A program made the position numbers and the translations under genes. The notes under the pieces are model-generated. The model made no database searches. It was not told the origin of the DNA and saw only the letters and a list, made by a program, of their open reading frames with translations. From Polypterus senegalus (Eukaryota), in the NCBI RefSeq assembly GCF_016835505.1, contig NC_053155.1:74596088-74660087 (forward strand): 64,000 bases of DNA, read 5' to 3'. Position 1 is the first letter of the stretch. Each line of letters opens with the position of its first letter. This document shows, piece by piece, positions 1 to 64,000 of the stretch.

Positions 1-2296
1 ACTTTTTTTAATTTAACAAAGACAAAAAGATATGTATCAATATCTCAAAATGCGAAGCAGTAAAAATGTGAAATAAACCCATATGCTGCCCCTCAATCAA
101 CCACAAAATCCAATGCCCTATGCCATATGTCCAGGAACAAAATCAAGTGTTTGTCCAGATTAGACAATCCTTGACATTAGAACGAATTCCAGCTTCCTAT
201 GGCGTGATTTCAGGCCATCAGATTAGCCTGTTTCAGAACATCAGATTTCAATCTGCTCACATAATCTCAGATAAATTGATCCAGATTTATGTGCATTCAC
301 TACAAAATTTACAACACTTATGAGTCAAGCAATGAAAAGTCAATCAACCACAGATTACAAGTCTGAGAAACAGAGAGAATAAGTTTCAGGCGAGCAGCAC
401 AAGAGTTGTTGGTGAAGTGCAATAAGATTATCAATACATCTGACAAACGAGGAGTGACAAAGCAGCACCCAAGAAAAGTGAGATTATGTGGAGGAATATT
501 GCGGAGAGAGAGAATGCATAGAACAGTTAATGAAACCCACAAAAACTTTACTGTGGTAAATTTCTGCATTGTTCAAAATGTACCCCACCGATATTACTCT
601 ATGTAAAATGTTATATGATCTTAAGTAAACACAGTATTCCTTTTTGTAATACCACGCATAGCAAAAAGAGTCTAAGACCACAGACAGTTGTGAGCATATA
701 TAGAGTTGTTCTAATCATTATTGTGAGAGATGTCAAACATTAACCTTTCTGAACTTAACCCTTTCTGATAATTACATGCCAAAAGAAACCAAAAAGTTAA
801 TTATTGTCATGTACAAATCTACAACAGAAGACTCACATGCCCACTCTTTGAATGGTAACCTACCCTGTTCAAATGTGAAACCCGGATATTTGGCCTCAAC
901 ATTTGTCCAGAAATTATGTGCAAGACATCTCATATTATTTTAAGAATGGACAAGAGGACACACTGATATTTGATATACATACTTGCACTTCATTGCCAAA
1001 ACTGAACTGCAATCCAATGCAAAACTAAGATCATTGCCTAATTCCATTACACAACCCCAAATCAAAACCACATTAATAAGCATATTGGGTATAGGCATCC
1101 GCTGAAGAGGAGAGTCCTCAGATGTTTTTCTTTAAAAGGCGAGGGACCCCACAGAAGGGCTAATTCATTCCACCCGCCTGTCTATTATCAGTTATAATTG
1201 TTCAGAAATGCCACAGTTGTGTAAATTTGACTGCTCTACCTACGACACTATGCAATTTCTCTTTGATGGTGGTTATTTACTGTATTTTTGTCTCAGGAAG
1301 ACAGCTCTTCCTTGTCTGTGTGTGTGCAGGCACCAGTAGGCACACTGTTGTCACTGCTTCGAACTTTTATCACGTTGATTTGCTGACTAATGCTTATAGG
1401 AAGAGCTTAATTGCACACTGAAACAAACACAATGCATAGACAAAGCAATTCACTTTTCTTCCAATATATTTTCTAATACTAGACTTTTTGTGAAACCTGG
1501 AAATAGGCATGGTGCCTCATATAAACTATCAACTTTGGTCAATCACAAATATCCTTGCAAAGCATTTTTCTCTAAGTCAGACAGATTGAAAACAATTCTT
1601 TTTCTCATTCTCATTCCATGTGTAACAAAAGCAGTTATCTTTCTGGCTGCATACTGTAGCTGAAATACTCCAGTTTGTTAAAAATAATTTTGCTACTGAT
1701 TTGTAATTTTTTTTTTTGTGTACTCCATTAAATGATTTCATTTTTTAAAATCTCACCAGTTTGCTCCTGATGGCACACTTTTAAAATACAATAATTGAAC
1801 TTTAATAAAAGTTACACTGAAATATAGGTTAACTAATTAATTTAAATGTTTAGGGCTTATTGTGGTCAACATTCTTTGATATATATTAATGCAAATGTAG
1901 TCCTGATTTATACTTAATACAATCAGCAGGGTCTCCTTCAATAAAACGCTTGGGCCCAAATATGACAATGCAGTGGTGACATCTGAGTGTCTATATACCT
2001 AGACAACTGAAGTAGCACAGTCGGCATATACAGTAGACTTTGTTCATCAAAATAGTAGTGTAGTAGTACTATCACGTGTGTTTTTAAAAAAAAAAAAAAA
2101 AGTTGATACATCAATCCTTGACTAACACGTCATTTTTGAATTCCATGTTTCAGTGCCAAATAGATTTTAAAAAGTCTAGCTTTTATCATTGTGCTGTACA
2201 AAACTAATTAAGAGAAGGGTGGATGGAGGGATTTCAACTGGCAAAAAAGACCAACCAACATTAAAAAAAAAAAAAAGGAGCAAGGATTTAACATAC

Positions 2297-2465
2297 CTGT
2301 CTTGTGACTTAAGCAAATCCTCATTACAAACAACATCTTTTTCTTGCTGGCATATCTGGGAACCTCCATCTAAGAAATCTGGGCCAGCTTGAGATTTGCC
2401 ATAACCATGACAATTATTCAGTTGTTCCTTAGTATGCTCAGAATTCAAACTCCCATTACTTGAGT
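2297..2465 (-). CDS. CENPJ: CENPJ/CPAP internal coding exon (DSSNGSLNSEHTKEQLNNCHGYGKSQAGPDFLDGGSQICQQEKDVVCNEDLLKSQD)
   Basis: The minus-strand ORF is bounded by an acceptor ...ttaaacag| (rc at 2466-2467) and a donor |gtatgt (rc at 2291-2296). The reading phase continues exactly from the exon at 2933-3205, where 1 nt plus 2 nt complete a codon. Confidence 0.5.
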
Positions 2466-2932
2466 CTGTTTAATATAAGATATAAACAGTTACAATTATT
2501 TTTAAAATAAGAAAAGTTACTTGATATTAGTAAAATTGTAACAAGTAAAAACAAATTGATTTTAATAGTACAAAAAAACTAACAATATACATATAATTTA
2601 AAATTTAAGCAGTTAAAATACTCAGTCATTTAATTTCATTTCATGATTATGTTACAATATATTGTTTGTGTTAGAGCAACAAAATTAATATTTATTCTCC
2701 TTAATACTTTTTGGTTTTTCTCATCTTTTCTTCATATTGTTACATAAATATTTTAAGTCCGAGGATACTGTGGCCTTAACATTTTTTAATGAAATGTTTA
2801 CTTTTAATGGTTTAAATTATATCTGAATTGAAATACTTGATACATCAACCATTTAGTGAACTTGGTAGTCTTCTTTAAGACTCAAAACCAAACATAATTA
2901 TCACATTTAAATATCCTGCCTTGGTAATTCAC

Positions 2933-3205
2933 CTAATGTTCTCTGAAGATATTTTTCTTCAACTTCTGGACATGGTGCTACTTTTTCATCAGGAAAACAC
3001 ATCTTGTCTACATACATCATATCACTTCTTGTAAGATAATGAAAATTTTCTGAAACATAAACATTTTTCTGTATGGGACGATGTATTTCAGCAACTTGTT
3101 CATAAATGCCAATTTTGGCAATACTCAGTTTGCCAGAAATTTCTTGATAAGACAGATTTCCAGATCCTCCATTGAGATGCCACACTTCTGAATTGTTCCT
3201 AAAAT
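2933..3205 (-). CDS. CENPJ: CENPJ/CPAP internal coding exon (FRNNSEVWHLNGGSGNLSYQEISGKLSIAKIGIYEQVAEIHRPIQKNVYVSENFHYLTRSDMMYVDKMCFPDEKVAPCPEVEEKYLQRTL)
   Basis: This is a 273-nt open frame on the minus strand. It is flanked by a pyrimidine-rich acceptor (cccaacttttaaag|) and a donor (|gtgaat), and it joins the downstream exon in phase. It corresponds to a divergent middle region of CENPJ. Confidence 0.45.
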
Positions 3206-3939
3206 CTTTAAAAGTTGGGAAAAAGAAATTGTAAAAATGCTTATTGATTTATGACTGAAAGGAATCCTAATGAGTTGTTTTACAACCCCTGCAATACCAC
3301 CATAGTAACTGATCATAAAGGTTGATAAATAAAAAAAATGTTTTTACTATTATACAGATTTATCCAGAAAACATTAGCGTATGTAGATTTCCTTATAATT
3401 CCACAATGTCAGATAAATCAACAGTGAACTAGAGTTGATATTCAAACTAGAGAAAGGAAAAAAGGCAAAGACAGTTAATAAAAAATGTAACCTTGACAAT
3501 AATACTATTTATGCAAAAAATTGCATTTTTTTAATTTGCACTTTTAATAAACACTCATTATTTTATTTGGTAATTAAGCTTAATTCCAGAAATGTATAAC
3601 AATTAGAAACACTTATGGCAATGTAGATCCATGTGTTTCTATGGAAACAATTTAGCATTTTTCTAGTGCAAAGTAAACCGTTGTTCAATAAGTATAAACT
3701 ATAGTGATTACACACACATTCAAAATAAGCACTTAGTATACAAGCAACTGTCTAAGGGTGTAGTGTTCTGCTTTGTTTAGACCAGATAAACTACTTTTCC
3801 ACATGTCTGTGATGCTCAAATTCCCAACACTTTAATTCAGCAAAGAAGCACACTATGTCAATTTTTAAAAATACTTTACAGCCAAATTACTGTGAGATTT
3901 CACAGTACATTACATTGGAATTATCATTAGCAGACATGG

Positions 3940-4870
3940 TTTATCTTTCCATTGCTATGCCGGTGACACTAAGCTTTATCTGAGGACTACTCCAACCTCC
4001 TCTATTGCTCCTCCGCTAATATCTACACTGACTACCTGTCTGGAGGAGATAAAGGCTTGGATGAGGCTCAACTTCCTTCAGCTGAGCAGTTCAAAAACAG
4101 AAGCCATCTTAGTTGGTACACTGCACCATCTCCGTTCTTTTACTATCACCAGTATCACTTTCTCTGGTCAAAATATCCTTCTTTCCACATCTGTTCCAAT
4201 TTGGGTGTTAAAATGGACTCACAACTCACCTTTGACACCCACATCAAACACCTCTGTAAGTCATCTTTTTACCACCTTAAGAACATCGCCAAAGTACGCC
4301 CAACTCTCACCCTGGTAGATTCAGAGAAGCTCGTCCATGCCTTTGTCTCTTCCAGGCTGGATTACTGTAATGCGCTCCTCATCTGGATTCCCGGTAAGAG
4401 TATCCAGAGACTTCAGTATATTCAAAACAGCACTGCCAGGATCCTGATGAGGGTGCGAAAGCACGATCCTGAAAACTCTTCATTGGCTCCCTGTCCAGCT
4501 CAGAATAGAGTACAAGGTCTCCCTTCAGTGCATTTATGGACATGCCCCTCTTTACCTACAGGAACTTCTCACTCCTTATACTTCCTCACGTACCCTCCAC
4601 TCTGTACACATAAACACCCTCCAAGTCCCCAGAACTAAGCTCAGCAGCATGGGTGATAGGGCTTTTTCATCTGTGGTGCCGAAGCTTTGGAATGCCCTCC
4701 CTGATTACCTGAGAGCCCCACAGTCGACAGATGTTTTTAAACGAAACCTAAAAACTCATCTCTTTAGAAAGACTTTTTGTTAAAGTATTTTTATAGACTC
4801 TTATTTTTGACTCTTTAGCACTTTCAGATTGCTAAAATATAAAGTGCAATACAAATAAAATGTATTAATA
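3940..4870 (+). mobile_element. L2-type LINE, 5'-truncated 3' portion (ORF2 C-terminus plus 3'UTR), frameshifted
   Basis: Translations give ...YAGDTKLYL..., HLRNIAKVRPTL..AEKLVHAFVSSRLDYCNALL...LQYIQNSTARILMRVRKHD...LHWLPV, and SSMGDRAFSSVVPKLWNALPDYLRAPQSTDVFKRNLKTHLF across three frames. This is the typical fish L2 ORF2 tail. Confidence 0.75.
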
Positions 4871-6479
4871 TTACTACAGTACTTTTCATGCAACACCGGA
4901 GTAACTGCCAATATTAAAATACCTCAAAGATCTAAAAGATAATATCAGTGTTTAAACTTAAATATATAAAGCTTAAATTGTCCATACAGTAAAGGAGCAT
5001 GATTGTCTAATGGACCTTATGCCTAGATGTAAAACAGGTTTAGTATGGCAAGACAGAAACATAAATCTAGCAGTTTACATACTTGCAGTAATTCAGTGTT
5101 TTGTAGGCACTGTATCAATGCATTGAAATAAAAAAATATTTTTAAAACATTTCAGTGTTAACTGGAAAGGTAATTTGTATTAATGAAACCTATGTCCCAA
5201 ATGTCCAGAGAAATGGAGTGCTGTGCAGGAAATCTTCACTTAGCAACCAGCTTGGCCTTCATGATTTACTACCTCTCTTAAGACTAGCTAGGAATGTAAA
5301 ATGTCACAAAGTAAAGAAGTAGCACATAAAAAAGTTAATTCTACAATGTTTTGCCCATACTACCTCTTAATGCACTTTAGCTTGCAGTTGAGCAATCATA
5401 CTTGGCTAAATTATTTCTGATAAGCAGGAAACATAGAAATAACACCAAGCAAAAATTCACATTAATTAAAACTTGACAGGTTTGGGTTAAATTGTTTGCT
5501 GTTACTATTAATTAGCACAAATTAAAAAGTGGTGAAAACACCCTTACGTATTTAATAGCTGAAAAGCTCTCAACTAGAGACATTCTTTAGTTCTAGAAAA
5601 ACTGAACCCTTCATGCAGACCCTGACTGAATATTTTTATCAAGGGGCACTACAGAAAAATTGGACTAATAGTGCATCTCCAAAACACTCTGCATGTTGTA
5701 CATGATTGCAGAGATTTGCTTAGCACTTCAAAACATTAACAAATGTCTCACCAGTGTTGAAGGTTTTGAAACACTAACTATACAGATTTTATTTTGGAGT
5801 GATGTGTAGCTGGAAATGTGTAAGGTTGTTGCCCTATCCAAGGTTAGATTCAGTGTTATGCCCAGGGCGGCCCATATAGGCATGGGCTAACTGTCACCTT
5901 GAACTTGATATACCAGTTATAAAATGGATGGTTGGACAGACAACTGTAGCCAAGAATAGAACAATCAGAGGATAATGGGAAGCCTCTGTTCCTTTCTCAT
6001 TGCTGTTTGGCACTGTATTAAAAACCAAATATTCTCACTGCTCACTCAACTGACAGTTGACTGTTTATATCATCGTGCTCTCACAGCAAACAGAAATCAT
6101 GAATTGCTATTTCTTAGTTAATTCTATAATGACATAAAAGTAGCAATAATGAAAACATTTCCTTTTTTATCTTGAAAGATTTTCCTGCTTTATTAAATTA
6201 AAATAAGTAGGTGAGATACCTGCAATCCCATACCCCAGATTCTTGCCCTGAAAGGTCTGGTGTAAAGGTTGTCTCCAGAGTGACTCCACGGTTTAAGTTT
6301 AAAGTGACAATAGGTAACTAGTGCTATGCAAGCGTTTTCCAAGTCAGTTCTCCAGGAGTGGAACTGTTGATATAGAAGGTTGTCATGTAATTTTAGATTC
6401 TGAAAACGGAGATTTTTAATTTACCTGGTACTTTTTGCCTAGGCTGTAGAATTTAAGCTAGCGATCTGGTAATTGTAAG

Positions 6480-7210
6480 ACTCTTGGTGATAATATGGAA
6501 AGGCATGTCTCAATCAGCCTGCTGGCTGACAAAGTTTGTTTTTCATTCACCTACTAAATTGCCAGTGATCTTGAAGCTGCAGATGAACTGGTTGAAGTTC
6601 TTAGAGTGCTTCAAAGATTTGCTAGTGTTTCCCTCCATTCTGCAAAAGTTTGTTTTACCATCTTCCTTTGCTTAGCTACTTCTGAGTCTCTCTCTACCCA
6701 TATTCTTCTTGGTACTCAAATGTGGCACTTGAAAGAAGGGTCCTTTCATCAGATTGGCCGGCCCAGCACTGTTTTTAGCCGTGGAATGGCCAAATGGGGG
6801 GAGCAGCTTGATGGATGAGGTCTCCAGGACACTAAAAATATCCAAATCTTATTATATATCATCTACTGTTAAATTCTGCTCCGTACTTCTAAAATTTTTA
6901 TTTTTATGCTGTTTTGAGAATTTGCTCTGTTCTGTGTATTGTATTGACCCCCTTCTTTTGACACCCACTGCACGACCAACCTACCTGGAAAGGGGTCTCT
7001 CTTTGAACTGCCTTTCCCAAGGTTTCTTCCATTTTCCCTACAAGTTTTTTTTTGGAGTTTTTCCCTACAAGTTTTTTTTGGGAGTTTTTCCTTGTCTTCT
7101 TATAGAGTCAAGGCTGGGGGCTGTCAAGAGGCAGGGCCTGTTAAAGCCCATTGCAGCACTTCCTGTGTGATTTTGGGCTATACAAAAATAAACTGTACTG
7201 TATTGTATAT
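6480..7210. repeat. Unclassified interspersed repeat with an internal 30-bp tandem duplication
   Basis: The tail ...gggctatacaaaaataaactgtactgtattgta... and the tandem unit ttccctacaagtttttttttggagttttt (x2) resemble common teleost repeat ends. There is no coding signal. The classification is a guess. Confidence 0.3.
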
Positions 7211-7637
7211 TTATACGTTACTGCCCTCAGTTGGAAATGAGCATACTGCATAGGGCCTGGAGAGTCCATCCTTCTTCAACAACTAAAACCAAAGGGGGTC
7301 CAAGGCTGTTTTTTTTTCATAACTACGTATATCTATCAGCTCATCTTTTGAAATCATCCTTTGAAGTAAGCGTGTATATTTAATTTGACAATTATTTGTG
7401 ATTTACTTTATGATTATGTATATTGTAGGTATTATACATTCATTTGATTCCTAACACTGGAAAAATTTGATAGGCTTTTATTACATTTTTTATCACTTTT
7501 GTAATTCTATACTGGCACAGTTGACAGGCTCCTCCTATAACCTGTCACAATTTCAAATATCTAAGCTTCTTAGATCTTCCCACTTTATTCATCCATTCAA
7601 AAGCACTCTTAAGAATAATCTGTTTAAAAGGGCATTT

Positions 7638-7985
7638 AAATTACACTACAACATTTATTTATATAGCACATTTTCATACAAATAATGCAGCTCAAAGTGA
7701 TTTACATGATGAAGAAAGAGAAAAAAGACAAACTAAATAAGAATTAAAATAAGAGCACACTAATTAACATAGAATAAAAGTAAGGTCCGATAGCCAGGGA
7801 GGACAGAAAAAACAAAAAAAAAACTCCAGACAGCTGGGAAAAAAAAAAAAAATCTGCAGGGGTTCCTGGCCACGAGACCGCCCAGCCCCCTCTAGGCATT
7901 CTACCCAACATAAATGATCAGTCCTTATTGTATTCAGGGTTCTCATGGAAGAACTTGATGATGACAGTCATGTGGACTTCTGGCC
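7638..7985 (-). mobile_element. L2 3'UTR-only copy (extremely 5'-truncated LINE), about 340 bp, ending in (TTG)n
   Basis: It is a near-identical copy of 19903-20222, the 3'UTR of the L2 at 17990-20222, and of 18771-19022. The sense orientation is inferred from the (TTG)n tail found at 20215-20222. Confidence 0.6.
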
Positions 7986-8999
7986 TTTAATCCATCAATG
8001 TAGGACAACCATACACTTTCTCAGCATTCACTCTCTATGACCAGCCCCTAATAATATTATTATTAATTTAGCAGAGACTTTAATCAAAGGTGACTTACAA
8101 AGCAAGTGATAATACATAGAAGAATGAAGGGGCAGGCATCAAAGAACAAGACAAATAAAGCAAACCCAAGGGAGAACAATTACTACTTGATTATAAATAC
8201 AACTAGAGAGAGAGGTTAGGAGCACACACTGATACAGTAAATTGCCACACCCACCACATGACAAACCAACTCAGGATCCTAGATTAGGACCCGAGTGCAG
8301 CCATGCAATGGGTGACCCCTCAGCACCACACTAGTTCAGATGGAATAGAACAGTGTGAGGTCTTTTATGGTGGCTCTAATGCCAATTCTACCACCAACCC
8401 CAAGGTTTTCCTAGCAGGTTGGAGAGCCTACATGCAAGGCTGGATGCAGTTTAATGTCACGGAAATACAACTAGACTAAGACAAAAGCACAAAAAGCAGT
8501 ATCCTAATATCCTCATCAGTAAAGCTACAGCTACCTTGTAGCTAAAAAGATCCAAAATATTTAATGAAAAGGTGTATTTTCAAAAAAGCCTAAATGGAAG
8601 TAAAATGGGTGCAGTTTGAACAAATAAAAGGAGATATACAGTAATTATGTATCTAGGGCTAGGTTTCTTTGATCATCATCTTCTAGAATTATGCATTTTA
8701 ATTCTTTTTTTATTTTTTTTTTGTGTGTTGGCCCAGGTGTTTGCTTTATTTATTTCTCTTTTATTTAGAGTTTCACACTTCAATCATTAGCTTTCTTCCA
8801 GTCTCTTTTTCTGTGCTTTTACTCCAATGGTGTCCATTTTAATATGTGGAAGTGCACAGAGCATGGGAAAGTCACTTTACATTAATACTTTATACAGCAA
8901 TTTATAGCAAATCGAATATTCTTTTTATTTTAAATAAAGGAAAGACTACAAAAACAAATAGTATATTACGTGGCATGATTATCACATCATAAATCTTCT

Positions 9000-9560
9000 T
9001 ATATAATACGCTACCATGGATGTTCATTTGTCTGTCCAGGATTTTAAATCACCTGTAGCTCGCAAACTGTTTCACCTATTGACTTGAAATTTGGTACACA
9101 TATACTATGTGATGTCTACTATCCGCTTGCAGGGTGATGATTTTTATTACTCTTTTTATTTTTATTTTATTTTATTGTAGAATCAACGGTCAGCAGCGCA
9201 GCCGTGTGGCGCATGCATATGGGCGCCATTCTCATTCCCTACCATCTTCGCTAATCGTTCTTGAGGCAGATTGAAGACTTAAGTGCCAGCTTAAGTGAAA
9301 AATTAAAGAAAGCGTACTAAGTAATTGCAACACAAAAACTAACTTAATCAGTTTTAACACGAAAAGATGCCGGCAAAAAAAGAGAAGCAGAGGACCGCTA
9401 CGGTGGAGAAAAGAAGAGCAGCTCAGGAAGCAGCAAGGTGCATCAACCTCTGAGCAAACAAATGCTAAACAGAGACAGAGAAAGAAGATGAAAACTATAA
9501 ATCAAGTGTATTCACTGCACGTTAGCATGCAGTACGCCGTTACTGGTTTAAAATAATTAC
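9000..9560 (+). repeat. Unclassified interspersed repeat, copy 1 of 2
   Basis: About 570 bp align with about 80% identity to 12240-12830. Shared blocks include ctaccatggatgttcatttgtctgtccaggattttaaatcacct and ...ttgaggcagattgaagacttaagtgccagcttaagtgaaaaattaa... Both copies are in the same orientation inside CENPJ introns. Confidence 0.6.
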
Positions 9561-9992
9561 TGTCAAAGCCTTAAAACACAGAGACACTATAAATAAGCAA
9601 TATTTTCATTAATTACCAAAATAACTTGTACATTTTATAAAATTAACTCACCTAAAAAGAGATACAAGGCTTTTACAGTGTTACAGGATATCTTTGCAGT
9701 TATATGGCAGCTGACCCTTGATGTATTGAATCTTTATGGTTTCCACGTGTTCTTTAAACTTTCTACTGCATTGCTATACATTTGGTGCAATAAACATCCA
9801 TAACTATCCTTGCCAACTTTCAATTAGAACTCAAACATCTTAGGTGTCTGCAGAATTTGTATTTGCACTCAAACCAAGCTGCTCACACAAATGTGCCTAC
9901 TGTATGGTTATAGTCTGCACTCATAAAATCCCAAATCTAATAAAATAGTTATTGTAAACTTCAAGAAATGTTCTTTATTCAATGCCTCCCTG

Positions 9993-10320
9993 CTGACTAC
10001 AGGATCACGGGGGTCTGCTGGAGCCAATCCCAGCCAACACAGGGCGCAAGGCAGGAAACAAACCTTGGGCTGGGCGCCAACCCACCACAGGGCGCGCACA
10101 CACACACTAATTACACAGACACCAAGCACACACTAACAACAATTTAGAGTCACCAATGCACCTAACCTGCACGTCTTTGGACTGTGGGAGGAATCCAGAG
10201 TACCCTGAGGAAACCCACGCAGACACAGAGAGAACATGCAAACTTCAAGCAGGTAGCACCCAGGAAGCGAACCCGGATCTCCCAACTGCGAGGCAGCAGC
10301 ACTACCCACTGTGCCACCAT
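9993..10320 (-). mobile_element. DANA-like tRNA-derived SINE (copy 1)
   Basis: This is the reverse complement of ggcacagtgggtagtgctgctgcctcgcagttgggagatccgggttcgcttcc...tccaaagacgtgcaggttaggtgcattggtgactctaaattg...ggctgggattggctccagcag... A-box and B-box-like head motifs are present. Confidence 0.8.
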
Positions 10321-10553
10321 CAAGTGAATTATCAGTTATACTTTAAACACTTAAAAAAAGATGTGTACAAATGGGGGAAATCAAAAGAAAGATCCCTTCA
10401 TACTTCCTACAATTTCAAAGTTATTATCTATAAATGTACTTACTAGTCTCTAACATACTCATTTTTATGTGTGTTTTTAACATATATAAAATGTAAGAGT
10501 TAGCAACTGTTTATGTGCTTTCTTTTTGTCTAACATCTCTTACCTAAAGGTAC

Positions 10554-10667
10554 CTCTTGAGCAGAAACACTTTCTATAAGTTTCTTCTGGTCTTCAGTAA
10601 CTTTCAGGAGCTGGTATGTCTGCTGCATTTTTAATTGCCCCTGCTTCTGCAGTTGCCATTCTTTCAA
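10554..10667 (-). CDS. CENPJ: CENPJ/CPAP coding exon (LKEWQLQKQGQLKMQQTYQLLKVTEDQKKLIESVSAQE)
   Basis: This is a 114-nt phase-0 exon between an acceptor ttacag| and a donor |gtacct. It continues the exon ending ...FIQELEK. It aligns to human CENPJ ...[37 protein letters not shown] (sequence recalled from memory). Confidence 0.6.
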
Positions 10668-12239
10668 CTGTAAACATACAAAAGTTAACAAATTTTAAAA
10701 GAAAAACATTTTAACCTTCAAGACAGGCATATATTTGGCAAATACTATAGATAGAGAGATACTATGATAAAATATGATGCTAAAAGAGAAACAAAAATGC
10801 AAACAAACATGTGAAAACACAAAAACTGAATGTGCAACCAAAAAGGATGATAATCACAGCAAAAAAATTCAAAACAGAAATGATGCACTGCAAAAAGTGG
10901 AAATAGATGTACAAGTAAGGAGAAACAGGACAATTCCAAGAAGGCATTTAACAGAACTTGAAAGTCCCCTAAAAATACACTTCTACCTATTTTTAAACTT
11001 GAATCCTGAACCTTAAGCAACAGTGCTGATTGTTGAGAAGCAAATGTATAGGATGCAGCAGCTGCACCACAAATTCCATGTCGGCTGAGGCGTTGATCTG
11101 CTGGACCAAGGCATACAAGCATCACTACCTGTGAAAAGGTAATACTGCCATTTTAAAAGGTTCAAGCTAGTATCACAATTTGTGTCCTTTGTATAACAGT
11201 TAAGAAAATTATAAAAAAAAAAAAAAAAAGTTGTTGATCAGGGATTTCTCATGTAGTGCCTAAAAAAACAAACAGATGTTCCTTTGCAGGGGACACTCAT
11301 ACACACACCTACCACCTGCTCATATATCACCAATTTACTGCTGATAATTTAACCAACACATTTTTGGGAATTGGAAATAAAACTTTAATATTGTCAGTAC
11401 TTGAATATTTTGCTAAGTAAATAATTCACACAAAACATGATATTATAATTGTGATAGTATAAAAATGCAGTTTGATTAAGTAAATAAATAGCAGGAAAAA
11501 AATCTTTCTTTGAATTTCTGTGGAGCCCACAGCTAACCTAGGGTGGCACTAGGCACATTCACTCATTCTGGGTAAGTTTTTGGATGACAACACACACCAC
11601 AGTGTACCCAGAGAAAACTCCCATACACATGGGAAGAATGTGCAAACTGTACACAGGAAGAGAAAAAATCATGACTTTGCATAAACAATTGTGGAGTGGG
11701 AAAGCACCAGCAGCATTTAACATCATATTTCCCTATTTTAATTTGTATTACTGTAATTACAGGATTGTGATTACTTAAATTTAACTTTGAAGATTAAAGC
11801 ATCATCTCATTAATCATAGGTGAAAAATCAAATGGGTAATTAAATTCAAACAACATGAGAAGTTCTGTGTAAGGTGAACACAGTCCCATCCCCAACCTGT
11901 ACATTTAGGAGTGATCAGCTACCTTAAATAGCTTTGAGGCACTGCACAAAAAATTCCTGAACATTTAAACTTTTATTTGAGTTACTATTACAAAAAGGAC
12001 ACATACAGATTACAAAAGCAGCTTATAGGACATTGAACCTTTCGTAGTGGGACTGTTCTTTTTTCAAATACAGAGTTTCTTGTTCACCTTGGTGAAACAG
12101 ATCATCACATCTGGTGATGGAGAGTCTTCTTCCACACCTCAACAGGTGCAGATTCACAAGAATGTGTGCCTTGGGACAAACAGACCTACTCTTTAAAGTT
12201 CAAGCTGCAAGTTTATAAATAAAAAAAAAAAAAGGAAGA

Positions 12240-12830
12240 ATCTTTATATATAATACACTACCGTGGCTGTTCGTTTGTCTGTCCAGGATTTTAAATCACC
12301 TATAGTTCGCAAACCATTTGAATTATTGACCTGAAATTTGGTACACATATATTACATGACGTCTACTATCTGCTTTCGGGGTGATATTGACCTCCAAGGT
12401 TATTCCTCTTTTTAATTTTTTATCTTATTTTATTGTAGGAACAACTCTCGGCAGCGGCCAGCAGGGCGGCCGTTCAGCGCATTCATACAGGTGCCGTTCT
12501 CATCCTTACCACCTTCGCCATCACTTCCCCTACCTCTTCATATTGTGAATCATTCTTGAGGCACATTGAAGACTTGAGTGCCAACTTAAGTGAAAAATTA
12601 AGGAAAACGTACTAAGTAATTCCAACGCAAACACTGACCGAATCAGTTATAACATGAAAAGATGGCAACGAAAGAAGAGAAGAAGCGGGCCGTTAGGGTG
12701 AAGAAAGGGACAGCTGCTCAGAAGCAGCAAGTGCGTCAACCTCTGAGCAAACAAATGCTAAATGTACAGAGAAAGAGGATGAAAACTGTAAGTCAAGTGT
12801 ATTCACTGCACGTTATCGTGCCGTTACTGG
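12240..12830 (+). repeat. Unclassified interspersed repeat, copy 2 of 2
   Basis: This is the second copy of the 570-bp repeat seen at 9000-9560. Confidence 0.6.
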
Positions 12831-13588
12831 TGTTCGCATATTCATTTTTGTTTCTAATATCACTTTTTCTTTGCCTTTTCATCTTTTTTGTTCAAGCTTC
12901 GTTTTCTGTTGTGGTTTTAATTTTATGTCAGCACTTTTGTTTTTTTTTTTTTCATTTTACTACACACCTCTGCATACAAAAAAAATAAAGACTTACAGTC
13001 AATAATAGAAAAATAATAAAGCTTCTGTTTAGAGTAAAGCACTAGCTAAAGTGAAATCCTCAACTACCATGTCTCCTACATGCCTGTAAACAAATTCCCA
13101 AGTATTCACATTTAAAGTTCATATGGTTGCCCTTATTATAAATTTTGAAGTCAAATGGTGAATATTAACTACAGACTTGGCAAAGAAAACTATCAACATG
13201 TGCTCACAAGGTGAATAATTGTATAATAACATAATATGAATTACTACTTGATGTAATACAGTGATTATTCTCTTCATGAGGTGGATTATTAATAGATACT
13301 GCAATGTATTCACTTAATGAAAATAAGAGAGCAGCAATTAATCAAATCTTGCTATTTAAAAGTAAGTTCACATTGGTAGGCATTTTAGAATATGGTTTCA
13401 AAAATTGTATAAGGTCCATACCAACGTATTACCACAACTGGAAAAATATTTACTAGTAAAAAAATTAATTATTAAATGAAAAAGTTAGCAAGCATCACAT
13501 TTTTACAGTTAACTTTTTTTTTTTTACACTATAGAAAACACAGTATTAATAAAATAAAAAAAAAATCACTAAACACAAGTGTTGTTAC

Positions 13589-14039
13589 CTTCTCCAGTTC
13601 TTGAATAAAGGAGGAAGAACACTGTCCATTTGCCTCTGCAGCATCTTTAACAGGGCAGTCTGCCACATCTTGATTGAAGACATCAGCATCATCCCACAGG
13701 GAGAGAGGATTACCATCAAGTGAAGGTAATTTAAGTGCATCAAGGGCATTATGAAAACCAGTGCCAGAGAGTTCCGCCTCACCACATGCAGAAGAAATAT
13801 TTTTATCCATGAATGAATCCACACTAATACAGCTGCTGTTGCTGGATACAGGTAGAGGGGAAAACTGAGTAATAAAAGAGTCATTTTGGCCCTCAGGCAG
13901 CCATCCTGTTTGGTATGCATTTGTATTTAGTGGGTCAAATGGTGGGTTTAGAATTACACCAGCCCGGGAAGTGCTTGGCATCCAGCGAGCCAAAAAGTTC
14001 ATTTGAGTTTGTAGCTCCGCTGTCACCGACATTTTAATT
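13589..14039 (-). CDS. CENPJ: CENPJ/CPAP first coding exon (ATG at 14030-14032; MSVTAELQTQMNFLARWMPSTSRAGVILNPPFDPL... 148 aa)
   Basis: The ORF starts at an ATG placed 9 nt after an acceptor (tgactgcacag|). It ends at a donor GAGAAG|gtaac with 148 codons, phase 0. The N-terminal motif NFLxxWMxxxSRAGVILN matches the human CENPJ N-terminus (NFLTQWMTNPSRAGVILN). Confidence 0.7.
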
Positions 14040-15722
14040 CTGTGCAGTCAAAAAACGTGTTTTGAAGACATACTGTTAAATCAGAGGTCTTGGTTCAGAA
14101 ACTGAAAGAAATAAAATAAATTTAATATGATATAAAACATCTGTGGGGAAAAGAAATATACAGTGTATGAATCCTTTCAAAAAGCTCTAACACACAAGTC
14201 CCATAAAATTCTTTACCAGTTGTTTAAGAATACTGAACAGTATAAGCATAATATTTTTAATTTTATTTGCCTAATTTCATATGAGGATTATTTACTATAG
14301 TCTTACTTTAGCAGTTTCAGATGCTGGTATAAAGAACCTTAGCACCAACTAAACAGAAGCTGTAATTAGGTGAAAACTGATACAATATGCTCTTGAGATT
14401 ATACAACTGATGTAGATCAAACTGCCAGATGGCTTAAGAATACATCAGGTTTGTTTTTTTCTCAAATGCAAAGCATTTTGCATGTTGCAGCGTGATAATC
14501 AGTTGCTAGATATAGCAACTCATAAAATCGGTTGGAAACACTTGGTGATTATTTAATGTAAAATTAATATAAATTAACATAATACCAAAGTAAAGACTAC
14601 AAAACTTCAAACTACCAAATTCTTTGTGACTAGCCATATGGAAAAAGGAAACTTTAACAAATGTATTTCCTAATTTAGATTAAATTAAAATATACAATAC
14701 ATATATCATTTTGTCCTACAATATATGAAACACAAAGTAAGCGGTTTTAGGCTGCTTTAACCCTTACTTGGATAAAACACATTATTGTACTCCGATATTC
14801 TCCTATAAAAAATGTTTTGAAAGGCAGTACAGCCTATTGTGCTAAACTGTAAACTGCAGGGATGCCAGTTTAGTACATTCCCACCACTGACTCACAAAGG
14901 AATTCCGGGAAATTTACTTAACCTGCTAGTATTCCGATTAATAATAAATGTAAATAAGTAAACTCTGTTATTTGTCCATTGTTACTATAAAAAATAAACT
15001 CACAAAGCCTTTCCACTTTAGTCTTAACAAACATATTCAATTACGTGGCAACAGTACAAAATGAAGATTGACCTCCGCTTCTTTATGCATTCCTCTAACA
15101 TGCATCTGCTGTGAAATGCATGCAATGAATTCTTTCATCTTTAATGTAATAACCAAGATTAACAATATAAATAGCATTTCAACACAGCAAACTATACACA
15201 GACTGTTGTAATGTGCTTTTGTATATTTTTAAATTTCAGAAATGTTAAAAATAAATTACCTAGTAATTGCAACAATGTGGCAAGACAAAAAACATCTAGC
15301 GGACGAACTACTTAGGTGTCTTTGCTAATGAAAAAATTGTTTATGTACCGTAATCATATAATTACATATATATTTATCTGCATACATTTTTTCCTCAGAT
15401 ATTTTCAGTTTCTCAGCATTATTTAAACTAAATTACTCTCGATAAGAATTCATGACATCGTGAAGCATTTTTCCAGGGTTTTTAACGCTTAAATAAAGTA
15501 TTTTAGCAATTCTCCACCATAATTAAGATACCTTTACATTTTTATTTCACAGTGATCAGAACTGCTGTCTCTCTAATTTGAAAGACTTGTCATTTTTTGT
15601 TTTCTACCTTTGGGGCTTGCTTTCATATTTCCCTTTACTTGTATTTTCTTTTTGACTCAAAGTTTAGATTATTATTAATAGATTTTTACTTGCTGATACA
15701 GGATATTTTCATTAGACAACAG

Positions 15723-15726
15723 TGTA

Positions 15727-15795
<69 letters not shown>

Positions 15796-15797
15796 AA
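15723..15797. repeat. Compound microsatellite (TA)n(GT)n
   Basis: The run tatatatattatatatatatat...atgtgtgtgtgtgtgtgtgtg is visible directly. Confidence 0.95.
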
Positions 15798-16551
15798 TTT
15801 TGACCAAAGTCAGATCTAACTAGCCTTAACATACATATTTTTGTTTTTTTAGTTTCTCTAACTAAATGTGGCAGACAACTAACCATTTTATTTCTATACA
15901 CACTTACATCCCATAATACAGAATATATAACACAGTATGCCTGCACATACACACGGTCACACAAATCCACTTGTTCTTCAGTTATGTACTGTACCCAGTT
16001 TTCCATGACTGGAAGATCAGTGTTCCAAAGCAAAACTGAAATTAATTAATGGGTGTCCTTTTCCAATTTTCAGACAAAAATGTTAATATTAGGTTACTAA
16101 AACCATATTATTTACTAAGTGATCTGAAACGTATTACTGTCCTGTTTGAACTAGCCAAATCATTTTAAAAACAAGCCAACTAACACTCTTTTAAAAAGAA
16201 ACGCAGCTAATGCAGAATAGAACCACCTATTTAAAAAATTCTGTATTGTTCGTACTCGTACAACAGCATGTGTAAAAATAGTATTGATCAACAAAAAATA
16301 CTTACCTGTACAAAAAAAACAGACAAAGCTTTTTTTACATTAGAATAATCCAAACCATAAATTTTGCACATCAGCAACTTACATTTTTTATTTCCAGATA
16401 ATTTTATTTAACCGTTTGAGACTAGCGGGTTACCTAGAAACGTGTTAATTATGCCCGCAATGTGTACAGTATAGTGTAATATTCAATTCATATCATCCTG
16501 TAAAATATAAAAACAATGTTACCCTAAAAAAAACAATATTAAACATACCTC

Positions 16552-16900
16552 GTAAGTAAAACCTACTTATTAAATGCTCCTTCAGTGGTACGGAACACAA
16601 TGTCAGTCTTCTGCAACTTCAGAAAACTATTTCGAAACAGGAAAAACATGTTAAAATCCAAACATACCGCCATGAAAACACAATACCCGCGAGACGATAA
16701 CGCCCAAGATGGAAAGATAAGCAGAGATTGTGGACTTTGTAGTATTAATGCGGGTATAGATTCGGCTTACAAAAGTAAACTGCATGCCTGTTTTACTACA
16801 TTACCCATGATGCATTGCAAAACACAGAACGTTAAAGGCCTGCGTGGATGACGCATCGTGTACTTGGCTTCTGTTTACATAAAAGTAAGGCGGGAAGAGG
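16552..16900 (-). promoter_or_regulatory. CENPJ: Candidate CENPJ promoter and non-coding first exon region
   Basis: This is the only CpG-containing block upstream of the ATG exon, for example cgcgagacgataacgcc, ggcgggaag and ATGGCGG (YY1-like) on the minus strand. Minus-strand splice donors occur at 16551 (GAG|gtatgt) and 16307 (CAG|gtaagta). The ATG exon begins at an acceptor, so an upstream 5'UTR exon is required. Confidence 0.35.
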
Positions 16901-17989
16901 GCGCTAAAATCATAGTGCTTTAAGTAAGGTTGTAGAGTTTCGTTAACTATTTACTTTTATTGTTTTTATTATATAGGTGGACGTAAAACATACTTGGGAA
17001 ACGAATCAGGACATTTTAACATCGCATTCCTTTTTTAACCACTTGCTGTTTTTTGTAGTATTTATATAGCTGATGCTATTATCCAAACCGTGACTGCCTA
17101 GCTGAATTTGTTTCTCTTTTATGCAATCGTAGCATTTAAACGCGACGTGTTCAGAGGTTCAGTAGAGGTTATTTAAATTACAATATTTTTATTTAAGTGC
17201 TGTTTAATGTTTATCGCAGTGGTTCTACATCATGTTCCTAATGAACCTTATTGTGACTTAAGGTCAAATAACATCCAACTCCAGAACTGAAAAGGGAGTG
17301 GCTGGAATTTCCAATCACAAATGTTTAATCCAAAATCGTCCTTCAGGCTTTCTTCATTTTTTATCTTATTTTATCAAATGTGTTTATATTTTATACACAA
17401 AAATGAGTTTGTTTTCCTTTATCTGGTTTGTTACATTTTTGCTGGTGTTTATTTTGAAGTGGTTGACTTGTTAATTTATTCCGAGGCATGTCAGTAAAAG
17501 GTTTGGGCCTCCTTAGAATTAATTGTCATTTGCACTCAGGGCTGCCCCATTCCTTTTGATTTATTACAATTATCCATATTGGAAAGTACAGAATTAAAGC
17601 TAACTATAACAAAATTACTTTTTTTTTTAATGTAATATTCAAATTTCTGAGTTATTTTGTTAGCATTGCGTGTTCTTCCTGTGTGTATGTCAATTATCAC
17701 AGGGCCCTTTCTTTTCCTCTCACATTCCATAAATGTGCAAGTGATCTGATTTAGTGACATTGGCGAACTGTATATGGTAAATATAAGTATACGAGTGAAT
17801 GTGCCCTTTGATGAATTTGTGCTCTGCTCAGGTTTGCTTTTTACTTTGGACTACTGGCAAAATAAGAAGGTTCAGTAAATTAGTACAAATCACACTAGGA
17901 TAGATTTACCCGATTTACAAAAAATAATATCTCAAGTAAAACCCTCCACCTGTGCCCTTGATCCAATACCAACAAATTATTTCAAAGAA

Positions 17990-20222
17990 GTATCGGGCGT
18001 GCTAATTGATAATGTTCTGGACATAGTAAATTCGTCATTACATACGGGGGTCTTCCCAGACTGTCTTAAGACTGCTGTAGTTAAACCCCTTCTTAAGAAA
18101 CATAATCTCGACCCCTCGGCTCTTGAAAATTTTAGACCCATCTCTAACTCGCCTTTCTTAAGTAAAGTTCTAGAGAAGGCAGTCATCACGCAGTTAAATG
18201 ACCATCTCAATAAACATGCTATTCTTGATAAATTTCATTTTGGTTTCGGAACAAATCACAGCACAGAAACGGCACTCATTAAAGTAGTAAATGATTTGCG
18301 AGTGAATGCAGACAGAGGCCATTTATCTGTTCTCATCCTCTTAGATCTGAGTGCTGCATTTGACACCATTGATCATAATATTCTTAGAAATCGCCTTAGT
18401 CAATGGGTGGGCCTCTCTGGCAGTGTCTTAAATTGGTTTGAATCCTATCTGGCAGGAAGAAAATTCTTTGTTAGTTGTGGTAATCACATCTCAAAGACAC
18501 ATGATATTCTATATGGTGTTCCACAAGGCTCTATCCTGGGTCCGCTGCTCTTCTCAATCTATATGCTTCCGTTAGGTCAGATTATCTCAGGGCACAATGT
18601 GAGTTACCACAGCTATGCTGATGACACACAGCTGTACTTATCAATAGCACCTGATGACCCCGATTCTCTTGATTCACTAACAGAATGTCTGACTAGTATC
18701 TCAGAATGGATGAATAGTAACTTTCTCAAGTTAAATAAAGAGAAAACTGAAATCTTAGTGATACAACAACAACATTTATTTATATAGCACATTTTCATAC
18801 AAAAAAAATGTAGCTCAAAGTGCTTTACAAAATGAAGAATAGAAAAATAGAAGACACAATAAAAAATAAAAATAAGTCAACATTAATTAACATAGAATAA
18901 GTAAGGTCCGATGGCCAGGGTGGACAGAAAAACAAAAAAAAACTCCAGAGGCTGGAGAAAAAAAATAAAATCTGCAGGGATTCCAGACCAAGAGACCGCC
19001 CAGTCCCCTCTGGGCATTGGCAATAATGGATACAATCAGGCTATTAGAAATAAACTGGATACATTAGGATTAAAAGTCAAGACGGAGGTAAAAAGCTTAG
19101 GGGTAATTGTTGACTGTAATCTGAATTTTAAATCGCATATTAATCAGATCACTAGGACAGCATTTTTTCACCTAAGAAACATAGCAAAAGTTAGACCTCT
19201 TATATCACTGAAAGATGCAGAGAAATTAATTCACGCGTTTATTTTCAATCGACTAGATTACTGTAATGCACTCCTCTCTGGACTACCCAAAAAAGACATA
19301 AATCATTTGCAACGAGTGCAGAATGCAGCTGCTAGAATCCTAACTAGGAAAAGAAAATCCGAACACATTTCTCCAGTTTTGATGTCACTACACTGGTTAC
19401 CTGTGTCATTCAGGATTGACTTTAAAATTTTGCTTATGGTTTATAAAGCCTTAAATAATCTTGCTCCATTTTATATATCGGAATGTCTGACACCCTGTAT
19501 TCCAAATCGTTACCTTAGATCTTCAAATGAGTGTCTCCTTACAATTCCAAAAGCTAAACTTAAAAGAAGTGGTGAGGCGGCCTTCTGCTGTTATGCACCT
19601 AAAATCTGGAATAGCCTGCCAATAGGAATTCGCCAGACTAATACAGTAGAGCACTTTAAAACACTGCTGAAAACACATTTCTTTAACATGGCCTTTTTAT
19701 AACTTCAGTTTGACTTAATCCTGATACTCTGTATGTTCAATTCATAATAACTATTCATGGTGGCTCTAAAATCCGTACTGACCCCTACTCTCTCTTCTGT
19801 TTCTTTTTCCATTTTTTTTCCTGCGCCACCACCACCTACTCAAAGCATCATGATGCTCCAACAATGATGGATGGATTAAAAGTTAGAAGTCTACGTGACC
19901 ATCATCATCAAGTCCTTCCGTGAGAACCCTAAATCCAAAGAGGACTGTTTCATTTATGTTAGGTAGAATGCCCAGAGGGGACTGGGTGGTCTCTTGGTCT
20001 GGAACCCCTACAGATTTTATTTTTTTCTCCAGCTGTCTGGAGTTTTTTTTTGTTTTTTCTGCCCACCCTGGCCATTGAACCTTACTCTAATTCTATGTTA
20101 ATTAATGTTGACTTATTTTATTTTCTTATTGTGTCTTTTATTTTTCTATTCTTTATGTAAAGCACTTTGAGCTACTGTTTGTATAAAAATGTGCTATATA
20201 AATAATTGTTGTTGTTGCATGG
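17990..20222 (+). mobile_element. L2-type LINE copy with RT domain, ORF2 C-terminus and complete 3'UTR, 5'-truncated
   Basis: The RT ORF at 17999-18787 reads FRPISNSPFLSKVLEKAV...LDLSAAFDTIDHNIL...GVPQGSILGPLLFSIYMLPLG...YADDTQLYL. The ORF at 19023-19702 reads HLRNIAKVRPLISLKDAEKLIHAFIFNRLDYCNALLSGLP...LHWLPVSFRIDFKIL...AFCCYAPKIWNSLP. The 3'UTR ends in (TTG)n at 20222. Confidence 0.85.
18771..19022 (-). mobile_element. Antisense L2 3'UTR fragment nested inside the ORF2 of the L2 at 17990-20222
   Basis: It interrupts the ORF between ...TEILVI and ...GNNGYNQAIRN. It is the reverse complement of 19960-20222, so the two form a 250-bp inverted repeat within one LINE copy. Confidence 0.6.
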
Positions 20223-21369
20223 TGGTCGAATGAAAGAGTAAAGTGTATATTGTTGAGATTTCATTGGACTTGAATTTTAAATTAAATATAAAATGTATTC
20301 ATAGGTGTGAAATGAATTTGCCAAAATGTTCAAACATCCAGTGTGACTAGGTCAATGGCTGTGTGTGTTGTGTAGCCAACTCCCACATTCAAAAGGGGAA
20401 TCATTAACTGCACATCACATGGTTTTGCATGACTCAAACACATGTCTAGTGATTTTTTTCCTTTCATTTCCCTGACATTTCATAAACACCAGTGCCAGAT
20501 ATGCCATTTAGGCAAACTAAGCCTAAAAAGGGACAGCATTTTTTTTAAATAATACAGCACATTACCTACAAAAACTCTGTCTCAATACAACTGTATGACT
20601 CCCATTAATTCTATCATATTCTTTTACATTATCGCCTCATAGTGGAGGTGTTTGGTCTTAACATATGCCTACACAAACTCTTTACAGGTGGTCTTTCATA
20701 TCCCAGAATACACTGCACTCAGTTTCACAGACATTTTCTTCAGAAGCAATTCATAATTTTACTTTAGCTTTAATAAAGTTTCAACAAGTTTGTTCTTTAT
20801 TTTATTTTCAGTTCATTTCATTTACTTCTGCTGAAGAGCTTGGGCAGCACATCTGCCATGAAATTTCTGCTTGAGAGTGACCTTGGATGATGCAAGATGA
20901 CCACATTTTGTACTGTAGCTATTCTCAATCTTGCAATGGTCCAAGGATTGCAGATTAAACTGCCACATCTGTGGCAACCTAACATTTTTAGTGTGGTTGT
21001 CCCTTGCCCAGTTTTATTCTCTCTACGTGTTTTTTATTTCTGTTTCAGCTGATGACTTTGGGTTAACCTACATATCATATATTCATTGATCATGAGCACT
21101 TGTTGATTGTATTTGCTTCATGAAGTACTGGGCTATATGCCTACAAAGATCTCACATTTTTTATTGTAAAGTGGTCTATGGTAGTTTCTTTCTTTAAAAA
21201 CATTCAAATATCATATGGTATTGCTTCACTTTTTTAAAAGTTTTAAAACTGTAAAATATGCCATTTTCTATTGTTACACTATTCCAAAGGACATAAAATA
21301 ACCGTCTAAGACAAATATTTTTTTTTGATCTGTCTAAAGTACCGAGAAGCATCCACTTGCAGAGCCACA

Positions 21370-22645
21370 GCACCATACGTCACTGCAGTTGTAGACCCGC
21401 AGTTACAGACCCGGAAGTGGCGTCACCTTCGTTTCAGGACTGACTTCATAAAATTACTTTTGGAAGGTTTCGGCCGGTCTCGGCAAAACCCGGAAAGTAA
21501 CGTCGGGTCAAGGAGCCGTTCAGAAATTAAGCGATAAAAATGAGAAGGGAAAAACAGTACACGAAAAACCAAATAATACGCATCATTGTGAAGTTCAGAG
21601 GGTTTCTGCCGTCACATCGTGCCATACTTCAAACTAAACAATACGGATCGTTTCTGTGAAATACACCATTAACATTTACATTGTGTTCGGGTCTGTGAGA
21701 ACCGTTTAACATGTCGACAAAATTAAAATCATCAAGATCTGTGTCAATTGAAAAGTTTTTCGTTTACATTCATGAAGCGAAATATACAATATAATTACAA
21801 TATTTACACCACGTTAAAGTTTAGTAAAACGTTAATAATAAAAGTTATTACGTTTTTTTAAATGTACAGTGCAATATTGTTCTAAACCAATATAGAATAA
21901 ACATTTATGCCAATCTGATATTTTTAAACATGCATGTGAAGAAAACGGCAATACACATTCTACACTGAATTATGCTATATATTAATTCAGTATAGAACTA
22001 CTCTAGTTTTTGTCACATATTACTATAAACGATGCACCATCAAAAGAAAAAAAAAGAAAAATACTAATAAGAACACAATTTATTTATATAGCACCCTTCC
22101 TATGCCCAAAACTCAGAAAGAACAACAGGACCGTTACAACATTGGCTACAAATAATATCTCACTAAATAAAGATAAATACAGGATATACAAAACATTCAA
22201 ATAGAATAAAAGACAATAATCCAGGCTAAAATACAACATATAATGCTACAAAAAAAGCTTGAACAAATAGCATAAATTGTGATAAAAATGCAAACCCTGA
22301 GTACCTGGACAGATAGAGGGGGTAAACTGAAAGAAGGGGCAGAATGTCAGGTCTGTTTAATGTCTTCCTAAACAAATTAATGGAGTCAGCTGATCTCATT
22401 CATTTTGGGAGGTCATTCCACAGTCTGGGCGCTATACAGTTGAAGGCCCTGCTGTCACCCACAGAGTACAGTTAGTGAGGGGCACAGACTGAGAGGACCT
22501 TAGTGGGAAGGTTAATAACAGAATTTGATCTTCAATCCTGTAAGACACAGAGAGCCGTGAAGGTGCAGCAGGATGGCTGTGATGTGCTCGCTGTTGTTGG
22601 TTCATGTCAGGACTCTTGCAGTTGAGTTTTTGAATCAGCTGGAGC
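21370..22645. repeat. Inverted duplication, arm A (reverse complement of 26222-27400)
   Basis: Blocks that I aligned by hand are about 92% identical. One example is gacccggaagtggcgtcaccttcgtttcaggactgacttc (21400) against rc(27340-27395). Another is the L2-tail block gaatttgatcttcaatcctgtaagacacag... (22590) against rc(26222-26340). Confidence 0.8.
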
Positions 22646-22689
22646 TGTGATATGATTATACTGTATTATTATAAAATTAAGATACTGTA

Positions 22690-23600
22690 ATTATTATATT
22701 AAAAATTAAGGCATTAAAGGTTTGCCCTAGACATGACATAAGATACATAGGGTCTTACAATGGGTCCAAGGATTTCATCCCAATACCTAATGGCAGTCAA
22801 AGTGTTGTTGTCTAGCCTGTAAAGGTCTATATGTTCCTCCATGCATATGCTTCCCCTGACCATCACTGACCCACCACCAAAAGCGGTCATGCTGAACGAT
22901 TTTACAGGCAGTATAACGTTCTCCATGGCTTCTCCAGACCCTTTCACGTCTGTCACATGTGCTCAGGGTGAACCTGCTCTCATTTGTGAAAAGCACAGGG
23001 CCCTCGCCAGTGGTGGACCTGCCAATTCTGGTATTCTTTGGCAAATGCCAATCAAGCTCCACGAGGCCCACTAGAGAATGTTGGGCCCTCAAGCCACCCT
23101 CATGAAGTCTGTTTCCTTTTGTCCAAGGTCAGAGACATTCATACCAGTGGCCTGTCTGCTGGACGTAATTTTGTAGGCTCTGGCAGTGCTCATCCTGTTC
23201 CTCCTGTACTGCTGATGGGATAAGGACCTTCTATGAGGGGCCCTGTCCAGCTCTCCTAGAGTAACTGCCTGCCTATCTCCTGGAATCTCCTCCATGCCCT
23301 TGAGACTGTGCTGGGAGACACAGCAAACCTTCTGGCAATGGCACATATTGATGTGCCATCCTGGAGAAGTTGTACTACCTGTGCCACCTCTGTAGGGTCC
23401 AGGTATCACTTCATGCTACCAGTAGTGACACTGACTGTAGCCAAATGTAAAACTAGTGAAAAAACAGATAAGGAGGGAAAAATGTCAGTGGCCTCCCTCC
23501 ACCTGTTAAACCATTCATTCCTGTTTTGGGGGTCGTCTCATTGTTACTCCTGTAGTGCACCAAAGCAGCTGAAACTGATTAACAAGCCCTTCTGCTAATT
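22690..23600 (-). mobile_element. Tc1-like transposon fragment (degenerate transposase)
   Basis: Minus-strand translations give ...GGGSVMVRG..., LTAIRYWDEILGPIVRPY and ...WRSHGERYTACKIVQHDRF... These are DDE Tc1 motifs with frameshifts. Confidence 0.6.
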
Positions 23601-23699
23601 CACTGACCTGATCAATAGCTCATAAGTTTCATTGACTTGATGCTATACTCGGCTTAAAAAGTGTTCCTTTAATTTTTTGAGCAGTATATTTTAATGTAA

Positions 23700-24730
23700 T
23701 ATTGTGGTTTTAATCAATCTCGCCCCAAGAGCCAGTTTCTGTAGCCGAGGATCAGACCGCCAAGGTCCCTGCCTCCGGCCTCCACCCAACTCACACTGCA
23801 CCTGACCTCCTTGGCCCCTCCCATAGGTGGTGAGCCCATGGGAAGGAGGACCCACGTTACCTCTTCGGGCTGTGCCCGCCGAGCCATGGGTGCAGGCCCG
23901 GCCACCAGGCGCTCGCAATCGAGCGCCACCCCCAGGCCTGGCTCCAGAGGGGGGCCCCGGTGACCCGCGTCCGGGCAAGGGAAAACGTCGTCCACAGTTT
24001 TTATTCTTCATTGGAGGTTTGTCGAACCGTTCTTTGTCTCATCCCTTACCTAGGACCAGTTTGCCTTGGGTGGCCCTATCAGGGGCATAAAGCCCCGGAC
24101 AACAAAGCTCCTAGGATCATTGGGACACGCAAACCCCTCCACCACGATAAGGTGACGGTTCAAGGAGGGGATTGAGATCGTGAGATTGACAGGCGGATCG
24201 GTGCGGGCTCTGCATCGGTCTGTCGTGGTGAAAAAAGCTGAGCCGTAAGGCAAAGCTCTCAATTTACCAGTCGATCTATGTTCCTACCCTCACCTATGGT
24301 CATGAGCTATGGATAGTGACCGAAAGAACGAGATCGCGAATACAAGCGGCTGAAATGAGTTTCCTCCGCAGGGTGTCTGGGCTTTCCCTTAAAGACAGGA
24401 TGAGAAGCTCAGTCATCCGGGAGGGGCTCAGAGTAGAGCCGCTGCTCCTCCGCATCGAGAGGAGTCAGATGAGGTGGCTCGGGCATCTGATCAGGATGCC
24501 TCCTGGACGCCTCCCTGGTGAGGTGTTCCGGGCACGTCCAACCGGGAGGAGGCCCCGGGGAAGACCCAGGACACGCTGGAGGGACTATGTCTCCTGGCTG
24601 GCCTGGGAACGCCTTGGGATTCTCCCGGAAGAGCTGGAAGAAGTGGCCGGGGAGAGGGAAGTCTGGGCCTCTCTGCTTAAGCTGCTACCCCCGCAACTCG
24701 ACCTCGGATAAGCGGAAGAGGATGGATGGA
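23700..24730 (+). mobile_element. LINE family 'a' 3' portion with internal deletion, ending in a (GGAT)n tail
   Basis: The first 260 bp are collinear with 62200-62460. The ORF at 24316-24711 reads EMSFLRRVSGLSLKDRMRSSVIREGLRVEPLLLRIERSQMRWLGHLIRMPPGRLPGEVFRARPTGRRPRGRPRTRWRDYV... The tail is ggatggatggatgg. Confidence 0.8.
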
Positions 24731-25869
24731 TGGATGGATTGTGGTTTTATAAGTCACTACATAAATTACTGAAATACACTCAATGATAGTTTTGGATAGC
24801 CTCACACTTCAGTCTTTCACAAATGCAGTAGTTTACAAACATCGTATTTTAATTTCTCTTTGAGAAGCATGAAAAATAATTGTGTTGAATCTCAACTTAT
24901 GATTACATTTTTGCTACGTGTGTACTATTGAGGGACTTTTTTTTTTAAATCAGATGGTCACTTTATTTTAACAAGCAATGTAAATAACGTGTTTACTGTT
25001 TACCCTATTTTCATTTTCTACACAATACTATACAGCTGTACAGTTCAGCTGGTTAAAACAACACAGTAAAATACACAAACACACTCACTATGCATACATA
25101 CTACAGGTGCCGTCGTTGGTTCCCCTGTGGACTCGGCTGTACCTGCTGGGGTCTTTGGCACATGTTGTCCCAGTAGCATGTGAGGTGTCAACAATGGTTT
25201 ACCCTGCTCCTTAAGAAGGCCGTGTCTCCTTCTCCCTGTTCCAGTCTCAGTTCAAGGTTGTCCAGATGACAAAAGTATTTTTTTCTAAGATGTTCAATAT
25301 GTTGAAAAAATTACCTGCGGCCAGCATCCAGCATAATGTTTTATCTAAATTCTCCACTTCTCTTTTTGTAGCATTATAGTCCATTATCATTTCTGGCCAT
25401 GGAATCTCCTATCCCTGTGCAGGTCACATTGTGCACCAAGGATGTGTCATTTGTTTAGACAAACTAATGTTTTCACTGGCCTATTCTGTGTGGCCAGCAG
25501 TTGAGATGGGAGCTCTGGCTTATTTGTCCTTATTGTACTAAGCATTGTTACCTTCCTCTTGAGGAGCTACTGTCCCAGTTTGTGTAAAAGTAAAGCTTGT
25601 TGCATATGGTGTTGTGGCCATGTGGCTTTTGTCATGTCCAGGGTAACCCTAAAGCTTTAATTTCTCACAGGAGTTCTTCCATCTGACTTCCCTTTGTTAA
25701 TGAAATGTCATCCTCTGCTCTTCTGTATCTCTGTGCTTCCCCTTTAGCAAGTTATTCATAACTTTGGAATGGGTTATATGGTTATATGGGGTTTATGCAG
25801 ATGATGCTTAGATCTGTTTTAGTGTAAAAGTGGCACACAGCTTTCTCAGCTCACAACTTACCTCAGTGA

Positions 25870-26800
25870 AATTAAATTTAAATTAAAACCTGAACAGAGC
25901 AAAACTTTTTAAAATTAAATTGCAACATAACTGATCTCCTGCAAAGTGGCACTAAAGTGCAACTTAAGAAAACAAGCTCCTCTTCAACCATTCTTGGCGA
26001 TGATCTCATCAGATCTTTTTGTGCAAAGAATCTTGATGTCACTTTGATTCCTCCTTTTCTTATTTCACCCATGTAACCCATATTAAGAAACTTCCACCTG
26101 TGTCACATTTCTTATGTTTGCTCATTGCTCTCCTTTTCTAATGCTGAGAATCTTGTCCCTGCTTTTATCACATCCAGCATTGATTATTGTAAGTCACTAC
26201 TGGCAGCAGGTGCCATTTCTAATCTTATATCACAGCTCCAGCTGATTCAAAACTCAACAGCAAGAGTCCTGACACAAACCACCATCAGTGAGCACATCAC
26301 AGCCATTCTGCTGCATCTTCACTGCTCCCTGTGTCTTACAGGATTGAATATCAAATTCTATTATTAACCTGCCCACTAAGGTCCTCTCAGTCTGTGCCCC
26401 CCACTAACTTGCACGCTGTGGGTGACAGCAGGGCCTTCAGCTGTATAGCACCCTGACAGTGGAATGACCTCCCAAAATTAATGAGATCAGGTGATTCCAT
26501 TCATTTGTTTTTAACTCATTTGTTTAGGAAGACATTACACAGACCTGACATTCTGCCCCTTCTTTCAGTTTACCCCCTTTACCTGTCCAGGTACTCAGGG
26601 TTTGCATTTTTATCAAAATTTATGTTATTTGTTCAAGATTTTTTGTAGTATTATATGTTGTATTTTATTCTAGATTATTGTCTTTTATTCTATTTGTAGC
26701 CAATGTTATAACGGTCCTGTTGTTCTTTCTGAGTTTTGAGCATAGCAAGGGTGCTATATAAATAAATAGTGTTCTTATTAGTATTTTAATTTTTTTTCTT
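25870..26800 (+). mobile_element. L2-type LINE 3' fragment (ORF2 C-terminus plus 3'UTR); its 3' part forms the inner end of inverted-duplication arm B
   Basis: Translations give ...AENLVPAFITSSIDYCKSLL...LQLIQNSTARVLT...HITAILLHLHCSL, frameshifted, and the 3'UTR ends ...gggtgctatataaataaatag. Confidence 0.7.
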
Positions 26801-27400
26801 TTGATGGTGCATCGTTTATAGTAATATCTGACAAAAACTAGAGCAGTTTTATACTGAATTAATATATAGCATAATTCAGTGTAGAATGTGTATTGCCGTT
26901 TTCTTCACATGCATGTTTAAAAATATCAGATTGGCATAAATGTTTATTCTATATTGGTTTAGAACAATATTGCACTGTACATTTTAAAACATGTAATAAC
27001 TTTTATTATTAACGTTTTACTAAACGTTAACGTGGTGTAAATATTATAATTATATTGTATATTTCGTGTCATGAATGTAAACGAAAAACATTTCAATTAA
27101 CACAGATCTTGATGATTTTAATTTTGTCGACATGTTAAATGGTTCCCACAGACCTGAACACAAGGTAAATGTTTATTGTTTAGTTTGATGGCAGAAACCC
27201 TCTGAACTTCACAATGAAGCGCATTATTTGGTTTTTCGTGTACTGTTTTTCCCTTCTCATTATTATCGCTTAATTTCTGAACGGGTCCTTGACAAGACGT
27301 TACTTTCCGGGCTTTGCCGAGACCTGCTGAAACCTTCCAAAAGTAATTTTCCGAAGTCAGTCCTGAAACGAAAGTGACGCCACTTCCGGGTCTGTAATAT
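26222..27400. repeat. Inverted duplication, arm B
   Basis: See arm A at 21370-22645. This arm combines the L2 tail with about 620 bp of non-TE sequence whose outer end carries CCGGAAGT repeats. Confidence 0.8.
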
Positions 27401-27620
27401 CTCCTGACCCCGAAGTGTTCCTAATCCCCAGTCCATGTGACTCTCAATCACTTCCGGGTCAGGTACAAGTTCTTTACTTCACCCCGGAAGCACATCATTC
27501 CTCTTGTCCACGTGTGCTTCCGGGGTGTAGGGAAAATATCCATTATTCCTCCCTGCAGCATCCCCTAGTGGCCCCCACGGCATCCAGCAGGGCTGCATAT
27601 AAAAACTACATTGTCCATGA
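27380..27620. promoter_or_regulatory. Cluster of ETS/GABP-like CCGGAAGT motifs, a 13-bp perfect palindrome around an E-box, and a TATAAAA box
   Basis: The motifs seen are cacttccgggtc (x2), ccccggaagcaca...cacgtg...tgtgcttccgggg, and gcagggctgcatataaaaac flanked by cagcagggc/gccctgctg. Any regulatory function is unproven. Confidence 0.3.
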
Positions 27621-27723
27621 TGCCCTGCTGGTCTTCTGGGGACCTCCATACTGCAAGGAGGGCTCCACCTGGCGGCTTGGGGGTATTGGCCGGGATAAAC
27701 GGCCAGCCATCCACCACAATATA

Positions 27724-29308
27724 TACCGTGCATCCGGAAAAGTATTCACAGCGCATCACTTTTTCCACATTTTATGTTACAGCCTTATTCCAGAATGGAT
27801 TAAATTCATTTTTTTCCTCAGAATTCTACACACAACACCCCATAATGACAACGTGAAAAACGTTTACTTGAGATTTTTGCAAATTTATTAAAAATAAAAA
27901 AACTGAGAAAGCACATGTATATAAGTATTCACAGCCTTTGCCATGAAGCTCAAAATTGAGCTCAGGTGCATCCTGTTTGCCCTGATCATCTTTGAGATGT
28001 TTCTGCAGCTCAATTGGAGTCCACCTGTGGTAAATTCAGTTGATTAGACATGATTTGGAAAGGCACACAGCTGTCTATATAAGGTCCCACAGTTGATAGT
28101 TCATGTGAGAGCACAAACCAAGCATTAAGTCAAAGGAATTGTTTGTAGACCTCTGAGATAGGATTGTCTCGAGGCACAAATCTGGGGAAGGTTACAGAAA
28201 AATTTCTGCTGCTTTGAAGGTCCCAATGAGCACAGTGGCCTCCATCATCCATAAGTGGAAGAAGTTCTAAACTTAGCGATCGGGGGAGAAGGGCCTTAGT
28301 CAGGGAGGTGACCAAGGACCCGATGGTCACTCTGTCAGAGCTCCAGACGTCCTCTATGGAGAGAGGAGAACCGTCCAGAAGGACAACCATCTCTGCAGCA
28401 ATCCACCAATCAGGCCTGTATGGTAGAGTGGCCAGACAGAAGCCACTCCTTAGTAAAAGGCACATGGCAGCCCGTCTGGAGTTTGCCAAAAGGCACCTGA
28501 AGGACTCTCAGACCATGAGAAACAAAATTCTCTGGTCTGATGAGACAAAGATTGAATTCTTTGGTGTGAATGCCAGGCGTCACATTTGGAGGAAACCAGG
28601 CACCGCTCATCACCAGGCCAATACCATCCCTACAGTGAAGCATGGTGGTGGCAGCATCATGCTGTGGGGATGTTTTTCAGCGGCAGGAACTGGGAGACTA
28701 GTCAGGATAAAGGGAAAGATGTCTGCAGCAATGTACAGAGATATCCTGGATGAAAACCTGCTCCAGAGCGCTCTTGACCTCAGACTGGGGCGACAGTTCA
28801 TCTTTCAGCAGGACAACGACCCTAAGCACACAGCCAAGATATCAAAGGAGTGGCTTCAGGACAACTCTGTGAATGTCCTTGAGTGGCCCAGCCAGAGCCC
28901 AAAGTTGAATCTGATTGAACATCTCTGGAGAGATCTTAAAATGGCTGTGCACCGACGTTTCCCATCCAACCTGTGCTGCAAAGAGGAATGGGCGAAACTG
29001 GCCAAGGATAGGTGTGCCAAGCTTGTGTTATCATATTCAAAAAGACTTGAGACTGCAATTGCTGCCAAAGGTGCATCAACAAAGTATTGAGCAAAGGCTG
29101 TGGATACTTATGTACATGTGATTTCTCAGTTTTTTTATTTTTAATAAATTTGCAAAAACCTCAAGTAAATTATTTTCACGTTGCCATTATGGGGTGTTAT
29201 GTGTAGAATTCTGAGTGAAAAAATTAATTGAATCCATTTTGGAATAAGGCTGTAACATAACAAAATGTGGAAAAAGTGATGCGCTGTGAATACTTTTCGG
29301 ATGCACTG
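27724..29308 (+). mobile_element. Tc1-like DNA transposon, nearly full length with about 180-bp TIRs (IR/DR type)
   Basis: The left end accgtgcatccggaaaagtattcacagcgc and the right end gcgctgtgaatacttttcggatgcactg are inverted copies. An internal 260-aa DDE transposase ORF is present. Confidence 0.9.
28308..29090 (+). CDS. Tc1 transposase, catalytic DDE part (...[11 protein letters not shown]...[14 protein letters not shown]...QQDNDPKHT...[17 protein letters not shown]...)
   Basis: The ORF is 260 aa. The N-terminal HTH part (28100-28300, ...[34 protein letters not shown]) is in another frame, so this is probably a frameshifted, non-functional copy. Confidence 0.85.
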
Positions 29309-30359
29309 TGTGTGTGTATATATATATATATATTTACTTTGCAGATCAATAAACTGTAACCATGTACAGTATACTACTGTATATTGTATTGGCCCTTGAA
29401 CTAAAGTGACTTTTCTAATTTCAAAAATTCAATGAAACTGAAGTGTAACGATTATCACTTACATTTACTATATAGTTTCTGATGTATGCAATTTATGCAG
29501 TTCTACTATCCAATGAATGAACGACGTCAGTTTTTCTAGCTATGGAGACCTTTTACAGCGTGCCAGGAGAAGCAGGGACTGTGAAGAGTGCAATCATCAA
29601 GCCACTGGTAGTGCTGAAAAATTGAGGACGGGGTTTGCAAAGTTTTTACAGCAAGCTTAAACGTAAGCTTATTTGGGAGATGGTTATACTTTGAATTTAA
29701 CCCGTCTTTTGTAGTTCATTTGAAGTCTTCAGTTGCAATCCTGTTTACTTTTACTTTGCCATGTCCGTTTCTCCTATTATACTCCAGTCTGATGATTATT
29801 ATATTATTATTTTTGCTGGATTACTATCAACATGTTGTTAGCATATCATTTTTGCCCTCCACCCCCTAATGTTTATGACAGGTCGGTGCACATTCATTTC
29901 GCTTTGTGTACATTCTGTTTGTACTATTTTGTTAATTTCTGGAATCTGTTTAGTGTCAGTCACACAACCGATGTCTGCACCACGCCTTGTAGCTTGCAGT
30001 ATGGATTTTGAACAAGCGTGATCAAATAAGGTGTAAACAAGGTATTCACTTTAAACATTTCAATTGCTTTTAACTTTATTGCCCTTTATATTGTTTTAAA
30101 GTTAATCTTTTATTGTTTTATGTTTTTCCAGAAGTAAAATCTTTATTTATTTTTGTATACGTTGTTCATAAAATGCACTGTATCGTGAAACCTGTGTAAT
30201 TTTACGTAATATTTGTGAATTAAGAGTATCGTCTCGTGCCTAGTAAAGATAAACCATGGATGTAAAATGCACTTTTCCACGGGTGGCAATATTGTTGTAG
30301 TTTATTTTTAATGTAAATTTTAAAATCAACGAAATGAAAACAAAATGTGACGTTAACGT

Positions 30360-31150
30360 TGCGTCCAGTCCACGGTTATTCCAGTGGTTCGCAGGTTCGG
30401 ACCTCGGTCTCTGAAACTCTGTGTAATGTAATGCTGGGGGTCTGAAAAAGGATGTATGGATTGGATTATGTATGCTACACCTGAACGCGAGTCACAATCT
30501 GCATTAAATGACGAGCTGCGACATTTGACTGCATTCTTCCCCGCTGTATATTCTTTAATTACTACCTTTGTTTCGTTTTGAAATGTGGTTTTGTTTTCGG
30601 ATTGTTTCCGTTCCAGCGAAGACTAAGCCTTCTCCTCCCCTTCCCGAAAACGGGCAGAGCCTAGACCCATGACGATCTCAGAGAAAGAAGTGGGAGGGGG
30701 GCGGACGGCTGGGTCCAGGAAGTACAGCCTGTGCGCGATTTGTTCGGCGGGCCTGACCTCCTCACCACTGTTGAGCGGTGTCCGTCCGCGACTGGTCCGG
30801 TAAGTGCAGGCCAGAAGGAGCCTTTAAATGGGTCTTTGGAATATCATTTGACGCTATGCAAAGCAGGGGCAAAGGTGATAAAACCTATTTTCGTACTACC
30901 GGTATTCTAGAAGGTGTACGGTTGGATACTCGGTTAGGGTGCACCCTGTATGGGATTCGTGCGTTCGTCCTTCGAAGGAACCAGCTGTCACTTACTTTGA
31001 CGAATATAATGGTCGTCCCGGGTGTGTGCGTGAGTGTTGGTTGGTGCCGATCACGTGTTAAAACACTTGGCATTCACCTACCTGTGGTACTGGGCGCTCT
31101 GTCGTATAGGACGTTATTAAACCATATGTATACAGGAACAGAACGACCCG
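30360..31150. promoter_or_regulatory. CpG island
   Basis: Local CpG density and GC content are far above the surrounding AT-rich sequence. It contains a GC box (gggaggggggcggacgg) at about 30700. Confidence 0.7.
30700..30799 (+). other. PARP4: Candidate non-coding first exon of PARP4 (5'UTR) ending at a consensus donor CCG|gtaagt
   Basis: An Sp1-like GC box is followed about 40-90 nt later by a GTAAGT donor (GT at 30800-30801) inside the CpG island. The PARP4 ATG exon at 45668 begins at an acceptor and no nearer CpG block exists. The link to PARP4 is inferred, because the implied intron is 15 kb. Confidence 0.35.
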
Positions 31151-33149
31151 GGAAAGTTTCATTTCAACTTGAAAAAAACAATGAAAATGTTTGCAATTCA
31201 AACATTTACAGCTACCTGTAAAGCTCCACTATTCACATTCTTTTTACCAAGTATTACTTTATTTCTAAAACTGATCAGATATCAAAATGAGAACAAAGTT
31301 ATCACTCCCAGAATACTTTGCACCATTCATTTTTCACTCATTTTGTTCAAAATTCACTAGAAAATATATACAGGGAATTGAGTATTCTTTTAAAATGCAA
31401 ACACTGAATTGTTGTGTAGTTTAACAGGGCAGTATAATGGTGTGACGGGGGATGTTTCAGGGATGCGAAATAACTGCACATAAAATTGACTTTAGCTTGC
31501 AGCTATTAAGAAGCCACATTACTGTATGTCAATCTTTCCAATATTCCATAGTCAAATCCGTTTAAATCAATTCAAGGAAGAAATCAACCCTGCAGGAAAA
31601 TCTAGTTTATCAAAGAGTACACTTGCACAATCAAATGCATACAAGGACTTAGCAAGAGTCCCTAATCAACCCAATTCAGAGTACTTTATTTCATCCGTTA
31701 GGCTCAAAGCTGCAAGAAGTCCATTTACTCATAGTGCTCAGGAAAAAGAATAAACATAATTTAATTACATGTACAGTAAAAGTGTACTCCATTTACTTAT
31801 TTCTACGTAGCACTGTTTCCCATGGATTGTGCAAGTTCACAGACTGTCAAATTCAGAGCGCACACATGACAAGATGCAATGATAGATAGATAGAGAACAC
31901 ACATAATTCATGGAAAAAACAGTCAAAAACAGTCGCACATTTCCACTTACGTGTTCTAGTGAGGTTCATAGTGACAATACAAAATGAGCCACCCTGGCCC
32001 AACACTTGCCATTGTGTCCAAGTATTTCTGGAGAATTCCTAGATTGTCTCAGTCTTGCAAAGATATATAACCCTATAACCTGTCCTAGGCCTTCTGTTAG
32101 TTGACTCTGCGAATAACTCATAATTTGTTGGTCTGAAATGCTGCTTGTGGATGGATCAGTAACACCCTAGACCCCTTCCCATGTCAGTGTGGGGTACTGA
32201 GAGTCTTCTGTTGTTTAAATCACAAACCTAACGTGAAGGAGTAGGAGGCACCCGGCTGCACAACATCCACATTGTTTCCACTATTCCTAAATGGGTCTTT
32301 GTGTTGTCACTTCAAGAGGTCAGCATCACAGTTGGGTGGAAAGCTTTCCATGAACTTTGTTGAAAGTACTAGTGAGATGTCATGGCTTACTTTTCTTCAA
32401 ACCTTTCACATTTTTTAGAACTAGGTAGAAGTTAAGTTGAAATGGCTGTGGTAATGCTCAGTTTTCACTCTTATTAAAATCTGTTCTTGATTCTTTTAAA
32501 GTACAGTACTGTTTTCTCAACTTGTAGTCTCACCTTTGGCTCCCTCACTCCTCCATTTCCTCTTTTGTTTACAGCTCCAGTCAGCTCTGAAATCTTGTTA
32601 CTTGTCATTAAGTGTTACACTCTCATGTTTACACAGCTTTAAACCCTTGCCTCTCTCGTTCCAGTCAGGCTCTTCGTCCCTCTTTAATTCCCTAGTATCT
32701 AATATGTCCTATACAGCTGCTCCATTTACTAAATTTGTTCTTTGCAGTGACTTTCCTATTTCACAGAGCCACAATTATCAGTAGAACCAGATTCAGATTG
32801 ATTTTGTAGCCTTTATAAGCAACACAAATGAGTTTGTTGCTTGTTTTCCTCTCACTTTTCTTCCCATATGACATTTCCCTCTAGATTCTCTTTACAAGAT
32901 ACTGTCTGTTTATAACGACCTTTGTTTCAGAGTCTTTCAATTCCCTAATACTCCCAAATCTAGTTTTGTTTTAAATGATATCTTTTCTTTAAAAGTTTTC
33001 CCAGAACAGTAAAGTTTTTATTTCCTCCTGGCCAAATTGTGTTTAAAGTTGTACTGAATTCTGGTGGAGATCCCCTGCATTAGTGACACTCCATCACTGG
33101 CAAACCAGTTTCTGTGAATTAAACCATACTGTATGGAGTTATATGGTGG

Positions 33150-33990
33150 GTTATACAGTTGTGTTCATAAGTTTACATACCCTGGCAGAATTTGTGAAAT
33201 TTGCCATTGTTTGGAAATATAAGTAATCATGAAGAAAGCTTTCCTTTTAGTTAGGGAGTATACTCAGGTGAAGCAATTTATTATCACATAATTGTATGTG
33301 CCCTTTTTAAATCATAATGATAATTGAAATCACCCAAATGGGCCTGATCAAAATCTTTACATACTCTTGAATGTTGGGGCTGATAATACACACAAGCTTC
33401 ACAAACACAGATTCAAATTAAGGTTAGTTATGGGAGGTACTTGAACAAAAGTGGGATGCACGGTCAAGTTGCAAGGAAAAAAACCCTTTAACTGTGCCAA
33501 TACCACAAAACAGCCCACTTACAAAATGCCAAACAAGACAAGCCTCAAAACATCTGGAACAAAGTCCTTTGGAGTGATGAGACCAAAATTAAACTTTATG
33601 GTCACAACCATAAACACTGTTCAGAGAGGAAGCAAACAAGGCCCATGAGGAAAAGTACATCATCCCTACTGTGAAGCATGGAGGTGTATCTCACCTGCTT
33701 TTCAGCTGAAGTGGCTTATGAGAACTGCTTGGCAGATGATCCTGACAGTTGTGGCTGAAATCTTGGTTGGTCTTCTTGACCATGGCTTGGTGACAACAGA
33801 AACCCTAACTTTCCATTTTTTCTCAGAGTTTGAATGCTACTGACAGGCACTTTTAGATCTCTGGATATCTTTTTGTGTCCTCCACACACTCCCAAATGAA
33901 AAGGAAAGCTTTCTGCATGATTAATTATATTTTCCAAACAATGGCCAATATTTCACAAATTCTGCCAGGGTATGTAAGCTTTTTTTTTTT
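33150..33990 (+). mobile_element. Tc1-like non-autonomous (internally deleted) element with TIRs
   Basis: The ends are cagttgtgttcataagtttacataccctggcagaatttgtgaaat and atttcacaaattctgccagggtatgtaagc, which are inverted. The interior has transposase shards (...[15 protein letters not shown]...TVKHGG...). Confidence 0.75.
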
Positions 33991-34524
33991 AATTTATTGA
34001 TTTTATTGTAATCTATATATGTAAAATGTCTATAAGTCAATGTGTGTATATATGTATGTTCCAGCATCACGTCCAAATGGCTAAATCAATTTTCATGAAA
34101 CTTGGTACTGTACACATTAAAAATACTGTTGGGTGAAATCAGCCCTAACCCACCCCCTTCTGGGTAGGGTGGGGGTGATCTTCTGGTCTTGTATGCATGT
34201 TATCATTCAGTTGACACTTGGAACAACCACCAGAGGGCGAACTGGAGGTGACTGCCAGCATTCTTTGTTTGAGCACCACCGTGCCCCCGTTGCTTTTGAA
34301 ATTAAATAGAATTCTACTCGTGCACGTTTGTGTTTATCCGGCCCAGAAGTGAGACGTACAGTCAGGGTGAGGGCTCCATCTCCGAGGATACGCAAGCAGT
34401 GCCAGCACACTTTCAAAAGGAAACCTCCTAAGAAAGACAGTCGCTTAAATGCTAATGCACAAACGATGTGAGCACGTTGGTAACACGAATCCTCATAGCA
34501 GAGAGATGCCCAGAGTAGTTCTGA

Positions 34525-34737
34525 CAATTTCAATACAGGGTAGTCCAGATCTAATTATGCAATTCTGAAAAGGCGAACACATCTCACCCGCTGTTCGACT
34601 GACAACCGTCTCCCCGCCATTTTGGAATGCAGGGCAGGTGCAGCCATCTATCAGCAAAAATATTTTTTTTGTTAATGTAATAAACTTAATAAGTTATAGC
34701 CTAATGAAAATTGCATAATTAGATCTGGACCACCCTA
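34525..34737. mobile_element. MITE-like element with 29-bp terminal inverted repeats
   Basis: The TIRs are cagggtagtccagatctaattatgcaatt and aattgcataattagatctggaccaccct, flanking about 150 bp with no ORF. Confidence 0.55.
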
Positions 34738-34804
34738 TACTGTCTAGGATCCCGTACTTTTAACAGCACAGGCTTACACAGTTAGTATATAGCAGGCGTC
34801 TACC

Positions 34805-35130
34805 GGCATTCTTTATGTTTAAGCAGCACCGCGCCTCTGTTGCTTTTCATATTAAATAGAGTTGGCTGGTTCCGAGCATCAACTGGATGATAACATACAT
34901 ACAAGACCGCAAAACAAGCACATTAGTGAGTCTTTATTGTTTGTTAATTTATTTTTATTTTTAAAGTTCTTTATGTTTGAGCACCACCACACCCCTGTTG
35001 CTTTTGAAATTAAATAGAGTTGGCCGGTTCCGAGCATCAACTGGATGATAACATACATACAAGACCGCAAGATAAGGACATTAGTGAGTCTTTATTGTTT
35101 TCTAATTTATTTTTATTTTTCAAGTTGTGT
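34805..35130 (+). repeat. Tandem duplication (2 x about 165 bp) with a partial third copy at 34250-34330 and an inverted fragment at 34195-34222
   Basis: The unit ...ttctttatgtttgagcaccaccacacccctgttgcttttgaaattaaatagagttggccggttccgagcatcaactggatgataacatacatacaagaccgcaa... is repeated. Confidence 0.8.
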
Positions 35131-35199
35131 TTTTTGTATTATGTTTTTGTCATAAAAAAAAAACTTTATTTTTCTCCCGGGCAATGCTGGGTATTTCAG

Positions 35200-36500
35200 C
35201 TAGTCATTCCATACAAATAGATAAATTTTTACAAAAAATAGGATTGAAAACAAATCAACCCCCTCCCCTGAGAAAGAGAGCATGGCCAACAGAAAAAAAG
35301 CTATTAGAAATAAGTAAATTGATGAGTTTAATAAGCGGATAAAGATAAATGGAGAAGAAAAAGAAATGGGAAGAGAATCTGCTTCCTCTGTGCTTTAAGA
35401 GCTTAATCTAAAATATTATTGATTAGATCCTGCCAGGTTTTGAAAAAGTTCTGTACAGATCCTCAAAGTGAGAATTTAATTTTTTCCAATTTCAAATATT
35501 ATACAACATCAGTTACCCACTGACTTAAAAGAGGAGAGTTAGGATTCTTCCAGTTTAGCAAGATAAGTCCACGTGCCAATAGTGTAGTAAAGGCGATCAC
35601 AGTTTGTTTGTCCTTCTCCACTTTAAGCCCATCTGGGAGTCCACCAAACACAGCTGCTAGTGGATTAGGAGGGATTGGGACACCAAGGCTGTCTGAAAGG
35701 CATTTAAAGATTTTGGTCCAGAATGATGTTAATTTGGTGCAGGCCCAAAACATTTGGCCCAGTGAGGCTGGGACTTGATTGCAACGTTCGCAGGTTGGAT
35801 CTTGCCATGGAAACATTTTGGACAATTTTAAGCGAGACAGATTATATAATTTTGAGTTGAATAATTCTATGCTTTGCGCATATGGAGCTCGAGTGAATTC
35901 TCTGCACTGCTACCTTCCACTTCTTTTCTGAGATGTTGAGTGAGAGATCCTTTTCCCAATGTCCTCTTGGATCTTTGAAAGGGAGGGACTGTAAAATGAT
36001 TTTATATATTGCAGATATGCTGTCTGAGTCCTCAAAACTGAGCAGTATTTTTTCCATCATAGAGGAAGGTGGGAGATGAGGAAAATCGGCAGGTTCTGTT
36101 TAACAAAGTTTCTAATTTGAAGATAATGAAAGAAATGTGTTGCTGGAAAGTTAAATTTGGAATGTAATTGTTCATAGGATGTAAAGAAGTTGTCTATATA
36201 AAGATCGCCAAGTAATTTAATCCCAAATCTTTTCCAGATATTAAAAACTGCATATGTTTGCGAGGGTTGAAAAAGGTGGTTCTCATGCAGAGGTGCCACA
36301 GATAAAAGATTCTCTATCTTAAAATGCTTCCTACATTGGTTCCATATTCTGAGTGAGTGAAGCAGAATTGAGCTGTTAGTATATTGGCGATAACTTGAAT
36401 TTATTGGGGCACAAAGCAAGGAATATAATGAAGTACTGCAGGATTTTATTTCAGGGTATGTAAACTTATCAGAACAACTGTACATACAGAACATTCAGTA
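35200..36500 (-). mobile_element. L1-type LINE 3' fragment (ORF2 C-terminal Cys-rich region plus 3'UTR)
   Basis: Minus-strand ORFs read ...FFHYLQIRNFV..., ...KHRIIQLKII and CERCNQVPASLGQMFWACTKLTSFWTKIF. The last is the CxxC...HxxxxC zinc-knuckle-like tail typical of L1 ORF2. Confidence 0.6.
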
Positions 36501-39500
36501 CCTACGATTATCAAGCTGTGGTAAAAAGCTGATCAATCAGCCAATTTGCCTGTCTTCCAGGGATAGCATGGTGAGATCCAGAGGAGGATTTTTATATAGG
36601 TCCTTTATTTTCTTTATTTCATTTTTATTTAGGCTATTAAATCTTATAATTTTGTCTTGGGTGGGGGGATTGTGGGTGGCATTTTTTTGTTATTTGTCTG
36701 TTTATTGTTCGTTTCTTTACATCTAAACAAAAAGGTTTGCATAAAAATTGTATACTTGAACTTTACTTTTTCAGGTTAATTGACTTAAATCTCAATATTG
36801 TTTAGAAAAAAATAAATAAATATCATCCATGTGGAGTTTCTTCTGGCACGTTTTTTTTTCGCACATCTCAGATATGCAAAGGCAGAGTTTACAGGTGACT
36901 CTAAATTGGCACAGAGTATGTTATTTGCAGATATATGCCCAGAGAATGACTGGCATTCCATCCAGGGTTAGTTACAACATTGTGCCGAATGCCACCAGGA
37001 AAAGTTCTGGCCCTCCATGACCACGTCTTGGAATAAGCTTGATCAATGGACTTTGCACAATATGACTGCCAGTTCAGTCATCACCTGTTACTTACTGTAT
37101 CCCCTAACTGTTTACAAGACCTGTGCTACAGTGAAACAACGCCCTTAAGCAGTGTGCTTAATAATATATAATTTATAATTCATTATATTTTTATAGTGCT
37201 TTTCAAGGTGCTCAAAACGCTTTCCTTAGTGAGTGGGAAGCCAGTTTGACCACCACTGTCAGAGACAGGGAATGATTAGGTGGCCAGAATGACTAGGCCA
37301 CGGTGGGCAATTTCAGCTTGGACATCAGGATAACCCTACTCTTTACAAAAGAAGCCTATGGATCTTTTATGACCACAGAGAGTCAGGACCTTGGTTTTAC
37401 ATCTCAACTGAAGGACAGCGCCATTTTTAGCGCACAGTGTCCTCATCACTGCACTGAGGTGTTGGGATCCACATTTAGACCATAGGGCAAGCACTCCCTG
37501 CTGGCCTCACCAACACCTTCTTCCAACAGTAACCCAAGTATTTCCTGGTTCGTGTCCCATCCAAGTACTGGCTGGGTACAAACATTCTTAGCATCAGATG
37601 GATGACCCGTTCTGAAGTGCATGTGGTATGGCTGCTGGCTACTACAGTACTTGTTGAGCTCCTTGATTTTCAGTATCAGCAAGGTACAAAGTAAAGTTTG
37701 GTTTGGATAAATCTGTACAATGTGACCAGTGGACAGACCGCAAGGAGCCAGGAAGAATAATTGAGGCACTAGCCCCAGAACTTAAAATTAACAAGATAAA
37801 GCACTTTGGTTTGCTCAGCACAAGGATCAAGTGTATTGACTCACAAAAATAATCAAATAAATGCTAATTAGCGGGATCTACGTCCTGGTTACTTGTTGGT
37901 TCTGGAGTGAGCTGCCATCCTCTGGGGACCACCTGTTTTTCCTTGCAACCTGACTGGAAGGGGTAGAACCTACTTAGGGCTAAAGGCTTCTTTCTTGAAC
38001 TGTGGCACCTACTATAGATCTGGAAACATTTTTTTTCTAGCTTAGCAAAATGTACAAAGCCATATTATGAAGAAACCATTGATTGACATCTATAAGAGTT
38101 TTTTGTTAATTCTGATCCATTCTTTGACTGTGCATGCTTAAGCAGATTTAATTTTTTTATTCTTTTCCCATTCCACTTGTGAAGCCTGGGCGCGTACAGT
38201 CGCCCTAACTCAACACAGACAGGCAGAGACAAGTTTGCCACACAACACACGCTTTTATTTACAGTTGGCTCACAGAGCATGACACACTCCCTTTGGCCGC
38301 CAGTCCTCCTCTAGAGCTTCATCCACTTCCTCCCAACTCAGGCCATTGAGTGGTGGTAACTGGCTCCTTTAATAGGGCACCTGGAAAGAGTTCAGGTGCC
38401 CAATGAGCTTCTTCCGCCAGCACTTCTGGGCATGGCGGAAGTGCTGCTAAATAGGGTCCTGCAGAAAAAAAAATCAAATTCGCACTTAGAGGATCTGTAC
38501 AAAACTTTTTCAAAACCAGGCAGGATCTAATCAATAACATTTTAGAATAAGCATTTAACTTGAGGAAGCAGGTTCTCTCCCATTTTTGACTCCATTTATC
38601 TTTATTCCTCTATTAATTTATCTGTTTTCTTATTTTTGCTAGCTTAAAGTTTTACTCTGCTGGCCTAGCTGTCTTTCTGAGGGGTGGGGGTTGATTTGTT
38701 TCAAACCTTTTTTGTAAAACATGAGTAATTTTTATGGAATGCAATTTGATTTTAATAAAATTAATAAAATCAATAAAATCAAAAAAGAAAATGGGGCCCT
38801 GGGCCCCAGCAGGGTTAAGTTTCTATGCTCATGACCCATGGCCAAGCTGGAAACCAAGGGAACTGCCCTCTGTCGGTCCGGGGGAGAAAGGGTCTTGAAA
38901 AAACTCCCAGCCAGGTAAGGGCTTCATCCATCCGCCACACACCGTTAACTGCAAAGATGCCATAATAAGATGCTGTATTATAACCCTATGGTCATTATGA
39001 GATACTATTTCAGTTTTTTAATTATTTTAATGCATATGGTATTTATTAATTCCCCATTTAATTGGGCTGAAGTAAATGTTAAAATTATATAACTTTGGGC
39101 AAAAATGTATGATTGAATTACACTTAAGTAAGAAAAAACCTTCAGTCAGTTTATCCCACTTGACTATTTTTATTGTGGAAAAGGTATTCAAGCACAAATT
39201 AAGAATGAGAATACTCAATTATGGGATGTAGCACGCACATCATTACATCTTCTCAATTTTATTCTGGATGATATGCTCTGAGATAAACCCTGTTTATGTT
39301 CCTTTGGTCTCATATCAAGATTTTTTTCTTTTGACATCATAAAAACTGAAATTAGTCCAAATATTCAAATTTAATGTAAACCGTGCATTTTGCAATTAAA
39401 TATCCTCAGCCATTGCATTACAAAATTAAGGCTAACAGTCATCCTTGCTTAACTTAACACAAGAAAGAAAAGTTGTTTATTTTGTTTCCATTCTCACATG

Positions 39501-39680
39501 AGAGAAGAACTACAGGGTAGTTTAGTGTTCAATTTAAAGAACATATAGAAGCAACATATTATACATTAAAAGAATAAATCTAAACTAAATTTAAAATTCA
39601 AATATTAAAAAAATGTTTTACAGAATTCTGTAATACTGCAGACTTTTGACCATTCACACCAATGTAAAGGTGCTTTGAGC

Positions 39681-40016
39681 AGGGCGGCAGAGTGGCGCAG
39701 TGGGTAGCGCTGTTGCCTCGCAGTTAGGACGCCCGGGTTTGCTTCCCGGGTCCTCCCTGTGTGGAGTTTGCATGTTTTCCCCGTGTCTGCGTGGGTTTCC
39801 TCCCACAGTCCAAAGACATGCAGGTTAGGTGGATTGGCGATTCTAAATTGTCCCTAGTGTGTGTGTGTGTGCCCTGCGGTAGGTTGGCGCCCTGCCCGGG
39901 GTTTGTTTCCTGCCTTGCGCCCTGTGTTGGCTGGGATTGGCTCCAGCAGACCCCCATGACCCTGTATTTGGGATATAGCGGGTTGGATAATGGATGGATG
40001 GATTCTTTGAGGGAGA
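39681..40016 (+). mobile_element. DANA-like tRNA-derived SINE (copy 2) with a (GGAT)n tail
   Basis: The head is ggcagagtggcgcagtgggtagcgctgttgcctcgcagttaggacgcccgggtttgcttccc. The core is ...ccacagtccaaagacatgcaggttaggtggattggcgattctaaattg... The tail is ggatggatggat. Confidence 0.85.
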
Positions 40017-40054
40017 TAACAAACTGGATTTTCATAAGAGTGACATTCTGCATC

Positions 40055-40160
40055 TACAACAACAACAACAACAACATTTATTTATATAGCACATTTTCAT
40101 TAAAAAAAAAAAAATGTAGCTCAAAGTGCTTTACAAAATGGAGAATAGAAAAATATGAAG
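40055..40160 (-). mobile_element. Short L2 3'UTR terminal fragment
   Basis: caacaacaacaacaacatttatttatatagcacattttcat...tgtagctcaaagtgctttacaaaatgga matches the end of the 340-bp L2 tail. Confidence 0.5.
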
Positions 40161-42814
40161 TTCATTTTTAAATTCTTTTTTAGGTTTCTTAACCTTCTCA
40201 ATTACTGTTAACCTTATCCTTCTTGCTTCTCCTACATATTGGAGATCTGGATTAAAATAGTGCCATATGTTTTCCACTTCAAAATGATAGTCATTCCTGT
40301 GTTTTAAGACATATTTAAAACATCTAGTCTTTTTTACTGAATATCTTCTAAAATCTCCTCATTTCAATTGTTTCTTTTCTAGCAGAGGAGATCTACATTA
40401 GCAGCTAATTTTATTCACTGAACTTAAGCACCTGTAAAATTTTAAAAGCAGTGAACCATCCATCTGTCCATCCATCTACATTACATTTTAGATCCTGTGT
40501 ATCCAGTTAAGAGTGACATGGATCAAGTGCCTACAACAGGTGCCCTGGGCACAAGGCTAGAACCAACTCTGAAGTGGTTATAATTCACTGAAAGACACAC
40601 ATACACACACATTTGGTCGTCTGGGTCAATTCAAACTTGGCAATAAACTAGGTCTCCCACATTCTTTGGAATATGGGAGGAAAAACATGGAAAAACCTCT
40701 ACAGACATTGGTAAAAAGGTGTAAATTAACATAGGATTTGAATCCAGGAGTTTCAAGCTGTGAGGGAGCAGCATTGACGATTGAATCACTTCTAGGAAAC
40801 TAATACTGGAGCAAATTAGCAATTAATTTTATTAATGCTTGTTTATGCTAATTGAAACTATTTTTCTTGTTTGCCATTTTAAGTTAAATTTTCTGGTTTT
40901 TAACCATTTTGTTCATATGCAGTTTTTGTCTTACAGTGTATTTATACACGTTAGAAAATACTGAATGCTTTTTGTGTTAGCCTTTTATCCCAAGTAATGA
41001 GAACATTTTGAAAGAATGTGAAGATTTTTATAGACATTAGGCAATGTGTTGACCATTGATTATTTGCTTAAAAATATACTGTTGTGTTAGTGGTACAGTA
41101 GATTTTAAATTATTCTAAAGTAAGTAACAAAGAGTGCACAGCAGATCATTTGGGGGAGGTTACTAAGTCAAAATGAGCCTTTATTAGAACAATGGAAGGT
41201 AAAGAAAGCACACATATGGCTTGCTAACCCCATCTTAATTGACCCACTGACAGCAACACCTGGCTTGTTTTACTGGTAACTGACAGCCACCTTTATTAAC
41301 AGTGAGTTGGCATCAATTCATGCACAGGATGGTCTTAGCTGTGATTCTGCCCTCAGCTTAAATTCCAAAAAGTCAGGCATAGAATGAGCTCTGTTTTTAG
41401 TTTCCCAGTAGCTCCAGATGGCCACATGTGCTATTTATTTGTAATTATATTCCAAACTAAACACAACACTTTTTCTACCACAGTTACCAGCATATGTTGC
41501 AGATTTGCTTACAATTCCGTTTTAATGTTCTAAGTTGAAAATGCACATTCAATAATTTCTAAGGTGAACTGAAGTGAGTAGCAAAATAAAGATGTAAAAA
41601 GTACAATTTGGATACTACTGTCATAAATGATATTTTACGTTTTTTTTGAACCAATGTGGCTGAATCAAGTAGTGCTGTTATTTTATTATAGAAGTGTGAC
41701 AGTATGACAGCAGAAAAAACAATATTGTGCGTGTGTGGGATCAGTCTATATTTAATGTGGATAAAAATTGTAAAATGCATACTGAATGCAGGTAGCATAG
41801 CAATCTTAGGTGGTGTCAACAAGGCTAGGATTCTACTGCTCCTTATTTTAAGCAAGTCTGTTGAAACTAAGTTTTAATATAATACTTGTACAATGATTAA
41901 TTACAGAATAATTATTTGAAAAGGAGGAAGCAAAATGGTGCTGTGATTACATATCTCAAAGACACATGGCTACAAATCTGTGTGGAGTTTGCACCACCAC
42001 CTCATGTTCACATAGTTTTTATGTGTTATTCTAAAGATGTTCATTATAGATTATATGAAGTCTTATAACTCCTCCAGTGTGAATACACGTGGATGTTTAG
42101 ATGCATTTACCCAATAATGGAAGGAGGACCTTGAAGGACTGATTCTAGACTTTCTCACAGTTTTAGGCTTAAATGGGTCTGAAAAGCACAACATTTTTCA
42201 AGTTAAAGTATTTAGTCTAACAGATGTTGGAATGGCATTACACATAGAGTAATGACATATCAAAAAAGTGTCAGAACCATGAAGAATGTAAATAAGTATA
42301 AAACCTAACAAAATGGTTGGCAATTACTTATGATACGAAATCAAATCAGAATGAATTAACTTTTCATCCTTCTTTCTTAGTTTTTCTGTTTTGTTATTAT
42401 TGTTTTTATTATGGTCAATTTTTTATTAATCTATACTAATAAAATGCAAAGCCCTCACTCACTCACTCATTCACTCACTGACTCATCACTAATTCTCCAA
42501 CTTCCCGTGTAGGTAGAAGGCTGAAATTTGGCAGGCTTATTCCTTACAGCTTACTTACAAAAGTTAAGCAGGTCTCATTTCGAAATTCTGTACGTGACGG
42601 TCATAACCCACGATAACGGTCGACAACGTCCGCCATGTTGAACTTTATTACTTATGTGCCCATCTTCAAGAAATTTGGTACGTGGGTTCCCAACGCTAAC
42701 TGAATCCTACTTACGTACATATATACATCCATAGCCTGCAGCTCTGTCATCGTGTGAGGTGCCGTTGGGTCCCCCATCCCAACGCCTCCCACGTTGATGG
42801 CTGCCTGCCTATAT

Positions 42815-42830
42815 AAGGCCGCTCCGGTCT
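42815..42830 (+). promoter_or_regulatory. TATA box (ctgcctatataaggccgc) upstream of the OTU-like ORF
   Basis: A TATATAAGG motif lies about 200 bp upstream of the ATG. A putative short intron (cgt|gtatgt ... ttgttcag|) may lie within the 5' leader. Confidence 0.4.
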
Positions 42831-43026
42831 CTACATTCCCTTCCTTGCTTCGCCATGGGATTCACATCTCCCTGCTGATAACTACAGCCTATTTATTTAA
42901 TCCATGGCTTCTCCGCTGTTTTATTGTTCATTTATTACAATTATAGTTATCGTGTATGTATTTTAGACTTACTTTACATTGTTCAGGTACCCATTTCCTT
43001 TATCGTTCCAACCGTATCCCCACTAA

Positions 43027-43513
43027 CATGTCTATCAAGGTGATCACTATCGATCAAAGAACTGTCACTTACCGAGTGGTTTCCATGCCTGGAGATGGCA
43101 CCTGCCTTTTCCATTCTCATTGTTACATATTGCACAGCCATATCAGGCTCACTCTTGATATCCGGAGGAACATTGTGTCTTATGTATTGAATGACTGGGA
43201 CAGGTTCAAGGTGTGGACTGATGACGGTACAGGAGATAATTATACTACACAGGAGCACTATAAGAGTGAAATACTTAAGCCCTTCACCTATGGTTCTGCA
43301 TGTGAGTTGATGGCTGCCACTGAATTGTTCGGTTGTCGCTTTCAAGTGTACCGAAATGGCCAAATATTTTACACCTTTCGACAACCGGCAATGCCTCTTA
43401 AACATCTTAGATTGACAGGTGACAATTTTAGTAGTGTACATTTTGATGTTTATGAATGTTTAAACTCTCAAAAGCTGGATGCGAAGTTATCGATGAAACC
43501 GGTTGTATGCTAA
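43027..43513 (+). CDS. OTU-family cysteine protease-like ORF (162 aa): MSIKVITIDQRTVTYRVVSMPGDGTCLFHS...SVHFDVYECL...
   Basis: It has the Cys box PGDGxCLFHS and the His box (S)VHFD(V) at the canonical spacing of about 120 aa. It is an uninterrupted ORF in an otherwise ORF-poor, TE-rich interval. CpG dinucleotides are retained across 42560-43200. Confidence 0.6.
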
Positions 43514-43849
43514 CAACGCTTGACAGATGCCGAATGTCACTTCAACACAAGTCCTGCAAATACTGTCGTAATTGAAACAAACCATGAAACACAAACTGAT
43601 TATGACAGCAGCAATCCAAGCTGTGAGATTTGAGACGAGATTACTTTTCACATGGCCAACTGTACGTTGCATGCTCAAGAGTAAGCTCAGCGCACAGCTT
43701 GATCATATTACAACTGGAGGGCCGAACTGACAATGTGGTATACAAAGAGATCCTTAACAAATAATTATTGGTATATTTTCCCTCAGTTTTAAAAGGTTTA
43801 ATTTTCTTCTTTATAAAAATTTTAAGGCAGTACTTTGCTGGGAGGCAGT

Positions 43850-44650
43850 GTGTTTAACAGAAGGCAGAAGTGAAAACAGGGGATAAGCTGATGCCTGGCA
43901 TCTGAGATGATGGATTTAGCCCTCCTCAAACACTGGGTGGAGTAGATGGTATGAAGCTGTAGATGGTCACCCTATGTGATTTTAGAGGCAGTATGGGTGG
44001 TTACAATCCTCACAGTCAGGTTACCAAACCACACCATGATGCATCCAGTCAGTATACTTTCAATAGTGCAGTGATTGAAGTTCACCAGTATGTTGATTCT
44101 CACCCTTAGCTCCCTTAGGAAAAAGTGTCTTTGGTGAGCCTTTTTTGAGGATGCTGGTGGTGTTGACAGATCATGAAAGGCAGCGAGTGATACAGACCCT
44201 CAGGAATCTGAAGCCGCCTATTGTTTAGATGTGGGAACCATTGATGTGGAGTTGAGTATGATTTCCTTTGGCCTTCCTGAAGTTGAAAATGACCTCCTTT
44301 GTTTTGTGGACTTTCATGGAGGTTGTCATCATGGTATGATTCAGTCAGGTCTAACCTCCCTCTTGTATGTAGCTTCTTCATCGTTGATGATGCCAATCAC
44401 AGAGGTGTCTAATGCATACTTGGTGATGCTGTTGCTCATGATCATAGGAGAGTAGACCGTATAGCAGTGGGCTGAAGCAGTAACCTTGTAGAATGCCAAA
44501 GTGAGTGAACAGTAGAGGTGTTCTCCTTTACAGTCCTCAATGACTAGGGTCTATTTGTCACAAAGTCAATCACCAAGCCACAGATGGAGCTGCTCTGAGC
44601 TTTAATATTAGGCTGGAGGGCTCAAGCAAGCTTAGTTGTGTTTTCCATTA
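43850..44650 (-). mobile_element. Retroelement fragment (LINE-type ORF2 C-terminal motif)
   Basis: The minus-strand translation ...FFLRELRVRINILVNFNHCTIESILTGCIMVWFGNLTVR... resembles the widespread fish repeat motif FYSCVVESILTSCITVWYGNC. Confidence 0.45.
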
Positions 44651-45667
44651 AATGAAATGATATTACCGTATGCATTTTAAAATATATGTGCTTATCATAG
44701 TTGCCAGAGAGTGGCAACCTTTTAGTATTATTGTTACCAGAATTGGATTAAGTAAATTTAAAAATGCATGTATGCATTGAAGACTAAATGTGGGTATGAA
44801 TTCAAATGTAATGGTCACATATACTGTAAACATTTCATTGTCAAACCCACTTATTTAAATTCAGAGTAGTATTCAGGGCAGTAACCAACTCATTTAAACA
44901 CATATCCATGGGAACAAGCTTTGGAATCAATAATCAACCAAACATTAATTAAATTAATCTACGGAATATGAGAGGAAAACTGTAATATGTGGAGAAAAAC
45001 CCAAGCAGACGTAAGGAGGATGTGCACATGCCACACAGACAGCAACTAGGCATGGAATTCAACCGCAGAATGTTTAATTTATGAGACAGCAATGTTACCC
45101 TTTTCAAAAATGTACTGCCAAGGTTACATATAATAAAATGTAAACATAAAACTTGATAGCTTTACATGGAAAGCATGTTTGAAAGTTAACTAAATGCATA
45201 ATAAAGTAGAGCTTACACATTTTTATGCCTGAAGAGAAAGCTTTTCTGGTATCAGGATCATATAAAAGCAGAATTTAAAACAAAATTTTTGTAGTGTTCA
45301 CCCCAGATCTTCAGTTAATGAGACATGCTTAGTTTGTGCACTTTAAGTTTACTGAGAAATTGTGAGATAGCAACTATTTTGGAGCTTTCTTTGGAAGGCT
45401 GTACAGAATTAAATGTATTTTAAGTCTGTAAATTGCAATAGCTTAGCTGTGGTGTGAGCAGTCATGGAAGTCTTAACAGTAGATAATTTAGTGTAGGCTA
45501 GAAGATAAGACGAAAATTTTTTATTTATGTGTATTAAGTTGAGTTGCTGCTGAGATTTATCTCTTGAAGAAATAGTTTTAAACAAGTCTTATTACTCTGA
45601 ATGATATTGTTTCTTAAACCTTTAACATGTAATAAATTTGATCCTTTATACATTTTTAATGTTTCAG

Positions 45668-45802
45668 CAGTTTGCCATGGGTATCTTTAAGGACTGTTCC
45701 ATAGTTCTGGAACTGAAAAATCTACCAATAAAGGAGAAGAACAATCTGAAGGCCCTGATTAAAGAAAATGGAGGGAGTGTTACATATGTGATCAATAAAA
45801 AG
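45668..45802 (+). CDS. PARP4: PARP4 (vault poly-ADP-ribose polymerase) ATG exon: MGIFKDCSIVLELKNLPIKEKNNLKALIKENGGSVTYVINKK
   Basis: An acceptor tttcag| ends at 45667. The ATG is at 45677-45679 in the context gccATGg. The exon has 42 codons and ends AAG|gtattt. It matches the human PARP4 N-terminal BRCT start MVMGIFANCIFCLKVKYLPQQQKKKLQTDIKENGG. Confidence 0.75.
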
Positions 45803-47094
45803 GTATTTATCTAAGCGGTGTCTGCACATTGTAAATGTTCATTTGTAGTTCAGCGTATTGCTAACACATATGATGGGATACTATATCTGTGGTGGGAAAT
45901 ACAGGAGACCAAGGGGGACTCAACCCCCTTGAATTAGACACAAGCTCCACTAAATACAGTAATAAAAATGATCTGTTTTTAATACTTTTATTTTTTCATC
46001 AATTTGAATTTAAAAATAACTGACATTTTCACAAAGTTTTCTTGTGGCAGCATTTCCATTCTAGATGTGTGATGTGTGTATTAGCTGTCAAGATGTGGCC
46101 CAATCGGAAAACTGGAATGCAATTTTATGAATGATTTTCAGTTGAAAATCGCACAGGCTTAAAATTTTATCTTAGCCACGTTATTTTGATCCACAGAAAT
46201 GATCAGGGTCTTTCTTTAAATTCTTTGTTGATTCTTTCCTGTCCTACTACCACTGCTGCTACTACTACTACTACTATTTTTGTATGTTTATCACTAGTCA
46301 TGTTTTGAATAGAGTGAGTTTTTAAAAGTGACCTGTTGTTTTACTGAACTTACCACTAACAATTCAGATGCCCCTTCCCATGTCTAGTCTTTTTCTCTTA
46401 AGGAGCCTTCTGTGTCTAGTTTGGAAGTAAATTCTGTTTTGAAGTCATCATGGCTTTTTGATATACTGTATGCAGTTTGTCTTATTTTAAAGCAGAAACA
46501 AAATTCAAAGAAGCACAATGTATTAAATTTAAAGGATAAGTTCAAGTATTTTTCAAGTCAATATTATTTCTTCACAGACAAGGTTTATATACATTTGTCT
46601 CATGAAATTGTGTTCTAAAGTTAAGCATTTTCTATAAATTAAAAAAAATATCCTCCTTGCCCTGGCGTTTTATAATGCAAACTATGGGGCACAGAACACC
46701 ATCAAAAAATAAAAGCCTAAAAACTTACCAAATGCATCCATTTTGAACTGGCAAAACTTTTGATATAAGAAAACTTGTCTTCCATGTTTCCAACACATGT
46801 TTGGGACAATAAAAAAGATCTGGAAATATGAATCATATATTCCTAATACTATTTTTCTTATGGTAAGGATGTGTTTTCAGTTTGCTTATGTGAAAGCAGT
46901 GGCCTTCATGAGAGGAGTTCTAACAAACTGTAAATAAGAAAGTAAATCAACATGACACCATGCATGTGGCAAGAAAAGTTTACTTTGAGTTGGTCTTTCA
47001 AGAGGAAACCACACCCCTCAGGATGAAAGGTACTGAGGGAGTACACACAGTTAGTCATCTTTTAAAGTAACTGAATCTCATAATAATGCATTTA

Positions 47095-47290
47095 CATTCA
47101 CTTATTTGGCCAACACCTTTATCCAAGGTGGCTTGCAACATTTATGATATAATTGGTGACATTTCTTTTGTTTTTCCAATGGGAGCTCAGGCAGGTCATG
47201 TGACTGGCTCATGGTTACACAGTGTCAGTAGCAGGATTTGAACCCACAACATCTAGATTTAAAGTCAAAAGCCTTAACTTTGATACCACA
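47095..47290 (-). mobile_element. tRNA-derived SINE-like element
   Basis: The plus strand carries ggatttgaacccacaac, which is the reverse complement of a B-box gttgtgggttcaaatcc. There is a conserved block ...cttatttggccaacacctttatccaaggtggcttgcaa... No ORF is present. Confidence 0.4.
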
Positions 47291-47568
47291 CTGCCTGTGC
47301 TTTTGTGTTCAAATATTACATGTATAAGCTATTTTACAATGTGAGTGTAATCTCAAGGCACGGATCAGTGCTCGGTAACTATCTTGGCTTGAAAAATGTT
47401 CTGTAAGTCTTTTTCTTTTACTCTTTGAGCAGAAATTCACACTTAACCACTTTATGAACTGTTTTATGATTGGCTGAAGCTTCTGTTGTTCTGTAAATAA
47501 TTACAGTAGTACTTGTTTGTTTACAAGCCTTTCTTCTAATGCATCAGTATCTGTTTTTGATTATGCAG

Positions 47569-47758
47569 TGTACGCATGTTGTTGCAAATTGTTTGGACCA
47601 CTTGAGTCCTAACAGGAAAAAGAGTATTGACAAGTTCCAGATACCAGTTGTTACAACAAACTACATTTTCAAATGCTGCGACGAAAAAAATCTGCTGAAT
47701 GTGCAAGAATATACTTCTGCTGAAACCATTCTTCATAAACAAAGTAAAGACAATGCAG
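47569..47758 (+). CDS. PARP4: PARP4 coding exon (CTHVVANCLDHLSPNRKKSIDKFQIPVVTTNYIFKCCDEKNLLNVQEYTSAETILHKQSKDNA)
   Basis: The exon runs from an acceptor ttatgcag| to a donor GCAG|gtcagt. It aligns to human PARP4 CTHIILDNADVLSQYQLNSIQKNHVHIANPDFIWKSIREKRLLDVKNYDP and completes the BRCT domain. Confidence 0.7.
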
Positions 47759-48719
47759 GTCAGTTTATAAATGAATCTTAAATAAAAAAATAAACTTTAC
47801 TGTCACAGCTGTACCTTTAGTGATTTACTGTATATAATGTCTTTGAAATTAAAACACACAATCTAATAGATAGACTTCCTTTAAGTAAAAAGTAGCTGTA
47901 TAAAAGATGTGGTTATATTAAATACATTAAAAAGACAGCCATTTCTTTTAAAAAATGTTTGTTTTTAGAGATACCTATCATTAAAGCATCTGTATTATAA
48001 TCAGTAATTCAATTAGTCTGCTTTTCGGTTCAAGCCATTTATACCACATCCCTTTACTTAAGGTGTGCTGGCAGTAAATTCAGATATGGTGGATATTTGA
48101 TGCAAAATGAACATATAATTATGTATCCTGTATCAACATTTGATATTACAGTTCAGGGTCACAGGAATGTATGGGAAATTGCTTTTTTCAAAAAGGTACT
48201 TCAAACAAATAAAATACAAATAAATATCTCATTTTGAAGTTTTTTAGTATTTTTTACAGTGTGTCTAGAGTGGCTCTCTTGTGGTTCCAGTCAATTCCCA
48301 ATGAAAGACCATATGACAGAAATTTTCTCAGACAAATTAGAAGTTTTGTTTGGAACAGTTCTGGTTTTGCCTTTGTTTTACTTTGACTTCCTGACTTTTC
48401 ATATTAATTAAATATTACACATAATAAAATATTAATTAAAATATATAACACTTTTTTTGCAAAAAGACATTTGTTACAGCTATAACTACTCTTCTGCCTT
48501 TTCCCTAACGAATGTATTCCCTCCTCACTTCCTCTTGTATATGTATATATTGTATGCATTACAGTATGTTGTATAAAGTTTTTTCTGTTGTTGGTATTGT
48601 ATTACCGTCTGTAAACTGGAAAGCCTACGTTTAAGAATTTTATTTTATTATGTACCCAGGACAATAAATGTGAACATCAACATGAAATAATGATAGTATG
48701 GTTTTGATTGGTTTCTGTT

Positions 48720-49060
48720 TAGATATAGATAGATAGATAGATAGATACTTTATTAATCCCAAGGGGAAATTCACATAATCCACCAGCAGTATACTGATAC
48801 AAAAAACAATATTAAATTAAATAGTAATAAAAATGCATGTAAAAGCAGACAATAACTTTGAGTAATGTTAGCATTTACTCCCCTGGATAGAATTGAAGAG
48901 TCGCATAGTGTGGGGGAGGAACGATCTCCTCAACCTGTCAGTGGAGCAGGACAGTGACAAAAGTCTGTCACTGAAGCTACTCCTCTGCCTGGAGATGAAA
49001 CTGTTCAGTGGATGCAGTGGATTCTTCATGATTGTTAAACAGACGACCCCCGAAATTTGC
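48720..49060. repeat. (GATA)n microsatellite fused to an unclassified interspersed repeat
   Basis: The sequence agatagatagatagatagatactttattaatcccaaggggaaattcac... is present. Confidence 0.5.
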
Positions 49061-50378
49061 AGGGATTACTTTCCTAGAGCACCGGCGAATTGTGAAAAAA
49101 TGCAAATTCTGGATGTGATCAAAAAAATGCTATTTTTATAGTTTAAACCCTAAATATGCCCCCCAAAACACTTTCATTTCATTTCAAATTGAGCTTAATA
49201 TGTTACCCTAAAAAAAAAAAAGGAAAGGTAAACCCGTATACTGTACAGTACTATACTGCTATGTCTCCTGCAATGCTAGAATGTAAAATACTGATGTTAC
49301 CCCTATATGTACTGTAATTCATACAAGCACGTTTTCTTTGGTATTTGCTGTCGTTTTCTTTGGTATAAGTAGGGTAAATACGTAATAATTTAACTTAATA
49401 AAAATACAGTAAATGTATGGGCACTCACCAATAATGAATGATATTGATTGAGGTGATGATGATGATGATGAATTAGCTGTGCAGTACGATGAAGATATGT
49501 AATGAAGATATTGACTGCACAGCAAAGCAGAGGATTTACAGCACCTCGGGTTGCTACTGTGGCATAACTTTTTAGTTCCGGGAGCAAATCCAATAGTTCA
49601 ACCTTCTCCAGGACTGTCTTAAACTTTTTCTGGCGCTTAGGTTCATTGACAGAAACCTTAGAAGGTGCAAGGTGTTTGGGCAGCATCTTAGGGTTTTTAA
49701 GAAGAACAAACGAAAAATACTCAGCAAAACACTTGAGATAGCTACACGCGGTATACTGTTATGAATACTGTTATGGGAATGCTGGGCTGCATCTGCTGGA
49801 GATGTGTCACAAAGCAGCAGCCAATCAGCTGCAAGGAGAAATGAATAATGCTCTTGGAATGGCTACTTTCACCATCACAAGCCGCCTTTTCCTCTACGGT
49901 TGCTTTGTGTTCTCTCTACAATACAGTATTGCCACGAAAAAAGCCTTAAAAAATTGTGGAGGATATTTGCGGTTTCCACTAACAATTATTAGTTAGGTTC
50001 TAAGGTAGAATCCTCGAACAACTGAGGCCGTGAACTCTGAACTGCAACTTCACAGGGGTCTACTGTATACATTATTTCACTAGGTTATCTAAAAACCTGT
50101 CTGTCTCCTCTCTCCATCTTTGTAACCAGCATCAATTGATGGTAATTTTAAATCATCTTTAAATAATTTTTACTAGTTTCTGTGACATTATCAATCACAG
50201 GCTTTGGATGCTGCTCCCTGTAGTAGACAATGAAGCAGCCTAAGCTTTTATGCATGAAACACAGGATGGATTAAAACTATAGAAATTGCTCATACTGTAG
50301 ATTTTAATTTAAAATTCATTTAGTTCAGCAGTTTTTCAATAGTGACTCATACATAGTTGTTTTTCTTTTCTTTATTAG

Positions 50379-50463
50379 TTGAGATTGACATTATTCCACT
50401 TCTCGATGAATTTCCTAGAAAACCATTGGAAATAGTGAAAGAAAACTCTGTGGACCTTTTCAG
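50379..50463 (+). CDS. PARP4: PARP4 coding exon (VEIDIIPLLDEFPRKPLEIVKENSVDLF)
   Basis: The exon runs from an acceptor tttattag| to a donor CAG|gtattt. Its phase is consistent with the neighbouring exons. It is weakly similar to human ...NVEIPHLPQDFEV... Confidence 0.5.
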
Positions 50464-52516
50464 GTATTTTGGTGACAGCATTGCAATATAATCATTTGTA
50501 TTTGAAATTTGTTTAATGCTGAAACTTACTAATTTTGTTGTATTACAGTTCTAAGAAAGCACTTCCAGAATCAATTACATTGATATTATATTAGGCAAGA
50601 GCTTCCTGTTGTTTATAATCTATTTTATAACATGTTAATCCCTGCTTGTGATATTATGTTTTTTAAAATTTTAGTTAAACATGAATTCTTACAATATTTT
50701 ATTCAAAATCAGATAATTCTAGTGAGAGCTTTGACTAGGGAGAGGAATGGAACAATTGCTGTTAACCAACCAACTAATTCATTATCTTCTTTGCATTTGA
50801 CAATGTAAATTATTTATGAGATAGTTTGATAAGATTCACACTTTATTTTCTTACCTTCTTTTGTATTTAGTCTGTGCCAGACATTATACTTAAATAACAG
50901 AAACTGAACCACAGTTGCTTTAAGAAGCAGAAATATTGTAAAAATAAAGAGTTGGGATAACACCTTGGTAAAGGAGGAAAATAAAATGAAATTAAAGAAC
51001 ACAATGAAGGTGCAAATGACAGCATCTACCATAAAGTAAGAGTTCTCAAAAGAAGTAGTGCTTCTTAGTTTGAGCTCTGTCTTCTTCAGACATGTGTCCA
51101 AAATGAACACCCACCTCCAGTGGCCTTTGTAGTATTTTTAGTGATCTCCCAGAAGGGGCTGGGCTTCTTGGACTGATGGAATCAAGTGAGGTCACTCATC
51201 TTCCAGCTGATATTCCTCTGAACTGCAGAGAGAAAAAGAAATTGCATTAACAACTGTGACTTCGCTCAACTCAAGAAGGTATTGCTTACCAGACATGAGC
51301 CCTGAATATGTCCTTTAAGTGTATATGCCTGATAATATGTTAACATAAAATATTTTTCTTGATTTTACAAGATTGTTCATTTAGTGTTTCTCTTTTGGAA
51401 TTTTAACATAACTCCTTAGTCCAATTCACAGCTATGAGTGAAAGAGAAATAGACAGAGAAAGAGAGAGAGTGTACTTTCAGTGTGCTATTGGTCAAAGCT
51501 GTTTTGTTTCCAGTTTAGTCAAGAGCTTAGAAAAGGTAGACGTTTAGTTAACACGGTTATTCTTGATCCTGGCACATAGCATCAACTAAATATGAGAATT
51601 AATTTATTAATTATTTATATGTATATAGTGCATTTCTAAGCTACTCAAAGTACTTTACATAGACAGTGGGGATCCACTTCAACCACCACCAATGGCAAGG
51701 CAAGTATTGTAACTATTTACTAAATGCTTAGAGTTCTAGTTTATCTTGATTTAGGTGAAACAGTTTTCAAAACCAAGCCTTTAAATAGATGTCTGTTGCT
51801 GCGTGCACTTGCATTGTCATTGCTTCAGTTTCAAGACCTTTTCTTGCAGTGGAATGCACTTGTGTTTGTCTATGGTGTGGTGTGTGTTCTTTCTCAGCTT
51901 ACTTTGAGTGTGAGGCTCTTTACAATCTCCTCTTTAGATTGGTAAGGAAAAGGGGCAAGTCTTTCTGGCACAAGAAATTACATGCTGAGATTATACTGTA
52001 TATTAGAAATAGTTTGGGCAGTTAAATAGACTTTTATTTTGCTAGAGGGAAATTTTTTTGCAACAAGAAAGCACAAAATATTGGTCATTATCGCATAAGA
52101 CAACATATTACAACTTTTTTTATAATCAGCACACACACTCATATGATTTCTACAAATAAGAATAATGAACATTATCAAACTGACAACATTTTGGCTAATG
52201 TTGGATCTGCACCACAATTCAGCCACTCAATTTTATGTCTTGGTATAGAGGTCTGTCTTTCTGCGTCTCAGTCAAGTCTCTTCTTTAAGTCGGAAAGCTC
52301 TTTTTGCTGCTAAATGCCTAGCAAAATGGGACAGTGTCCTGTCTGTGCTATGGCTTTACCATGACAATATGAGATATTTTATTTATTTTTGTTCTCTTTT
52401 CTAATTGGACAGTAATGCTTAATACCAATTGTAAGCACATCATTGGAGTATCAAAGGATTCATTTACATGCACAATGTATGATACAATAATTTTATTATT
52501 GTGTTTTTTCTTGTAG

Positions 52517-52595
52517 AATTTACACAGAAAATGAACCCAATTTACCAAAGTTTTCCTCTGAATTTGAAGTTGCAAAATATGCTGTTCTGCTTAAG
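52517..52595 (+). CDS. PARP4: PARP4 coding exon (RIYTENEPNLPKFSSEFEVAKYAVLLK)
   Basis: The exon runs from an acceptor cttgtag| to a donor TAAG|gtatgt. EFEVAKYAVLLK matches human DFEVAKYNTLEKV. Its phase is consistent with the neighbouring exons. Confidence 0.65.
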
Positions 52596-54379
52596 GTATG
52601 TTCTTTTTTTTAAACGGGTCCTGTAGCCACTAGGGGGCACTCCAGCTACCCAAACACCAGACACAGACAGGCTCGAACACAAGGCACAGCAAACGAGGAT
52701 TTTATTTGTGTGAAACACTTATCTCAAGCATTTCCCACCACAGCCACAGTTACAAGGCACAGTGACAACAAAGCACTCTGTATCTCTATGTCTTCTCTTC
52801 CTCTACCTCCACCGCTCCTCACGCAAGCTTTGTCTCCTTCCTTCAAACTCTGACTGCTCAAGAAGTAGCAGGCTGCTTCTTATAAGTGATATCTGGAATT
52901 ACTTCCAGTGTCCAAAAATCTTGACCTAGGAGCACTTCCAGGTAAGGTGGGAGCCCCATGAAGTAGGGCTTGTTTGTCCCTGCAGCAGCCTCTGGCATCA
53001 TCCACAGAACCCAACAGGGGTGAGACAAAGAACTTCAGTTCCCATGATGCCCTGTGGGAATCTGGGGCACTGCTGTGAACCTGGTGGGGGCTGCCATCTA
53101 GCATTTTGTTGGAGACAATGCCCTATGCATGCTGTCTCCACCTGTCCTTCCGTGATGGGGGTGTTCTGGCCGAGCAAGGGTCCTGGCTGTCCCTTACAGT
53201 CTGTATTGTTGCCCACCATGCATTTGCTAGGAATATACATAATAATTATAGTCTGACATTTAATTGCCATATAAGGTACACTGTTTCTAGTTGTGTGTGT
53301 GTATGAGTGTTTCATGAATATGACTTTTGATAAATAAAATCTATTGTAGTTATATGCATATTCTACTTATGCTTTCCAAAGCACACCATGAATGCTGGAG
53401 GATATTTACTAATATAGTTTTTTTTTTCCTGAATTAACTAAATTGTACTTTTACTTGAGTAATTTTTTTAGAGTGTACTTTTTTGTTTTTACCTTTTCTT
53501 GACTAGTTTCAATTTCAGATAATTTTACTTAAGTGTATTTTTGTCTCAGTAAAATACTAAGTAGAATTTTTAGTATTCTTTGTACCTCACGTAATATTTA
53601 ATCTCACTTTTCATCTTTTCTTTAAAATTATTCTTCATTTTTTCCTAGCATCCAATCTTCTCACTTTTTATAACTTAATTTTACTCTCTCTGTCTTTGCC
53701 AAAATGTCCTGTGTTTGTTTATCTTTGTTCTCCTCTTGAAAATATGCCCAATAAAGACTCAATAGCCAAAGTGAAGTGTTTCTAACTAACATTTTAATTT
53801 CAGGAATAAAGTTAAGTTTTAATGATTTTTTAAAAATGTTTTTATGAAGGTCTGTCTGTTCTTCTATACATGCTTTCTTAATACTGTATATCTGCAACCA
53901 AATTGCTAATTTCATCAATAATTTTTGTCGTAAATTCAGTAATTCATTAATTTTTCACATACTTTGACATCTGATCTGATTCAAAATATGCCTGTCACTA
54001 AATATGACATGCTTTCATAGTATGTTGTCTTATCGGTCAGCTAGTAGCTTAGTCCATTGCACCAGTTCTTTGATGTTTTCAGAAATAGTTTCATTAATAT
54101 CATATTCTAAAAGGGCCAACAATATTGTAATTTCTTCTAATAAATCTTTAATTTTCTCTTTGAAATACATTTCATCAGCAGTAGTAAGCATTATTCTAAT
54201 TGATTTTTGTGCTATTTCATTTACCTCCATCTCCCACAATGACATACTGAATTAGGCATGAGAAATCTACAGTAGACGTCTCACCAATCAAAACATAATA
54301 TTTGCCAGAGCCCGTCCTCTCAAATTTGACAAGTAAAAGTGACAGTTTTATTTCAAACTATATTTCATGATTATGGGAG

Positions 54380-54660
54380 TTATTTTATGCAAAAAAGGCA
54401 ATGAAAATTAAAATCATAAAATTAAAATGCAATCTGTCTTTTTCAATTTCATTTTCAAAAGTCTACACACAAGAATGCTGCAAAAATTAAAAACAGAATG
54501 AAATAACACCATTTGCAATTTCATTTTCAAAGCCTACACGCAAGAATGCTGCAAAAATGAAAAATAAAATGGAAGAACAGCATTTGCAATTTCATTTTCG
54601 TCCGGAACAGCAATGATGCTGCAAAATAAAACTCAAACAAGCACTGGTGCCACCTGCTGC
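54380..54660. repeat. Minisatellite, about 62-bp unit x about 3.5
   Basis: The unit tttgcaatttcattttcaaagcctacacgcaagaatgctgcaaaaatgaaaaataaaatggaagaacagca repeats. It lies immediately 3' (in element sense) of the Helitron helicase remnant. Confidence 0.8.
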
Positions 54661-55001
54661 TCATTGAATTTTCATTTTCCACTTCCATTTAATGTGAGTC
54701 AATGGGCTGGGCTTTGCACTTCCCGCAATTCTTTTCTCTTCGGCTGTAGCCACTTCGATCGATAGAATACTTCTCACTTCGATAGTGTTTATTTCTGTAA
54801 CGCGAGCTTCACAGTGAAACCATTGCACAAAATCTGAAGACCACTCATAATCGTAGTTCTGAAGTTATCAATGTGCTATTTAATCACAATATTTAATATG
54901 ACAAAAATGAGCATTTATTACATCATAATTTATATTTATTAATACTGATGTGGAAACGGGACACTTTGTATCTTTATTTTTTTGTAGTTTTATATAATAA
55001 A

Positions 55002-58000
55002 CTAGCCAACCCGTGGCATAGCAAACACCGCATAATTATTTATTGATGACTGAACACTTCTTGAAAGACAGTTGTCCAAATGGGGTGGGTTTGAGGATGT
55101 AACTGTGAGTGAATGAAAAGATGGAACTCTGGAGAGAGCAACATACAATTGTCTGTGACTGAAAACTGGTTTTGGCAGATACAGGCATATCTTTTTGAAA
55201 GTTTGTCCCTGTGCCTTATTAATTGTCATTGCAAATGCCAATCTAACAGGAAATTATCTGCGTGTAAAAGGCAAATTTGAATCTGATGGGGTCAGGGATA
55301 TCTGGGGAATAAGGACAGTTTGTGAGGTAGCAGCTATGATAGCCTTACACTCCAGTACATTGCGGTGAATGCTGGTAACAGAAAGTCTAGTGTCATTACA
55401 GAGACCTTTTGCTGGCAGGAGGTTTCTGAGAAGCATGATGACTGAACCAATTTTAATTTTGAGTTTATTCAGAGGCATGCCAGTGGGAGTAAGACTATTA
55501 AGAAATTCTTCGGGGAATAAAAGTTGATCTGCAGGATTGTCTGTGATGATGGAGTCAACGCTGGTGAATGTCACTTCGTCGGTAAGGATAAGTTTCAGCA
55601 CTTGTTCATTAAGGTGTAGCGAGTCTTCATTGGTGATGCTTAATATAGCTCGCGTGCTGAGTTGTTCCAGAGTGACAGTTGAGAAGTCGATGTCGCCATA
55701 TAGTTGTTGAACGGGATCAGAAATAAAAGGAAAACAATCTGAAGGCAATGTCACAGGTATTCTGTTTTTCCTGTCTCCAACATTGAGGAGCCATTTTGCG
55801 AAATGTTTTTCTTCAGGAAGAGCTCTCATATTTGTCGTAACTCTACAGCTTCGGGATCTGTCTTGTTGAGTTCAAACCATGCTAAGAGCATAGTGTTTTT
55901 GTTGGCTTGTCTTTGTGGCGCTTGTTCCTCGTGACCCTCATGAAAGAAGATGACTTGTTGTTCTGGCAAATGAACTGGTAATCATGTAATAACGTGAGAT
56001 TTTTCTGAAAGACTGTACTCGTTCAAACGCCACATAGCTCAGGAGCACTAACATACCTACCATCAAGGAAAGTCTGTATTTCGTCATGTTGGAAAACACC
56101 ATCGGCTGGCTCCATGTGAAGTGCAATGGATGCAGCGTTGTGTCCTTTGTAGACTTATATAGATACTTGATACATTGAATGGACACGCAAACTTCCACGT
56201 TAATATGACCATTGAATTTCTAAAAAAGCCAGGGATTGTAAGGAACTATCCAATGGTTGTCGATATCGTATTACCCAACAATGGCAGTTCTCCCCTGTCT
56301 TCGGCGGTATATGGGGTATCCTTGTGTGTTTTCTTGAGTCTCTGCATTGAAGTCCTTTGGGAAATTTTTGGTACACGTGCTGTCTTTCATGCAAGGTGAG
56401 TTTGCGTTGAGCATTCCACACGGACCATGTACCATGCATTTAGTGACAATTTGGAAAAGTCTGTCCGGATTTGGAAGCTCAGCGCAGACAAATTTGTCTA
56501 TATCATCCTTGGTCCTTATTTTGGATTGTGAGTCAAGTGTAAGTAACATATGGCAATGAGACAATCCTCGTTTTTGGAATTCAATGACGAAGATGTAAGC
56601 GAGAACATTGCCGAAAACATTCTTCTCTAGAATATCTGTTAGGAAATCTCGTAGTTTGATATGAAAGACGCGAGCAACGATGTCAGGTCTGTGTTCTGTT
56701 TGCCCATGATGGGAAATGGCGTTAGAGATTTCTGGCCAAGCAGGATTGCAGGTGAAGGTTAGGAATAAGTCAGGCTTGCCACACTTGCGGACAATTACCA
56801 TCGCATCTTTGTAGTTCTGTTGCATGTACCTTGGACTGCCTTGAAAGGCAGAGGGAACAATGATCAATTGTCCAGGGCGGAAGTTATGGTGTTGTGCTTT
56901 TGCAGCGATAGCATCCAGCAGTCCCCTGTATTGCTCTACCCGCAAATCTTGTTGATGGGACTGTAGGTAATTTAAACGCGCGCTTTCTGTTCTGACATAT
57001 GCGTCAACGACATATTGCTGGAAGAGTTTGCCACTGGAATGCAAGACGCTAAATGAAGATCTCATGGCAAGCCTGTAAGCATAAAATTGGAGCTGCGTGA
57101 CTCTTGTTCTTTTCTCGGTTCGCTTTTCTTCAACATGGGTCAATTGTATGTGCCAGCCTAGATCTCCGTAAGGGAATAGCAGTGGATAAACCATGGGGTC
57201 ACAGTTCATATTGAGTACAGAGATACTCTTGCAAGCATTTCCCCTTGGGTATATGCAAATGTCGCGTTGTGCAGGAGGTTCCCCGTCTTCACCTACAAAG
57301 ATAGCTGCAACAACAGTTTGACAGGATGGGGCGTTATACCTTCTCATATCTTGAGTTGGATTTTCTATGAATACCATTCGTACAGCAGCAACAGGGTTAC
57401 TGTGAGTGATAATGTCACGCATTTGCATGTAAGACTTAGCAAAGGGAATTACCTGTCGTATCATGTGGTCTAGTTGTAGCAACATTCCTTTTGCAAACAT
57501 TGAGTGGTAGCCTCAGCTGAATCGAAGATATATAGCTGACCGTATTGTGGTGACGTGTTAGGATTGGTATATAAAGGAGAGACCTGGTGATAAATTTGAC
57601 TGTGGAGTCTGAAAGCATACGGTCCGTGGCCAGATGGCTGAGCGATGTGTGCACCCATTGAAGCTAAAGCAGTGTTGTATTCCCCGATATGATCACAGTA
57701 ATTCCGTGACAGCGAGTTCTTGCTAGTCAAGAGGTTTTGTAATAAAAGAGGAGGTTGGGATAGCGGTGGCAAAGTGAGTGTGTATTTTGTGTGCACATAC
57801 CGACATTGTCAATAGATGGTACCAGAACGTCAGCAGGTGTGTTTGTGAGAGGCAAGAGAACTTCATAATGCCCATGATCCAAACAAGCGCTAAAGAGCAG
57901 GGCTATGGAGAGACGTTGGCTCTGATTGTACACTCGAGGAGAGGCATGAGGACATTCTCGGAAGTGAATGGTGATAGTAGCTGCAAGTATTTGGCACATT

Positions 58001-58070
58001 GCCACAATTTCTGCATCACCAGCATAAACCAGTTTTACACTTCCTCCTCATGTCCCATACCCTTGTAGTT
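55002..58070 (-). mobile_element. Helitron Rep/Hel remnant (Helitron_like_N plus Rep HUH domain plus PIF1-helicase C-terminus), frameshifted and internally deleted
   Basis: ORFs at 57727-58005 and 57470-57796 carry the N-terminal Helitron domain (...GPYAFRLHSQIYHQV...QYGQLYIFD). The ORF at 56271-57500 reads ...FLTFTCNPAWPEI...EFQKRGLSHCHMLL..., which is the two-His Rep motif. ORFs at 55254-55829 and 55002-55241 read ...[15 protein letters not shown]...LYVALSRV, which are PIF1 helicase motifs V and VI. Only about 440 bp separate Rep and the helicase C-terminus, so the Walker A/B region is deleted. Confidence 0.8.
56271..57500 (-). pseudogene. Helitron Rep domain ORF fragment (409 aa)
   Basis: See the parent element at 55002-58070. 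The motifs are HxH (SHCHMLL) and FTCNPAWPEI. Confidence 0.75.
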
Positions 58071-58666
58071 GATTGGCAACCCAATCTGACTCTTTATTGT
58101 TAGAACTTTTCAAAATAAGGTTCACGAAAGTCTCGGTACACTTACAAATCGGTTTACAACCAAAAAGTTCGCCAAACTTTTGCCTCGGTTCACGACTATA
58201 CAGGCCAATTAATTAGCAGGATTTTAATGAGTAGGTACTTTCTATTGCCTCCTTGTTAAATTCAGTTTAAACATTTTGCTTTGTGAGCTCAATATTATCA
58301 CAAAAGCTTTATTTAAGCAAATCATTGCTTATTTTTACAATACAAAAGTACGGAAAGGTATACCTGTTCTTCTGAGGGATTTGATATAAAGCATTGAATG
58401 CTTAGAAATGTTTCTTTCCAACTGAAGTTCTTCTTGGACCTTTTGATATACAATTTTCAAAGTTCATTTATTTTCTTTTTTTAATTATTGCACCTTAAAA
58501 CAATTGCATTACCCCTCATTTTAGTGAAGGTTTCCAAAATCTTAGATGTCCTCTTCCTTAGTAGTATTTAACTTGTTTTTCTTTTCTGAATATGCTAGTC
58601 AAGAATATCTGCACTCTCCGAATCTTAAACATGCAAAATACCTTAATTCTTACTATATTTATTTTC

Positions 58667-59030
58667 AGGGGTGGCACGGTGGCGCAGTGGTAGCGCTGCT
58701 GCCTCGCAGTTAGGAGACCTGGGTTTGCTTCCCAGGTCCTCCCTGCGTGGAGTTTGCATGTTCTCCTCGTGTCTGCGTGGGTTTCCTCTAGGCGCTCCGG
58801 TTTCCTCCCACAGTCCAAAGACATGCAGGTTAGGTGGATTGGCGATTCTAAATTGGCCATAGTGTGTGCTTGGTGTGTTTGTGTGTGTATCCTGCGGTGG
58901 GTTGGCACCCTGCCCGGGATTGGTTCCTGCCTTGTGCCCTTTGTTGGCTGGGATTGGCTCCAGCAGACCCCTGTGACCCTGTGTTCAGATTCAGCGGGTT
59001 GGAAAATGGATGGATGGATGGATGGATATT
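58667..59030 (+). mobile_element. DANA-like tRNA-derived SINE (copy 3) with a (GGAT)n tail
   Basis: The head is ggggtggcacggtggcgcagtggtagcgctgctgcctcgcagttaggagacctgggtttgcttccc. The tail is ...cagcgggttggaaaatggatggatggatggatgg. Confidence 0.85.
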
Positions 59031-59320
59031 TGTTTTCATCTTTTTGTTAACTTGAGTTATTAAATGTAATATCAAACTTATTTTTTCATATATATTAAGT
59101 TTTTTTTTACAAAGTGGCGAGTTCATCGGCAAGCTTCCATTTACCTTTTTTGCTATTAGTACAGTTGTTGTGTGGTTGACACATTGCATATACTCACATT
59201 TGTTGTTCCTAAATGTTGGTAAATTGTTGCACCATTTCTGGAGTGCTATAAGAAAGCTGTTTTATTTACATCCAACATTTTTCCTTAACTTCTGTTTTGT
59301 TTTATATCCTGGTGAGGTAG

Positions 59321-59431
59321 ACGACTGGAAGTGAAATATCGCTTGCTGTAATAGAAGTTCAGTGCGCAACAGAAACTCAATGGTGTCCTTTCCGTGTAAC
59401 TTGCTATAGTGGAGAACTTCAAAATGAACAG
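59321..59431 (+). CDS. PARP4: PARP4 coding exon (TTGSEISLAVIEVQCATETQWCPFRVTCYSGELQNEQ)
   Basis: The exon has 37 codons in phase 0, between an acceptor ...ggtag| and a donor CAG|gtaagt. It aligns to human GMEGGQEAVVVELQCSRDSRDCPFLISSHF. Confidence 0.6.
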
Positions 59432-59699
59432 GTAAGTTGCAAATACATGTTCATCCTTCAGTATTGTAATTAGTGTTAATTAAATAAAATGACTGCAGTC
59501 TGTCATTTTTATTTGTGCCTTGTTGTTTAATATACACTGATTTATTTACATACTGTTTTGGCTGATTTGAATTCATTTCGTGTTAAGTGTTGTATTACTG
59601 TCTGGGATCTTGGGCTCAATAGATTCTTTATTAGTTGATCTTCATTCACACCCCCTAACCTGAAAACACACACTCACATGCACAGTCTACTGCTCCTCT

Positions 59700-60400
59700 A
59701 GGTAGGGATTCACTAGCATATGTGGTGTGGCAGAAAAGTAATGAGACTGGCAACACTGCAAGCGATCTGGCAACGCTGCGCTGTTGTCCTTGATAGAGCA
59801 CGTGTATCAGTACCCTCCCATAGCTCAGTGCGAGTTTCAACTCCTTACGTTAACTACGTGATTTTTGTCACTGCTATTAGCGAAGTTGTGTTTTTGGTTG
59901 TGCGTCACGCAAAAGGGAACAGCGGAATTTGGAGCAACGTTGTGCCATTAAATTTTGTGTTAAGCTTGGAGAATTTTTATAAAGACGTCCTTGAAAGGCT
60001 CAGAAAAAGGGTCATTCGCGTGAGACCAGACATTGCAGACAAATGGATGCTCCATCATGACAACACCCCATGTCACACTGCCCTCTCCATAACAGAATTT
60101 TTTACCTCAAAAGGCATTCCTGTGGTCCCCCAGCCCCCTTATTCACCTGACCTCAGTCCGTGTGACTTTTTCCTTTTTCCTAAACTGAAAAATGTCCTCA
60201 AAGGACGTCATTTCGGGACTTTAGAAAACATCCAAAAGAGTGTAACGGACATACTGAAGACCATACCGGTTGAAGACTTCCAGCGCTGCTACCAACAGTG
60301 GGAACAACGTCTCCATCGGTGTGTAGCTGCCCAAGGGAACTACTTTGAAGGGGATAACATTGATGTTTGAAAAAAATAAAAACTTTGGTAAATAAAAAAT
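59700..60400 (+). mobile_element. mariner-family transposon fragment (transposase C-terminal half)
   Basis: The ORF at 59720-60370 reads ...HHDNTPCHTALSITEFF...PQPPYSPDLSPCDFFLFPKLKNVLKGRHF..., the DD34D mariner signature region. The 5' half and the TIRs are missing. Confidence 0.75.
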
Positions 60401-61394
60401 CAGTCTCATTACTTTTCTGCCACACCTCGTATGCTAGAGCAGTCCGAATGGGCACCCTCAAGACAATGGAGGCTAGTGTTTTCACATACTGTCACATGCC
60501 ATTGACATATTACACTTTTTCATGCTGCTTGTTGTTAGAGGTGTCTGTCCACAGCCTTCTAAGTAACAATCTACCCAAACCAGGTGCCCTATATTAATTT
60601 TATTTCCCCAATTTCCCCAGATCAGATCAACCAAGTTATAGGAGTTTAATGCAAAGCAATATTTATTAGCAAATAAAATAAGTAATAGCAACAAAACATA
60701 AAAGCAGAGTCTTGATATAAAGCTGTAATAAAAATACACTGTCAAAAACATTCATACCCATTCAATATAAAATTACACTGTCATAAAAAATATGAAAGCT
60801 GAAGAGTTCTGCCCATAAAGGATGCTACTCTGCCTGCTAGAAGTCAAGTTGGTGGATTGACAGCAAGGCTTACATACTACATCATTCATCCTTTATGTCG
60901 GATGGCCTACATGGGGTTCTGGTCCCCATGATGTTAACCATAGAAAATTGGCTAAGCATTTTAATGATGGATAGCTTGGACTAGATACCTTATTTATGAA
61001 AATATGTGCAAAACACCTTATGTTTTCAAAGGTGTCTGTACTTTATTCTTTACTTTATTTGGACTCATCCAACCTTTGAGTTATAAATTGACCAATTTTT
61101 CTAACCTAGGATGACAATGTGATGTATGAGTCCAAACATATTTGATTAAGCAGGCTTAAAAACAGAGCGATACATATGTATGTATCTAACTGTAATCAAG
61201 GTCCCATTGCCATTGAGTGTAATACAAACTTGCTACTGAAGCTTATCTGAGACACTTGCAGCAAAAAGCTATTAATTTTAACATTATGCAAAATGTCTGC
61301 CGTCACAAAATGGTCACCTTTTTCCCTCCAGCACACAGATAGTGGCCTAAGAAACTAAATTTATCTGAATTGATCTTTTTTTTTTTTTTTTTAA

Positions 61395-62170
61395 ATTATG
61401 ATTATTGGTTTTAATGATGCTTGAGAGACTGCACAAGGAGTCTGAGTGTCTCGGCTTGCAGGTGCCCTGGATAAAAGCCAAGATCCAGGCCTTAAATGAC
61501 CTCTTGGGCATAGCCATCCGGAGAGCGTGTCAACTGTGTAAAGATGTTTACTTACCTCTGCAGCAACATTCATGTCTCTGGTGACACTTCCTATTATGTC
61601 AGTAGACTGATTGGGAGAGCATAGGGGGGGCGTAGGTTGCTGTAAAGGGGTCTCTGGCACTCCCAATATCTTTATAAAAGGACAAAGGTCCAAGTTTTTA
61701 GGGTCCTTGTGTTTCCTGTTTTGCTATATGATTGTTAGACATGGACGCTATCCAGTGACCTGAGATGAAGACTGGACTCCTTCAGTACTCTGACTCTTCA
61801 AAAGAATCCTTGGGTACTGCTGGTTTGACTTTGTGTTCAATGAGCGGTTGCTCACAGAGTCCCGAATGACGCACATTACCTGCATTGTGAGGGGGTGTCA
61901 ATTGCAGCACTATGGCCATGTGGTGCGATTCTCCAAGGGTGATCCAGCTTGCAGGATCCGCATTGCTGAGTACCCAATTGGATGGACCAGGCTAAGGGGA
62001 CGCCCACGTAACACCTAGCTGCAGCACATAGATGGTCATTTCTGGTGGGTGAGACTGGACCGTGTGTCTACCTGGGGCGTTGCCAGCCTGGATCCTGGGA
62101 TGTTTTGTTGTGTGTTGGGTGCAGCAATGCTCAGCACAAGTGCATGCTCGCCTACCTCACCTGACCTGTT
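61395..62170 (+). mobile_element. LINE family 'b' 3' fragment (CR1/L2/RTE-type ORF2 tail), frameshifted
   Basis: Plus-strand multi-frame translations give ...LERLHKESECLGLQVPWIKAKIQALNDLL..., FRVLVFPVLLYDC.TWTL... and ITCIVRGCQLQHYGHVVRFSKGDPACRIRIAEYPIGWTRLRGRPRNT. Confidence 0.7.
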
Positions 62171-62199
62171 TTAATAAATGATATAAATGTGTTATGAGA

Positions 62200-63930
62200 G
62201 GTGACATTCCACGTCCCAAGAGCCAGCTTCTGTAGACGAGGATCGGACCGCCAAGGTCCCCGCCTTCAGCCAACACCCAACTCACTCTGCACCCGACCTC
62301 CTTGGCCCCTCCCATAGGTGGTGAGCCCATGGGAAGGTGGACCCATGTTACCTCTTCGGGCTGTGCCTGGCCGAACCCCATGGGTGTCTCAGGAGGGGGA
62401 AGCAGTGCAGTGTCAACACCGTATATGGTGCTCACCTCGACTCGGGACATTGTGGGTCGGTGGGGGGAGTACTTCGGGTGGATGAGATACGCTCGGAGTT
62501 CCTTAAGGCTCTGGATGTTGTAGGACTGTCTTGGTTGACATGTCTCTACAATATCGCATGGACAGTGCCTCTGGATTAGCAGACCGGGGTGGTGGTCCCC
62601 CTCTTTAAAAAGGGGGACCGGAGGGTGTGTTCCAACTACAGAGGGATCACACTCCTCAGCCTCCCAGGGAAAGTCTGTTCGGGGGTTCTGGAGAGAAGGG
62701 TCCGTCGGATAGTCGAACCTCGGATTCAGGAGGAACAGTGTGGTTTTCGTCCTGGTCGCGGAACAGTGGACCAGCTCTACACCCTTAGCAGAATCCAGGA
62801 GGGTGCATGGGAGTTTGCCCAACCAGTCTACATGTGTTTTGTGGACTTGGAAAAGGCGTTCGACTGTGTCCCTCGGGGAATCCTGTGGGGGTGCTCCAGG
62901 AGTATGGGGTACCAGACCCCCTGATAAGGGCTGTTCGGTCCCTGTACAACCAGTGTCAGAGCTTGGTCTGCATTGCCGGCAGTAAGTCGAGCCCGTTTCC
63001 AGTGAGAGTTGGACTCCGCCAGGGCTGCCCTTTGTCACCGATTCTGTTCATAACTTTTATGGACAGAATTTCTAGACGCAGCCAGTTGAAGGGGTCTGGT
63101 TTGGTGGACTCAGGGTTGGGTCACTGCTTTTTGCAGATGATGTCCTGTTTGCTTCATCAGACCGTGATCTTCAGCTCTCTCTGGAGCGGTTCGCAGCTGA
63201 GTGTGAAGCGGCTGGGATGAGAATCAGCACCTCCAAATCCGAGACCATGGTCCTCAGCCGGAAAAGGATGGAGTGCCCTCTCAGGGTTGAGGGTGAGATC
63301 CTGCCCCAAGTGGAGTTCAAGTATCTCGGGGTCTTGTTCACGAGTGAGGGAAGAATGGACCGCGAGATTGACAGGCGGATCGGTGCGGCATCTGCAGTGA
63401 TGCGGGCTCTGCATCGGTCTGTCGTGGTGAAAAAGGAACTGAGCCGTAAGGCAAAGCTCTCAATTTACCAGTCGATCTACGTTCCTACCCTCACCTATGG
63501 TCATGAGCTATGTGTAGTGACCAAATGAACGAGATCGCGAATACAAGCGGCTGAAATGAGTTTCCTCCGCAGGGTGTGTGGGCTTTCCCTTAAAGATAGG
63601 GTGAGAAGCTCAGTCATCCCGGAGGGGCTCAGAGTAGAGCCGCTGCTCCTCCGCATTGAGAGGAGTCAGATGAGGTGGCTCGGGCATCTGATCAGGATGC
63701 CTCCTGGACGCCTCCCTGGCGAGGTGTTCCGGGCACGTCCAACCGGGAGGAGGCCCCGGGGAAGACCCAGGACACGCTGGAGGGACTATGTCTCTCGGCT
63801 GACCTGGGAACGCCTTGGGATTCTCCCGGAAGAGCTGAAAGAAGTGGCCGGGGAGAGGGAAGTCTGGGCCTCTCTGCTTAAGCTGCTACCACCGCCACCT
63901 GACCCCGGATAAACGGAAGAGGATGGATGG
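62200..63930 (+). mobile_element. LINE family 'a' copy with the RT domain and ORF2 C-terminus, 5'-truncated, ending in a (GGAT)n tail
   Basis: ORFs at 62589-62924, 62807-63220, 63217-63528 and 63556-63912 read VVPLFKKGDRRVCSNYRGITLLSLPGK...FRPGRGTVDQ...VDLEKAFDCVPRGILW...GLRQGCPLSPILFITFMDRI...RWLGHLIRMPPGRLPGEVFRARPTGRRPRGRPRTRW across three frames. The same family is at 23700-24730. Confidence 0.85.
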
Positions 63931-64000
63931 ATGAATGTGTTATGATGCAACATTTCAAAAATGACATCAGCAGTGAGCACTCATTGGTGAGTTTAATAAA

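Follow-up and report, generated by a model that had tools for sequence, protein, structure and literature searches.

An inverted repeat with 1.2-kb arms, probably a local segmental duplication of a dead L2 LINE end and its flank

The window, that is, the whole 64-kb stretch of DNA that was analysed, harbors a single collinear inverted repeat, in which arm A (21403-22658) matches arm B (26220-27397) in gapped self-alignment and the two arms enclose a spacer of 3561 bp (22659-26219). The explanation favoured by the sequence, with a probability of about 0.8, is that an L2 LINE that was already dead was duplicated once, locally and in inverted orientation, together with its flank, as a segmental duplication with a breakpoint within the LINE. 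The region is transposon-rich and of vertebrate type, and the rearrangement is an ordinary and fairly old one. The features of the repeat and its surroundings are collected in Table 1.

An ungapped repeat search of positions 20000-29000 resolves the arms into seven collinear inverted blocks of 58-402 nt, which are 90-95% complementary, and gapped BLAST merges them into one match of 1274 columns (21403-22658 against 27397-26220). Arm identity is 85.6% in this match when gap columns are counted, and 94.1% in a global alignment when only the 1160 aligned bases are considered, 1091 of which are identical; the value of about 92% given in the sequence-only reading falls between these two counts. The inverted duplication claimed by that reading is borne out, and its coordinates were nearly correct, as the start of the left arm was off by 33 bp and the remaining ends by at most ~13 bp. 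The self-BLAST that it proposed as a check was run, and the arms are collinear and lie above the limits of 80% identity and 500 bp that it had set. The global alignment contains 69 substitutions (35 transitions and 34 transversions; K2P 0.062) and nine indels, of which arm A is the longer by 17, 27 and 49 bp in three and arm B by 15 bp in one, the other five being of 1-2 bp. These differences are evenly distributed along the arms, and the longest perfect tract between them is 135 bp. An inverted match of 1.2 kb cannot be due to chance. The homology ends sharply at all four arm ends, beyond which the flanks align locally no better than shuffled controls, and no third copy of the arm was found in the 64-kb window (word size 7, E<=10). 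Long-read assemblies are known to contain erroneous inverted duplications, and on that ground a misjoined haplotig or a chimeric fold-back read might be invoked. However, fold-back chimeras yield near-identical, adjacent arms, whereas here 3.6 kb of unrelated TE sequence lies between the arms, and these are, with 69 substitutions and nine indels along their whole length, too diverged for a fold-back artefact. An assembly origin is therefore hardly credible.

Table 1. Features of the inverted repeat, its spacer and its right flank, with positions counted along the window.
Feature	Position	Strand	Remarks
Arm A, outer part: non-L2 block, 658 bp	21403..22060	-	44 bp of it absent from arm B
Arm A, inner part: dead L2 3' end	22061..22658	-	ORF2 C-terminal remnant, 3' UTR, canonical tail
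AT-rich junction sequence, 47 bp	22659..22705	.	Two copies of a ~22-bp unit (Tandem Repeats Finder)
Tc1/mariner-like remnant	22706..23690	-	ORFs; BLASTP with stitched peptide
3' fragment of a second LINE family (LINE 'a')	23691..24740	+	Internal deletion, (GGAT)n end
Remaining spacer sequence	24741..25700	.	Single weak match, 25284-25412, E 0.08
L2 continuation of arm B into the spacer	25701..26219	+	RT motifs PLLF..GY and YADD, NFLKLN, start of ORF2 C-terminal part
Arm B, inner part: L2 3' end	26220..26785	+	Contiguous with the L2 to its left
Arm B, outer part: non-L2 block, 612 bp	26786..27397	+	Ends ...GTGACGCCACTTCCGGGTCTGTAA
Right flank outside the repeat	27398..27530	+	More CTTCCGGG motifs

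The L2 LINE that runs through both arms carries most of the argument. Its tail motif GCTATATAAATAAA lies at 26753-26766 (+) in arm B and at 22079-22092 (-) in arm A, and the L2 end in the arms bears the canonical tail GTGCTATATAAATAAA and then a (GTT)n-like end; four further L2/SINE tails of the window carry this tail likewise and align with it. Past this tail, all five tails in the window diverge into unrelated flanks; arms A and B stay similar for 612 bp more, and the junction between the L2 3' end and the non-L2 sequence is identical in both. Each arm had been described as about 620 bp of other sequence joined to an L2 tail, and the placement of the tail agrees with this, as it leaves 612 bp in arm B and 658 bp in arm A up to the outer ends; the copies thus do not end at the 3' tail of the family. 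The remnant of ORF2, which reads AFNCIAPRLWNDLPK in arm A, holds a -1 frameshift between EHITAI and LPVSYRIE and a deletion of ~22 aa after ILLLT, both of them common to the two arms, and its stop codons are private to each arm. The common frameshift and deletion, together with the private stops, imply that one dead L2 copy was duplicated. The common junction, the common disabling mutations and the lack of target-site duplications (TSDs) uphold the earlier view that this is a segmental duplication and not two independent L2 insertions. TSDs were found around neither arm nor the whole unit, and no direct repeats of at least 6 bp flank the whole unit, arm A, or the L2 plus block when 40-bp flanks are compared.

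Independent insertions of 5'-truncated L2 elements, or 3' transduction, would also give an L2 3' end in both arms with unequal lengths of L2 upstream, but they differ from what is seen here in that the arms pass the L2 tail by 612 bp, have disabling mutations in common and lack TSDs. L2 TSDs can be short or absent, and their absence is weak evidence when taken alone. A variant of this idea holds that the arms are two retrotransposed composite copies in opposite orientation, formed either by L2 3' transduction of 612 nt or as a chimeric non-autonomous L2 derivative, with different 5' truncations (at 22658 and upstream of 25700). A common 3' end with different 5' ends is indeed the usual pattern of LINEs, and the outer arm ends read ...TGTAA, which resembles the (TGTAA)n repeat at the terminus of UnaL2 from eel. 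Against this, the canonical L2 tail lies inside the arm, 612 bp short of the outer end, and the outer ends show neither TSDs nor a terminal microsatellite or poly(A). L2-clade LINEs are moreover of the 'stringent' type, whose 3' tail stem-loop must be recognised by the ORF2 protein (PMC4176376). No further copy occurs in 64 kb of very TE-rich sequence, and the arm ORFs have no protein-level relatives, which is a weak test: the 80-aa ORF in the L2 remnant of arm B returned no homologue at E<=0.001, and such a search has no power to reveal whether the composite unit occurs elsewhere in the genome. Composite retrotransposition is thus improbable. Twin priming of one LINE RNA was also considered and was ruled out, as the 3' ends of the two arms coincide to the nucleotide and the unit lacks a flanking TSD.

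In arm A the L2 homology is cut off at 22658, and only from arm B does it run on inward, which places a breakpoint inside the LINE, as had been proposed. Tblastn and frame translations recover NFLKLN at 25903-25941, a YADD box near 25790 and PLLF...GY at 25712-25777 in this continuation, which has no counterpart beside arm A. The sequence-only reading was right that the L2 continues from arm B, but the limit of 25870 that it gave does not hold, as the motifs reach the YADD box and PLLF...GY. This continuation marks arm B as the parental copy at least on its inner side. The outer side is probably parental too, since the right flank has the look of one more degenerate unit of the arm's terminal motif. 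The right flank and the terminus of arm B have in common a gapped similarity of ~50 nt and the exact 12-mer GACCCGGAAGTG, found in the flank at 27449-27460 (-), and their alignment score of 26 was reached in nine of 1000 shuffles (null 15.6 +/- 2.7); judged from this similarity, the flank resembles a degenerate tandem unit of the arm B end. It also contains a perfect inverted repeat of 14 bp (27480-27493 / 27514-27527). A fold-back origin at a short inverted repeat straddling 27397/27398 (CACTTCCGGGTC, 13 nt, GACCCCGAAGTG) was ruled out, because the outer arm ends would then adjoin each other, the opposite of what is observed.

The polarity of the copies also bears on a second route, which would be a sub-model of segmental duplication with another mechanism and polarity: a micro-inversion of ~4.8 kb with staggered breaks, the fill-in of which leaves a 1.2-kb segment at both ends in opposite orientation. 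The ancestral order would have been left flank, arm, reverse complement of the spacer and right flank, with the staggered breaks around the segment and a second break elsewhere. Such an event predicts exactly the observed arrangement of copy, 3.6-kb segment and inverted copy, and it predicts that arm B is natively contiguous on its inner side alone; the inner contiguity is shown by the continuing L2. Staggered-break inversions are known to leave inverted duplications of unique sequence of up to ~1.9 kb, often at one breakpoint and ~88% identical (PMC1885836), so that duplications of such size, divergence and one-breakpoint origin are documented. The likeness to the cases of Ranz et al. 2007 (PMC1885836) lies in an ancestrally single-copy sequence present at both segment ends in inverted orientation, with matching size, divergence and single breakpoint; those cases, however, are large Drosophila inversions proven by outgroups, whereas here the segment measures 3.6 kb, the inversion is putative and the right flank leans against it. 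The junction of arm B with the right flank must be new in a micro-inversion, yet the 12-mer and the ~50-nt similarity argue that it is native. The left flank holds a 12/14 tandem copy of the first bases of the arm (21386-21399 against 21400-13), a 14-mer repeat straddling the left boundary, which would suit an arm A that is native on its outer side, as an inversion predicts, but this similarity is not significant in a local alignment test. A micro-inversion is accordingly a tentative alternative, possible though doubtful.

The spacer is filled largely by other elements. Between the inner end of arm A and a truncated Tc1-like element lies the AT-rich sequence of 47 bp, which may be end-joining filler and for which no template was found elsewhere in the window. 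The Tc1-like remnant has its own terminal sequence at ~23688, read directly from the sequence, and is truncated at ~22706, before the end of the DDE domain. The 'Tc1 fragment' of the earlier account is weakly supported: a stitched peptide matches the intact Tc1 transposase of the window (28308-29087) in pairwise BLASTP (E 2e-6), but it gave no Pfam match. The LINE 'a' copy noted there is 89.7-92.4% identical to a copy at 62212-63937, which has an RVT_1 domain. The remaining sequence between LINE 'a' and the L2 continuation may, from its single weak match, be degenerate upstream L2 RT.

The Tc1-like remnant could also be taken as a hint that the whole unit is one DNA transposon or foldback-like element of 6 kb, with terminal inverted repeats of 1.2 kb (TA|CAGACCC...GGGTCTG|TA), that was later invaded by TEs. 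The outer ends are sharp and identical, and TA adjoins CAG... at both of them, as in Tc1/mariner elements. However, this TA is palindromic, lies within the TTA/TAA that belongs to the homology and is uninformative, and no longer TSD exists. Each terminal repeat would furthermore have to hold a 5'-truncated L2 3' end that extends inward on one side only, the own terminus of the Tc1-like remnant at ~23688 makes it a separate insertion, and neither an intact transposase inside the unit nor a second copy in the window was found. An origin as a single transposon is therefore very improbable.

The model of a local segmental duplication proposes that a 5'-truncated L2 LINE was inserted on the + strand, from at least ~25700 to ~26785, and that it would have decayed before the duplication through the frameshift and the internal deletion in ORF2. 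Later, a stretch of ~1.2 kb, made up of the last ~566 bp of the L2 and 612 bp of CpG-undepleted, presumably host DNA downstream of it, would have been copied once, reversed, to a site a few kb leftward, and the two copies would then have diverged neutrally to 94% identity, gaining nine indels. The most likely route that we infer is a break or stalled fork near 21402/22659, which may have been repaired in a process that switched template twice and copied the inverted sequence close by (FoSTeS/MMBIR or synthesis-dependent repair). Such a repair could have left as its scars the 47-bp AT-rich filler and, next to it, a Tc1-like element truncated on one side. FoSTeS/MMBIR-type inverted insertional duplications are rearrangements by template switching during replication or repair. 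The present repeat is like them in being a short local inverted copy a few kb from its template, with filler and a deletion at one junction, but it differs in that no clear microhomology can be read at its junctions; with 6% divergence, such signatures may have decayed. The deletion behind the truncation of the Tc1-like element may also have removed some of the inner end of arm A at a later time, and the duplication could then have been longer at first, around a shorter spacer.

The non-L2 block, whose outer end reads TTACAGACCCGGAAGTGGCGTCAC in arm A, is CpG-undepleted, with an observed/expected ratio of 1.3-1.7 against 0.39 for the window. Seventeen of its CpGs are common to both arms, ten occur only in arm A and two only in arm B. 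This asymmetry was dropped as a pointer to the original arm: three of the ten CpGs of arm A fall in segments absent from arm B, and the remaining seven substitution sites against two are not significant. The block shows no similarity above shuffled controls to the CpG-rich regions at 30.3-31.0 kb and 42.5 kb, to both flanks or to 24741..25700. A frame of 44 codons is common to the two arms and is spurious; its nine nucleotide differences lead to six amino-acid changes and one synonymous codon change, and it has no protein homologue, in agreement with the earlier suggestion that this frame (there of 43 aa) reflects only the age of the duplication. The search for homologues of a 70-aa ORF across the left junction gave no candidate.

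It is conceivable, though unlikely, that the block is a germline-unmethylated promoter fragment with ETS motifs, present as two outward-facing copies around a TE-filled segment, or that the arms form a hairpin RNA directed against the L2 family. The promoter reading points to the CpG ratio, taken there as 1.2-1.6 and set against 0.39 in the window, and to the terminal cluster of CTTCCGGG motifs. If it were true, one copy would face a minus-strand gene with an ATG exon at 14039-13589; if both arms were transcribed through, a hairpin RNA of 1.2 kb would feed a small-RNA pathway against this L2 family.

Wider searches added little to this picture. In an exact look-up of ten ORFs of the region and window, none was present in a collection of 15 billion proteins, and neither the outer 22-mer nor an internal 25-mer had an exact match when JGI metagenome contigs were scanned for them. 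A neighbouring exon of 167 aa has one homologue, on a 2-kb Logan contig with 40% identity, too distant and short to cover the repeat. Rfam gave nothing in the region (gathering threshold on the window; E<=1 on 21000-27800), ARAGORN found nothing, and Pfam gave no matches with single ORFs of the region. A scan for bacterial promoters and terminators was also run, but it has no bearing on a sequence of eukaryote type.

The sequence-only reading had further argued that the repeat can form cruciforms and is fragile, which is not borne out for double-stranded DNA, given a spacer of 3561 bp and arms that are 6% diverged. Fragile palindromes have spacers of tens of bp or less and near-identical arms (PMC10164571), against 3561 bp and 94% here. 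Lengthening the spacer from 12 to 20 bp reduces the instability of inverted repeats ~40-fold, and divergence lowers it exponentially (PMC10164571). The models built on inverted Alu repeats resemble the present repeat in having two long inverted copies in cis, but the spacers of their unstable constructs measure 12-20 bp (PMC10164571). The repeat is therefore unlikely to be a fragile site, and only within long stretches of single-stranded DNA would one expect it to be unstable. Realistically, the arms might now and then recombine by homologous exchange, flipping the spacer, and transcription across the repeat would give a long double-stranded RNA.

The repeat is of small importance in itself. 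It would gain greater interest only if the CpG-undepleted block were an active promoter or if the arms yielded small RNAs. It does illustrate cleanly, for a small and dated event (K2P 0.062), how the segmental origin of an inverted duplication can be demonstrated from sequence alone, because the TE/flank junction and the disabling mutations are common to both arms. It is also a caution for TE annotation, as the two L2 tails must not be counted as independent insertions, and the repeat could serve as a marker of structural evolution, or of a micro-inversion, in the lineage from which the sequence comes.

The two arms of the inverted repeat were recovered as seven collinear inverted blocks in an ungapped repeat search and as one merged alignment by gapped BLAST, which pairs arm A, the left copy (21403-22658), with arm B, the right copy in opposite orientation (27397-26220). 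Their global alignment has an identity of 94.1% (1091 of 1160 aligned bases), with 35 transitions and 34 transversions (K2P 0.062), and nine indels separate them; the large ones lengthen A by 17, 27 and 49 bp and B by 15 bp. The sequence-only reading, which had proposed an inverted repeat of about 1.2 kb with arms about 92% identical, was thus essentially right in coordinates and identity, the repeat being both present and collinear. Homology stops abruptly at all four arm ends, the spacer measures 3561 bp, and the window holds no third copy of the arm, only short motif matches. Identity per 100 bp is even along the arms (90-97%), the sole exception being a 135-bp stretch of perfect identity (21860-21994 in A, 26850-26984 in B), where elsewhere there is about one difference per 15 bp. 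By a rough estimate such a tract would arise by chance with a probability of 0.02; gene conversion over a short distance or sequence constraint may account for it, and it holds a small hairpin (ACTGAATTA, 9 nt, TAATTCAGT).

The inner part of each arm is the 3' end of an L2 LINE. The motif GCTATATAAATAAA has six copies in the window, where 0.05 would be expected, and each lies 3'-terminally in an L2 or in an L2-tailed SINE-like repeat. The six aligned tails match through GTGCTATATAAATAAA and a short (GTT)n-like run, past which the flanks of the other four copies are unrelated and only the two arms remain similar. This alignment places the L2 end at about 26785 in arm B and 22060 in arm A, so that the outer, non-L2 block measures 612 bp in B and 658 bp in A. 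A tblastn search using L2 proteins from other parts of the window places the ORF2 C-terminal region at 26092-26516, and upstream pieces (NFLKLN, 25903-25941; PLLF..GY, 25712-25777; a YADD box near 25790) give the L2 of arm B a length of at least 1.1 kb; the limit of 25870 proposed earlier is therefore too short, as L2 motifs extend deeper into the spacer. In arm A the L2 homology is cut at 22658, while in arm B the element runs on into the spacer, which bears out a breakpoint within the L2.

Three sequence features favour one segmental copy over two insertions, as had been proposed: the buried L2 tail, the lesions common to both ORF2 remnants and the lack of flanking direct repeats. Both arms run more than 600 bp beyond the canonical LINE terminus. 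L2-clade LINEs are "stringent", in that recognition of the 3' tail by the ORF2 protein is required (PMC4176376), and a tail buried 612 nt inside would therefore make a poor substrate for retrotransposition. A -1 frameshift between ...EHITAI and LPVSYRIE... and a deletion of about 22 codons after ILLLT are common to both arms, and the stop codons in the ORF2 remnant are private to each; the duplicated L2 copy was evidently dead beforehand. Neither the 6-kb unit as a whole nor arm A nor the L2 together with the block is flanked by direct repeats of at least 6 bp, and the outer arm ends carry neither poly(A) nor a microsatellite. A transposon with long terminal inverted repeats is unlikely, because each "TIR" would be a truncated L2 that continues inward on one side only, and the sole transposase remnant inside comes from a Tc1-like element that is itself truncated and has a terminus of its own near 23688. 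The 69 substitutions, the nine indels and the 3.6 kb of unrelated sequence separating the arms exclude an assembly fold-back. External sequence collections, from which the source species is probably absent, gave no matches, and the 610-bp block is judged "non-TE" and low-copy within the 64-kb window.

Features of the spacer and of the surrounding window
Feature	Position	Strand	Remarks
AT-rich two-unit repeat	22659-22705		
Tc1-like remnant, cut before DDE domain end	22706-23690	-	pairwise BLASTP E 2e-6 vs intact Tc1 transposase 28308-29087; no Pfam match
Second LINE family, 3' part	23691-24740	+	90-92% identical to copy at 62.2-63.9 kb
Spacer stretch without element assignment	24741 to ~25700		
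L2, upstream part	~25700-26219		
Host-type spliced exon	14039-13589	-	ATG at 14032; acceptor cacag/, donor AAG/gtaaca
Nearly complete Tc1 element	27725-29309		~217-bp TIRs 91% identical; 260-aa ORF, HTH_Tnp_Tc3_2 + DDE_3
159-bp unit duplicated head-to-tail	34809-35126		91% identical
ORF with OTU cysteine-protease domain	42956-43513	+	separate from Helitron
Second short tandem	54440-54626		
Helitron remnant	55254-57500	-	Helitron_like_N E 2e-62; Pif1 2B domain

The sequence shows that a dead L2 3' end with its downstream flank was duplicated once, in inverted orientation, and that arm B is the native copy on its inner side. The preferred route would be that repair or replication produced an ectopic copy through two switches of template and left scars at arm A's inner junction, namely the 47-bp AT-rich filler and the loss of the Tc1-like element on one side. 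On the outer side, arm B's first 50 nt and the reverse-complemented right flank (the sequence from 27398) score higher in alignment than 991 of 1000 shuffles. Within this flank lie a further exact copy of GACCCGGAAGTG at 27449-27460 and an inverted one with one mismatch at 27406-27417 (the motif, at up to two mismatches, has eight occurrences in the window vs 1.5 expected), together with a perfect 14-bp inverted repeat (27480-27493 / 27514-27527) and CACGTG at 27509-27514. The right flank may thus be a degenerate tandem unit, in which case arm B would be native at its outer junction too; an arm B native on both sides agrees with the ectopic copy. Alternatively, staggered breaks could have caused a micro-inversion of some 4.8 kb, a model that predicts exactly copy, segment and inverted copy; such duplications of unique sequence are well documented up to about 1.9 kb, often at one breakpoint only (PMC1885836). 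An imperfect tandem 14-mer, CAGTTGTAGACCCG / CAGTTACAGACCCG (12/14; 21386-21399 / 21400-21413), lies exactly across the 21403 homology boundary and suits the micro-inversion, but falls short of significance when tested by gapped local alignment. At about 3% divergence per arm the event is old, with an age of roughly 10 million years at least by our own estimate from typical vertebrate neutral rates, uncalibrated for this species. Nearby elements are of comparable age, the TIRs of the Tc1 element (27725-27941 / 29091-29309) being 91% and LINE paralogues 92% identical.

The non-L2 block is the most CpG-undepleted stretch of its neighbourhood. Its CpG o/e is 1.2-1.7 in each arm, whereas the L2 next to it has 0-0.5 and the window as a whole, AT-rich (about 38% G+C) and CpG-depleted, has 0.39; 17 CpGs are common to both arms, 10 are found in A only and two in B only. 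Its copies (21403-22060, 26786-27397) resemble a non-methylated island despite 25-45% G+C. The outer 110 bp carry CTTCCGG(G) motifs of ETS type, and the cluster extends into the right flank. Composition and motifs suggest that the block may belong to an unmethylated regulatory region. Within 27290-27625, which straddles the right end of arm B and is promoter-like, CTTCCGGG (ETS-type) motifs cluster in both orientations, and the string ACTACATTGTCCATGATGCC at 27605-27624 resembles a ZNF143 site. A 44-codon frame shared by the arms, which the sequence-only reading had pointed out and in which nine nucleotide differences produce six amino-acid changes and one synonymous codon change, is non-coding, a search having given no homologue for it.

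The window, which has the character of vertebrate and probably fish-like genomic DNA, is dense in TE remnants, among them L2-type LINEs with RVT_1, the second LINE family, and Tc1- and mariner-type DDE transposases; the nearly complete Tc1 element begins 327 bp right of arm B. At least one spliced exon of host type is present as well; the only homologue found for it is a 192-aa ORF in Logan contig SRR12532268_45262 (40% identity). A second conserved piece lies 3 kb downstream (10674-10575, minus strand), and the upstream region of this gene points toward arm A. A CpG island at 30300-31000 (o/e about 1, 53% G+C), with an exon-1-like splice donor CCG/GTAAGTG at 30800, is probably where a plus-strand or bidirectional gene has its promoter. 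At 47223-47295 on the minus strand, Rfam gives a borderline tRNA match (30 bits vs a gathering score of 29; no ARAGORN call), probably a tRNA-derived SINE head.

The suggestion that the repeat would be cruciform-prone and fragile is unsupported for double-stranded DNA, given its spacer of 3561 bp, its 94% identity and a longest perfect tract of 135 bp. In an Alu inverted-repeat model, a spacer of 20 bp instead of 12 bp cuts the induced recombination about 40-fold, divergence reduces it exponentially, and widely spaced, diverged repeats interact only within long single-stranded regions (PMC10164571). The feature is an ordinary case of a known kind of rearrangement, without evidence of function, whose possible consequences would be rare recombination between the arms, inverting the spacer, or, if the region is transcribed through, a hairpin RNA.

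Follow-up and report, generated by a model that had tools for sequence, protein, structure and literature searches.

An OTU protease-like reading frame in Polypterus senegalus lies in what is very probably a young, decaying copy of a dispersed Helitron-derived repeat

We analysed a stretch of 64,000 nucleotides of the Polypterus senegalus genome (contig NC_053155.1, positions 74,596,088 to 74,660,087 of the forward strand), hereafter the window, in which an earlier note had pointed out an open reading frame (ORF) for an OTU-family cysteine protease. The ORF was found on the plus strand at the position given in Table 1, where the features of the locus are collected; the start at 43027 and the length of 162 aa reported for it were each one off. 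The interval around this unit is packed with nested transposable elements (TEs), and a C-terminal fragment of a LINE reverse transcriptase begins on the minus strand at about 43830.

Table 1. Features of the OTU-containing unit, in positions of the window
Feature	Position	Strand	Remarks
(CACT)n-like microsatellite, left edge of the CpG-retaining unit	42456-42483		may be part of the unit or, read on the minus strand, the tail of the neighbouring LINE
5' region of the repeat unit: CpG-retaining block, TATA-like box and leader; putative Helitron 5' region/promoter	42500-43027	+	left boundary approximate
Candidate TATA box TATATAAGG	42810-42818	+	210 nt 5' of the ATG
Proposed 'mini-intron'	42954-42986	+	33 nt; AG at 42985-42986 acts as acceptor in gene models
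OTU cysteine-protease domain ORF	43028-43513	+	161 codons + TAA; from Pfam, homologues and AlphaFold model
Catalytic residues of the ORF	Asp23; Cys26 (codon 43103-43105); His138 (codon 43439-43441)	+	
TAA stop in place of a Leu codon (presumably TTA>TAA); nonsense mutation private to this copy	43511-43513	+	from other copies
Continuation of the family reading frame (QRLTDAECHFNTSPANTVVIETNHETQTDYDSSNPSCEI, then stop)	43514-43633	+	in the window copy cut off by the TAA before it; P0006, P0008, P0012, P0013, P0014 and P0016 read through
Helitron/Pif1-type helicase end (DLRRDYFSHGQLYVACSRVSSAHSLIILQLEGRTDNVVYKEILNK, then stop)	43627-43764	+	last 45 codons + stop; out of frame with the OTU ORF
AT-rich 3' stretch holding the right boundary of the unit	43765-43830	+	no G+C-rich hairpin or CTRR end found

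Both OTU signatures that had been read from the sequence, PGDGTCLFHS and SVHFDV, were found in the ORF, and the assignment to the OTU family held. The ORF scored just over the cutoff of Pfam PF02338 (23.9 bits against 23.3, E = 6.2e-5), the same model was matched by 40 of 41 aligned family members, and a protein search returned 380 homologues at E<=1e-3, including 179 at E<=1e-10. A profile of the family matched OTUD5 at 7e-14. In the homologue alignment D23, C26, F28, R46, Y78, G89 and E93 were invariant and His138 was kept in 37 of 40 sequences, and Asp23, Cys26 and His138 are all present in the window ORF. The ORF was modelled by AlphaFold (AF2) with a pLDDT of 91.1 and a pTM of 0.84; the best 50 PDB matches in a structure search with this model were OTU domains in every case, and the Foldseek comparison with OTUD3 gave E = 5e-9 with TM values of 0.67-0.76. 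The ORF thus encodes an OTU-type cysteine protease (deubiquitinase-like) domain, whose enzymatic activity is predicted from sequence and model. It shares the fold and the Asp-Gly-x-Cys and His motifs with OTUD3, OTUD5/DUBA, yeast Otu1/Otu2 and nairovirus vOTU, but its identity to cellular and viral OTU deubiquitinases is just 13-20%, and the window copy has replacements at conserved positions. Scanning metagenomes with the ORF gave 156 pattern matches, with no relatives among them.

The remnant of a Helitron helicase was found on the same strand about 115 nt 3' of the OTU ORF. In amino acid sequence, this tail was 79% identical to P0156, which ends a helicase frame of 462+59 aa on L001; its identity to the C-terminus of the other Helitron of the window (55178-55101, minus strand) was 61%. 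All nine of its PDB matches were Pif1-family helicases or related ATPases, including residues 1444-1463 of Helraiser, and a further relative, P0157, bears the name PIF1. RepHel is represented in the unit by the last 45 helicase codons only; the Rep domain and the helicase core are missing, as would be expected of a deletion derivative, and the element cannot be an autonomous one. We place the putative deletion junction at about 43627-43636. Two copies, P0012 and P0016, share sequence with the window only to 43633, i.e. to the first bases of the tail and within a few nucleotides of this junction. The ORF had been described as separate and intact amid shattered TE frames, and this was not confirmed: the helicase C-terminus follows on the same strand, and comparison with other copies shows the stop of the ORF to be a nonsense mutation (see below).

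The termini of the unit were sought by the criteria for HLE1 (5' TC, 3' hairpin with CTRR, a site between A and T) and HLE2 (subterminal inverted repeats (subTIRs), 3' palindrome, a site between T and T). Around the unit, neither a 5' TC with a G+C-rich 3' hairpin and CTRR nor convincing subTIRs were found. The best inverted match was an AT-rich pair of 10 of 11 nt (42432-42442 and 43765-43775), of which about two would be expected by chance.

In more distant relatives of the ORF, the OTU module is collinear with RepHel and precedes it. In P0083, a homologue from another species, OTU (residues 11-102) and Helitron_like_N (389-547) follow each other in one protein, and in P0026 OTU, its sole Pfam match, is followed by a Cys-rich stretch that we read as the N-terminal zinc-finger region of a Helitron. 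The window itself holds a second Helitron. The Rep/Hel remnant noted about 12 kb away was located at 55254-57500, on the minus strand, and a weak candidate for an OTU remnant at 58047-57730 (minus strand), which precedes the Rep ORF by about 230 nt, probably gives this element the same order. The OTU ORF was rejected as a part of that Helitron, which lies on the opposite strand, has no nucleotide similarity to the unit and reaches just 61% identity in the tail. OTU is a known accessory domain upstream of RepHel in Helitron-like elements, reported in Helentron/Helitron2 (HLE2) and some HLE1 (Thomas et al. 2014, PMC4067079; Li et al. 2024, HELIANO, PMC11417382; Erven et al. 2022, PMC9741609). 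As of the last of these studies, no transposon OTU had yet been assayed for deubiquitinase activity or for activity on ISG15.

Among the origins that the earlier note had left open for the ORF (domesticated, TE-borne or virus-derived), the TE-borne one, from a Helitron, was upheld. It is extremely improbable that the locus is an endogenous viral element with a nairovirus- or baculovirus-type OTU, even though the best single-sequence PDB match of the ORF was the OTU of a nairovirus L protein and many baculovirus VP80/P87 capsid proteins have an N-terminal OTU of the same family. A literature search for OTU in baculovirus VP80 found nothing. Viral OTUs were no more similar to the ORF than small eukaryotic homologues were, its nearest cellular relatives are Helitron-linked, and no further viral gene lies nearby; the physical link of the ORF with a Helitron helicase tail makes it unnecessary to invoke a virus.

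The retention of CpG dinucleotides described for positions 42560-42800 was confirmed, with 15 CpGs and an observed/expected ratio (o/e) of 1.12, the window as a whole having 0.39; among 241-nt windows the block ranks in the top 1.4-2.6%. Retention was in fact uniform across the unit, with an o/e of 0.73 throughout 42500-43765 against 0.14-0.15 in each flank, and the change in CpG density on the left side falls between 42336 and 42506. A recent insertion and an unmethylated promoter had both been suggested as the cause. The second was discarded as the main cause since the whole unit retains CpG and the ORF itself shows CpG>CpA decay: four of its nine private replacements are CpG-to-CpA transitions, so that the youth of the insertion is the better explanation.

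The same density bears on whether the two coding parts belong together at all. An OTU repeat of other origin could have come to lie by chance beside an unrelated, older 3' fragment of a Helitron; none of the recovered copies spans the whole junction, no Helitron termini were found, and nested TEs crowd the interval. We consider such a juxtaposition quite unlikely. The two parts lie on the same strand, 115 nt apart, at equal CpG density that drops sharply outside them; OTU of this family is fused to Helitron Rep elsewhere, and probably stands before Rep in the second Helitron of the window too; and the sequence of P0012 and P0016 reaches the first bases of the tail.

Upstream of the ORF, the TATA-like box was found as described, although such motifs are common in this AT-rich window, where five instances of TATATAAG and 118 of TATAWAWR were counted. 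Translated in antisense, 42709-42896 was 74-89% identical to four further P. senegalus gene models, and the peptide ALYRQAA across the candidate box was kept in all four of these antisense-exon copies. The 45 nt 5' of the ATG are common to the copies P0001, P0002, P0012, P0015, P0017, P0022 and P0027. The sequence proposed as a mini-intron in the leader exists, but its reading as an intron was rejected on length; at 33 nt it is, to our knowledge, shorter than any vertebrate intron, and GTATGT at 42954 is too close to the AG at 42985-42986 to be its donor. Scanning 41500-44500 against Rfam gave no matches, so the upstream block is not accounted for by a SINE-like element or an RNA gene.

Pieces of the repeat were found in at least 41 'partial' gene models of P. 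senegalus on 12 chromosome-scale contigs, at 62-96% amino acid identity; the copies are thus known through gene models, a biased sample, and were compared as protein. Among these close proteins 37 match the ORF and another 4 the upstream block, and every one that was traced proved to be a chimeric 'partial' gene model, with names such as TFF3, AGAP3, PDGFD, CLPX and FRYL. Sequence switches from host to repeat exactly at the acceptor AG 42985-42986 in at least seven models; both this entry and the exit, via a donor GTGAGT at 43302, are recurrent. A frame of about 200 codons is retained in several copies. The full-length OTU-Rep-Hel parent was sought in Polypterus, and none was present among the recovered matches; the long matches P0111, P0134, P0155, P0063 and P0027 were dismissed as an autonomous parent, all of them being host-gene chimeras.

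Comparison of the copies showed that the window copy is mutated. Six of the seven other copies that cover position 43511 read Leu there and go on, so that the TAA of the window ORF is a Leu-to-stop mutation. The window copy also has I82, R118 and V137, where the distant homologues mostly have M (38 of 40), G (37 of 40) and G (36 of 40), respectively. Of 18 close copies, 5 have the catalytic Cys at position 26 and 13 have lost it, 12 of them to Tyr and 1 to Ser, and columns conserved in the family deviate in 16.9% of cases among the close copies against 6.8% for other columns. Judged from these alignments, neither catalytic nor family-conserved residues appear to be under purifying selection in the copies, which argues against domestication.

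The earlier note had proposed copy number as one check on a domesticated gene, and the count disposes of a single-copy gene. A host OTU deubiquitinase at a single locus, with a CpG-island-like promoter, would account for the open frame with its catalytic motifs and for the CpG-rich upstream block with its TATA box, yet it is highly improbable: the unit is multi-copy across 12 chromosome-scale contigs, purifying selection on the coding sequence was not found, the stop is a nonsense mutation against the consensus, CpG>CpA decay has affected the ORF, and a helicase remnant is attached. The exact 161-aa ORF is, moreover, not on record as a protein; neither it nor the 185-aa ORF was present in a collection of 15 billion proteins that includes assemblies of sequencing runs.

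It is also quite unlikely that the unit is a functional TE gene, i.e. that the derivative family has kept a stand-alone OTU deubiquitinase, expressed under its own promoter and acting in trans in Helitron mobilisation or against host ubiquitin/ISG15 defences, with the window copy or its stop-free siblings active. The intact Asp23/Cys26/His138 triad of the window copy, the confident folding of its model as OTU, the location of the TATA-like box within a segment conserved among copies and the frame of about 200 codons kept in several of them would agree with such a role. Against it, Tyr stands at the catalytic Cys in 12 of 18 close copies and conserved columns are unprotected, the window copy has both a premature stop and replacements at three positions that 36-38 of 40 distant homologues leave unchanged, and the exact ORF is missing from the 15-billion-protein collection. 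We regard as very unlikely the more specific proposal that a polypterid family of Helitron deletion derivatives without RepHel propagates a promoter-driven OTU deubiquitinase, in which some stop-free copies with Cys26 would be expressed and active in trans, stabilising the transposition proteins of Helitrons or blunting ubiquitin or ISG15 defences of the host, as a 'semi-autonomous' accessory-gene element.

The unit was then compared with known systems. The OTU accessory domain of Helitron-like elements, an OTU-like cysteine protease whose catalytic residues are conserved and which lies upstream of, or N-terminal to, RepHel, has its counterpart in the unit: the homologues P0083 and, by our reading of its sequence, P0026 have just this order, and in the window the ORF is followed by the RepHel C-terminus. 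In contrast to those elements the unit lacks Rep and nearly all of the helicase, as a deletion derivative would; no AP endonuclease follows the helicase end, and the unit is therefore not a classical Helentron. Non-autonomous deletion derivatives of Helitrons and Helentrons are reported in the literature to arise often. With those known as HINEs/DINE-1 the unit shares a dispersed multi-copy distribution, the retention of 5' and 3' parts of the parent and the loss of RepHel, but those elements have no coding capacity whereas the family of the window unit keeps an OTU frame of about 200 codons, and their defining subTIRs and 3' stem-loop were not found in the window unit. A horizontally transferred Helitron family, Heli1Xen1-b, has been described in Polypterus and Erpetoichthys (PMC12001565). 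As described there, it is like the unit of Helitron origin, recent and from this lineage of fishes, but that study mentions no OTU; Heli1Xen1-b may be the other Helitron of the window at 55-58 kb, or neither of the two.

Taken together, the unit at about 42500-43800 is very probably one young, neutrally decaying and internally deleted copy of a dispersed Helitron-derived repeat. It would consist of a Helitron-like 5' region, an N-terminal OTU module and what is left of RepHel, its final 45 codons, an internal deletion, possibly a single event, having taken the zinc-finger region, Rep and almost all of the helicase. With these lost, the unit could not transpose on its own, and any mobility would be that of a non-autonomous element with RepHel supplied in trans. 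The relative youth of the copy would explain both its retained CpGs and its open frame, while the nonsense mutation, the CpG-to-CpA transitions and the three replacements at conserved positions are what neutral decay would leave. In the parent element, the OTU may have served as a deubiquitinase that shields transposition proteins or counters ubiquitin-dependent control by the host, as the literature suggests. The ORF of the window is neither a stand-alone nor a domesticated gene; as a mutated copy of a dispersed Helitron repeat it is ordinary.

The locus calls for caution: with its clean ORF, its intact catalytic motifs, a TATA box and the CpGs it retains, a decaying Helitron copy here passes for a gene. 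Given that pieces of the repeat entered at least 41 gene models through one recurrent acceptor and one donor, the annotation of P. senegalus holds systematic chimeras. The copies also permit reconstruction of the consensus Helitron OTU.

The open frame of 161 codons was found to encode an OTU domain, as the earlier note had proposed, and both catalytic signatures named there were present, PGDGTCLFHS at residues 20–29 and SVHFDV at residues 136–141. The match to Pfam OTU (PF02338) was barely over the curated cutoff (23.9 versus 23.3 bits), and an exhaustive phmmer search with the ORF collected 380 proteins at E ≤ 1e-3, 179 of them at E ≤ 1e-10. In an alignment of the ORF with 40 distant homologues (29–44% identity), where PF02338 was matched by 40 of the 41 members, D23, C26, F28, R46, Y78, G89 and E93 were invariant and H138 was kept in 37 of the 40 homologues. 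Human OTUD5 matched the family profile at 7e-14, spanning both catalytic motifs. An AlphaFold2 model from the family alignment reached a pLDDT of 91.1, and its best 50 PDB matches were OTU domains throughout, including OTUD3, DUBA and nairovirus vOTUs.

The ORF did not prove to be stand-alone, given that the extreme C-terminus of a Helitron/Pif1 helicase, DLRRDYFSHGQLYVACSRVSSAHSLIILQLEGRTDNVVYKEILNK, lies 115 nt downstream on the same strand; the gap showed no Rep or helicase-core likeness. This helicase tail was 61% identical to the matching part of the other Helitron in the window and 79% identical to the database protein P0156, the end of a long helicase frame on contig L001 that finishes ...AGVDLRNDCFSHGQLYVACSRVSS...NVVYKEIF*, while a second match, P0157, carries the source name PIF1. 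All nine PDB matches of the tail were Pif1-family helicases or related ATPases, among them Helraiser (residues 1444–1463 of 1496), with E-values that were weak because the query was short. The suggestion that the ORF was TE-borne was right. L001 and L002 are short assembled contigs (Logan SRR32481585, SRR32481593) bearing a Helitron helicase frame, the last 59 residues of which were 79% identical to the window tail (68% at the nucleotide level), and may represent a related Helitron lineage of another species.

Features located in the window
Feature	Position	Strand	Remark
(CACT)n microsatellite	42456-42483		left of CpG-rich unit
Antisense donor GTAAGT	42709-42714	-	ends antisense exon in 4 models
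TATA motif TATATAAGG	42810-42818	+	sequence
Recurrent splice acceptor AG	42985-42986	+	at least 7 models switch into repeat exactly after it
OTU ORF	ATG 43028 to TAA 43511-43513	+	open frame
Recurrent splice donor GTGAGT	43302-43307	+	~15 models exit repeat here
Helicase tail	43627-43761, then stop	+	frame differs from OTU ORF
LINE reverse-transcriptase C-terminal fragment	~43830-44520	-	motifs in translation; adjoins unit's right side
Helicase end, other Helitron	55178-55101	-	
Pif1 2B domain, other Helitron	55254-55829	-	domain match
Helitron_like_N ORF, other Helitron	56271-57500	-	E=2e-62
Weak OTU C-terminal half	58047-57730	-	family profile; ~230 nt upstream of other Helitron's Rep ORF
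~6-kb element, inverted repeats ~1.2 kb	21403-22630 / 26249-27397		90-95% complementary
Tc1/mariner transposase ORF	among 28308-29090, 59720-60370, 17999-19702		HTH_Tnp_Tc3_2 + DDE_3 matches
Second transposase-like ORF	among the same three		sole match DDE_3, below cutoff
LINE RT ORF	among the same three		RVT_1
Short repeat (≤~300 nt), 3 copies, possibly a SINE	39692-39968 / 58689-58985 / 9993-10317	both	

The upstream block was CpG-retaining as described, with 15 CpGs at 42560–42800, an o/e of 1.12 versus 0.39 for the whole window, and a rank in the top 1.4–2.6% of 241-nt windows. Dense CpGs extended beyond the block, from 42506 to 43723, and the o/e was 0.73 for 42500–43765 and 0.14–0.15 in the left and right flanks. 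The TATA motif by itself was unremarkable: the window is AT-rich and contains 118 matches to TATAWAWR. The proposed mini-intron (42954–42986) measures 33 nt, shorter than any functional vertebrate intron known to us. The most CpG-dense portion of the block also holds CGCCATGTT (42631–42639), a putative YY1-like core site (GCCAT); the YY1 core motif is employed by some TE promoters. A search for Helitron or Helentron end structures found none. The LINE fragment on the right translates as ...GIINDEEATYKREV...FNFRKAKGNHTQLHING...LFSLLPS, and the (CACT)n tract on the left could, in the minus-strand reading, be its tandem-repeat tail, in which case the LINE 3′ end would lie no more than a few tens of nucleotides from the point where the Helitron fragment inserted.

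An exact-sequence protein look-up of the ORF returned no record. The traced close relatives (62–96% identity) were each a ‘partial’ P. senegalus gene model bearing an unrelated host-gene name, including TFF3, AGAP3, PDGFD, GNPTA, FRYL, CLPX, ST7, ANX10, ARTN and MCE1, in which part of the OTU ORF was spliced onto host exons. In total, 37 such chimeric proteins cover the ORF, and the contigs named for copies were 12 chromosome-scale sequences. When the upstream block was queried in all six reading frames, four further models emerged (RPGF6, DYH8, SMCA1 and DIEXF), holding an antisense translation of 42709–42896, TATA box included, at 74–89% identity, so the supposed promoter block is likewise repeated. 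Rather than a gene, the OTU unit is a dispersed repeat. The cryptic splice sites that its copies repeatedly supply reflect either exonisation on a wide scale or a systematic artefact of the annotation, with at least 41 ‘partial’ models affected.

The ORF had also been regarded as intact. At the site of TAA 43511, six of the seven Polypterus copies that span it encode Leu and read on for 38 codons to ...SSNPSCEI* (43631–43633), indicating that the window stop is a private TTA>TAA nonsense mutation. This is one of nine private changes relative to the copy consensus, four of which were CpG>CpA transitions, the pattern expected of methylated DNA. Three replacements fall on positions strongly conserved family-wide: M82I (M in 38 of 40 distant homologues), G137V, adjoining the catalytic His (G in 36 of 40), and R118, common to some copies (G in 37 of 40). 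At the catalytic Cys position, 12 close copies have Tyr, 5 keep Cys and 1 has Ser; the Tyr majority suggests that the subfamily which amplified had a dead active site. Family-conserved columns deviated more often than other columns (16.9% versus 6.8%). Taken with the replaced Cys, this gives no sign that purifying selection has acted on the OTU of these copies.

The Rep/Hel remnant placed about 12 kb away was located at 55254–57500 on the minus strand. The OTU-like stretch preceding it (VYAGDAEIVAMCQIL...LDHGHYEVLL) scored weakly, at E=1.3e-4 within the window with the family profile, at E=0.008 with Pfam OTU, which is below its cutoff, and at a probability of 74% in hhalign, and no N-terminal Cys half was found; it is probably a diverged OTU C-terminal half and an in-window case of OTU–Rep–Hel order. 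In P0083, an aphid protein distantly homologous to the ORF, OTU (residues 11–102) is followed by Helitron_like_N (389–547), and in P0026, whose sole Pfam match is OTU, the domain precedes a Cys-rich stretch, interpreted here as the zinc-finger region of a Helitron N-terminus. The order in P0083 is that of known elements: an accessory OTU domain recurs upstream of RepHel in Helentron/Helitron2, and also in some HLE1 elements (PMC4067079, PMC11417382).

Eleven further proteins (P0066, P0096, P0105, P0106, P0117, P0122, P0126, P0136, P0140, P0152 and P0154) matched the window OTU with E-values between 1e-12 and 6e-21 and carry an N-terminal OTU of the same Helitron-type family. In the six that were Pfam-scanned, Nucleo_P87, a baculovirus capsid domain, was matched as well. 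Two others, P0066 from Adoxophyes honmai NPV and P0117 from Calliteara abietis NPV, have P80/VP80 as source names, and the remaining three have the same sequence at the C-terminus. Full-text searches found no literature tying VP80 to OTU; the fusion may already be covered by the original description of the OTU superfamily. The fusion may reflect transfer between insect Helitrons and baculoviruses; a virus-derived origin of the window ORF was unsupported.

In sum, the best-supported reading is that the unit comes from an internally deleted, and so non-autonomous, Helitron, and that this copy is relatively young and decaying neutrally, with its frame open and its CpGs retained because the insertion is young. 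On this reading it has kept the N-terminal OTU module, preceded by the 5′ region and followed by the final 45 codons of RepHel; in two copies, P0012 and P0016, the shared sequence reaches 43633 and no further. Domestication was not supported, the unit being multi-copy and its copies showing no sign of purifying selection. Deubiquitinase activity of a Helitron accessory OTU has never been assayed (PMC9741609). In practical terms, the family draws attention to chimeric gene models that recur systematically in the annotation of P. senegalus; a consensus Helitron OTU from its copies is a candidate for biochemical testing.
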